In this document: one piece after another, positions 1 through 64,000 of the stretch
How positions within the stretch are numbered: the stretch's first letter is position 1
Layout of the letters: every line of letters starts with the position of its first letter
Assembly (NCBI GenBank): GCA_024704765.1
Contig: JAKMXF010000133.1
Location: 682,001-746,000, forward strand
Reading direction: 5' to 3'
DNA: 64,000 nucleotides
Source: Oopsacas minuta
Taxonomy: Eukaryota > Animalia > Porifera
Notes under the pieces: model-generated
Told to the model about the DNA's origin: nothing
The model's database searches: none
Seen by the model: the letters and a program-made list of their open reading frames with translations, nothing else
Translations under genes and position numbers: made by a program

Positions 1-505
1 ATTCGAGACCTGCTTCATCTGCTACCTCCTGCATCAAGTTATCTACCTGTGTTTCTGGTACGTTCAGTACTGTGGTTCCTTGCATAGCCTCGTCCATGAC
101 CTGGGTCTGTACATCCAGGTGCTCGAATTGACGCTCAAAATCGTCCATTAGTTTCGTGACTTTTTCTAGATTCATAGACTTCATAGCGGACTCCATGGCT
201 GATACCACACCCCCCATTGATTTGGTAACCTGCTGCATGGTGACAGCTGTTTGTACACGTTGTGAGACTGCATCCACGCGGGAGGACATACGGCGATAGT
301 TGAGAGCTTGGTTCTTCTGTCTGATAGCATTCTCAGCGTGTATACGAGCACCTTCTAGGTTACTCTTCTGTATAGCTTTCTTAAGTTTAGTTTTCTCACC
401 CTTTTCGTCTTTCTCGCACTTGACGGCGTTTCTCTCCAGCTGTTTAGCAGCTAGTCTTAGATTGAATAAGTTATCTTGCATTTTCTGGGCATTGCTCTTG
501 AACAT
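1..505 (-). CDS. CHMP1: Charged multivesicular body protein 1 (ESCRT-III, CHMP1/Did2 family), 3' end runs off the window
   Basis: Manual minus-strand translation from ATG at 505: MFKSNAQKMQDNLFNLRLAAKQLERNAVKCEKDEKGEKTKLKKAIQKSNLEGARIHAENAIRQKNQALNYRRMSSRVDAVSQRVQTAVTM...MNLEKVTKLMDDFERQFEHLDVQT; in-frame TAA six codons upstream; not in the ORF track because it is open at the edge. Confidence 0.93.
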   Translation of the reverse strand, partial: MFKSNAQKMQDNLFNLRLAAKQLERNAVKCEKDEKGEKTKLKKAIQKSNLEGARIHAENAIRQKNQALNYRRMSSRVDAVSQRVQTAVTMQQVTKSMGGVVSAMESAMKSMNLEKVTKLMDDFERQFEHLDVQTQVMDEAMQGTTVLNVPETQVDNLMQEVADEAGLE

Positions 506-1206
506 TTTGATAATCTCTTGTTATACGAGGGAGATAAGCTACAAATAATGAATAGAATTAACTCAACCATCAAATGAATTGTATAACATATTAACTAAAT
601 TTTCACTGAATTGACATAATCAATTCCTCCTCTAACTCTTGGGCACAATTTTACTGAGAAATTTTTAATGAATATTCATCTAGTTTCGAGATACACACTA
701 GACTCCGTTTAATAAGTTCACATCAGGACCAGGCCATTTTGGCCGTATTAACCCGAATAGAGGTGCTGGCCCGATTAACCGAAGTAAATTGCCAAGTGAC
801 CCGATTAACCGGGTGCTCTATTAAGCTGAGTCTACAATATGGAAATAATTTGGATAGAAACAGAAATTTCACGAAATATTTCGTATAACGTGTGTGTAAT
901 GACATGAATGACATCTTGAACCAATTCAAGATTTAATTCATATGGACAGTGTCTACAATGAGTAATATCTGATATACGCATATAGCGGACGAATAGGATA
1001 TCAGAGTCCAGAATTCGTACATAATGAGACTGCTAAATAGAGAGTGTACACGCAATATCAAAGTAACTTGGAAGATGTATCGCATCAACACATTAAAGTA
1101 AATGTTCTGTGAGAAGTGAACAAACAGAAGCACAGCTGTCAGTCCAATTGTCAGTTGTCAAATGACACCTGACATGAGTTACAGATTGGTAAAATGTTCG
1201 GGTTGC

Positions 1207-3075
1207 TTATTGAAACTTTTGTTTCCGTCTACAATTAGATTTACTGGGTCTAGCTACCCTGCAGGTAGCACTAACTGCTCTTCTAGATCCCTGGTGTTTC
1301 AAAATCTGACACTTAGCCATTTCTTGCTTATACTCCTCATCCAGCATTTTTACATAACAGCAAGGTGAACAACTGGTTGCTGCAGCCGAAAAAAACTGCG
1401 CGTACCCTCCATTGAGTACATACAGCTCTGGGTAATGAAGTTTCGGGAAGGTAGCCTCATTCAATTTCCGGTCTTCATTCCTGAGATATCTATATTGACT
1501 AGGGCCTCTCATGGTAGAAAATTCGCAGTAAAACACTACAATATGTCTCAGGTTAGAAATACGTATATAAGTTGACTTCAAAAAGAATTCATACATCAAT
1601 TGCTCTGTCCATATATTGAGAGCTGTATTTATGTGTCCACCTTTATACTCGTAAGGATAACGTGCATCTACGATAATCAGATTTGAAATGTGCTGTGAAA
1701 ACTCTCCAGCTAGTACTCGTACTAGTGTGATTGGTTCAATAGTCTTTAAGTCTGGATTAGTACCACCACGGATAACAGGTAGAAGATGAGACTCACTGTT
1801 GTCACCGATTAGCTCATCACTGTTATTGGAGTTGAATGACGTATTAGCGGGAGATGAATTAGAACGTAAGACAAGCTGTGTAACAGCTGGAGAGACATGG
1901 AAATCAGGGGGAGTGCTTCCCCCCCGACACACCCTCTTAGGCTGTAAATTAAAAGGACTATTCTGTGTAGAGTTAGTTGCACACGCTGTAGGACACCATA
2001 TTCTACTGTTGATAGTTAGACTCTCAGCTGAGTCAGAAGATGGCGGACTGGGTAGCGAGGGGGCAGAACGCACCTTCTTCCAACGGGTCTGAGGCCGTGT
2101 AGGCGTATGATTATCATTTCTGAAATTAGAAGTAGTCTTAGTTTTGATATCTTCTTTCATTTTGTTCTCAAATGTAACTCTCTTCTGTACAGGCCTGGTT
2201 TTACCAGATCCTCCCCAATGAGGGACGATTTGAGTCGGTGTTATTGCAGAGACTACACCTCTAGCTATAGAGTTCTCTTTCTCTGAACTCACTTCATTCA
2301 CTTTCAAGAACTCTGTTTTACATTCCTTCTGTGCACATACGTTACCAACCACACAATCAGTGAGAGGTTGGCTGATTGTGTGATCTCCCAGCTGATAGGT
2401 AGACAGACAGAACTTATTCGTGGGGTCCTTAAGGGGACTGTTGGACTTAGAAGAAGGGGAAGGTTTATGTGATATAATCTTACCAGTCAGTAAGGTGTCA
2501 AAATCCGCAATCTTAGGTCCAGGAGATGTACGAGTAGTGACACTATTCTCCAGGGTGTTCTGAAATGTGGTCAGCTGTTCAAAGAACAAATCATCATCAC
2601 TATTGAGAGAGGACACCGATGAGGATGAGGAGATGTTCTTTGGGTGTGACAAGCTGGTGGGAGTAGCTTTATGATGTGAGTTATGACCTGATTGCAAGGT
2701 AGAGATTGAGTTTTTTACTAGTGGGGATTCTTTGTGGGGTAAAGATGATACTAATCTATTTTGTGTTTTCATAAGCCCGTGAGGACTCTGTTGTAGACTT
2801 CTTTTAGGTGAAGGGGAGGTGATTACGGGTGCAGAATGGTCCACAATGGTATAGGTCTTAGGAGGACGTACTTTTATAATATCTGAGTATGAATCATTTG
2901 CAAAAGTAGGGGTTGAAGTCGATGCCTTTATTTCAGAGTTATTTTGCTCTGGGGGCGATGTTTCATTACTGCTCGGGAGAGTAAAGCTATCGGAAACGGA
3001 GAAGAGCATACATCTTGGAGTAGAATCGAATATACTAAGGGTGCTATCGTTACATGAACCGAGTGTGTTGTCCAT
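1207..3075 (-). CDS. CDC25: M-phase inducer phosphatase (Cdc25 family), intronless
   Basis: C-terminal rhodanese domain with IIVDARYPYEYKGGHI, VFYCEFSTMRGP (CX5R) and LHYPELYVLNGGY; long Ser/Pro-rich N-terminal regulatory region. Confidence 0.92.
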   Translation of the reverse strand: MDNTLGSCNDSTLSIFDSTPRCMLFSVSDSFTLPSSNETSPPEQNNSEIKASTSTPTFANDSYSDIIKVRPPKTYTIVDHSAPVITSPSPKRSLQQSPHGLMKTQNRLVSSLPHKESPLVKNSISTLQSGHNSHHKATPTSLSHPKNISSSSSVSSLNSDDDLFFEQLTTFQNTLENSVTTRTSPGPKIADFDTLLTGKIISHKPSPSSKSNSPLKDPTNKFCLSTYQLGDHTISQPLTDCVVGNVCAQKECKTEFLKVNEVSSEKENSIARGVVSAITPTQIVPHWGGSGKTRPVQKRVTFENKMKEDIKTKTTSNFRNDNHTPTRPQTRWKKVRSAPSLPSPPSSDSAESLTINSRIWCPTACATNSTQNSPFNLQPKRVCRGGSTPPDFHVSPAVTQLVLRSNSSPANTSFNSNNSDELIGDNSESHLLPVIRGGTNPDLKTIEPITLVRVLAGEFSQHISNLIIVDARYPYEYKGGHINTALNIWTEQLMYEFFLKSTYIRISNLRHIVVFYCEFSTMRGPSQYRYLRNEDRKLNEATFPKLHYPELYVLNGGYAQFFSAAATSCSPCCYVKMLDEEYKQEMAKCQILKHQGSRRAVSATCRVARPSKSNCRRKQKFQ

Positions 3076-3428
3076 ATTTGACGAAGTATTTAGTGAAAGT
3101 TAACTAGCCTAATTACTAATTCACTTTGGCAGACAGTATTTATTGGGTTCTTACTGTGTAATTTGTAAGGGGAAATACGACAATTACTGGAAAGCATTGA
3201 AATCAGCATGCGTGATGTGTGCTCAATGAAACCAATGGTGATAGGCACAGATAACAGGTGATCAGATGTAAATATAGTTTGAAGTTTCAGTTTACTTCTG
3301 TTTATTGATTTTGAAAGGATTCAAAACATTTGTAATTCACCAATTAGTAAATAACGAATACGTAATAAAACTTAATAATGCAATTACTTTTATTGATTCT
3401 AAGTGCCATTTTATTGCTCATAAATAAA

Positions 3429-4028
3429 TCAGGAGGATGCGTCTTCCTCACGAGATCTTTTCATTCTCATATTTTCCTCGTCAATTTTCTTAGTACTCAT
3501 TCCCAATATTCGCATATATAACTCAGGATTAGACTCCCTCATTATTTCTTGGTGAAGATAGAATGGTTTTTGTTTAGCTACAAATGTAGTGAAGAAAGCT
3601 CCAAACCCATCAGCTGGCTGATGTATATCAGACGCGTGTATGCGTGTCACACGTGTACGATAGAACAAGGTAGTAGTGTGAGCTGTGAATATTTCCTGTG
3701 TTTCATTATAATATAGATTATGTATGTAAGCTCGTGTTAGCAAATGCAACAGCCCAGTTGTACCCCAAGAAGCAAGCAAGGTTATACTCACAATCATAGA
3801 TTTACCTAACAGAGGGATGCCTTCCTTACCGAATGCAAGCAAGAATGGAGATATGGATAAAGCTGTAAAGCTTGAAACTAGTGAGACAAGTTTGATTGCT
3901 CTGACAGCTGGCGAAAATGGCCCAGAATATACAAGCTTAGACTGAGTATTACTTTCGTATCTTTTGGAATCTAACTTCCCAGATATAACAGATCGGATGG
4001 AATTTAACTTTATAATTCGAGACAGCAT
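3429..4028 (-). CDS. TMEM70: Transmembrane protein 70 (mitochondrial ATP synthase assembly factor)
   Basis: Basic presequence-like N-terminus, LVYSGPFSPAVRAIKLVSLVSS motif, two hydrophobic segments, TTGLLHLLTRAYI. Confidence 0.75.
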   Translation of the reverse strand: MLSRIIKLNSIRSVISGKLDSKRYESNTQSKLVYSGPFSPAVRAIKLVSLVSSFTALSISPFLLAFGKEGIPLLGKSMIVSITLLASWGTTGLLHLLTRAYIHNLYYNETQEIFTAHTTTLFYRTRVTRIHASDIHQPADGFGAFFTTFVAKQKPFYLHQEIMRESNPELYMRILGMSTKKIDEENMRMKRSREEDASS

Positions 4029-4485
4029 TCAACTAACTACAATGTGTTATCTAATTAGTGCTAATTATACGTTGTTTATAGATAATTGTAAATTTACTAC
4101 TTTAGCATATGTGAATAATCAATGAAAAATATAATTGTAAAGAAATAACTTTACTTACCTGTAAATTAGATAAACAAATCAAAATAGTTTTGTTGTAATT
4201 ATAAATATTCTATACGAAGCCTGGCTTAAATAGAGCAGCCTATTCTATAAATAGTAACAAATGTTTTAGGCAATATATTAAAATACAAATAATCACAAGA
4301 CAGAAACCAACACTGTAGTCATCTATATTATAAACCCTTGTATGAATTTAATAGTAATTATAGGTATTTAATTTCGTAATTAGCAAGTTGATGATGTCGC
4401 ACTGTATCACTATTTTCTTGTTATCCAATATAATTCGCCTTGCAGTATCCTTTTATAGTAGCTTTCTGTTTGAACATACACTAGT

Positions 4486-7400
4486 ATGGACCTGTCGTTA
4501 GCTAATACTACAGTGCTACCAGGTGATATAGTAGGGAAGTGTGATAGAGATACAGTACTATCTTTAGGACCTGGTCTACAACAGAGAGAGGATGGAGATG
4601 TGGTAGCTATAAAACCAGGGTTACTAAAGCATGATAGAAGTAAATACTGGATTGATACACCAGAAAAGCGAGTATGTTATATTTATGTTACATAAATAAA
4701 TAATTATTCCTTCTCTATCCTTTAGTATGTTCCAATGCTTGGAGATATGGTTATAGGAATCATTACTGGGAAGATGGGGGAGAGTTTTAAAGTGGATATT
4801 GGGGCCTATTTGCCCGCACAGTTATCTTTTTATGCTTTTGAAGGCGCGACTAAGAAGAACAAACCCGATTTGAAGGTGAGCTACAACACTATAGTACTAG
4901 ATACGTATTTATATTACTCTAGGTTTGTAGCTGATTGCTAAGTTATTATGGGCGTAGGCCACATTATAGATGAATGAATCTTGGAAGATAAGAGGAGGAT
5001 CCAGACCCGATCCCATCCTCCTGCCCACTTTTTGAATTTTCTGCCGGTGTGAACACTTTTTAGACCTGGGGCTCAAACATGGCCACAACGAACCCCCCTG
5101 AATCCGACTCTTGTAAAGCTATGCTTGACTCCTCGTGTAAGAATAAACTCTGAACATACCAATTTTGATAATGATCGTGATAGGTCAAAATATATTTCGT
5201 AACACTTTACGTATATGGTAGTCACACACTTACATTGCAACTCGTGGAGTGTGATTAGGCATAGTATCTATGTATTGAAACACTACATATTTATCAGGAA
5301 ACATTGTTGCGTAAATAAATGGCAACTCCAACAACTTCACACTGCTACAAGATAGGGACTGAATACCCTTGTGGATATGGAATAATTATTGTGAATACGT
5401 TCGAGAATAGCGATTATGAAAGGAGAGGAGCTGAAGTAGAGAAAGAAGATCTGAGGTCTCTTTTCAAGAATCTTCGCTTGAAGCTAATATTGTATACCAA
5501 CTTATCAGCTAAAGAAATTATTCAGAATTTGACTGACATTTCAAAGAACAATGATCTTTTCGATCATTCAGTTTTGGTAGTTGCAATATCTTCTCACGGA
5601 TCAGCCACTGGTCTGTATGGTGCTGAAATACCAGGGGAAGAATCTAATTTAGTTTCACACAAGGAAATATCTTCTATATTTTCAAGCGGAAATTGTTCTT
5701 TGTTAGTTGGTAAACCTAAAGTATTTATTTTCAACGCATGTAGACGTTATGCTGATAATGTGGATGACGAAAGTAGTGACCGCCAATTCGGGGTGAGTTT
5801 TTCTCAAGAACAAATATTTACAGATGAACAATGTTTGAAGGAGAGCAAACGCGGAACTCTAAACTCAGATATTTTCAATATATATTCTTGTTTGGAAGGT
5901 TTCGTGTCTCTTCGGTCAAGCAAGAGAGGATCACTCTTCATTTCTACCCTGTGTGAAGTATGGAAGGAGTTTGGAAATTCTAAATCTCTCGCGGATATTG
6001 TCACCCACGTGAATAGGAGATTAATCGAGAGGTGTGCTGTATCGAATGATGAGAATGAAGGTTGTGACTGGTCTCAGTGCTGTTTCTGTGACAGCACTCT
6101 AACTTCTGAATTAAGACTGGGAAGGTCTAACGAAGAATCAATTGAGATTGATTCAAGACCTTACCTAAGAAAGAAAGGAAAAGAAGGTCAGAGATGCCAA
6201 AAAAGAAATTCCTTTAGAAATGATAAATACGACAAACATCACGGGAATAGACGGACAGTGAAACCTTCAAGCAAAGACGTAATAAAAATACAATCTCAAT
6301 TTAACAGCTTGCCATCAGAGGAGGCAGAAATTCAAGAGACAGAACTTCAATCCTTAAGCATTCACTCCAAACAAGAAATTGAAATACTTTCTCCATCTGA
6401 TTCCACTATGCTACCCCAAATTAAAAATCCTCCAGCATTTAATCCTCCTGTAGATCTTATATCTAAACCTCCTCCTATGGATATTCTACCAGCTAGTAAA
6501 TGTACTGAGTTCTTATTATGTGGTACAGCATTCGACGAAGTGAACACGGTTTTTATTGCGGATGGTGTGAATGCACGTGTTTGGTGCTGTGACGTCACAC
6601 ACGACTCATTTCCTGGATTCATCTACGATCCTATTTTCGACGCCCAAATACCTTATGCAGTTGTAGCAGATGACAACTTCATTATTGTTACATGTGGAAC
6701 TACTTTGTTAGCTTTTGATGCCGGAACATTCGTAAAAGTTGAAAAATATGAAAATAAACTGGGAAATTTCTCAGGCATTGATATCAATTGGAACAAAGTG
6801 TACGCAGCAAGTAATTTTCTAACATTCGCTATTTATACAGGATCTTACTCATTAGACATGAAAGAGATACCAATGTGTTTAGATGGTTCAAATCTAAAAC
6901 ATGATTTGCATCTGTTAGACTTAAAAGTATCATTGTCATCTATAATACTTCTCTTCAACAATACTACAAATCCTCTATGTGTGTTCAATAAAGAAGGAAT
7001 ATTCCTGAATGTTATCCTACAAACACCAGTCGTGTGTAGCTATAGGTTCTTCACTATGGATCATTTCAACGGTACAATCCTGCTTGGAGAGGAGACAGGG
7101 GGTCATATATTGATAATAGATCTAGATAAACAAGTGTGGACTAAGTATGCATATCCACAGCTGATAGGGCATAAATTGGGAGGTTTATCTCTGCTTGCTC
7201 CAAATTTACTATTCGTAGCAGTTAATACTGACAAGATACCAGGAGATCTGTCGAAGCAGTGTCTTATGCTAAATCTAGAAATATCTTAATTCGTTATATC
7301 TCTATACTTCTACATTCGTATTTATATTATTTATTTACTCTAATTTACTATATCATATATTGTGTCTATTTTATTAATCTCTTAGGTAGGCAGTTTAGTG

Positions 7401-7838
7401 TATGGGAAGCTAACCTCTGTGATAAGAGAGATAGAACCAGTAATGGAGTGTGTACACAGGTCAGGTAAGGCTAGGTTGATGGGACAGCTAGAGGAGGGGT
7501 ACATGGTACGATGTCCCCTACATGTAACCAGGAGGTAAGTAACCATTTAACAACAAGATATGATATACAGCGGAGTTGTGTTTGGCAATGAATGAATGTG
7601 AATTTCGTATAAGATAATGTCTAAAATATTGCGTAGTTTACTTGTGAAAGATTCTCCTCTACTCCATCTGCTACAAGACAACTATACCTTCGAGATAGCT
7701 GTAGGAATGAATGGGAGAGTATGGCTAGACACGAGTAAAATAAAAGATATGGTTAAGCTAGTTAATCTCATTCAAGATTCTGAATTTTCTTCTATGGAAC
7801 AGTTAGGCGAAGCTATTAGAAGCAAAAAATTCGAATAA
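4486..7838 (+). CDS. EXOSC3: Exosome complex component RRP40; 4 exons join(4486..4671,4726..4875,7386..7534,7637..7838), about 228 aa
   Basis: GT-AG introns of 54, 2510 and 102 nt keep the frame: VLPGD...LGPGL...KYWIDTPEKR/YVPMLGDMVIGII...FEGATKKNKPDLK/VGSLVYGKL...EPVMECV...GYMVRCPLHVTRS/LLVKDSPLL...FEIAVGMNGRVW; all are RRP40 hallmark blocks. Confidence 0.93.
5319..7289 (+). CDS. Caspase (peptidase C14A) with N-terminal catalytic domain and C-terminal degenerate NHL-like beta-propeller; nested in EXOSC3 intron 2
   Basis: GIIIVN, RRGAEVE, VVAISSHG, LVGKPKVFIFNACR, SDIFNIYSCLEGFVSLRSSKRGSLFISTLC and STLTSELRL match caspase p20/p10 blocks; the last ~260 aa are repeated beta-strand blades (VFIADGVNARVW, NPLCVFNKEG, FFTMDHFNGTILLGE). 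Confidence 0.88.
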   Translation: MATPTTSHCYKIGTEYPCGYGIIIVNTFENSDYERRGAEVEKEDLRSLFKNLRLKLILYTNLSAKEIIQNLTDISKNNDLFDHSVLVVAISSHGSATGLYGAEIPGEESNLVSHKEISSIFSSGNCSLLVGKPKVFIFNACRRYADNVDDESSDRQFGVSFSQEQIFTDEQCLKESKRGTLNSDIFNIYSCLEGFVSLRSSKRGSLFISTLCEVWKEFGNSKSLADIVTHVNRRLIERCAVSNDENEGCDWSQCCFCDSTLTSELRLGRSNEESIEIDSRPYLRKKGKEGQRCQKRNSFRNDKYDKHHGNRRTVKPSSKDVIKIQSQFNSLPSEEAEIQETELQSLSIHSKQEIEILSPSDSTMLPQIKNPPAFNPPVDLISKPPPMDILPASKCTEFLLCGTAFDEVNTVFIADGVNARVWCCDVTHDSFPGFIYDPIFDAQIPYAVVADDNFIIVTCGTTLLAFDAGTFVKVEKYENKLGNFSGIDINWNKVYAASNFLTFAIYTGSYSLDMKEIPMCLDGSNLKHDLHLLDLKVSLSSIILLFNNTTNPLCVFNKEGIFLNVILQTPVVCSYRFFTMDHFNGTILLGEETGGHILIIDLDKQVWTKYAYPQLIGHKLGGLSLLAPNLLFVAVNTDKIPGDLSKQCLMLNLEIS

Positions 7839-8303
7839 ATCAATGTTAGTTATTCCTATTCAATCTCTTGAAATATAATGAATATACGTATGTATTTTTA
7901 TATATTTTGTGGATATAGTCATATGGTTATATGGCATATAGATTGAATCATAGGAAGCTATGCTTGAATATATTTATTATGTCACTGACTGTATAAGGTC
8001 ATAAGGAAGTTTCCATTTGTAAACATGATGATTTGGATATAATCAAAACTATGTGCTTGCATTATGTATTTATCCTTACAAACAGTAGAGTGATCAAATA
8101 AAATGGGGAAATAACGATTCACTTTAAGCAGCTATTATTTTTAGGAACCTCCGATGGGGGGCGATTATTCGAGGGTAATACGGTAGTTAAAATTGGGGAT
8201 CGTATGTACGTACTTAATAGAATTGAAAAAGCATCAAGTTAATTCTTAGAAGATGGCAATCCCTCCTTACATTCACATATTATAAATCAAATTAGCAATT
8301 TGA

Positions 8304-8692
8304 ATGGACGGAACTATAGGAAGTGATCCTAGAAGACCACAGAAAGTAAAAACATACGATTTTGTTAAAGATCCTCCTGAAGGGATTACTTCTAATGATA
8401 TCCTCAGTTTTATGGGTTTGATATTCAGTGTATTAGGGCTGTTATTGAAGGTAAACATGCCAGTATTTAATACAATATATATGATAATAAATGTATTTGT
8501 TTCTAGATAAAATATATCTGCTGGTTAGCAGTTTACTGTGTAATGATTCACTTCTGTAATTCTAGCTACAGAGAGGAAGGAAAGCAAACATTTAGCTTAG
8601 TTATGTGAGTTGTAACTGCATTCAATGATAATGAGGTACGTAATTATTATATCATCAGGGTTTCTCGAACTCTCTTGGTACAGTGTATATAA
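8304..8692 (+). CDS. WDR83OS: Asterix / PAT complex subunit (WDR83OS); exons 8304..8450, 8507..8604 and probably 8659..8692
   Basis: SDPRRPQKV...DILSFMGLIFSVLGLLLK/IKYICWLAVYCVMIHFCNSSYREEGKQ matches Asterix (SDPRRPNKV...[24 protein letters not shown]); GT-AG introns of 56 and 54 nt; the last exon boundary is uncertain. Confidence 0.82.
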
Positions 8693-9007
8693 TTAGTATA
8701 ATGACCACCACACTCAGATGAACTTACTTGTTCAGGTTTGGAAGTTTAGTTAAAATGGCTATATAACTTCAACTTGACGAAAAAATGACGTAAAATATCT
8801 CTGTGGTCAAATTTGGCCATATGACCACAGTTGAGAACCCTGATTATGTAATAAATACAAATTTCATATCATTATTCGGAAATGGAGGAAATTACGTTTC
8901 CCCATTCGTATAGTTCAAATACGAGTATCTCTAACCTAGAATTGTTGATATTTAATAATATTCTGCAGACACAATGAATAACAAAAATGAGAAAATAGAT
9001 ACAATAA

Positions 9008-10051
9008 TCAGCTGATTTCACTAGGCTTTATTTTATTCTTCTTCACAACTAGACTAGCTTTATTAGTCTGTTGTTTGGTTAGCTTTTCCTTTGCATCTAA
9101 CTCTAACTCCACATAATATATCATATCAGATAGAGTACCTTCTACCATGGATAAGTCAGCTGCTTGACAGAACGGTGTGTAATTAGGGTACCCCGTTGGT
9201 TCGTGTTTGAACGAGGGTCCGAAATTGGCAGTTACCCCAGCTGATCTGTACAGAGAGAAGCAAGGATAGTATCTTCCGTTATACAAGTCATTATAAGCTA
9301 CACCCTGTGATACACCGTTCTTATAGCAAATTATCTTACTGCCGATACAAGCAGTCAATTGCTTCTCTGTATCTTCAACGGTATCTTTCTCTTCGAAGTG
9401 TAGAAAGTTTTTGAATCTAATAAGTGCTCTGTCTTTATAACATGGAGGTACCATGGATGCTTTATTGCTAGCTGGTAGCTCAATTAAGAACCCTAGAATA
9501 TCTCCAGTATCATAACCATTACTGTAATGACTGCCTTTACTTTGATGGAAGGAAGTTCCTTTCTTGCTTCTCCAAGAATATCCGAACTTATCAAATCCAA
9601 GAGGTGTCTGTAAATTCGCATAATCCTGTCCCCACCCCAGTCTACATGCGCTCCCCTCAGCTGTGAGGTCATCTACTTTAACCTCAAAGTACCAACACCC
9701 TTGCCTTACACCGTGAGTAGATCTAGCCATGGAGTAGCCCTTGTCACCTGTCAGAGAGAGTCTGTCATCACTGATCTTCAGTTGTGGAGATCTGTCATTA
9801 AGAGATATGTATACTGCATTAGGATATGATACTCTATAGAGATGAGGGGGGATAGGACGTCCTGCTATCTCGTCCTCTTCCTCCTTCTTAGCATGAGGAT
9901 CCTCCTCTGCTAGTATGTATCTGTATCCGTCCTTATTGAAGGGATGCTCTAGAGGGTAACCATGTGCGGGTAGACGGAATGTGGTACAAGGTCCAACGCG
10001 GGCTTTCTTAGGCCCGAGGCTAGCTGTGTTATTTTCTGCACGTCGTTTCAT
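9008..10051 (-). CDS. ASH2L: Set1/COMPASS subunit ASH2-like (SPRY domain; N-terminal PHD/winged-helix absent)
   Basis: HGYPLEHPFNKDGYRYILAE, DRSPQLKISDDRL, GYSMARSTHGV, LQTPLGFDKFGYSWRSKKGTSFHQSKG and a C-terminal DPY30-binding-like helix. Confidence 0.93.
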   Translation of the reverse strand: MKRRAENNTASLGPKKARVGPCTTFRLPAHGYPLEHPFNKDGYRYILAEEDPHAKKEEEDEIAGRPIPPHLYRVSYPNAVYISLNDRSPQLKISDDRLSLTGDKGYSMARSTHGVRQGCWYFEVKVDDLTAEGSACRLGWGQDYANLQTPLGFDKFGYSWRSKKGTSFHQSKGSHYSNGYDTGDILGFLIELPASNKASMVPPCYKDRALIRFKNFLHFEEKDTVEDTEKQLTACIGSKIICYKNGVSQGVAYNDLYNGRYYPCFSLYRSAGVTANFGPSFKHEPTGYPNYTPFCQAADLSMVEGTLSDMIYYVELELDAKEKLTKQQTNKASLVVKKNKIKPSEIS

Positions 10052-10190
10052 AGGAGTTAATTACTATAAGAACTGAAATACTTCTGAATAATTAATAAGT
10101 TAGATTATATCAAATTTGGAGAATAAATAATAAATCGTTTATTTATTTAACGGAATTAAATTAATAAGTGATTTAACCAATAACACAATA

Positions 10191-11372
10191 TCACATGCTA
10201 TAAGGCCATACTCCAGCTAGCTTGTGTCCGATAGTATCATAAATCTCTTTAACATATTCAGTATCCTCTCTCACAATACCGTTACTAGGAGAAGCCACAA
10301 CTACTGGTACATACAAATTAGATCTCCTATACTCCACTACATGTAGTCCTGTCCTATCAGCCAGCATCTGATGGGTTTCCTGGGCTTCTAACAGTTTAAA
10401 CACACAAGGTATAACTCTAAGAGGATTTCTATTCATCATAACTTTAGATCTCATATCCTTAATGCCCGCCAGCTTACATATTTCCCGAATAGTTCTCCCA
10501 CACCTCAGCCCAAATCCTAGCGGTCTTCTTTCCAGTTTGACGACAGAACGTACTTGCTGTCCCACCATATCATGATATATCGTATGACCATCACACACAG
10601 GTATACTTCTGAGTCTGAGAGCTGCTCTATTCCTAGCATGGTTAACAGCTACAGCAATATTTGTAGCTCCTGCTATTGCCCATCCCGCTAGTCCCTTGCC
10701 ATTACCTACTGCTACCATCACATGTACACCATGGACCTTACCAGCACCAGTCATGTGTGCTACTCTGTTTTCATATAGCACCACGCTACGGAAACCCTCC
10801 AATTCACGACCATCCGGTAAGATAGGGGGACCTGCTGATCTCCCCTCGATAGAATAAGAGGTGAACCCACTCCCCTTTTCTCCCCAGGAGTCCATGCTCG
10901 CTCCTTTGAGCCTCTCCGGTCTGCCTCTACTCGCATCCCTCATTTTCCACAAATGGCTCGACATTTTTGTAACATCATGTTTCTCTACAAACTCCTCAGA
11001 AATTTGTTTAGGTTCTGTGTCAGCCATTCTTTTTAGCCAGTTTGTTGACAGATCTATACGAGGCAGGGCTTGATTCAGACCAGGGATAATGTGAGGTGCT
11101 TTCCTTCCTCTGCCAAGGGTGTAGAAATTCTCTCTCACCTCGTTCACAAGCCTGTTACATCGGGATTTAATCGCCATCGTCTCACCCTTACTCTTAGGAT
11201 ATCTCTTCCCGAAAGTAGCCTTCAATAAGGACAGAGTGTTACGTCTGCTCAGAGGATGTCTCCTCATCACACGGAAGGGAGGGTAGGCAAGAGACCGCTG
11301 TTGTTGTTTGGGGACTGATTGACTCAGTGTAACTGTCATTGTCTTGAACTGTTTGCAGAGATTAGAAAGCAT
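10191..11372 (-). CDS. MRPS5: Mitochondrial ribosomal protein S5 (uS5m); ATG at 11372 preferred over the GTG ORF start at 11447
   Basis: RVAHMTGAGK...VAVGNGKGLAGW, GHTIYHD, GFGLRCGRTIREICKLAGIKDM, MLADRTGLHVVEYR. Confidence 0.88.
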   Translation of the reverse strand: MLSNLCKQFKTMTVTLSQSVPKQQQRSLAYPPFRVMRRHPLSRRNTLSLLKATFGKRYPKSKGETMAIKSRCNRLVNEVRENFYTLGRGRKAPHIIPGLNQALPRIDLSTNWLKRMADTEPKQISEEFVEKHDVTKMSSHLWKMRDASRGRPERLKGASMDSWGEKGSGFTSYSIEGRSAGPPILPDGRELEGFRSVVLYENRVAHMTGAGKVHGVHVMVAVGNGKGLAGWAIAGATNIAVAVNHARNRAALRLRSIPVCDGHTIYHDMVGQQVRSVVKLERRPLGFGLRCGRTIREICKLAGIKDMRSKVMMNRNPLRVIPCVFKLLEAQETHQMLADRTGLHVVEYRRSNLYVPVVVASPSNGIVREDTEYVKEIYDTIGHKLAGVWPYSM

Positions 11373-11533
11373 ATTGATACTAACTCTAATTAATAATATA
11401 ACAAATTTTGAAATAATTGAAGTCTTGAATATAAACTCAAATTCCACAGTTGACTTTATTAATGAATTTATTAATAATATTTAGGATTTAATAATACAAT
11501 TTTATTCAATAATTACAGAAATCTAGCTAAAAA

Positions 11534-13891
11534 TCACGATGAAGTTATTTTCGAGCTTCCAATTTGAATACATATACAACCACACCCTGTAGGACACTCC
11601 CCATTAGTTGAGAACCAATTTCTAACATGGTGGAGATGTCCCCCGTGGTAACACTGGGCACATTTTGAAAAGAGTCCATTCACTAAACAGTTACAAATAT
11701 CACATTTAAACTTACCTCCACCCCAACGTGTAAACTTGTATTCTGTAGGTTTGTCTTGCTGCATACATTTCAATGCTTTACACTCCAAATGGTGTAGATT
11801 CCATCTTGACAGAACTTGTGAATAAATTATCTTATAAAACTCTACTCGTTGATTAATATTTGTATTTCTAATAATCAACTTCGCTTTCTTCTGCATTTTG
11901 ATATTGTACGCTGTCATAAAGCTAGAAATAGTAGCTGCAGCCTGTACATCTCTTATTTTTAGATAATATTCTAGTATTCTAGATACTAGCTCCTCAGCCA
12001 TAAACTGCATGTATAGAGAATAGTTATCTTCTTTAAGGTTAACTAATTGCAATAACAAATGCCACACCTGCACCAAATCATGCCTGTTGTGTGTAGCAGC
12101 TAGTAACCTATTCTTGTAACATGCTTCACTTGGATCACAGTTAAAGAACAGAGTATCTCGAGCTAACCCATAATTCAATCTAGATAGATAGGACAAATCG
12201 AATACTTTAACAGTAGGAGATATATCTTGAGTGTAACGTGTAGCACTTGTAGAACTAGGTTGAGAGAGAGAGTGTGCTAGCTCACGAGGATTCAAACGCG
12301 GAATTAGGTCAGTTTGAGCACGTGTAGTTTTAACAAGAGGATGGACTAGACAGAAACATAGTTTATCATTAGCCCCAAATCTCGCACGCATTAACGGAGG
12401 AGATATTTTTGGCTGTGTGTATAACTCGTTTAAATCCTGATACACACTATTCTCCATGGATAGTTTATGGAAAGATGAGCATAGAGTATCTATACAGTAT
12501 CTTAAACAGAATCTGTTATGAGATACATAGTGAGCAGCTGTTGATGTCAGTGTTTGTATTAGTTCTGATTTAATAGATACTTCGATTAGACCGAGTGATG
12601 TATATATCTCAAAGTTAGGCTCACAAGCTCTAGGATAGAGGGGAGGTAGAGATATCACACATTGTACTATGTTCTTATTATCACTGCTACGCATTTTCAC
12701 AGAGTAGCGACGTTGCCCTATTTGTTGGAAATCAATTCTATCATTCTGGCTGATATACTTTTTGATAAGTTCTACTTCTTCCTGTAAAGATGTAGGTTCA
12801 TAGTGTTCAGTACTCTTGAACTGGTCACTGGCTGCTCCAGTCAGAGTCTGTCGCTTCTTACCCAGAGCTTTTCCTTCCGGATTCTCCATGGATGAGAACG
12901 ACCTTGGATCTACTTGATATAGTGTCATTTCTTTCGATTTTGATATTGTACATAATTTGTATCCATCCTGTTCATGTGTCCACTCCATCCCCACAACCTG
13001 TTCATTCTTACTACCCACAAACCCAGCGTTATCAATCTGCCAGTTACCACTACTACTCTCCCTCAAGCTCCACAAGGTAATGCTAGGACTCTTATGAGTT
13101 ATTATAGTGGAGCAGGTGACCAGACCTCTGCCACAAGGTGTGAATTTAATCCTAGAAACACCATTTTGTCTGTGAGGTTGCTCTGCTAACGGATAAGGTT
13201 CTAACGCATATTGCTCATAATCCCACATCCTGATATATCCGTCTTTACTGGCAGTAGACAGTACTTGTGGTACTTTAGGATGCCAGTCGAAGTTCAATAC
13301 TTTAGCAGGTACATCTAAAAAAGCTAGATACTTGTTACCAAATCTTATATCCCATATAGTGACGATATCTTCATGAGCTAGTGCTATTATTTCTTCTTTC
13401 TCTCTACAGAATTTTATACTGGAGGCTCCTGCTAGTGTTTTTATACGTACACTAGGTTGTGTATTATTTCTAGTGTCCCAAATTAGGACTGATGAGTCGT
13501 AGGAACATGACCCCAGGAGGTTAGGGTCAGAGGACCAATTTATGTCTCTGATAGCTAGAAGGTGTCCTTGTGTGAGACTAAAAGGTTGCGGTACACTGCG
13601 TGCGAAATTCCACAGTTCTAACTTCTGATTAGCTCCAACAGCAAGCAGTTCTTCTGTGTCTGCGTGTATGCCCCACTGTATAGGGCAGTCATTAGCTTTC
13701 TTATCTTGCGTAGAGGGTAGTTTCAGGTCAATCTGCTGTCTCTGTGTAGGCTCGCTAGACTGTAAACCAAAGCTATGTATCATATATTTATTACTGTTAC
13801 TAAGTAGTCCCACTGATGCGTAGTTACCTGCTGAATTGACGGACAGGCTAAGGAGCTCTTTCTCCTGAGTGAATTTCCACACAAAAAGCAT
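11534..13891 (-). CDS. WDR59: GATOR2 subunit WDR59 (Sea3), intronless
   Basis: N-terminal WD40 repeats (GHLLAIRDINWS, SCSYDSSVLIWDTR), RWD-like segment (ISLPPLYP), C-terminal RING-like CDICNCLVNGLFSKCAQCYHGGHLHHVRNWF...CPTGCGCIC. Confidence 0.85.
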   Translation of the reverse strand: MLFVWKFTQEKELLSLSVNSAGNYASVGLLSNSNKYMIHSFGLQSSEPTQRQQIDLKLPSTQDKKANDCPIQWGIHADTEELLAVGANQKLELWNFARSVPQPFSLTQGHLLAIRDINWSSDPNLLGSCSYDSSVLIWDTRNNTQPSVRIKTLAGASSIKFCREKEEIIALAHEDIVTIWDIRFGNKYLAFLDVPAKVLNFDWHPKVPQVLSTASKDGYIRMWDYEQYALEPYPLAEQPHRQNGVSRIKFTPCGRGLVTCSTIITHKSPSITLWSLRESSSGNWQIDNAGFVGSKNEQVVGMEWTHEQDGYKLCTISKSKEMTLYQVDPRSFSSMENPEGKALGKKRQTLTGAASDQFKSTEHYEPTSLQEEVELIKKYISQNDRIDFQQIGQRRYSVKMRSSDNKNIVQCVISLPPLYPRACEPNFEIYTSLGLIEVSIKSELIQTLTSTAAHYVSHNRFCLRYCIDTLCSSFHKLSMENSVYQDLNELYTQPKISPPLMRARFGANDKLCFCLVHPLVKTTRAQTDLIPRLNPRELAHSLSQPSSTSATRYTQDISPTVKVFDLSYLSRLNYGLARDTLFFNCDPSEACYKNRLLAATHNRHDLVQVWHLLLQLVNLKEDNYSLYMQFMAEELVSRILEYYLKIRDVQAAATISSFMTAYNIKMQKKAKLIIRNTNINQRVEFYKIIYSQVLSRWNLHHLECKALKCMQQDKPTEYKFTRWGGGKFKCDICNCLVNGLFSKCAQCYHGGHLHHVRNWFSTNGECPTGCGCICIQIGSSKITSS

Positions 13892-14752
13892 TTAGTCTAA
13901 TTGAATATAAAATACATAATAGCATGGCTGTGTATTTCCAATTACACCCCTTTCACCCACCTCACTTTGGAAATTTCTATTATTATAGATTGGCTTGTAT
14001 TTCTAGGTTAGCAGCTTCTGCATTGGTTATGACTTATATGCAAAATCCTCACCCAATGACATGGTCATAGAAGATAGGAGTGGTATTTGGACCTGGAAAT
14101 AATTCAGGTCAATTTATTAGGAAGTTGTTCTTATATCTTCAATTCTCATTACTTATTTATATACTGTATATTATTTTGGGGTAAGAAATATGTTAGTCAC
14201 ACCCACATCTAATTTACACCTGCGTCGCGAATTATATCATTGTGTCATTCTTACAAGGGCAGGTCATAGACAAGGCCGAAATGCTGCTTGAGGTGTAGGC
14301 TTTCTATCTTCACTCTCAAAGTTGTCTACTGGTATGTCTCGTCATAAGTGCTGTTGTATAGTGTAACAGAGAGCCAGCTGGTGTCCCTGTGAGACAGTAA
14401 ATTTTTGTGGCCCCCTGAATTATGAGTGAAGCCCGAAGGCCCGAAACCCAAGATAGAGATTTTATCTTTCGTTGTTATTCGTATTTGCGAATTTTATATG
14501 TAAATGTGTATAATGTTGGACCCTATGTTATTTTTTGGTGCAGCTCCTATAAAAGCGCAGATCTGCGATAAATTTATCTGCCAAATTCAAATAAGTTGGG
14601 GGAAGATTTGTAACTGGGATCTGGAATTTAAAGATAATATAAAGAGTTATCACAAACCGTCGACCATCACTTGTTAGTAATTTCAATATCTGAGCACAGA
14701 ACACATGAAAATTGTAATCTTACTTATTTCATTTCAAATACATTTAGTAAAT

Positions 14753-16717
14753 ATGCCTAACAAAATCCGTAGAAAAATAATACGAAAACAAGTCAGGAAA
14801 CAAAAGAAACAATTAAAACACGGAAAATATTTGGAGAAGGCGAAACCTCGGAAAAAACAAGCACCCCGTCCTGAAGTCAAGAAGATCAGGAATACTATAA
14901 ATACAGGTAAACTTGTAACTCAAGAGGATAGTGAAATTATTCAACTGGAAAAGAAGCTGAATTTATCTAATAAGAAATCTCTACCAGATAGTTTCTATGA
15001 TGAAGGATTAGGATTTATCTTAGATTACAAAACTGATGTGAGCAGAGAGGACTTGTGTAGTGAATCTAGTGACGTATCAGTCTCAGAAGATTATTGTAGT
15101 AGCTTCAGTGAAGTAGAATCAGAAGTTAGTTTGGAAACTCCACAACATATCGTGAAGGAAAAACCAACGAAGCAAACTCCAAATAAGAATCAATCAAATA
15201 TCACAGAAGAAATTGAATTTTCTCCCATGCCCGTACAAGATCCAATGATCAACACTACTATCACAAGACGAGTAACCGGCCTAATTAATCGCCTCAGTAA
15301 ATCCAATATAAACTATACAGCAGGTCAGGTGTTACAGCTATATCAAGATAATAGTGCTCATGATATGAATGAGTGTATCAGCTGTGTGTTAACTAGAGCT
15401 TGTCTACAAGATGTTATAGTACCCGAGAGATTAGCTATTGAGTGTATGTTACTGCTGGCTATCGCACAGGGGAAGATTATCACTGCTAATCAATTGGGAT
15501 CTTATTTTATTGTCACATCTATCAAACAATTCGACACAAATTATAATGACACTACTGAGCTGAGTTTCTCATCAAAACTTTGTCATAATATAGCACGTTG
15601 TTTGAGCTATTTATACAGTTTTAAAGTGTTAACTAGTGTCCTAATCTATGACGTAATCAGAAAACTAGTTACTGATTGCTCAACCTTGGATGTAGAACTT
15701 CTTCTGATTATCCTTAAGACGGTAGGACTAGATATTAGAAAGGAAGATCCCCAGTCTATGAAGGATATTATCCTTGAGATTCAGGGGAAACGCAAACAGA
15801 TGGAAGAACGAATTGATGACAGTAGAGTTGTGTGGATGCTGGATACTATTAACGCGATTAAAACTAATAATCACAGGAAGATACCAAACTATGATCCTGG
15901 TAAACTAGAGGAATATAACAAGATATTGAAAGCAGCGAATACTACAGATGTAAGCCCGTTTAATATGCAATATGATGACGTAATTAAAGTTGATGAACAC
16001 GCCATGTCTAGGCTATTAGGTATAGTTGGTAGAGATAATAATATCGAATCTAAAAATGGAATAAATTCCAAAGAGATGGTAGTATTCACGAAGCTTATGC
16101 AACAGCAGAGAATGAATACAGATATTCGAAGGAAGATATTCACAGTTCTAATGACAAGTAGTGATTATATTGAGGCTATTAATAATCTTGTAAAGTTGGA
16201 TATTACCAAAATTCAGAGACGAGAAATTCCTAAAATTATCGTAGAATGCTGTATTCAGGAAAACCCATTCAACCTCTACTATGCATACCTTAGCCAACGA
16301 TTATGTAATTCTGGGAGAGAAAACCAGATAACTTTCCAATACACTTTATGGGACAAAATTAAGAATCTCAGTGAAATGACTCACGTTCAAACTACAAACT
16401 TTATAAAACTCATCATACGTCTGGTTCAAGCAAAATCTTTATCAATAAGTATTCTCAAAGTTATTAGCTTCAATGAAATTGATAAAGTTACAACTAAATT
16501 TCTCAAGAAAGTTTTATCTGCCATTATATTCGAGTTATCAGAGGACAGTATAGTAAGTATATTCCAGGGCCTCAAGGGGAAGGATCATTTACAAAACTTC
16601 CGTTACAGTCTATCTCTATTTGTCAAGCATTTGATGAAGAGTGAAGACCCTGTCAGAATCAGGCGAGTTTCTATCATGCAGAATGCTATGGGCATGTCAT
16701 ATCTTATTAAAAATTAA
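14753..16717 (+). CDS. NOM1: Nucleolar MIF4G domain-containing protein 1 (Sgd1); start placed at ATG 14753 (alternative 14705)
   Basis: Basic N-terminus; RVTGLINRLSKSN (MIF4G); DVELLLIILKTVGLDIRKEDP; RMNTDIRRKIFTVLMTSSDY, CCIQENPFNLYYAYL and FQYTLWD (MA3). Confidence 0.9.
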   Translation: MPNKIRRKIIRKQVRKQKKQLKHGKYLEKAKPRKKQAPRPEVKKIRNTINTGKLVTQEDSEIIQLEKKLNLSNKKSLPDSFYDEGLGFILDYKTDVSREDLCSESSDVSVSEDYCSSFSEVESEVSLETPQHIVKEKPTKQTPNKNQSNITEEIEFSPMPVQDPMINTTITRRVTGLINRLSKSNINYTAGQVLQLYQDNSAHDMNECISCVLTRACLQDVIVPERLAIECMLLLAIAQGKIITANQLGSYFIVTSIKQFDTNYNDTTELSFSSKLCHNIARCLSYLYSFKVLTSVLIYDVIRKLVTDCSTLDVELLLIILKTVGLDIRKEDPQSMKDIILEIQGKRKQMEERIDDSRVVWMLDTINAIKTNNHRKIPNYDPGKLEEYNKILKAANTTDVSPFNMQYDDVIKVDEHAMSRLLGIVGRDNNIESKNGINSKEMVVFTKLMQQQRMNTDIRRKIFTVLMTSSDYIEAINNLVKLDITKIQRREIPKIIVECCIQENPFNLYYAYLSQRLCNSGRENQITFQYTLWDKIKNLSEMTHVQTTNFIKLIIRLVQAKSLSISILKVISFNEIDKVTTKFLKKVLSAIIFELSEDSIVSIFQGLKGKDHLQNFRYSLSLFVKHLMKSEDPVRIRRVSIMQNAMGMSYLIKN

Positions 16718-16822
16718 CTGTTTTCTTTATTTCATTCTTCTTAAACCAGACGATACTAGTTTACATATATTTTCTGTACGATAGATAAGGAATTTTAGCA
16801 TTATATTGTTGTTACTCGTGTG

Positions 16823-17407
16823 ATGGCGGAATCAATGCCTAAAGAACATTGGATGTGGAAAGCATTGGAGTTAGCTAAGCAGGGTCTTGATGAAGGAGAA
16901 GTGCCAGTTGGGTGTGTTCTCGTTAAAGACGATAAAATATTAGTTTCTGCACATAATGAAGTGGGTATGACAAAAGATCCCACCAGACATGCTGAGCTAG
17001 TAGCTCTTGACTTGTTACGAGCTAACCTTGACAAAGCTTGTAAATTCAGAGAATTGTTAAGCACCTGTACACTGTATGTAACACTAGAACCTTGTGTTAT
17101 GTGTAGTGCTGCTCTTCGTATGATGGGAGTACGAAAAGTAGTGTATGGGTTTAGTAATACACGATTTGGAGGTTGTGGTTCTGTCTTGGATGTACATTCT
17201 AAACAATTTCAATACAGCTATTCCAGTGACGAACAACATAAACCAAACTTAACTGTAAGCAGAGAGTTAGAAGTTGTTAGTGGTTTGTTAGGGAAAGAAG
17301 CACTTGGATTGCTACAACAGTTTTATGCTCAGCAAAACCCTAACGCTCCAAATCCAGCCAAAAGAGTAAGACTAACTTGTAACGAACTTTTCAATGAGAA
17401 ACTCTAA
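16823..17407 (+). CDS. ADAT2: tRNA-specific adenosine deaminase 2 (Tad2)
   Basis: GEVPVGCV, HNEV...DPTRHAE, LYVTLEPCVMC, NTRFGGCGSVLDV, FYAQQNPNAP. Confidence 0.9.
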   Translation: MAESMPKEHWMWKALELAKQGLDEGEVPVGCVLVKDDKILVSAHNEVGMTKDPTRHAELVALDLLRANLDKACKFRELLSTCTLYVTLEPCVMCSAALRMMGVRKVVYGFSNTRFGGCGSVLDVHSKQFQYSYSSDEQHKPNLTVSRELEVVSGLLGKEALGLLQQFYAQQNPNAPNPAKRVRLTCNELFNEKL

Positions 17408-17853
17408 ATTTCTATTTCATATGGGCTTCTCTATTGACCTAACGTTGCGTAGGAATTGTACAACTTTGTAACATTATAACACCATGAAATGAAGCCATAT
17501 CACATACCATATGGTGATGTGTGTAACTATAGTAATAATTTGCGGTATTTTCATTGACGAGGAGGCCAGCAGCGTTCACGATTGCACAATGTTATTCGAT
17601 CCTTCACTACAAATATAGTATGCACATGAATTAGTCCAGTATAATAATGCACTATTGTATTAGCAGATAATAAAGTAGTGATTTCACCTGTTTATTGGGG
17701 GCTTATTATATCTAAAATTGATTCTAGAAATTTTCATACCAATTTCCGTAACGTTTTATAGACAACCGTAAACGGGTGTATCTTACCAGATATAAGCAAT
17801 TTTTGTCAGTTAGTAACGAGCTAGTTTATATACACGTACACGTTTGTTTGACA

Positions 17854-18171
17854 ATGGCAGCAGAAAATAAGCAAGACCCGGCTAACAGTGAAATGAAATC
17901 TGAACCATCATCTGAAGATTCACATCTCAACTTGAAAGTGATGGCACAAGATGGTTCTGTGGTCCAGTTTAAAATAAAGAGACGTACACCTTTGAAGAAA
18001 CTTATGACTGCTTACTGTGATCGAATGGGGAAGCAACTCAATTCGTTACGTTTCGTATTCGATGGAAACAGAATCAATGAGGACGATAATCCTTCCACTC
18101 TCGAAATGACAGATGATGATCAAATTGAGGTTTTCCAAGACCAGATTGGAGGAGGGCTAATTGAAATCTGA
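17854..18171 (+). CDS. SUMO: Small ubiquitin-like modifier (SUMO) precursor
   Basis: [34 protein letters not shown]...[33 protein letters not shown] plus a 5-aa C-terminal extension. Confidence 0.95.
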
Positions 18172-18478
18172 GAGGAGAGAGGATTAGAACAAACATGACC
18201 TAAAACTCTAGCTCAGAACTGTACTACTTTCCATTGAGCAGTCATATTTTAATTACTATTGACTTAATTACAATTATCTAATGTTATAAGGTTAATTATC
18301 TTGATTGATTGCATACACTTTCACAGCTATAATTTAATTGTTCATGGTTGACTATGGTATTCCCTATTTTCACGGAACGGACCATTTGATACTCTGCGGG
18401 CTACGTACAAGTTTTGCCACAAATTTACTTTGATGATCACAGAATATTGTAGGTTGTCAAGCATAATTATATCATTTC

Positions 18479-18591
18479 CAGGGTTGCCGTGGGAAATGGG
18501 AATTATTTTCTTTCTATGGCAAAGCCAATGGGAATTCCCACGGAAAACCTGTGGGAATGAGAATTTAAATTCCATTCCCACGGCAACCCTG
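18479..18591. mobile_element. hAT-type MITE, 113 bp
   Basis: Terminal inverted repeats CAGGGTTGCCGTGGGAA(A)TGG / CCATTCCCACGGCAACCCTG; flanks ATCATTTC and AACATTCC resemble a decayed 8-bp target site duplication (6/8). Confidence 0.7.
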
Positions 18592-19335
18592 AACATTCCA
18601 TCCATGTCGAGGATAATCAATTTATCAAATTTGTAACCATTTTACAACATTCATTCCCTCTAGAACTTTCCCTCTATCAATTTTTGATCTCCTTTGTGGC
18701 TAGAGGGAGGTAGTATCCAGCCGAAGGACCTTAGAATATTCACGTACTAGACGTGATAAGTCAAGACAAATGCTTGACAACCGTCGTTCAAGAATATTCT
18801 GTGAATTTAAGGACAGATATTAATAAACGAATTTGAATTTTCCTCAAGTATTTTTGTCCGTTCCATGAGTATTAAATGGACGGTTTCGTTCCATTTCGTT
18901 CCATAGAATGGAGAAGCCCTTCGAGTAGTTTTGTTAACTAAAATATTCTAGTAATTATGGCATTGCAACCGGAATCTTTGTCTCTGTACATTTACCCCAT
19001 AGACAATTTTTTGATATATTAGTTAATTAGATGACTGTTAATGACTGGGGAGATATGACCATGTTATATGCATTGTACTGCATCCCTGAACGGTCATTAT
19101 CGTTAAGGAGATTTGTTTTCATTCGCTATGTGAATCTGTAATCTATCTCTTTTATTTTATTTCATTATGATATCAGGAATCTGGGATCTGGCATACCTGG
19201 GGCAAATACCCCGTTCCCCTAGGACACCCACTTTCAGGGATATATTTAGGGTAAAATAATCTGTTTATTTTTGCAAATACGTTTATTTTACTTTTGATTT
19301 CCAAACCTTCAATTTGTAAAGAATAGTTCTACATA

Positions 19336-20568
19336 ATGGCGAGTGTAGGTAAAGATAACGACGAGTTCCTAACACAAATTGAATCTACTCGGACCGAGCT
19401 GAGAGATAAATTCTCTAAGGTTTATAATCTCCTAAAAGAGAAAGAAGAAGGTCTCTTAATTCAGTTGAAAGAAATTGAGGATTCGTACTTAAGAGAAAAT
19501 AAGAGATTAAGTGATGAGAAAAAAGAACTCTTAGGTACGAAAGAACATCTACAAACCAACATAAGAAGAAATAGGAATCAAACCACACTACAGGAAATGC
19601 TATCTCCTCTTGAAGATAAGCTGAGAAAACTAGAAAATGAAAGAGATGATGATATGCAACGAATAGAATTGATCTGGGAGAGGGAAGGAGAACTAGAATC
19701 AATTTTAGAAGTACTCTGCTCTATTAGACTATCTAAAGTGATGGATTATAACAAAAGCACACCTGTACTCTTTGGTTGTAAATACAGGCAAAATTCAGTT
19801 GAACCAGGCGAATTCAATTATCCTACCGCTGTAAAAATACACCCAAGAACGAATAACATGTACGTATGCGATGAAGCTAGAAGTCGTATACAAGTGTTCA
19901 ATATGCATTGTGAATTCTTATTCTCGTTTTCGGAGAATATGAACTTTCCCGCTGGTATTTGTTTTTACAATGACAAAGTCTACGTAACTCAGTTTTTAGG
20001 TCACAAAATCAATGTTTATTCTGTTAAATCTAACTTTATTACATCAGTAGGAAGATGGGGAAATAAAGAATCACAGTTTGATTCTCCTTTAGGAATTGAT
20101 ATTTCTGAAAGTAGAAAGAAGCTTTATATTTGCGATAGAAATAATAACAGAGTCCAGATTTTGAATACTGATCTTTCTTTTAACGCATTTATCACGGGAT
20201 TTAGGTGGCCAATTGATCTTAGAGTTGTGAAAGAAGAAATCTTTATTCTAGACAGGAGGAACCCCTGTCTCCATGTTTATGATCATGAACGTAAATTAAT
20301 TAGAGAGTTTATTTCTTTCGGTTATTTTTCGTATCAGGTATCTAATACATCACACCTCTGTATCGACTTCCGTTCAAATATTCTCATGACTGATCGTACA
20401 GCTTGTTGTGTTCTGGTATTTTCTAGAGATGGTAAACTGGTTCAGAAATTCGGGAACAAAGGTGATAATGCTGGTGAATTTCAGTCTCCAAGAGGAATTG
20501 CTATTGATTCGGAGGGGAGGATTGTTGTAGTGTCTTCCAATCCAAATCATTGTATTCAATTCTTCTAG
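19336..20568 (+). CDS. Coiled-coil plus NHL-repeat beta-propeller protein (TRIM-NHL-like, no RING or B-box)
   Basis: N-terminal heptad Glu/Lys/Leu helix, then NHL blades: GEFNYPTAV, FPAGICF, QFDSPLGIDI...YICDRNNNRVQI, GEFQSPRGIAIDSEGRIVV. Confidence 0.9.
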   Translation: MASVGKDNDEFLTQIESTRTELRDKFSKVYNLLKEKEEGLLIQLKEIEDSYLRENKRLSDEKKELLGTKEHLQTNIRRNRNQTTLQEMLSPLEDKLRKLENERDDDMQRIELIWEREGELESILEVLCSIRLSKVMDYNKSTPVLFGCKYRQNSVEPGEFNYPTAVKIHPRTNNMYVCDEARSRIQVFNMHCEFLFSFSENMNFPAGICFYNDKVYVTQFLGHKINVYSVKSNFITSVGRWGNKESQFDSPLGIDISESRKKLYICDRNNNRVQILNTDLSFNAFITGFRWPIDLRVVKEEIFILDRRNPCLHVYDHERKLIREFISFGYFSYQVSNTSHLCIDFRSNILMTDRTACCVLVFSRDGKLVQKFGNKGDNAGEFQSPRGIAIDSEGRIVVVSSNPNHCIQFF

Positions 20569-20824
20569 CTTTTCAAATGTTTGCAACAGGTACCTTATGG
20601 ATTTATTCGAATTTATATATTTTATATAATTAGAAACTAGGTTTTCAGTGTAAATTTACTTTCTACTGTGTATACTATTTAATAGAGTAAAACCCGTTAA
20701 TGCGAATTTCCTAATAAGACGTACAAATAATTGTACACAATAATTCACTACAGTGGAAATCCTATTTGTGTTACTCCGGATGACTCATTCTACATTAGAG
20801 TGTTATTTTCAAGGAGCTGGAGCA

Positions 20825-20984
20825 TATTCGATATATTTAGTGAAGTTTTATTGAATTCTATTTACTTCCTTGATAAACACGATAAATACATAGTTAGACG
20901 ACAATTTCAACTTTGCATACCGTACATCCTTTCCTTGACAACGGACAAACAAACAGACAAATAATTGAGAATTAGTAATATAGA
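20825..20984 (-). repeat. Interspersed Helitron-like non-autonomous repeat, 5' part
   Basis: Shares GATATATTTAGTGAAGTTTTATTGAATT...CCTTGACAACGGACAAACAAAC...AATTGAG with copies near 23870-24052 and 56670-56851; the minus strand begins A|TC. Confidence 0.65.
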
Positions 20985-21204
20985 TTATTACAGTTATAAT
21001 GTTTCACCTACGCATCTACGAAAATTGTATTTCAAAAAAAGTATGTTTACCCTCTCGCATTAAGTTTATACGTATTTAGTTATTTGCATGTACTAATGCA
21101 CACATAGTTTATATGTATACTTGAGAATAATTATTTAACATACTTGGATAGTTATTATTTTAATTGGAAAACACTTTAATTGATAAATAATAAACGTGAA
21201 TAAT

Positions 21205-22692
21205 TTACTTGAAGAAGTATTCAAAATATTTCCTGGGACTCCCATAAGGAACAAGACGATTATACGTGAGTAATGTTAACAGAATGATAGCTATTACTAT
21301 TCCATCCATAGAAGCGTATGTAACCTGAGGTCCGTATCTGAAATATAACGGCACTAAGATGAGAGGTCCCAGTCCACGACCCAGAGACGCACTTGAACCA
21401 ATTATACCAAGTATTAAACCTGGGGGATGTGGTCCTATTATTTTGGAAGCGAGGATAATTGTTATAGCATAGATAATAGGGAAAGCTAGAAAAAATATGA
21501 CAGGAGCCAAGAAGAATTGGACTACGTTAAGTTTAGGAACAGTTAAGCACCAAGATTGTCTGAAATAGTCACAACCTACTATTTCTAAACTGTGATTATA
21601 GCCCATCTGATGAATAGGTTCTGGAATAGATCCAGGCCATGGAATATATATGAAGAATGATAAACTCAATACCAAAAATGCAATCAAATACACCATTCTT
21701 TCTGACATGCATTTTAACATTCTCTTCATGAATATTATACCAACATATGATGCTACACCAGAAATTATAAGGATAATGTTATTGTAGGAAATAGCTTGCT
21801 CCTTAGTCCATGCAAACTCGTCCATAGAATATGGACTGATGAGAGCATCGGTAATGGCCACTAACAGATGAGATACAAATGTAGAAATTCCCAATGAGAA
21901 TAATGGTAGTTTATCATAAGGAGCATTTGGGAGTTTATTGTTTGTGTGTATTTCTTCTATGGAAGTTTCACTGCTAAGTAATGGATCAAATTCTTGAGAT
22001 TTTGCATAACAATTATTGCACTTCTTTCTTGATGTTAGAGGATTCACAATAAACTCTTTAAACCAAAACATTAACACAAAGTTAATGAATGCCAATAACG
22101 CAATGATGAAACTAGGAGCAGTGTACAGATTAAATGATACATTAATATATGGGATTATGTAACCAGGATATCCTAGTGGTTGACATAACAAGCCAATAAT
22201 TGGACCTAAAACAAAGCTAATTGGGATTGTTTGGAACAAATTCGACAGTATGACACTGCGCTCTTGCAAGGTAGTAGCGCTAGTGATGTATGAATTTATA
22301 ACAGCTTTGCTACTAGCTGATATGCCCATCAAAAACCGCGATATCAGAATCATCCAAATTGCCAAATTTGGAGGAAACAGATTACAGCAAGAATAGAGAA
22401 GATTGCATAATGTTAATAACATCAAATTGAAGCATATAGGTTGTCTGGTAGAAACGCGATTATACCAAAACCCAAATATTGGAGAAGAGAGGACAATCCC
22501 GATTGGGAATACACCGATAACCCAGCTGTAAAATACGTCAGATACTTCCGGGTTCAAAACTTTCAAGTAAGGATATAGGTAGGTAACCTTTGAAGCATTG
22601 TTAATTTGAATGATGAATAACACTAAATACAGCTGTCGAATGGACCACCATCTTCGAGTTCTGAAAGACCGAAAAATTTCTTCTAGAGACAT
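21205..22692 (-). CDS. MFSD8: Major facilitator superfamily transporter, MFSD8/CLN7-like
   Basis: RRWWSIRQLYLV...LYPYLK, SSPIFGFWYN, SRFLMGI, SYITSATTLQERS, GPIIG, NLYTAP, GSSASLGRGLGP; about 12 hydrophobic segments. Confidence 0.8.
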   Translation of the reverse strand: MSLEEIFRSFRTRRWWSIRQLYLVLFIIQINNASKVTYLYPYLKVLNPEVSDVFYSWVIGVFPIGIVLSSPIFGFWYNRVSTRQPICFNLMLLTLCNLLYSCCNLFPPNLAIWMILISRFLMGISASSKAVINSYITSATTLQERSVILSNLFQTIPISFVLGPIIGLLCQPLGYPGYIIPYINVSFNLYTAPSFIIALLAFINFVLMFWFKEFIVNPLTSRKKCNNCYAKSQEFDPLLSSETSIEEIHTNNKLPNAPYDKLPLFSLGISTFVSHLLVAITDALISPYSMDEFAWTKEQAISYNNIILIISGVASYVGIIFMKRMLKCMSERMVYLIAFLVLSLSFFIYIPWPGSIPEPIHQMGYNHSLEIVGCDYFRQSWCLTVPKLNVVQFFLAPVIFFLAFPIIYAITIILASKIIGPHPPGLILGIIGSSASLGRGLGPLILVPLYFRYGPQVTYASMDGIVIAIILLTLLTYNRLVPYGSPRKYFEYFFK

Positions 22693-23745
22693 GTCTATTT
22701 TCTAAAGAACTACTTAGTATATTCCAATTGAGACTGGTGCAATTGATCAACTAAGGTTATATGGATGATAGGAACTGTTACTTATTGGTTGAGCGTGTAT
22801 ATTTTGATCAGAAAAACGATCTAGAATTTTGATCAGAATTCATATTCTACTCCCTACTTTAGGTCAGTGTCTCTCAAGTTATTTTTCGAGATGTTGAGGT
22901 TAATTTTTTAGATTAGCTGAAAAACTAGTCCCTAAAAATCTACAGTCCTACATTTATAAATAATTTCAAATTTTATCAGAAAATGTAGAAATCTTTATGT
23001 ATTAATATTTCTTCGTTATCTGATCAAAATTATACTTTTCTGGCCAAGTATATACAGTCTCATAATGGTGATATTTATTCACATTCCAAAAGATGTCTTA
23101 TACCTGGATCAGTGAATATAGTTTCGCATTAAGACATATTTCGAACTCCCAACTATGGTATTTCCCAAATTAATGCCATTTAACGTGCTTGCTACTCGTT
23201 GAAAAACGAGGTTAGTCAATTATTATACTCTAACCTGAGTTGATCAATTGCCAATATAAGGTACAATGGAACCTGCTATAACGGATACTCTATCTAGCCG
23301 TAACTTGTCATACATACTAAGCTAACGAGCTAACCTACGGATTTGATGAAATACAAATAACTTTTTTGCTTAGTTAGAATCCCAATATTTTATAGATATT
23401 TTTGCCATTGTTTATTAGTACTCACATTCTTTGCATCATGATAATAATACAATTATCATTATTGAATAGTATATTATTGATGACAATGTCCTAAGCATGC
23501 AATGCATTGACAAATAGTCAGCACATGGAATTAATAAAACGTAACATAATCCCAACTGATTGCCTTTGTTGAAATACCGTTATTATGGTGGCTGCTATGA
23601 ATTTCCACTTTTTGTGATTGTTTGTCTTTTTGAATAGAAATTATATTTTTATAGCATTCTATATATTTTCATATTTGGATAGACACTTGCGATCATTCAG
23701 TAATTATGTTTACTGTAACTCCTATTATTTAAGATGTCCAATGAC

Positions 23746-24052
23746 ATGGACGATGTGCAGGTGCGTACGAAAACTAGCAACCCATTAAACATGTTAATCG
23801 CCCTTTCTATATAAAATCAATCCATGCTAGAGATGAGGTTATTATCACATGACTAGGTCAAAAGTGTGAAAATCAGATTCAGTTTACTCGATAAATTTTT
23901 ATTGAATTTTATTTACTTCCTTGAATTACACACGATATTATTATGTATAGTTGGGCAACATTCATTTCTATTTCAAAATAGTATATCATAAATCCTTTTC
24001 TTGACAACGGACAATCAGACATAACAACAATTGAGATTTGATAGAGTACAGA
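23746..24052 (-). repeat. Helitron-like repeat copy, about 300 bp
   Basis: Contains CAAAAGTGTGAAAATC..ATTCAG, TTTTATTGAATTTTATTTAC and TTGACAACGGACAA; the left end ATGGACGATGTG also occurs at 26613 and 44419. Confidence 0.6.
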
Positions 24053-24470
24053 TTAAATCATAGCCTATCATTATATTTAAATATCACAATCTCTAATCGA
24101 ACCATTCAAATTCTGTTTTCCCCAAATCGAGGTAACTGGAGTTTTTACGATTATGGAATATGTTCTGTCTAAAGTCTCATCCTGAACTAATTACTTGATT
24201 TACTTCATAGAACTGTTTGCGCATAATGTCCTACAGGTTCTTGGTGGGAGACTTGTTGGTATCAGTAAAAGTGGGTTGGATATTATAAATACAATAATTG
24301 GTTTGCTATGACAATTTGTAATAGAGCTTTCTATTCTACACAAAGATATCTATCAAAGGTTTCGATAAAAATGGCTGTTCGCAGCTGTAACCGTGCAGCT
24401 CAAAAATTGCGCAATAATTCATTAATCGTGTTTTATTAGATAGATTGCATTAGCGTACATTTTATTATTA

Positions 24471-25448
24471 ATGACTTCAGAGTCTAAATACAAAGATTAT
24501 GAAACTACCGAGCAGAGACGACGATCATTCCAGAATTATCCCAAATCATATCCCACTATTCAACGTCTAGTAGAAGCTGGATTTTTCTATGTAGGCGTAA
24601 CTACTGAGGATGACGACTGTCAATGCTATTCCTGTGGTGTGAAACTATTCAATTGGGCCGAGAAGGATGATCCTATGAAAGAGCATCGAAAGTTTAGACC
24701 GAACTGTAAGGTTGTCAAGCTAACTAATAATCCTGAAAGCATGGCTTCTGGGGCTACATGGGGCTCTCCAAGTGCGAAATACTCACCTAACAATTCAGAC
24801 ATTCCTCATTCAGACCCTGCTCACCCTGTTCCCCTGCCTCATCCACTTTTTTACAGTCCAATCCTGTTATCAACGCAAAGTAAGCAACAATTGTATGCAG
24901 ATTTAAATGTAATCAATCATGTACCCAGCAAGACATCAAGCAAGGAATCTATGTATTCAGCATATCAACAAGAAAAACCACCTGATGAAGAGCCTAATAC
25001 TATTGTTCAGTCTCCTTCCCAATACATGCAAAGCCATCTGTATGAAGCTAACCGTCCAAATGTGTATAACACGTCACAAGGTGACGTTCCACCACTTTCC
25101 CCACGTGCTGGAATTCATCAAAAAACTCCTTCAGCTGTGAGACTACCAATTCAATCAGATTGTTATCCTGACTCCAGTCAACCCACTTATTACAAACCAC
25201 CCCATGGACCACAACTTGGACTTTGTCGTACATCTCCAGCAAGAATCGACTCTTTGCGCACTGGTCCCTTACAGTCCAATGGATCTGATAATTTAATGTA
25301 CAGTACCGTGACTAATGGAGGAGGTTATAGACCCCAGTACTCATTCATAAATGAAAATTATGCTCTACGGACCCCAATTACACCAACATATTCTCAACAG
25401 TTTCTTGCACGCCCCTCAAACGGATCTAGTTATTATCCTAATTATTGA
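24471..25448 (+). CDS. Single-BIR-domain IAP-like protein 1 with Pro/Ser/Tyr-rich tail
   Basis: RRRSFQNYP...LVEAGFFY...CQCYSCGVKLFNWAEKDDPMKEHRKFRPNC (CX2CX16HX6C intact); no RING. Confidence 0.88.
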   Translation: MTSESKYKDYETTEQRRRSFQNYPKSYPTIQRLVEAGFFYVGVTTEDDDCQCYSCGVKLFNWAEKDDPMKEHRKFRPNCKVVKLTNNPESMASGATWGSPSAKYSPNNSDIPHSDPAHPVPLPHPLFYSPILLSTQSKQQLYADLNVINHVPSKTSSKESMYSAYQQEKPPDEEPNTIVQSPSQYMQSHLYEANRPNVYNTSQGDVPPLSPRAGIHQKTPSAVRLPIQSDCYPDSSQPTYYKPPHGPQLGLCRTSPARIDSLRTGPLQSNGSDNLMYSTVTNGGGYRPQYSFINENYALRTPITPTYSQQFLARPSNGSSYYPNY

Positions 25449-27010
25449 TTTATTCTACTTAGATTGTGATTTATGTACATATTTTATTTTGAACTAAAAT
25501 ACACTGATACTAAATATTTTATCATGTATCTCTACCTTATACATTCTCAGTTCTTGAAACTTGTTTGTGAATATTCTTTGTTATACATTTTCTTATTAGT
25601 GTTATATTCATGTGTATGTATCTATCTCTATACAAATATTCCATAAGAGGATAATTCACACCTGCCAACCATTGTTGCATCATCCCTAGATTGAGAAAAT
25701 ACTTCGGCTAAAATAGCTGCTATCATATACTTATCTATTGCCTGGATATTTGCGATAGCATGGCCATGGCCAAGATGAAACTGCAAGCAAATATTAGTAA
25801 TTTTTTGAGTCATTGATGCTATTTTTAATCAGGAAAACATTGACCTGGAATTTTATGCAACGATATAGTCATAATAACTAATGTTTAATTATTTCGGTAA
25901 TTCACCTACATGTACCCTAAAGTTTAAGCCATTCAGGAATTCAATATAACAAAACATCTTATGTATGTGATCAATTCATGATCGTATATATTATCATAGA
26001 TGATGATGATTCCCTTCAAGGCAGTCTCAAATTTGAGTCTAAATTTATTCATCAAAGATTTGTACATACGATTCGCCTTCTCCTACAGCTTTTCCAATAA
26101 CAATGTACAAAAATATATAATAAATAGTCACTGGAGATATTTGCACGATTTTAGCTTGTTTTGGCAAACTAAAAAGTAATCAAATTGATTAGACAGGAAA
26201 ATATTACGATTCATTTAATAAAATGATCAACAGATACAGGTTGATATCCACATTTGTCTACCGACATTTTGGCCTATTTTGGGTGAATTTGGACAATTTT
26301 AGGTATAAAGAATATTCATCAAAAGTTTTAGGCTAATTATTGATGACATTGAATCTAACATCAATCTAAGATATGACAGTACCATAATTAATTGATTATT
26401 GCTAAACACATACACATTGCATTTGATTGTGTCTATAGGAATTTCTCTGTTAAAACTATCCTTTAAATTGATATCTCCATTAATTAACCCAAGTGAGTCA
26501 GTGAATTAATTACGTATTTACAGTGTAAGTATGTAATTCATACGAACGGAAAGTTCTAAAACAGCGAACTAATCTAGTACAGCTACTATTAGGTATCGCA
26601 TTACGTAATGGCATGGACGATGTGACGTTCATACCTCCTTCCGCGCGGCCGTTCGAAATAAAGCAGCTCGATTAACATGAAATTGGTATACAAATATACA
26701 ATTTGGGTTATTTCGAAATTAACAAATTTCCTGGCTAGACAAATAAAGCTATACATGTAACATTGTAAAATACACGCAACTGTAAAATCTTGCACACATG
26801 CAACATATTTTCATTCAACAATGTTGCATAAAGATAGAGCATGTTCTATATCCATGTACATTGTGTACAAAATTGCATCGTGTTTGGTATGTTTGGTAGG
26901 CCATGTGAAGCTAGCACAATTACGTACATGCGTTTCATAATTTCTTCTAATGTGTTTCGTAGGAAGGAATTCTATCTCCAAATTGTTCTGACAATTGCAG
27001 CCCTTCTTCA

Positions 27011-27904
27011 ATGCAGGATAACATTCGCCATCAAGCGTATTCTGACTTACAAGTACGCGTGAAAAGTTTTGAAACATTTCCAAACGACAAGATTGATACT
27101 TACAATCTAGCTGTTGCAGGCTTCTTCTTCACAGGTAATACTCACGACGATATGTGTAATTGTCATTATTGTGGACTAATGCTACATCAATGGGAATCCA
27201 ATGACGACCCTTGGATAGAACATGAGAAGTTTAACTCTGATTGCGCTTTTTTGAAAAGTAGAAGAGATCTTCTAGATTATTCTCTGCTCAAAAGTCCTAT
27301 AAATACTGCCAAATTAAACTCATCCACACCAGCAGCAGCTTCTGGTCAACATGAAGAGAGAACTTCAACACACATAAACTCAGAAATGAACACTAAACCA
27401 CTTTTGAAAGGTATACCTTTTTCCAAGTATCCTGAATCAAAACCACAATACAATGTACCAAATTTAACTTCTCGAGACAACCGTTATGCAGTTACAGGTA
27501 TGCCACCACGACTATCAGAGCATTCACATTTTCCAATATCACAGTATAAAACTGCAGGTATGCATTCTCAAGATAATTCTATCACTAAACCTATTTATGG
27601 CCAAGGCCAGCCTTTAATTCCATCTATGCTTGGAATAAAGTCAAAGGAAAATATACTCAACACACCACAATTCCAAACCCAAGGAAGTTATACTAGTCTA
27701 GATACACCTTTTAGAAATCCTGATCAAACTGACAATCAATTCAATCAAGATCACAGGAGAAGGCCTCCGTCTTATGTGAAAGATCAAGAAAACAAGTTTT
27801 CTGTAACAGACATGCCTCAGAAGAAATATGAGCATGGAGAACAGCCAGATTGGAAACCAGGCCAGCCATTAATTCCCAGTTTTAATCAATATTGTACTAA
27901 ATAG
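27011..27904 (+). CDS. Single-BIR-domain IAP-like protein 2
   Basis: RVKSFETFP...LAVAGFFF...CNCHYCGLMLHQWESNDDPWIEHEKFNSDC; disordered tail; no RING. Confidence 0.88.
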   Translation: MQDNIRHQAYSDLQVRVKSFETFPNDKIDTYNLAVAGFFFTGNTHDDMCNCHYCGLMLHQWESNDDPWIEHEKFNSDCAFLKSRRDLLDYSLLKSPINTAKLNSSTPAAASGQHEERTSTHINSEMNTKPLLKGIPFSKYPESKPQYNVPNLTSRDNRYAVTGMPPRLSEHSHFPISQYKTAGMHSQDNSITKPIYGQGQPLIPSMLGIKSKENILNTPQFQTQGSYTSLDTPFRNPDQTDNQFNQDHRRRPPSYVKDQENKFSVTDMPQKKYEHGEQPDWKPGQPLIPSFNQYCTK

Positions 27905-28308
27905 AGCTGTGCTTAACACATAACCAACACAAGGTCTAACACGCAGGAAAGTGACCTTACAACCTTCTAACAATGTATATAGAGTGTATATTTGTAATAC
28001 ATATATGTTTATATTAATTATTTACGAGTTCTGTAAATTTAGATTGCTATTTATTCTCGAACTTCTGTCCACCCGGACATATGTTTCGAGAATAATGTTG
28101 GTGATAGTCATATTCTTCTACAATCGCACTCGTTTCGAGGGTAAAACTTAATTCAAAAAATATTATTTTGGTAGAAATGGAAAATTCAAATTGGGCTAGA
28201 TATTACATGTATTTTCTCTGAAAAGCAGGTAATTCTGATTTAGGCACAATTCAGAAGGACATGACACTCTAATTTATTCGAAAATCTGAAGTAGGTAACT
28301 AAGTAGTA

Positions 28309-28594
28309 TAGTTGAACCTTCAAGATCCGGGTACCTTCATAAACTGTGCAAGATATTTACAATCTGTTTAAAATTATTCATCCAATTTTCAAATATTTAC
28401 CCATAATAGATTTGACTGCATTTTCACGTTAAACCTTTTCTTAGCCTTCATAAACTGCGGACATCTCTATTCTATAGTGAAACATATCTTACAATTGTGG
28501 ATTTGAACACATTTGGGACTACCATAGAGCTAATGTTATTTCATAGATCCGGACACACCTCGACCACACTGCCCGGATCTCGGAGGTTCGACTG
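28309..28594. mobile_element. Tc1/pogo-type MITE, 286 bp, directly upstream of IAP-like gene 3
   Basis: TA|TAGTTGAACCTTCAAGATCCGGG ... CCCGGATCTCGGAGGTTCGACTG|TA: imperfect 23-bp TIRs with TA on both sides. Confidence 0.7.
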
Positions 28595-28720
28595 TATAAG
28601 TACGTATACATGACTTTAAGTAGGAAATACATCTTATGTATGACAGGACCACTTGCTTTAATTTTACTTCATATACTTGTTAGAACTATTAGATTATTTA
28701 ATCATAGTATTTACCATCCA

Positions 28721-30190
28721 ATGGACAGTGAATACCCACAGTATTGTGACTTACAAGCACGCATTATCAGTTTTGAAAATTTTCCAAATAACAAGATAAA
28801 TACGAACGCTCTAGCTGTAGCAGGCTTTTTCTTCTTAGGCGATGATTATGACGATACGTGTACTTGCCATTATTGTGGAGTAATGATGCATCAATGGGAA
28901 TCTGATGATGATCCTTGGGTAGAACATAAGAAGTTTAACTCTGATTGTACATTTTTGAAGTGTAGAGGAAACCTAGATACTTATGCCCAACAATATAGCT
29001 CCTCACCTGCTTCTAGACAACCTGAAATTCCATTACGCAAAAACTCGGAACATAAATTTCTACCACATCAACCATACACTGGTAGTAATCCAAATTCTAA
29101 GAGAAATTCGTATACTGAACTCAACATAATTAATCCTACACCAAACACACCAAACAAGTCTGCCCTATATTCAACAATTCAACAACAACCAGCTGTAAAA
29201 CAATTAACTCAAGAAAACCAGTCTACTGTTATTGCTATGTCTCACCATGTAACTGTGCCAAAAAGGAATTCAATAATTGAAGGACAGTCTTCAATAACCT
29301 CTACAACGGAATTTAATGGCAGCATGTTTAACTCACTTCCAATCCACAGTAGAACATACACACAACCAAATATGATAAAAAATGAACAAACTTTTAGAAA
29401 TCCTAAGAAAGCTGCTTCACAATTAAATGAAGTACCTCTTGACTATAGGAGTCGGTCACAGCCTTTTTCTTCAGAAGCACAAAAGCCAATTGGGAGAAGA
29501 AATCAACCATCAGTCCCACCATCTTCCTTTGGGAGAGAACCAGAAGGGAATATTAACAAACTTCCAACAATTCCAGAGCCCCCACAGAAAGAACCTGGGC
29601 AGATATGGAGAGGGGGCCAACCATTAACACCATCTTCCTTTGGGAGAGAACCAGAAGGGAATATTAACAAACTTCCAACAATTCCAGAGCCCCCACAGAA
29701 AGAACCTGGGCAGATATGGAGAGGGGGCCAACCATTAACACCATCTTTCATTGGGATAGAACCAAAGGAGAATCTAATTAACAAATCTACAGCAATTTCG
29801 GTACCTCCAAAGAAAGAACCTGAGCAGATATGGGGAGGGGGGCAACCATTAACACCATCTTTCATTGGGATAGAACCAAAGGAGAATCTAATTAACAAAT
29901 CTACAACAATTTCGGTACCTCCAAAGAAAGAACCTGAGCAGATATGGAGAGGGGGGCAACCATTAACTCCATCTTTCATTGGGATAGAACCAAAGGAGAA
30001 AATTTGTAACTCACTTCTAACTCAGCTAGCATCGGAAGAGGAAATATTTTACACACCGCCCGAACTGAATGAATCAGAGCAGAAAGACAAGCTACTATTC
30101 CATTCTTCAATTGAGAAAGTATCAAAGGAGGAAAATACCAAACAAACCTTCAACTATATCCACATCTCCCTCCAACTAAAACATTACTAG
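28721..30190 (+). CDS. Single-BIR-domain IAP-like protein 3 with internal tandem repeats; start at 28721 by alignment with gene 2 (ORF track start 28610)
   Basis: MDSEYPQYCDLQARIISFENFP...LAVAGFFF...CTCHYCGVMMHQWESDDDPWVEHKKFNSDC, clearly paralogous to gene 2. Confidence 0.88.
   Translation: MDSEYPQYCDLQARIISFENFPNNKINTNALAVAGFFFLGDDYDDTCTCHYCGVMMHQWESDDDPWVEHKKFNSDCTFLKCRGNLDTYAQQYSSSPASRQPEIPLRKNSEHKFLPHQPYTGSNPNSKRNSYTELNIINPTPNTPNKSALYSTIQQQPAVKQLTQENQSTVIAMSHHVTVPKRNSIIEGQSSITSTTEFNGSMFNSLPIHSRTYTQPNMIKNEQTFRNPKKAASQLNEVPLDYRSRSQPFSSEAQKPIGRRNQPSVPPSSFGREPEGNINKLPTIPEPPQKEPGQIWRGGQPLTPSSFGREPEGNINKLPTIPEPPQKEPGQIWRGGQPLTPSFIGIEPKENLINKSTAISVPPKKEPEQIWGGGQPLTPSFIGIEPKENLINKSTTISVPPKKEPEQIWRGGQPLTPSFIGIEPKEKICNSLLTQLASEEEIFYTPPELNESEQKDKLLFHSSIEKVSKEENTKQTFNYIHISLQLKHY
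29519..30000 (+). repeat. Coding minisatellite: 2 x 111 bp + 2 x 114 bp + a partial unit
   Basis: Units start at 29519, 29630, 29741, 29855 and 29969; they encode PSSFGREPEGNINKLPTIPEPPQKEPGQIWRGGQPLT (37 aa) and PSFIGIEPKENLINKSTxISVPPKKEPEQIWxGGQPLT (38 aa). Confidence 0.95.
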
Positions 30191-30661
30191 TGCATGTAAA
30201 AGCCTCTATACAGGCTAACTGACACTTTGATCTCTTTGGATATTATTTTATTTTCAACTTGTATATAACTGATCATCAACCTGCTATGTTTTACATTCCA
30301 TAGATTTGTATATTTTTATATTGTACGTATATGATATATTTTATTTGAATATATTCTGCAGAATAGTATTGAGTTCTGGCCTGTACCCAAGATTCTTAGT
30401 GATATGTTTAAACCCCTGGGGGGGGGAAGATTGGGGTGGAATATTCCATGGCGTCCAACGCCTGGACGAAGCCCTGCATACAGAGAAACCAGTTTTTTTA
30501 GGACACTTCGATAGTAGATTTAGTAATTTTACTCATTTATTATCTCAGTTGGAGGCCATGAACTTCGCGTTGAGCTGATCCCACTGCACTGTACTACTGT
30601 TTATTTTAATATTTGAAAATCAAGAATTATTTAAGTAACATAATCTTAAAATATTCATATA

Positions 30662-30892
30662 TCATGATTTCTGCTCTTTAATAGAATCCTTTCTTCTATT
30701 ATCTTCAATCTCGTCAAACTTGTCTCTGATTTCTAAAATCCTCTTTGCAATATCTCCTTCATGAACTTTCTTTCTATCTGGTTTTTCTGAAAACCCAGCA
30801 TAAGATGCGTACAGCAATGCTCCACCATAATACAAAGAAGCGCTGAATAGAACTGTTATCAATGATTTATGCAATAAATCCTGGATTAACAT
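30662..30892 (-). CDS. Small single-pass membrane protein resembling cytochrome c oxidase assembly factor COX14
   Basis: DLLHKSLITVLFSASLYYGGALLYASY resembles the COX14 pattern (D-x-x-H-K/R, TM helix, LY-x-x-G-x-L-x-Y) followed by a charged tail; 76 aa. Confidence 0.5.
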   Translation of the reverse strand: MLIQDLLHKSLITVLFSASLYYGGALLYASYAGFSEKPDRKKVHEGDIAKRILEIRDKFDEIEDNRRKDSIKEQKS

Positions 30893-30960
30893 TGTAATTG
30901 AGCTGATGTAATACTTAAGCTAAATTTGCCTAAAGGGGAAATATTGTTAAATATTATATA

Positions 30961-31098
30961 CAGTGATTAGTGAACCTCCACAAACTGGCCTGTGGGAACG
31001 GAGTGAAAATAGAGCGAATTCCTACTGCCATACGAATGGACCTCCATAATTGGGTAGCATTTTGAGTCCCTGACACCCCGTTTGTGGAGGTTTCACTG
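30961..31098. mobile_element. Tc1/pogo-type MITE, 138 bp
   Basis: TA|CAGTGA(ttagtg)AACCTCCACAAAC ... GTTTGTGGAGGTTTCACTG|TA. Confidence 0.7.
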
Positions 31099-31160
31099 TA
31101 TATATTTCGTGCGCAAAAGTTTTAAAGAAATATAAATTATTATACGCTTCATTATTAAGA

Positions 31161-32165
31161 TCAAGAAAATTTCCTAACAAAAGTAGAGTTTATAAGATAG
31201 TTCTTGTGGAACTCAAAAGCTGAAATTTTAGTCCTATACTCAATATGTAAGTCTCCAATTCCAGCCCAACCATCAACTAATTTCAAACCTAATAAACTAT
31301 TTTCCTTTATATAACACACACTCCCTAGTTCAGCACCTGGGAAAGCTACCTGTAACCTTGAAACTATTGAAGAATCCAACGGACTAATAATATTGTATAA
31401 TTTGACTCTCTTACTACCAGACTTACACCATACTCCACTTCTATCATTCAGTGCTCGCTGCATGTTATGCAGCTGCTGACACTTGCATTTGTTAAAATCA
31501 ATCTTACCAGTAGAATTGTTAATTTTAGGAGCTTTGCTACTCAACTTCTCATCAATAGAAATAGGATTCTGTTTCTTATAGTCTAAATTTGCCAAAGTAT
31601 CCATCAACAAGTTTCTACCTATTTCTGCCATGTGTAATCTTAATTCATTACTTGTCATATTCCGCGGAATTTTGATAGTTTCCTGTGACAGGACACGTCC
31701 ATGATCAAATTTACCTTTCGATATTTCCATTATAGTGAGCCCAGTTGTAGTTTCTCCATCTAGAATAGCATTTTCTATTGGAGCAGCTCCTCTCAATTTC
31801 GGTATAAGAGAACCGTGCATGTTAATAATACCATTTGGAAATGAATCAATCATCTCTGAAGGTATATAGTATCCGAAAGCTGCTACAACACCAATATCAA
31901 AGTATTTCTTTGATAGAATCATCTTACGAGTTTCCTTTTTATCCCAAAAGTGATATTTAAGATTGTGCTTATTTGAGTAGTGTAGGACTGGATTGAATGA
32001 AGGAGGCGGATGAATTCCTGCTGGAGGTCTGCCTGAGGGTGTGACTACCTCTAAGTGTTTGATAGGATATACAGACGGTGATGAAGAAGGTCTACTTAAA
32101 TTTTTGTAGAGTTCTGACAGGATTACAGCTGAGAACTTATCGCTTCCGAAAAATAAGATTCTCAT
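31161..32165 (-). CDS. MTFMT: Methionyl-tRNA formyltransferase (mitochondrial type)
   Basis: ILFFGSDKFS, FDIGVVAAFG, GIINMHGSLIPKLRGAAPI, TTGLTIMEISKGKFDHG, SKAPKI. Confidence 0.9.
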   Translation of the reverse strand: MRILFFGSDKFSAVILSELYKNLSRPSSSPSVYPIKHLEVVTPSGRPPAGIHPPPSFNPVLHYSNKHNLKYHFWDKKETRKMILSKKYFDIGVVAAFGYYIPSEMIDSFPNGIINMHGSLIPKLRGAAPIENAILDGETTTGLTIMEISKGKFDHGRVLSQETIKIPRNMTSNELRLHMAEIGRNLLMDTLANLDYKKQNPISIDEKLSSKAPKINNSTGKIDFNKCKCQQLHNMQRALNDRSGVWCKSGSKRVKLYNIISPLDSSIVSRLQVAFPGAELGSVCYIKENSLLGLKLVDGWAGIGDLHIEYRTKISAFEFHKNYLINSTFVRKFS

Positions 32166-32504
32166 TATTGATATAATATATAAATATGCTAATTAATATT
32201 TTATGAGTGATCAATTATAGAAACTGTAAGGTCAAATAATTTCCAGAAAACTCTATTAGGAATTTGAGATGGGAGATGATATCTCAGTATATCGTGAACT
32301 CTGGTTAATCGGGACAAACTCCCTGTGACAAGTTGTTAATTACAAAATCGCAATAAATTGTTTGTGTAGGCTAGGTCCCGAATTCCCAATCCCAATAAGA
32401 TTGAAAATTTGATTGATGGCTGTATGTATCTCTGGCGTGAGATAATCATAAATTGTACGTAAAAAAGCTTTGAATCTAATAGCTTCTAATAAAGAAATAC
32501 ATTT

Positions 32505-43793: not shown

Positions 43794-44271
43794 ATGACCA
43801 ATCTCAAGTACTTCTTGACGTTGAAGGGTATATTCCGGATAATTAATATATGCTATTTCGCCCTCTATTTCGCGATAGTTACTATAATGAGTGGAGCATT
43901 AAGTCCATACATTGGTATCGGCTTACATCAGAGTGTCATAGGTTTCGCTGATTGCTGTAGGTGAAATAGTCATGACAGTGGTTGACATTCTTAACCTTTC
44001 TTTCCTTAAACCCTACGCTATCATTATCCTAGTGGTGGAGACGATAGGTCATGGTGTAGCAGGGATGTTATTGTTTATAACTGCAATCGCTACAACTGCT
44101 TATGCAACTCTAATTGAAACTTGTGATGGCTGTGCTGCTCTAACTGGTGTTGATGCAGCTGCTGCCTTCTTTGCGTACGTTGCAGTAATACTCCTCGGGA
44201 TAACTTCAGGTGTATACATATACCTGACTATCTCAAGAGCTGTTAGAGAGAAATCAGCTGACCCTGTCTAA
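43794..44271 (+). pseudogene. MARVEL-domain gene paralog, disrupted
   Basis: Aligns to 46509..47039. The original ATG is changed to ATA (CAG ATA GCA GAA at ~43779). A 17-nt deletion near 43950 shifts frame to ...GFADCCR*, leaving the 3' half as ORF 43972..44271. Confidence 0.8.
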
Positions 44272-44965
44272 CGATAAGTTTACATAGAGTAGACATACTG
44301 GCTTATACTTGTATCTCTTTTTTTACTTAGTTAGTATTTATAGCATAAATGCATGTATTTTTGGAGTATGTAAGAACTCTATTTTATTGCAGCTCCTTTA
44401 GGGAGATGCACTAATGAAATGGACGATGTGCGACGTCAATCCATCCGTCCCTCAATCTGCGCTGCGTGCGAAATCTAACAGTCAGATTTACATAAAGTTT
44501 GGTACGTATACATATACATTTTGGGTCGGAGATTTGCATCTCGGGTATGAATTTATTTTCCACCAAAAAGGTGTGAATATTTCACACCTTTCTATGTAAA
44601 TACTAAGTATGTTAGAGATTAGGTTTCAACATGTGACTAGGGGGTAATTGGGTGCGTAGAGTCCGATTTTGAGAATTTCAGAGCTCGAAAGCAAGTAATT
44701 CGCAGATCTATCATTTGATTAATCATATTTCACTCCTCTTTGCATATTATTCAAAATCATGCAAGAAGTTCCATTTTAATAATCCATAATTGATAGTCAG
44801 ATAAGATATTCAATCGTCTAATAATGGTTATTTAACAATTGAATGAGGATATTTAATGCCTTATATTACTAAATAGGGGCCGATTAAATGATACGTAACC
44901 TTACCAAGGGATGTATGTGATGTGATGGATAGTTATGTAGTGCAGGTTTTGGCCCTGGATATATG

Positions 44966-46275
44966 CGAGGGGCACTCGAAAAGTTTTGCCGTTTGATGTG
45001 AAACCATTAATCTGTCGGATATTTTTCCGCATCCATCTTTTCAGACATATTTTATTACTCTACTTTGAAACTTTCATTCGTTTATCTCTTCTACTTTCCT
45101 AAGTTAGATAATTTTAGTATACATGGCTTCTAAAATATATCAATCTAAATCAGATCTCACAAAACGTGATTTTCGAGCAATGATTTTGATCTTATTCAAA
45201 CTACAGAAGACAAGAGTAGAAATCTATGAATCTTTACAGGAACATTTCCCGGATCTAGTTCCTTCTCTAAGTACAGTTGAACGATGGTACAGGGAATTTA
45301 TTCATGGAAACTTTGTTCTTGAAGATGCCCCTTGTTCAGGAAGGCCGAATATTTCACATAATGAAGAAAATGTTAACGAAATGCTAGATCTAATTACTAA
45401 ATATCCTCATATTACGTACGCTCAGTTAGAGTATGAAACCGAGTTATCATCGGGGACAATCAATATCATTTTGCACAAAGAGCTTTGTGTCAGGAAGTTG
45501 TGTGCCCGATGGATCCCCCATTCTTTGAACTTACAGCAAAAAATATCCCGCATAGACTTTTGCAAAATTATGCTCAAAAGTTTGCTAATGGAAGTTCAAG
45601 AACTGTATCTGAGATCCTTACAGGTGATGAGACATGGATATACCATTTTGATCCAGAAACAAATCGAATGTCAAAGGAGTGGGTTGAAGAAGATGCCCCA
45701 CCTCCAACCAAAGTGCGGAGGGCTAGATCTGTTGGGAAACAAATGTGGGCGATTTTTTTCAGATCGAGTGGGTTTGTCGAAGCTGTTGCTCTCGAGGATA
45801 GAAAGACTGTTACTGCCGACTGGTACACTACAGTGTGCCTACCCAAAGTCATCACAGCAATTGAGTCACAGCGGGAGAAGACAGGCATTAGAGGAATTCT
45901 TCTTCATCATGATAATGCATCATCGCATACGGCAATCAGAACTCGTGAGTTTTTGGACAATTCTGGACTCAAAACATTACCTCACCCACCCTACAGTCCT
46001 GATTTAGCCCCTTGCGACTTCTGGTTGTTCCCTAGACTCAAAGATCAATTACGTGGGAGGAGATTTTCGACTAATGAGGAGTTGAGAGGGGCACTTTTCC
46101 AAGCGATCGGAGACATACCCAAAGAAGAGTGGAAAAAATGTTTTGATAATTGGTTTACCAGAATGAAAAAATGTAATAGATTGTCAGGGAGAGTATTTTG
46201 AAAAAATGTAATAGTCAATTTTATTATCGCTATCTGATATGTCGGTCAATGTCAAAACCTTTCGAGTGCCCTTCG
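44966..46275 (+). mobile_element. Full-length mariner (DD34D) transposon, 1310 bp, transposase inactivated by two frameshifts
   Basis: TIRs CGAGGGGCACTCGAAAAGTTTTG / CAAAACCTTTCGAGTGCCCTTCG; flanks TG and TA; HTH N-terminus, ARWIPH, ILTGDETWIY, LHHDNASSH, HPPYSPDLAPCD (34 residues between D2 and D3); 1-nt loss at ~45576 and 1-nt gain at ~46175. Confidence 0.95.
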
Positions 46276-46508
46276 TACATAGTACATTTGATTGTACTAT
46301 TGAGCAGTTTTGGGAGGGAAAAGGAATAACTTAGGGGTACCACTGACGCCAAGTTTTAGGATACAAATTCAAACCTGGGGGTCCAGATCCCCCGGTCCAT
46401 AAACTTGGCGCCTGAGGGGACAATGCCCCCTAGATCTGCCCATGTTTACTAAGATTGTATTATTTTCAGTTTATTAGCTATTTATTATTTCACCACACAC
46501 TCACTCAG

Positions 46509-47039
46509 ATGGCAGAAGGATCCAAATTTGAATTAAGGACTTATCTAAAGTACTTCTTGACATTGAAGGGGATATTCCGGGCAATTGACTTTTGTTATTT
46601 CGGATTCTATTTTGTGATAGCTTCTATTCTAAGCGGAGCCCTAAGTCCATATGGTGCATCAACCTCCTTACATCAGAGTTCGTTAGGTTTCTCTGCATTT
46701 GTTGCTTTCTGGGTTGCTGTAGGTGAAGTAGTAATGTCATTAGTTGACATTCTTAACCTATCTTTCCTACAACCTTATGCTTTCATTATCCTATTGTCTG
46801 AGACGATAGGTCATGGTGTAGCAGGGATATTACTGTTCACCACTCTAATCGCTACAATTGCTTATGCAGCTACAACAGGAAGTTGTGGTACTGCGGCCTG
46901 TCAGGCTGTAATTGGGATTAATGGAGCTGGTGCCTTTTTCGGGTTCATTGGAGTTATACTCCTAGGGGTAACTGTGGGTGTATACATATACCTGTTGATC
47001 TCAGGAAGAGGTACCAAGAAATCAGCTGACCCTGTCTAA
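46509..47039 (+). CDS. MARVEL-domain four-transmembrane protein (CMTM/plasmolipin-like)
   Basis: YFLTLKGIFRAIDF N-terminal motif, four hydrophobic helices, C-terminal AGAFFGFIGVILLGV; ATG at 46509. Confidence 0.7.
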   Translation: MAEGSKFELRTYLKYFLTLKGIFRAIDFCYFGFYFVIASILSGALSPYGASTSLHQSSLGFSAFVAFWVAVGEVVMSLVDILNLSFLQPYAFIILLSETIGHGVAGILLFTTLIATIAYAATTGSCGTAACQAVIGINGAGAFFGFIGVILLGVTVGVYIYLLISGRGTKKSADPV

Positions 47040-47321
47040 TGTTATGTTTATATAGAAAGAAATATCATAGTTATACTTGTATCTCTATTAGTTATTGTAT
47101 TGTACTGATGCATGCCATTTGGAGCTGATATGTATTAGAGATCTCTTGCATTTGTTATTCGAATTTTCTTTTCTCATGTGTGTATAATTGTTTATATTTA
47201 TTCATATTATTGTTTATGATATTTTAGGTGTTGAAGTTAGAATATGTGTGATTAGGAATTTTGTAGTACGTATAAATTGAACGATTGTACCTAATACATG
47301 CAATTGCTACTTTGATTTAGA

Positions 47322-48824
47322 ATGGAGACTGTTATTGAAAGACAACGTAGAATGCATGAAGAACTTGAACGTATTGAACAAGCCATGACAGACGAGAGAG
47401 AGTATCTAAGCAATTGCTCTGTTCAACGTGACAGAATAAACTCAGAACATCGCAGTAAAATGCTATCAGAGAGATACTGCAATCTATCACAGAGTCTACA
47501 CAACTTCTATGAAGATAGAGATGGAATGAGAAGAGAAGAATTGATGAGACACTCTGGACATGAAGAATTCACTGAGTTTTATAGAAGATTGAAACATATT
47601 AAAGATTTCCATAAGAAGTTTCCAAATGATATAGAAGAACCTATGTCAGCTGGTTTCACACGTTTAGAAGAGGAGAGAATGGATCCGGAGCTTGTAGTAC
47701 CTATCGTCACATTCTCAGATGAAGAAGGATTCGGTCGGTATATTGACCTCCATGAATCTCACAGAAAATTCTGTAGTCTAAAGGGAATATTTCACATGGA
47801 CTATCTCACTTATCTATCAACATTTGACCGTCTAGCCGACATTAAGCGTGATCTTAAGAATTCTGATTATCTCAAGTATTTATACTCTCTGAAAGCCTCT
47901 CTCTCAGATGTACTAGATAGAATCCATCCTCTGCTAAATATTGAGAAGGAAATTATGAAAGTTCATGTTAGTTTTGAGGATAAATGGAATAAAGGACAGT
48001 TTATGGGCTGGGAGAAGGGAAACTTACCTGGCAGTGCTATGATAAAACCGATCGGGACAAACATAGATCTCTCCCACTTTTTATCACGTGAACAATTAGC
48101 TAAGCTAGGTATGGGTACTTTGAAGAGTCTCCTACAGGCTAGAGGATTGAAGTGTGGGGGAACACTTGAAGAGAGGGTCGAGAGGCTGTACAAGGTTAAA
48201 GACATGCCTCGAGACCATTGGGACTCAAGTGTACTCGCTAGGACCCTTGACTCCAAGGAATATTCCCCCCTACAGAGGGAAATAGCATCTCTAGAGGCGG
48301 AGATATACTGGTTTGGAGAGCAATTATGGGAACAGAGAGAGGCCAGCAAGGAGAATGTTGAGAGGAAACTTTCTCGTACAGTTGGAGAGCATGAAGATGA
48401 TTCGAGTGGTTCTGAGAGTAGTGCTGAGTCTGAGGATGAAGAAATGATATATAATCCTAAAGGCATACAGCTGGGCTGGGATGGAAAACCTATTCCGTAT
48501 TGGTTGTATAAGCTACATGGCCTCAACATCAGTTACAATTGTGAGATATGTGGGCAGGCAGTTTACAAGGGTCCAAAAGCTTTTCAGAGACATTTCTCTG
48601 AATACAGACACGCTTATGGTATGCGTAAGCTCGGTATTCCTAACACAGCACACTTTGCCAATGTGACACACATTGAAGATGCATTAGCTCTCTGGGAGAA
48701 AGTTAGAAACTTTGGTGAAGATACGAAGTTTGAATCTGATAGAGATATTGAGTATGAGGACTCATTGGGTAATGTTATTAATCGTAAAACTTATGACGAT
48801 CTGAGACGACAAGGTCTCTTATAG
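47322..48824 (+). CDS. SF3A3: Splicing factor 3A subunit 3 (Prp9), intronless
   Basis: METVIERQRRMHEELERIE, FSDEEGFGRYIDL, LQARGLKCGGTLEER, YNPKGIQLGWDGKPIPYWLYKLHGL, YNCEICG, YEDSLGNVINRKTYDDLRRQGLL. Confidence 0.97.
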   Translation: METVIERQRRMHEELERIEQAMTDEREYLSNCSVQRDRINSEHRSKMLSERYCNLSQSLHNFYEDRDGMRREELMRHSGHEEFTEFYRRLKHIKDFHKKFPNDIEEPMSAGFTRLEEERMDPELVVPIVTFSDEEGFGRYIDLHESHRKFCSLKGIFHMDYLTYLSTFDRLADIKRDLKNSDYLKYLYSLKASLSDVLDRIHPLLNIEKEIMKVHVSFEDKWNKGQFMGWEKGNLPGSAMIKPIGTNIDLSHFLSREQLAKLGMGTLKSLLQARGLKCGGTLEERVERLYKVKDMPRDHWDSSVLARTLDSKEYSPLQREIASLEAEIYWFGEQLWEQREASKENVERKLSRTVGEHEDDSSGSESSAESEDEEMIYNPKGIQLGWDGKPIPYWLYKLHGLNISYNCEICGQAVYKGPKAFQRHFSEYRHAYGMRKLGIPNTAHFANVTHIEDALALWEKVRNFGEDTKFESDRDIEYEDSLGNVINRKTYDDLRRQGLL

Positions 48825-49364
48825 TATTTATTCTTATCAAACTCATATTTGCTAATTCAATGATTTAGGAATTATTATTCTTTATATTATAATACACTGC
48901 TTATTCGGTTGACATGTTTATATATAGTTAGGGACGAAGCAAATGCTGCTTACATGTCTTTGGATTCAGGTCAAGGGTTAGTAGGCGGATAAACGGGACA
49001 ACACACCATTCGCGGGGCTCTCGCCCTCGGGAAGAACGAAGAAGAAATGAAATCGTATTTAAATCAGGACCGCCTAAAGATAACATAGCTCCAGGCCCAA
49101 AATTCTATAAAAGTATGCGCCGTGTAATATCCGTCATGATTATTTCACAATTTCCATCTACAGACTCAAATCGGTTGATCTGAATTCTGAAATATGAATT
49201 TATCGATTATATAATTTTACGTATTTCCATTTTTTCGGACTCTATTCAATTCCCCTATAGCATATTATATACTTATATTACGAGACGAATACTAATCATA
49301 GCAATTGGATAAAATATATTGGAATTGGAGCAAAGTTTCTTTAAAGACTTCAGAGTTTATCCGT

Positions 49365-50330
49365 ATGAAAATACTCGTGACAGGAGGAGCAGGATTTATC
49401 GGATCACATATAGTCCTTGCTTTAGTGAAACAGCCACAAAACTCTATATATAATGTTGATAAATTAAGCTATTGCTCTGATCTCAGGAACCTGAAGGAAT
49501 GCAATAATCTCCCTAACTACCAGTTCATTTATGGGAATTTGTGTGATACTACATTTGTTCTAGATCTTTTTGAGAAGTTTAAATTTGACGCTGTCATTCA
49601 TTTGGCAGCTGAGTCACATGTTTCTAATTCATTCCAAGCCCCAATTGAAGTATTTGAAAATAACGTAAAATCTACACAATCATTACTAGAAGCTTGTCGT
49701 AAAAGTCCAGTTAGAAGATTCCTATATGTAAGTACAGATGAGGTATACGGGGGTGATAATACAACACCAGTTAGTGAAGATACAATCCTCAGACCTACTA
49801 ACCCATACTCAGCCTCAAAGGCTGCCTGTGAACACATTGTAAATGCTTATAAGACAAGTTTTAAGATTCCAGTTGTAGTAGTAAGACTGAACAATGTGTA
49901 TGGACCCCATCAACATAAGGAGAAAGTTATACCCAGATTTATATCAGCATTGTTACATGGTGATAAATGCACTATTGAGGGTAGTGGTAAGCAGAAGAGG
50001 AATTTCTTATACATAGCTGATGCAGTAGATGGAGTATTGACTGTGTTTCAGAAGGGAGTTAATGGTGAGGTATATAATATAGGAACCGAGTTCAATATTA
50101 CGATAATAGATCTTGTTAAACTACTGTTAGAACAGATTCAACCGAAAGGAAGAATCGTGGATTTTATAGAATATATTAAGGACCGTCCTCACAATGACTT
50201 AGTATATCCTATTGATTCTAGTAAGTTACAAATGCTAGGCTGGAGTGTACAGGTTGGTTGGGAACAAGGGATAAAACAAAGTATTGAATGGTATCAGCAG
50301 CAGCTTGAGAAGATTAATTCAAAATTATGA
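49365..50330 (+). CDS. TGDS: dTDP-D-glucose 4,6-dehydratase (extended SDR)
   Basis: ILVTGGAGFIGS, DKLSYC, HLAAESHV, VSTDEVYG, PTNPYSASKA, NVYGPHQHKEKVIPRFI, DRPHNDLVY. Confidence 0.88.
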   Translation: MKILVTGGAGFIGSHIVLALVKQPQNSIYNVDKLSYCSDLRNLKECNNLPNYQFIYGNLCDTTFVLDLFEKFKFDAVIHLAAESHVSNSFQAPIEVFENNVKSTQSLLEACRKSPVRRFLYVSTDEVYGGDNTTPVSEDTILRPTNPYSASKAACEHIVNAYKTSFKIPVVVVRLNNVYGPHQHKEKVIPRFISALLHGDKCTIEGSGKQKRNFLYIADAVDGVLTVFQKGVNGEVYNIGTEFNITIIDLVKLLLEQIQPKGRIVDFIEYIKDRPHNDLVYPIDSSKLQMLGWSVQVGWEQGIKQSIEWYQQQLEKINSKL

Positions 50331-50454
50331 TTTGGTATGTACCTTTTTTATTTATAAACTTTCAACGCTTTTACAATTTGATGTGTCTTTTTTCACTTGG
50401 ATACACATAATTTTATCCATGTTTGCTATTTCTATGTAAAATTGTAGACTATAA

Positions 50455-50580
50455 GGCAGTTGTTCCCAACCTGTGAACCCCTATGCAAATTTACACATCC
50501 TATGGACCCTCCCATATACTACAACACGAATTTTGAGATCCTGTGGACCACTAAGGGGTCTATGGACCCAAGTTGGGTAG
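50455..50580. mobile_element. Decayed hAT-like MITE
   Basis: Starts CAGTTGTTCCCAACCT and ends GGACCCAAGTTGGG, resembling CAGTGGTTCCCAACC-type termini; the right end is degenerate. Confidence 0.35.
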
Positions 50581-50829
50581 ATGAAATCTTATTTTACTAA
50601 TTCAGTCATAAATTTACATTAATCCTTCCGAAATTATATTGCATAATAATTTTACTATTACTATTGACAATAAGGCATATGCTATCTCAAACTTTTTCCA
50701 CTCCAGAAATATTCCCGCAAGATATATTCATACTACGTAATGATTGTGTAAATATTCTAGTTTCAGGAGCAGTATAATGAATTAATAATCACTTCATATT
50801 AATACCACAAGTTACGCTATCTGACATAA

Positions 50830-53031
<2,202 letters not shown>

Positions 53032-53684
53032 ACTGGTGAGGTGATCTCTTACACATACTTTGACATAGACCTGGTTGCTAGGCATAATTATTTGACTCTC
53101 AAATACAAAATTGTGTCAAAAATTGTTAATTATTTAGTAAATCGCATTTTTCTAAGTTACCAATTGAAGTATTCAATACGTAGCTCTTTATTGAGCGCTC
53201 ATTCACTATTTCTAATAGCTATTTTAATTATTCTAGTGAAGACAGTATATTAACATCAGAATTATCGCTGAATGATTTTTGTTTTAACTGAGTCAAAATT
53301 ATCCATGCTCCATTAGATAGAATGGCATCACCCTGTGTAATTCTTAAATTATTATCGCGTGAGATATGCTCAATTCAGAGATACAGCATTTCAATGTCAA
53401 CTCTGCTCAAAGTAAGTTTATATATTTCGTCATTCTCATGAACTATTGTATCTATTACACAGAATTTCGATAGGTATATTATTTGTCAGAACAGTCCAGT
53501 CTAGACCGGTCTGAAACAACTTCCGACGGTCTGGATAGGACCATGTTCTGAATCAAACGGTTCAATTTTGTTAGTCGTAAATATCTATTATTTAATGATA
53601 ATGCTTATACGTAGTTACCAAGTTAGCTCTATATATTTTGGAAGATCACATCTCCCAAATCTCTTATTCCTAACAGAATGAAAT

Positions 53685-55037
53685 ATGACTGGTAATAATA
53701 TAATTACATTATCTCTTGTGACTGCTACTGTATCTATACTAATTTCTAGTCCTGTCCTATTATGGTTCTCTTCACTACAACCTGGTCCTTACATGGATGA
53801 GATATTCCATATCCCACAAGCACAGAACTATTGTATGTACAATTTCTCACACTGGGATATGAAGTTAACTACACCCCCAGGTCTCTATATTAGCTCACTC
53901 ATGATATACTTCCCTATTTCTTTGTTTAAATCATCTCTAATAGAGCTATGTAGCGTATTCAACCTGAGAACTACCAATATTATATTCTCCTCCCTCAACT
54001 CTGGTGTATTATTCTTACTTTTAAGAGTTATACATCCTAAATCAAGTCATCTCATATCTTCCTTATACGCCTTTACTCTGTCATTATTCCCAGTACTGTA
54101 TTTCTTTTCATTTCTATACTACACCGACCAAGGTTCTACATTCTTAGTACTATCAGCACTACTAGCTACTAAACACTCACATCATGTATTATCTGCTGTC
54201 ATATTCGCTTTATCTCTCTGCTTTAGACAAACTAATATAATTTGGTTGTGTTTCGCAGCTTCATGCACTCTACTTACGAAAGTAGAAGGTAGAATTCGCT
54301 CTGAAGCTGGGTTAGTAGAACGATTAGCTAAGGCATGTGTGTACTTGTTGCTACAACTACGGCCTTCCATACGAACTCTGCTACCCTATATGCTAGTCTG
54401 TATTGCATTCTCAATATTCATTGTATTGAATGGAGGAATTGTATTAGGTGATAAATCACAGCATCAAATAACACTACACTTCAGTCAAGTTTCTTATTAT
54501 ATTCTCTTAACAGCCGTATTCACCTGGTCACACATGATCATGCTATTGAAACGTATCATTTCTAATGTGAAATTGGTGGTAATTTGTTTCATTCTACTGA
54601 CATTGCTATTTATACTTTTCGCTCGCTTTTCAACAGTCACACATCCTTATCTTCTAGCAGATAATAGACATTTTACTTTCTTTTTCTGGAGAAAAATAAT
54701 AAATTATTCAGAGTATACCCGCTACTATCTTTCTCTCCCTTACGCTATTACTGCAATCCTTATTACTTCATTGCTTGTTACTGGTTCATCTGAGCTATTA
54801 GCTTTAATATATTGGGTTTGTGTGGTGCTAGTGCTATGTCTACAACCACTCATAGAATTTAGATACTACATAATGCCTTATCTATTATTCAGAATACATA
54901 GCACACAGCCTTCTATAGTGACTTTAATATTAGATCTATTAACTTACTCTGCTTTTAATGTAGCTACTTTCTATTTGTTTGCTTATAAGCCTTTCTTTTG
55001 GGAAGGTTCTATTGATGTTCAGAGGTTCATGTGGTAA
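53685..55037 (+). CDS. ALG10: Alpha-1,2-glucosyltransferase ALG10 (Die2)
   Basis: PYMDEIFHIPQAQNYC, WDMKLTTPPGLY, FSFLYYTDQGS, FRQTNIIW, NGGIVLGDKSQH, HPYLLADNRHFTF, EFRYY, VQRFMW. Confidence 0.95.
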   Translation: MTGNNIITLSLVTATVSILISSPVLLWFSSLQPGPYMDEIFHIPQAQNYCMYNFSHWDMKLTTPPGLYISSLMIYFPISLFKSSLIELCSVFNLRTTNIIFSSLNSGVLFLLLRVIHPKSSHLISSLYAFTLSLFPVLYFFSFLYYTDQGSTFLVLSALLATKHSHHVLSAVIFALSLCFRQTNIIWLCFAASCTLLTKVEGRIRSEAGLVERLAKACVYLLLQLRPSIRTLLPYMLVCIAFSIFIVLNGGIVLGDKSQHQITLHFSQVSYYILLTAVFTWSHMIMLLKRIISNVKLVVICFILLTLLFILFARFSTVTHPYLLADNRHFTFFFWRKIINYSEYTRYYLSLPYAITAILITSLLVTGSSELLALIYWVCVVLVLCLQPLIEFRYYIMPYLLFRIHSTQPSIVTLILDLLTYSAFNVATFYLFAYKPFFWEGSIDVQRFMW

Positions 55038-55317
55038 TAATCATGCGTGTATTTATAGCTGAGATAATAATGGAAATTATGTGAGTCTTACTTTCCTTCA
55101 TTTATGTAAGCACATTTGTAAATGTTTATTAGATAGGACCATTCTAAGGTTATAGCATCTTATTATCTATTTTCAAGTTACGTACGTTTGAACGGTCTCT
55201 AATTAATCATTTTTTCACACCTTTGCGCTTTTTATTCAAAATTATCCTAGCATAGCTGTTTCATATAATATTATTCAAAGATGTTCAAATCAATATCTAC
55301 CAAATTTCAATACTTTA

Positions 55318-56851
55318 CTAGTTCTCCGCCTGTACCCCCTAGACATTCCTCTGCATTTACTCGTAATTTATCAATTTGTAAATAATCGATTAAAGTACGT
55401 ATCATCAATATTACAATTATCTATTATTATACTTTTAGTATGCGTAACAGTCTAGAAAACGATAATAATAATAATAATAATAATACAAGCAGATTGTGGC
55501 TTATGCATGCCGGAAATAAATATCTAAAAACGTAGAATTTGTCCTGTTGTACACAGACCAGATTCTCATCTATGACAAGAACAGTGACAATAGCATAAAT
55601 ATAGCAAATACTGATAGAACATGCCACATGTCATGATCATAGAAGTTAATGCAATCTTTATTCAGCTCTCTTGCGATTGCAGGACTCTCCTCCCAGTTAA
55701 TAGATGTTTGTCTATAGAAGTACAGTGCGAAACTCCCCAGTACAAACGTCAATATCATTAATAAAATTCGCAACAAACACATATGGACGAAGAAGAAATT
55801 CCTTCTTTACAAACTTCTGTATCCAATAATACAGAGTGTAAAAGAACAGATTGAAGAGGAAAAGAGGTAAAATTGCATAGGAAATATATGTAACAAATCG
55901 TGAATCTAGAGGACCGTTACCACAATGATTGATGAACCGATAACTATTAAGCACAAGAATATTCTGGACTTGTTATACTGAGGCCAAAATAATTGTCTCA
56001 AAACTCTCAAAATACTCCTGTGACTTACAAAATCTTGGTAGTAATAGTTAAGCAAATTTTTGACGAACAAAGTATAGACCAAATGGATCACAACCAATGC
56101 ATATACGATCAGTGCCAAGGTTAGTACTATCCTCCCAGAAAAGTTGCTGTGACTCTCTTTGAATAGTGATACACTAGTGATTAATACAACTATTGAAAGC
56201 AAAACGAACACAAAATAAGGGTGTATTGTAGCATCAGGGTTTCTATTCTTGTATAATCTTATGAATAACAAAGTAGCAATGATATACATGAATGTAGTGT
56301 CGAACTGGAAATTAATTAATGAAGGACAGAGATGGTAGATGCAACTCATAATGCCTTCAATGAATAGCGCAATAGCTAAACCATAATACAATCCAAATAC
56401 CTCGGATTCAGCATACTGTGTTATCCCTGTGTAGCCGTTTAGAGCAAGCCTATTCATAAAACCATAATATATTTGCATATCAACGGACAAACAAACAAAC
56501 AACAATTGAGATTTAATAATATAGACGTTGTTTACAATACCATATTCGGACTCAGCATACTCGATTACCCCAGTATAGTCGTTGAAATTATGATCCTACC
56601 TCACTTTTGATATTTGTTTGCTTTATATTAATAAAAACACTACAATAAATTTACATATGATTAATCCAAAAGTGTGAAAATCGGATTCAGCATGTTCGAT
56701 ATATTTAGTGAAGTTTTATTGAATTTTATTTACATCCTTGATAAACACGATAAGTACATAGTTAGACGACAATTTCAAAATTGCATACCATAAACCCTTT
56801 CCTTGACAACGGACAATAATACAAACAACAATTGAGCTTTAATAATATGGA
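55318..56851 (-). mobile_element. Putative non-autonomous Helitron-like element (~1.5 kb) carrying a SIDT gene fragment
   Basis: Minus strand starts A|TCCATATTATTAAAG (56851), has a second 5'-end copy at 56525, and ends GGGGTACAGGCGGAGAACTAG|T (55318); no clear subterminal hairpin is seen. Confidence 0.45.
55524..56402 (-). pseudogene. Inverted 3' fragment of the SIDT gene, frameshifted
   Basis: VFGLYYGLAIALFIEGIMSCIYHLCP...IFLCLIV, then two frame changes to FYTLYYWIQKFVKKEF and DHDMWHVLS; homologous to 59044..59936. Confidence 0.9.
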
Positions 56852-57273
56852 TATATTAATAAAATACACACAATGAATACGTAAACTGATAATACTTTTG
56901 GAGGGCATTCCAATGTCTAATGCAATATTGGAAAGGGTGCACGAACTGACAAGCTATAGCTCTGAATCTCCGACTTCTTCTTGTTCACTGTGATCTTCTT
57001 TTGGGATTGCAATCAAGTTATTCACTACATTATCACAAAGAAGTAATTAAGTATATCTACATTCTATGATTTTCACATTCAATTACTAATTGGCTAACAG
57101 TTTAAAATGACAGCTATAGATAATCTAGCGAGCTTAGCCAATGTGGAATAATTTTCAAATAATTTTCAAGCGTCATGGATTGTTTACCTAGCTAAAATTT
57201 ACATTTTAAAACAATAAACGAGGAAGAACTACAACTTGAACATATATTATATAATTCAGATTCCTTATATATA

Positions 57274-57420
57274 GCTCAACTATAGTATAGTACAGTTTTT
57301 TTGAAGTACAAAACCCCCATACCCTCATTCCAAAAGATGACTTTCATTAGGCCTAACAAATGACCTTTCCTCGAACATAGAAAGCTAATACACGAAAACT
57401 GTACTATAGTATAGTTGAGC
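57274..57420. mobile_element. Palindromic MITE, 147 bp, in a (TA)n context
   Basis: GCTCAACTATAGTATAGTACAGTTTT ... AAAACTGTACTATAGTATAGTTGAGC terminal inverted repeats flanked by TA. Confidence 0.7.
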
Positions 57421-57482
57421 TATATATATATATGCACAAGTTATTTGATAATATTATATAATTATTAATAGTGATTGGCTAC

Positions 57483-59936
57483 ATGGTAACAGTACGTATT
57501 GTAATTATTCTCTCTTTCCTTTTGAGTCAAATTCATGTCTGCAGTCCATTAATACTGCCTGATAGTATTAAAGGTTCGATCGGCAAAGAGTACATTGCAC
57601 TCATTTCAAATAATTCTACACACATTTACGAATTTTCCATCTCAGTTCAATCGTTCAGAATTGAAACAGCTGTGTTTTCTAATGATACAACATCTCCCGT
57701 AGAAATATACCTTTCCCATCCGTCTTATGTTGAGGGCTGGTTACTTCCTACAACCTCTCATGTAATCCCTGGAGAGATAATATCAACAGCATCTAGAATC
57801 TCTTGTCCCTCTCAACTGAATAACAATATATCTACTATCATAGTTAGAATACAAACCTTCTCCGTAAATCTAATACGATATAAGATAAAAGTTGCAAAGT
57901 ACAATTCGAACCTAATCCAGATAGATCAACAAGCTACTAGTGCCATATCAGCCTCCTTTCCGAATTATTTCGTTTTGGATATTCCTGATGATGTAGACAT
58001 TGTAGAAGTACATCTAACTTCTGCTTCTGAACTCTGTTCCCTTGTTAGAATTGCTAGTTATTCGTGTCCCCCAGACTTCACCATACGCTCTAGTAAACTA
58101 ATCCCCGACTATGAAATGACGATGAGGAGTGTAGTAGATCTCAGAGTGAGACGCTCAGACTTCCTAGAAGGTAGCATGGTTGTGTTCCTCATTCCTCTAC
58201 CAGCCATTGAATGCAGAACCACTGTTGAATATTCTAAGAACATTTTGTCACCTAATTTCCAAAAGAATATATCCCTGGTGGTAAACGAGGGGAGTACTGA
58301 GTTTTGGGTTTCCATCCTTATCATGCCTGCGATCTTCATCTCAGCATATGTGCTATTTGCTATCATTATTGGATTTGAGTTGATAATTGCTAAGTTTTTC
58401 CCGAGATTAAGGAAGCATTTTTCAATATTTTTAAGGATACACATTTCTGGGAAAAATGAAGGCAATGATAGTTGTACAGTTTCTACTTCTAATAAGCAGA
58501 TTTATGTAGAACTGCAAGATGTACCTGCAACAGGTGAGATACAATCCACCACCGTACATCAACAAATAGAATCTTCAATAGAAAATCCTGCTCAATCGAA
58601 GAGAGATTATCCTGAAAAGTATAAGAGTAATACTTCAAAAGGAGAGTTAAGTTATCGCGCGAGAGGAGCATACTTCTACGATATTATAAACCAAAAGGAA
58701 GTTACAGTGAGTGATGTGAACTTAAGACCTCTGAGAGAATTGAATAGAAATGCTATGATGTATATCTTCCTTGTCGTAATTGTTGGATTAATCTACGTTC
58801 TTCCTGGATTACAGGTAGCCTACCTGAACCATGAGCTGGTTATAGATACAGGTATCCTGGATTTATGCTATATTAACTTCAAATGTGATTATCAGCTAAA
58901 TTCCATTCGTAGTTTTAACAGCATCTGGAGTAATATTAGCTATATGTTTCTGAGCTTTCTCTTTGTCATTATTGTTGCTATCAAGCACTTCTCCTTTATT
59001 AGAGAACTGAAAGTTCATGGTCAGCCTACTACAGGAATTCCACAGGTATTTGGATTGTATTATGGTTTAGCTATTGCGCTATTCATTGAAGGCATTATGA
59101 GTTGCATCTACCATCTCTGTCCTTCATTAATTAATTTCCAGTTCGACACTACATTCATGTATATCATTGCTACTTTGTTATTCATAAGATTATACAAGAA
59201 TAGAAACCCTGATGCTACAATACACCCCTTTGTTGCGTTTGTTATGCTTTCAGTAGCTGTATTATTCACTAGTGTATCACTATTCAAAGAGAGTCACAGC
59301 AACTTTTCTGGGAGGATAGTACTAACCTTGGCACTGATCGTATATGCATTGGTTGTGATCCATTTGGTCTATACTTTGTTCGTCAAAAATTTGCTCAACT
59401 ATTACTACCAAGATTTTGTAAGTCACAGGAGTATTTTGAGAGTTTTGAGACAATTATTTTGGCCTCAGTATAACAAGTCCAGAATATTCTTGTGCTTAAT
59501 AGTTTTGGTTTCGTCCCTCATCCCAATGATAGCTCTTTGGGTTCCAGGTGTGTTGGTTACAATTACCTCTGGAATTTTTTATCTTTTCCTCCTCCAAGCG
59601 TTTTTGTATATTTTGTACTATTGGGTTCAGAAGTTTGTTAAGAAGGAATTTTTTCATCGTCCATTTGTTTTTGTTTGCGTATTTTTGATGATGATATTTA
59701 CATTTACATTGTGGGGTTTCGCACTGTACTTCCAGAGAAATTCGTCTATTAACTGGGATGAGAGTCCTGCAATCGCAAGAGAGTTTAATAAAGATTGCGT
59801 TTTCCTTAACTTTTATGATCATCATGACATGTGGCATGTTCTATCAGCATTTGCTATATTCATGCTATTTCTCACTGTTCTTGTCATAGATGAGAATCTG
59901 GTCTGTGTACAACAGGACAAAATACGTGTGTTTTAG
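57483..59936 (+). CDS. SIDT: SID-1 transmembrane family protein (SIDT1/2-like), intronless
   Basis: Signal-peptide-like N-terminus, two luminal beta-rich domains, YVLPGLQV, GILDLCYINFKC, FNSIWSNISY, SCIYHLCP, NFQFDTTFMY, SPAIAREFNKDC, FYDHHDMWHVLSA. Confidence 0.93.
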   Translation: MVTVRIVIILSFLLSQIHVCSPLILPDSIKGSIGKEYIALISNNSTHIYEFSISVQSFRIETAVFSNDTTSPVEIYLSHPSYVEGWLLPTTSHVIPGEIISTASRISCPSQLNNNISTIIVRIQTFSVNLIRYKIKVAKYNSNLIQIDQQATSAISASFPNYFVLDIPDDVDIVEVHLTSASELCSLVRIASYSCPPDFTIRSSKLIPDYEMTMRSVVDLRVRRSDFLEGSMVVFLIPLPAIECRTTVEYSKNILSPNFQKNISLVVNEGSTEFWVSILIMPAIFISAYVLFAIIIGFELIIAKFFPRLRKHFSIFLRIHISGKNEGNDSCTVSTSNKQIYVELQDVPATGEIQSTTVHQQIESSIENPAQSKRDYPEKYKSNTSKGELSYRARGAYFYDIINQKEVTVSDVNLRPLRELNRNAMMYIFLVVIVGLIYVLPGLQVAYLNHELVIDTGILDLCYINFKCDYQLNSIRSFNSIWSNISYMFLSFLFVIIVAIKHFSFIRELKVHGQPTTGIPQVFGLYYGLAIALFIEGIMSCIYHLCPSLINFQFDTTFMYIIATLLFIRLYKNRNPDATIHPFVAFVMLSVAVLFTSVSLFKESHSNFSGRIVLTLALIVYALVVIHLVYTLFVKNLLNYYYQDFVSHRSILRVLRQLFWPQYNKSRIFLCLIVLVSSLIPMIALWVPGVLVTITSGIFYLFLLQAFLYILYYWVQKFVKKEFFHRPFVFVCVFLMMIFTFTLWGFALYFQRNSSINWDESPAIAREFNKDCVFLNFYDHHDMWHVLSAFAIFMLFLTVLVIDENLVCVQQDKIRVF

Positions 59937-60073
59937 CCCTTCAGTATAGTTACATAATTATCCCCTGCTTGTATATTAGTCACAACTTCGTTTTACAATT
60001 GTTTATTTGTAATATTTGGTACTTATTAGCTATCTCTATACAATTAGCTGTATTTTGGGAGTAGTGTTATATA

Positions 60074-60110
60074 TCTATATTATTAAATTGTTCTCTGTTT
60101 GTCCGTTGAG
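60074..60110 (+). repeat. 5' end of the same Helitron-like repeat, plus strand
   Basis: A|TCTATATTATTAAATTGTTCTCTGTTTGTCCGTTG; a related internal piece CTCTAAACGGCTACACA at ~60345 also matches ~56430 on the minus strand. Confidence 0.55.
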
Positions 60111-61216
60111 TATGAATGTAAAGTAAACGAATTAGCCAAATCTCAAAATATACGTATGGAATTGCTCTATACCGTTCTCAACCTGACCAAGCTTGGTTTG
60201 TTCATTTATTGATCATGTTGAAGTTATTTGGCCATTTTACCAAACATAACCAAAACCTGAACAAACAAGTTTACTTGAGTGTTTTGTTATGATCGAAATT
60301 TTTATGTAAAGTGTGGCCATAACCCATGAGAGTTGAGAATCCCTCTCTAAACGGCTACACAAGGGTAACAATTAACAAAGCAAACTGAATCCGGTGTTAT
60401 ACTGCAAGATGTTATCCTAATCTAATCACCCGTATCTATGACATTAGACTAGTCCCCCTTTAGGCTATTTATCTATACAGGACGGTGCTGTACTCGTGTT
60501 ATTATCAGAATTCAGAAATGAGCTGTCCTGATATCCTGAACATTCTACCCCTTACTTATTTTCTGATCAAAATTCTAAATAATACTGATAGAAAGGTTAG
60601 AAAGCACAAAGCACTTGCACACATGTGCTAAAGGTAGTAATAGAGACTTCTATAGTTCTGGAGACATTTGACACGAAGGGGGTCACTCGAGCTAGTCTTA
60701 GTGCCAGAAGTTGGGGAACAGCTGCCCCTCTGACACCGGATTTCTGATCTTTCCTATGTGTATTTTAATCATATAAAGAATTTAACTAAATATATGTAAA
60801 TTGCCTAAACACTGCCTCGCAGGGTCCGTTAATTTGAACAATTAGTATTCCTCCGGGCGTTAAGCAAAAGGCTCATATAATGTCTATATTTGCATATTTT
60901 CCTATTATCCTTGTTTCAGGGCATTATAACCAGGCCTGGGGTAATAGTAATAGTAACGATTTCATTGGCTATTTAGTATTTAAGTTCGTTCGCATGGCAC
61001 ATGTACACTCTTTGCCAAATCTTATTCTCCTCTTGTATTTGTAATTTTGTACATATATTAATAAACATAACAGTGTCGAAATTTCTTATGACACTTACGT
61101 AATACAATTGGGGAAGAAAGCTCTAGCGACCAAACATCCGCTATTACTATTTTGGGTTCTAAACTTTGGATGACATTATAGACGATCTCTACCTAGAACC
61201 CTGTTATTCCTGTACA

Positions 61217-61690
61217 GTACAACCTCTATAAGGGGTCTCTATAAATGGGGAACCTCTATATGCGGGCAATTTCGTCTACCTTCATCCATTCCATAGAAAC
61301 GAACGTCTATAAGTGGGAATGGGGCACACTTTACGTAATTATGCTTCACAAGTATTGAAATATACCTCTAAAGTGGGGAATTCTACGATAAAATTCCTTG
61401 AATAATTAATTCTTGTGCTAAATTTTGGGAAAAAAAAGCACGTATTTATCGCTATGATGGATTGGAATTTTTGAGTTTTTTAGAAGAAAATTTCTTACAA
61501 ATTTGTATATTTCGCCAACAACCTTAGGGAATATTATAATAATCAAATTTTATTGAAAAAACAATTGTTGGAAGAAGTTGCTATACATATTGACTCAAAT
61601 ATCTCTCGTTCAATGACATTTACATTTGAAATTATAAATGGGGAATGAGGGTTATCAGGAGATTCACCACACTTATAGAGTTCTATATAT
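61217..61690. mobile_element. Decayed pogo/Tigger-like MITE
   Basis: TA|CAGTACAACCTCTATAAG left end, internal CCTCTATA(A) repeats, right end CACTTATAGAGTTCTA; a similar left end TA|CAGTAGAACCTCTATAAG at 40237. Confidence 0.45.
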
Positions 61691-61721
61691 AATCTCAGCT
61701 TATTGGTAACCACTGAAGTCT

Positions 61722-62295
61722 ATGGAAGATTTTGATTTTTCTTTTGTTTCTGATTGGTTTGAGAAGCTCAAAAATCTTACAGGCTATTCTCCTAGGATTG
61801 AGATTACATGCTCCAGAACAAATTGTAGCTTGTAATGCTAGTGCTACAGATGGACCATTTTTTTGAAGTTGGTAAAGCTACACGCGAATTGGAACCTGAT
61901 TATAGAAGCCCTTTTCAGTTTCGGAAGGTTTAGACTCACCATCCACCATTCCCAATACACCTGATACCACTGATATCAGTAAAGATGTTAATAATCCATT
62001 TTTACATGATAATTCCAGTGATATTAATATGACAGAAACCAACACCAATAAAATTAATCCATTTCTCACTGAAGAAAACTCTCTAACTCAGCTGAATTGT
62101 TCGGGCCAAACTCAAGCTAATCGACCCTCTATTCCGAAAGCTTCTGGAGACGTCGGTATGCCTATAGAAAATAGCATTCAGATTAACTTCCGTTTATCTG
62201 ATGTTAAGAATAGGAACACTGATCTCAGTCCTGAAAGCACACCACTCCCTCTCAGTGATAATGAAGACATGGAAACGGACGCGGACGTGAATTGA
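61722..62295 (+). pseudogene. Probable degenerate paralog of the downstream Cys-rich gene
   Basis: MEDFDFSFVSDWFEKLKNLTGY resembles the N-terminus FSFFSNWVDWVKERTGY of the 62859 ORF; it stops after 37 codons, with later frames giving a Thr/Ser/Asn-rich tail with two NPF motifs. Confidence 0.4.
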
Positions 62296-62858
62296 TGAAC
62301 TATTCAATAAATATTTATCCATTGTTTAGGTATACAATCTGTGTAACAGTTACATCTTTTAGTTGTTTCCTGATCTTTTCTGATATTCCTTATATCCCGT
62401 ATACGTATAGTGATGTAGTTTAGTAATATTATTTGTTAAATTGTATACTTCTATGCTTTTAATAGGTTTTTACATATCTTATACACCCTATTTGATTCTA
62501 TTTACTATCAGAGGATCAAAATAGGTCGTGATGTAGTACAATTGGTAGGTAAATATGGGTACATCATACTGCGAAATAAACCGGTACGACTGTAGATAAG
62601 TGACTGTTATTGCAGGGTTTATCTAGGAGCACTGGACTCTCTCCTATATGCATATCGTTTGAAACAAAATATAGTTAAGGCTTGAAATTTTAGACCTTTT
62701 CCCTATACCTAACTTAAATATCCTGATTCAGGCGTCTGAAAATCACAAGAGAAAGTGCTCCCACGTGTACTTTACATGTATAATAGCTATGTACATGGGA
62801 CCAATAATTATAGAGCAGTCGTGATATACAGGTTTCTATTTTGTGTAGGAGTTGTTTT

Positions 62859-64000
62859 ATGGCACACAAGGATATCATTTCTTCCTTCTCATTTTTTTCT
62901 AATTGGGTTGATTGGGTCAAGGAGCGAACAGGATATCATAGAGATGAGCTCAATTTTTCAGAAGGACTACTCAAAACTCTGTACTATGAGACAGATATAG
63001 GATCTATCCCCAGAGGAGCTGTAGCAGATAAATACCCTATTCCTAAATACAAGAATAATCATAATTGGAATAAACAGATTATAGGATGTTATTGGTGTGG
63101 GAGAGATAGAACGGTTGTTCAAGGAATTTGTTGTTGTAAAGAGTGTATTTATTATTTACATGAATGGTGTGTTGAGAGAGTAGAATTATTCCAAGAAAGG
63201 AGATTCTGTAAATTCCCAGGTTGTGATAAGTCTCCAGGAGATAAATCTCAGGTCTGTTGTACTAGAACTCATAATTATGAGTATGATAACTTGTATAAAT
63301 TTATTACCCGAGATCAATTGAGAGGATTGATTGCTAAAGGTCCTTCTTGGTATAACAATAAACAAAGTTTTAGTACATCATCCTCTGTAATTCAGAGTAC
63401 TCAGTCTACTCATGTTAACTCAGCTATAAATACTACAATAATGGACTTAGCAAAAGAAGTTAAATTATATTTAATATTCACCACAGATGTAGGACCTATT
63501 CCTAGATCTTACAAGACATCAGATCATCTATCGTCTCAATACTCAAACCATAAGAACTGGATAACTGATATCAAAGGTTGTTATTATTGTGGTAATATAG
63601 TGACTGATAAATTTGAGTATTTTTGTTCCTATAAATGTTATAAAATATTCCATGAATGGTGTAGACGTAAGATCTTAGTAATTCACGGAATAGAATTCTG
63701 TGAATATCCTGGTTGTGGGAAATTATCTGAACAAGGCTATTCTACTTGTGATAAGTTTCATTTCCAAAGAAGAGATACATTTCTACGAACTGATGAGGCA
63801 TGGAAGTTAATACAGAAAGGACCTCATTGGTACAATACTCCATACACTAATACAGGTAGTGTAAGTACTGGCAAAGTTACTACACACACACAAACTGATA
63901 AGAAATTGAATACACAAAATACTATTATTTATCCATCAAGTAAAGTTAAAACTCACTCAAAAGCTGATGTGGGGTTAAATAAGATACCATATTCTGTTAA
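62859..64000 (+). CDS. Uncharacterised protein with two tandem Cys/His-rich domains, open past the window end (380 codons seen)
   Basis: Manual translation shows no stop from ATG 62859 to 64000: MAHKDIISSFSFFSNWVDW...TDIGSIPR...GCYWCG...CKECIYYLHEWC...FCKFPGC...CCTRTH...LIAKGPSWYN, then TDVGPIPR...GCYYCG...FCSYKCYKIFHEWC...FCEYPGC...TCDKFH...LIQKGPHWYN. Confidence 0.85.
   Translation, partial: MAHKDIISSFSFFSNWVDWVKERTGYHRDELNFSEGLLKTLYYETDIGSIPRGAVADKYPIPKYKNNHNWNKQIIGCYWCGRDRTVVQGICCCKECIYYLHEWCVERVELFQERRFCKFPGCDKSPGDKSQVCCTRTHNYEYDNLYKFITRDQLRGLIAKGPSWYNNKQSFSTSSSVIQSTQSTHVNSAINTTIMDLAKEVKLYLIFTTDVGPIPRSYKTSDHLSSQYSNHKNWITDIKGCYYCGNIVTDKFEYFCSYKCYKIFHEWCRRKILVIHGIEFCEYPGCGKLSEQGYSTCDKFHFQRRDTFLRTDEAWKLIQKGPHWYNTPYTNTGSVSTGKVTTHTQTDKKLNTQNTIIYPSSKVKTHSKADVGLNKIPYSV

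Follow-up and report, generated by a model that had tools for sequence, protein, structure and literature searches.

This locus raises the question of whether a sponge makes a caspase with its domains in reverse order. Ordinary caspases have a death-fold prodomain at the N-terminus, but in the window (the whole stretch of 64,000 nucleotides of Oopsacas minuta DNA that we analyzed), the ORF listing contains a complete single-exon open reading frame (5319..7289 on the + strand, 656 amino acids plus the stop codon) for a caspase-linker-NHL propeller protein, in which a six-bladed propeller at the C-terminus stands in place of that prodomain. An initial annotation had proposed this anatomy, with the catalytic domain first and an NHL-like propeller last, and it is borne out by both folds and by full-length orthologues. 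Taking all parts of our explanation together, we are moderately confident that the window contains an expressed gene of O. minuta without introns, whose product has a caspase up front and a six-bladed NHL propeller at the C-terminus.

A gene nested within EXOSC3

The open reading frame lies within the second intron of the gene for the exosome subunit EXOSC3/RRP40:

4486..4671, +: EXOSC3/RRP40 exon 1 (Rrp40_N; PF18311, E = 1.1e-8; GT..AG joint 4671>4726)
4726..4873, +: EXOSC3/RRP40 exon 2 (S1 domain, profile positions 1-49; PF21262, E = 8.5e-18; joints in run X4)
4874..7383, +: EXOSC3 intron 2 (2510 nt), with the complete caspase ORF inside it, also on the + strand (GT..AG joint 4873>7384, contig of run X4)
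5319..7289, +: caspase-linker-NHL propeller ORF (ORF listing; full-length orthologues; no internal splice joint in run X4)
7384..7532, +: EXOSC3/RRP40 exon 3 (S1 domain, profile positions 51-83; PF21262, E = 5.7e-6; joints in run X4)
7635..7838, +: EXOSC3/RRP40 last exon (KH domain; PF15985, E = 1.9e-10; joint 7532>7635)

The exons were searched against Pfam one by one rather than joined into one protein. The host intron splits the S1 domain of EXOSC3, and the caspase gene occupies the same intron position in all three of the other assemblies that were examined (L001, L015, and L016), which is a case of micro-synteny. The caspase ORF is a long-conserved gene nested, on the same strand, in an intron of an essential gene.

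None of the sequencing runs is recorded as RNA. In run X4, which we took to be RNA from its spliced contigs, GT..AG joints excise the EXOSC3 introns, and contigs span the caspase ORF with no joint inside it. The initial annotation had named splicing ahead of the C-terminus as grounds for abandoning its reading, and these contigs show no such splicing. The word depth in run X4 goes up at the start of the ORF and down past its stop codon, and no such steps are seen in runs X1-X3, where the depth is flat (contig depth reflects expression only poorly). We found no AATAAA between the stop codon of the caspase and the next EXOSC3 exon, so the caspase mRNA may share the 3' end of EXOSC3.

A functionless ORF that is merely carried along might also lie in the intron of a different gene and lack an obvious polyadenylation signal, as this one does. 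However, the word depth in run X4 is higher over the ORF than over the flanking intron, and the frame has been kept open in at least 7 other ENA assemblies, which encode full-length orthologues. These are 39-55% identical over their whole length (52-55% at 100% coverage for the closer ones). A gene-fusion or annotation artefact is ruled out, as this is a single ORF that is maintained in at least 8 assemblies. Across the orthologues, the caspase and the propeller have mean pairwise identities of 60% and 62%, compared with 30% for the linker between them. Judged by these alignments, the protease and the propeller are under equal purifying conservation, with selection acting on both ends of the protein.

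The caspase domain and its altered pocket

The features of the catalytic domain are:

5361..6116, +: caspase catalytic domain, p20-like and p10-like parts (residues 15-266)
5421..5423, +: Arg35, equivalent to Arg64 of caspase-3, S1 pocket (alignment to caspase-3)
5595..5597, +: catalytic His93 of the SHG motif (aligns with His121 of caspase-3)
5733..5747, +: active-site pentapeptide NACRR (N139 A140 C141 R142 R143), replacing QACRG (ORF translation, caspase-3 alignment)
5913..5915, +: Arg199, equivalent to Arg207 of caspase-3, S1 pocket (caspase-3 alignment; Arg in 8/8 orthologues)

Residues 22-236 match PF00656 (Peptidase C14A) with 125.3 bits (cut-off 21.4, E = 3.9e-36). This is the only Pfam family found N-terminal of the propeller; there is no tripartite motif of RING, B-box, and coiled coil. 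In an AF2 model of the full-length protein built from 8 sequences, the caspase domain was of low quality (pLDDT 20-65), and the full-length model (pTM 0.43) is uninformative on inter-domain contacts. We remodelled the caspase domain alone with 31 sequences. The domain has the caspase/hemoglobinase fold with p20 and p10 parts, and the p10-like part is present in the AF2 model. Membership in the metacaspases/orthocaspases (C14B) is ruled out, since the best solved matches are all animal caspases, two pocket arginines are kept, and the p10-like part is present.

The catalytic residues are intact. His93 and Cys141 (which aligns with C163 of caspase-3) are conserved in all 49 aligned caspase domains, as is Arg35. 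Furthermore, the His, the Cys, and both S1 arginines are invariant across all of the orthologues. The initial annotation had suggested that the S1 arginines were retained, and the alignment to caspase-3 confirms this for R35 and R199. Two of the three S1 residues (Arg64, Gln161, and Arg207 in caspase-3 numbering) are thus kept, and the third, Gln161, is replaced by Asn139. In addition, Trp206 and Trp214 of caspase-3 are both replaced by leucine.

The pentapeptide departs from the QACxG pattern at its first and fifth positions. The initial annotation was correct that NACRR stands in place of QACRG, but the asparagine is not peculiar to this gene: it is fixed at the pocket Gln site in the 42 sampled "caspase-first" proteins (42/42), while the 7 canonical caspases of O. 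minuta have Gln (7/7). The glycine at the fifth position (Gly165) is missing only in the orthologue group of the window gene.

Could this be a pseudo-caspase, or a regulator like c-FLIP? Two of the five positions of the pentapeptide are off and two pocket tryptophans are replaced, as might be expected if activity had been lost. On the other hand, pseudo-enzymes usually lose catalytic residues, and here the His, the Cys, and both S1 arginines are invariant in every orthologue, with the His and the Cys also present in the 42 caspase-first proteins. We consider it very improbable that the gene is a pseudo-caspase, such a regulator, or the functionless ORF mentioned above. The conserved residues suggest instead that the encoded caspase is probably active.

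The substitution in the pocket probably widens or shifts the preference at P1 (to Asp, and perhaps also Glu) without abolishing activity. The first residue of the pentapeptide lines the pocket, and Drosophila Dronc, whose pentapeptide is PFCRG and which does not have the pocket Gln, is nevertheless active with an altered P1, cutting after Glu and Asp (PMC2180229). By this precedent, Asn139 can be read as altering specificity. Because Asn is shorter than Gln, it could weaken the binding of Asp. Given the Asn for Gln, the replacement of Trp206 and Trp214 by Leu, and the loss of the fifth Gly, the specificity or even the efficiency of the enzyme may differ strongly.

An NHL propeller that Pfam does not detect

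6492..7286, +: six-bladed NHL-type beta-propeller (residues 392-656; structure and profile-profile evidence)

When residues 392-656 were searched alone, Pfam reported no family at E up to 1, the NHL repeat (PF01436) included. For comparison, the paralogues L003 and L004 match Pfam NHL at 25.5 and 25.8 bits (cut-off 20). Pfam is blind to the propeller of the window protein, and its detection required structural and profile-profile methods. The initial annotation had called for a structure prediction of the C-terminus, and AF2 models it as a six-bladed beta-propeller. This fold is nearest to solved NHL domains (AF2 model, Foldseek, VIA, and ESM Atlas). Using hhalign, we compared the propeller to an alignment of propellers from the tandem-pair group (Pfam detects NHL in most of its members) and obtained a probability of 98% (E = 2.4e-13, 218 columns). 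There are also weak profile matches (E = 4e-7 to 4e-4), all of them to proteins in which Pfam detects NHL, including a caspase-PT-NHL protein (P0041), and matches to stand-alone NHL proteins of the O. minuta genome. These comparisons show that the propeller is homologous to true NHL domains. It is not a local duplicate of the NHL protein at 19336-20568 of the window (hhalign probability 0.4%).

What might the propeller bind? Its best structural matches are the RNA-binding propellers of TRIM-NHL proteins, some of them solved with RNA (5ex7, 4zlr, 8j72, and 6fq3), and sessile marine animals have enlarged sets of immune proteins that combine an effector with a propeller (PMC8195603). The propeller could accordingly be a sensor of RNA (as in Brat, LIN-41, and TRIM71) or of a microbial ligand, with binding triggering the caspase as an innate-immune death switch. 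However, the identity to RNA-binding NHL domains is just 14-17%. Furthermore, the propeller is acidic in all 8 of the orthologues (pI 4.4-5.2 and net charge -6 to -15, which are figures for the whole domain rather than its surface), and this makes a role in sensing RNA less likely. A foreign ligand does not fit well either, as the gene is single-copy, at a fixed position, and conserved, in contrast to a diversifying receptor. Overall, we consider a sensor of RNA or of microbes to be decidedly unlikely. A single-copy propeller that is as conserved as the protease (62% versus 60%) is more in keeping with a partner that is itself conserved than with a foreign ligand that varies.

Candidate cleavage sites and a proposed model for activation

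Two disordered regions flank or interrupt the folded parts, and each contains a candidate site:

5757..5852, +: disordered inter-subunit loop (residues 147-178, pLDDT <50)
5814-5825, +: IFTD169, candidate processing site within the inter-subunit loop (motif conservation)
6129..6491, +: disordered linker whose length varies (residues 271-391, pLDDT 20-29)
6141..6152, +: IEID278 followed by Ser, candidate caspase cleavage site (I-x-x-D then S/A/C, directly after the catalytic domain)
6210..6215, +: invariant Ser298-Phe299, a conserved short motif of the linker (mostly Arg/Lys at -3)

The inter-subunit motif, (I/V)(F/Y)(T/S)D, is present in 7 of the 8 orthologues and is absent from P0008, which is the most divergent. 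The linker varies from 88 to 277 amino acids, but I275 and D278 are invariant in 8/8 orthologues even though the stretch around them is otherwise variable. By eye, no equivalent site after the catalytic domain was clearly seen in the NHL-positive paralogues. From the conserved I-x-x-D motifs, we infer that the protein may be cleaved at both IEID278 and IFTD169.

In the mechanism that we propose, the propeller would be a recruitment or regulatory module that binds a conserved partner, probably a protein or peptide. Binding of the partner would bring two molecules together as a pair, in the way that initiator caspases are paired on CARD and DED platforms. Self-cleavage in the inter-subunit loop (at IFTD169) and at the invariant IEID278/Ser site would follow and would free the catalytic domain from the linker and the propeller. 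The initial annotation's idea of a sensor-protease whose activation is controlled by the propeller is plausible.

Alternatively, the propeller might be an exosite that recruits substrates, with the enzyme staying whole as a targeted, non-apoptotic protease. NHL propellers are general platforms for interaction with proteins and RNA (PDB matches); this one is conserved like the protease, in a gene that is single-copy and syntenic, which fits one fixed partner; and a flexible linker of the observed lengths would permit tethered reach. But an invariant I-x-x-D followed by a small residue, at the exact end of the catalytic domain, would need another explanation. We think it rather unlikely that the propeller serves only in this way, and the two roles (exosite and activation module) are not mutually exclusive.

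Extending our preferred reading, of a propeller that controls activation, we can tentatively imagine that glass sponges have a switch for true caspases that is independent of death folds, with a C-terminal NHL propeller as its platform and a remodelled S1 pocket (Gln to Asn) whose P1 specificity would differ from those of all characterised animal caspases. The window gene would be the conserved "housekeeping" member of this system, with one endogenous partner, and it might be co-regulated with the exosome gene that hosts it.

A sponge family of caspase-first proteins

The window gene is a divergent single-copy branch of a sponge clade of caspase-first proteins. In our tree, a branch with SH-aLRT 94 separates all 42 of the caspase-first domains from the 7 canonical caspases of O. 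minuta, which all have QACRG and N-terminal prodomains or extensions. This fits a single origin of the clade from one ancestral caspase-NHL fusion. We also considered whether a 494-amino-acid caspase-first paralogue (L008) ends in a propeller, but it has a Ser/Pro-rich tail of low-complexity repeats with no hhalign match.

The nearest paralogues of the window's caspase domain are those of a tandem caspase-NHL pair in O. minuta (G000 C22, "Caspase-9-like isoform X5"), at 38% and 35% identity. The pair and its ENA homologues share the architecture and the Asn-x-Cys-Arg signature, but they have short linkers, NGCRG, and propellers that Pfam recognizes as NHL. In the tandem pairs, the C-terminal halves are 99% identical and the caspase halves are 54% identical. 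The window gene, in contrast, is single-copy, lies in the EXOSC3 intron, and has a propeller that is invisible to Pfam, an invariant I-x-x-D, and a linker that is long and disordered; it has also lost the fifth Gly.

In word-index searches and an exhaustive profile search across 1.84 billion representatives, the only sources of the fusion were O. minuta and ENA or Logan assemblies, three of which share micro-synteny with the window. A further word-index search, based on a profile built from 11 diverse members of the family, turned up no further named organism beyond O. minuta. These results support the initial annotation's description of the protein as lineage-specific. Its statement that no caspase-NHL fusion had been described holds for papers, as a literature search on caspase and NHL in sponges, Oopsacas, Hexactinellida, and Porifera found no published description. 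It does not hold for sequence databases, which contain about 40 protein clusters with this architecture (one of them, in NCBI, is "Caspase-9-like isoform X5 [Oopsacas minuta]"). The family is already there, though without a name, and the window gene is apparently a member of a small, undescribed sponge family with the reversed layout.

Comparison with known systems

In animal caspases (MEROPS C14A; caspase-3, -7, -8, and -9), the catalytic domain does not come first, whereas in the window protein it begins after about 14 residues. The window protein also has no CARD, DED, or death domain, and its interaction module is C-terminal. Drosophila Dronc has a CARD at its N-terminus and becomes active on the Dark apoptosome; it resembles the window protein in its missing pocket Gln, but its substitution is Pro and that of the window protein is Asn.

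Among the TRIM-NHL proteins (Brat, Mei-P26, TRIM2/3, TRIM71/LIN-41, Thin, and NHL-2), the partner of the propeller is an E3 ligase, whereas here it is a protease. The window propeller is 12-17% identical to theirs and is acidic overall.

Prokaryotic orthocaspases prefer basic P1 residues. Like the window protein, they have the catalytic C14 domain first, followed by repeat or propeller domains such as WD40 that commonly lie C-terminally, but they have no p10 domain (PMC5756287). The window protein is instead a true p20 and p10 caspase whose pocket is lined with Arg, as in Asp-specific enzymes, and its propeller is of the NHL rather than the WD40 type. The resemblance is an analogy and not a sign of membership.

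The broader significance lies in the contrast with the standard scheme. The sponge clade differs in three respects: its domains are in the opposite order, an NHL propeller takes the place of the usual recruitment module, and the pocket Gln has been substituted. To our knowledge, every characterised animal caspase pathway uses N-terminal death-fold prodomains and an Asp pocket that contains Gln. The clade would show that, early in the history of animals, the scheme for caspase activation and specificity had more plasticity than textbook models allow.

A caspase with its catalytic domain first

The window (C133:682001-746000 of the genome of the glass sponge Oopsacas minuta) is rich in genes, many of which are animal-type and consist of long ORFs with few introns (TMEM70, mitoribosomal S5, SPRY, MIF4G/MA3, VIT-VWA, and an actin-related protein), and the surrounding DNA has a G+C content of 35-36%. 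Genes in the window include:

5319-7289 (+): the caspase gene, one ORF of 656 codons in the ORF listing
11534-13891 (-): 785-aa protein with a WD40 propeller and a C-terminal RING (zf-RING_16), intron-less
19336-20568 (+): stand-alone NHL-repeat protein of 410 aa (Pfam NHL, E = 2.6e-21), 12 kb downstream of the caspase gene
41379-43334 (+): actin-fold protein of 651 aa (Pfam Actin, E = 3e-54), intron-less and rather large for an actin or Arp

The sole Pfam family in the 656-aa protein is Peptidase_C14 (residues 22-236; E = 3.9e-36, 125 bits versus a cut-off of 21.4), and the top solved relatives of this domain are caspase-3 (E = 4e-20), then caspase-9 and caspase-6. In the alignment to caspase-3, R35, H93, C141, and R199 correspond to R64, H121, C163, and R207. 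N139 occupies the position of Gln161, so the pentapeptide is NACRR, and the protein fails the QACxG signature. By its fold, its catalytic dyad, and its pocket arginines, it is a caspase. (Identification as a TRIM-NHL protein, a metacaspase, or an orthocaspase was rejected.)

The C-terminal half is an NHL propeller

Pfam had no match in residues 392-656. This region was predicted confidently (pLDDT 75-90) to form about 24 strands, or six four-stranded blades. Foldseek matched the model exclusively to propellers, with the best target coverage and rmsd for NHL domains and the NHL-derived Pizza6 designs; a look-up in the ESM Atlas gave NHL clusters (0.95), with an Atlas model at TM 0.79 to a six-bladed NHL family. 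We also built a propeller profile from the eight orthologues (the window group) and searched 1.84 billion representatives exhaustively. Just 12 proteins matched: four belonged to the window group (three full-length members and a 121-aa fragment, all at E = 1e-31 or better), and eight were weak (E = 4e-7 to 4e-4). Seven of the weak matches were scanned: Pfam NHL repeats are present in every one, and a caspase-PT-NHL protein of 911 aa is among them. Because the fold model, the structure matches, and the profile homology agree, the "degenerate NHL-type blades" of the initial annotation were correct: fold and profile homology identify the C-terminus as an NHL propeller, but the Pfam repeat model does not. 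The stand-alone NHL protein at 19336-20568 has no relationship to this propeller that hhalign could detect (probability 0.4%).

An asparagine pocket marks a clade of caspase-first proteins

We searched O. minuta's own genome (61.46 Mb in 365 contigs) and found 38 matches to the protein, mostly to its caspase part. The nearest paralogues are a tandem pair on contig C22 (L003 and L004, G000:C22:778300-784723), both of which encode a caspase at the N-terminus and, at the C-terminus, an NHL/DUF5128 propeller that Pfam does recognize. One C22 paralogue is letter-identical to the NCBI/UniRef protein "Caspase-9-like isoform X5 [Oopsacas minuta]". Identity between the two genes is 54% in the caspase half and jumps to 99% from residue 241 on, a sharp boundary such as gene conversion of the propeller half would be expected to leave. 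In a profile-profile comparison, propellers of the window group and of the tandem-pair group aligned over 218 collinear columns (98% probability, E = 2.4e-13). With word-index searches we recovered full-length relatives, 8 of the window protein and 29 of the tandem-pair type, nearly all from ENA assemblies and all with the caspase N-terminal; a further word-index search with the family profile added nothing from any named organism. The other O. minuta caspases that we retrieved are conventional, with QACRG or QSCRG and the catalytic domain C-terminal, behind N-terminal extensions. Other caspase genes seen in these searches were:

L008 1417-2898 (+) and L009 (G000:C266:252210-257395): tandem genes of the caspase-first kind, whose pentapeptides are NKCRN and NKCRT; in one of them a 230-aa Ser/Pro-rich tail with SPSNAST repeat units takes the place of a propeller
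P0009 (Logan contig, 1906 bp): 484 aa, caspase-first domain at residues 11-264 with the Asn pocket, C-terminal SH2 (PF00017)
L010 (G000:C88:298500-308499), ORF 1201-7008 (+): 1936 aa, Roc and COR-A (ROCO GTPase) followed by a canonical caspase domain (QACRG; Pfam E = 6e-50) that occupies the very C-terminal end, residues 1678-1934
L011 (C99): caspase ORF of 1347 aa, related to that of L010

The ROCO-caspase fusion may be of interest by itself.

We built a quick maximum-likelihood tree from 49 caspase domains, in which one branch (SH-aLRT 94) parts the 42 caspase-first domains from the 7 canonical ones. The root is only approximate because the canonical outgroup has long branches. The caspase-first side includes the window group of 8, which forms its own clade (support 97), the tandem-pair group of 29, three "NKCR" genes, and the caspase-SH2 protein P0009. 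At the pocket-Gln site, Asn is present in 42/42 caspase-first domains and Gln in 7/7 canonical domains. Five of the 7 canonical domains have Trp at the site equivalent to W214 of caspase-3; nearly all caspase-first domains have an aliphatic residue or Phe there, including Leu in the entire window group (8/8). The His, the Cys, and R64 are universal across the aligned domains, R207 is retained in 8/8 window-group proteins, and the Gly at the fifth position of the pentapeptide is missing in the window group only. The first residue of the pentapeptide belongs to the binding pocket, and Dronc, with PFCRG, cleaves behind Glu as well as Asp (PMC2180229). Given these precedents, it is reasonable to predict that the Asn pocket changes the P1 preference.

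The gene lies within an intron of EXOSC3/RRP40

The stretch is present in four sequencing runs, all from one study and sample. Three are DNA-like, with flat depth and no joints. Contigs from the fourth run have GT..AG joints at 4671>4726, 4873>7384, and 7532>7635. Searched singly and unjoined, the exons flanking the caspase ORF encode, in order, Rrp40_N, positions 1-49 of RRP40_S1, positions 51-83 of RRP40_S1, and KH_6. The joints and the exon identities therefore place the caspase ORF wholly within an EXOSC3/RRP40 intron of 2510 nt, which interrupts the S1 domain of the host gene; both genes are on the same strand.

The contigs of this run that cover the ORF have no joint inside it. Word depth is about 390-440 in the intron upstream, climbs to about 900-2660 in the ORF, and falls to about 540 past the stop, which is consistent with a separate caspase mRNA, although contig depth is a weak measure. 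The 95 AT-rich bases from the caspase stop to the acceptor of EXOSC3 exon 3 (7290-7384) contain no AATAAA, and the caspase mRNA may continue into the EXOSC3 exons and share the host's 3' end.

Three other assemblies, which we infer from the micro-synteny to be other glass sponges, share the gene order of the window: Snf7, rhodanese, TMEM70, RRP40 exons, caspase, RRP40 KH exon, SPRY, mS5, and WD40-RING. Their caspases are 39-55% identical to the window protein. The common order implies that the nesting is old and that the caspases are orthologous.

Two conserved domains and a variable linker

The eight orthologues have a mean pairwise identity of 60% in the caspase domain, 62% in the propeller, and 30% in the linker, which varies from 88 to 277 residues. 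In P0003, P0004, and P0007 (L016 5001-7388), short tandem Pro-rich units (PKDPIQTT-like) enlarge the linker to 234-277 aa, and both flanking domains remain conserved. Immediately behind the catalytic domain, I275 and D278 are invariant, and the residue after D278 is Ser, Ala, or Cys (the window protein has IEID and then S). This motif and an (I/V)(F/Y)(T/S)D in the inter-subunit loop of 7/8 orthologues are candidate self-processing sites. In the otherwise variable linker, S298-F299 (6210-6215) is also invariant, mostly with Arg or Lys at -3; this R-x-x-S-F looks like a basophilic kinase site or a docking motif.

Because selection acts on the dyad, on both S1 arginines, and on the loop Asp, the protein is very probably an active protease. 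We propose that the propeller would act as a recruitment or regulatory module, replacing a death-fold prodomain, and that cleavage at D278 would lead to release. Taken whole, this model seems to us somewhat favored; the remaining weight is shared by a pseudo-protease, a propeller that is a tethered, substrate-recruiting exosite, and a sensor of RNA or of a foreign ligand. The sole point for a sensor is the propeller's structural kinship to RNA-binding NHLs, but the propeller is conserved, the gene is single-copy, and the charge is acidic (pI 4.4-5.2 and net charge -6 to -15 across all eight orthologues).

Comparison with known systems

It had been suggested at first that no caspase-NHL fusion was described. 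For the literature this stands, as we found no description, but most subscription journals lay outside our coverage and absence is no proof. For databases it does not: the architecture is already there, unnamed or auto-named. What the present analysis adds is that the C-terminus that Pfam misses in this protein is the NHL propeller also present in its relatives; that the gene is a conserved single-copy branch of the caspase-NHL family; that the change from Gln to Asn is a signature of the whole caspase-first clade, linked to the reversed layout; and that an invariant I-x-x-D site lies between the protease half and the propeller half. In prokaryotic orthocaspases, it is usual for the catalytic domain to come first and repeats last, including C-terminal WD40 (PMC5756287), and their likeness to the window protein is one of analogy only.
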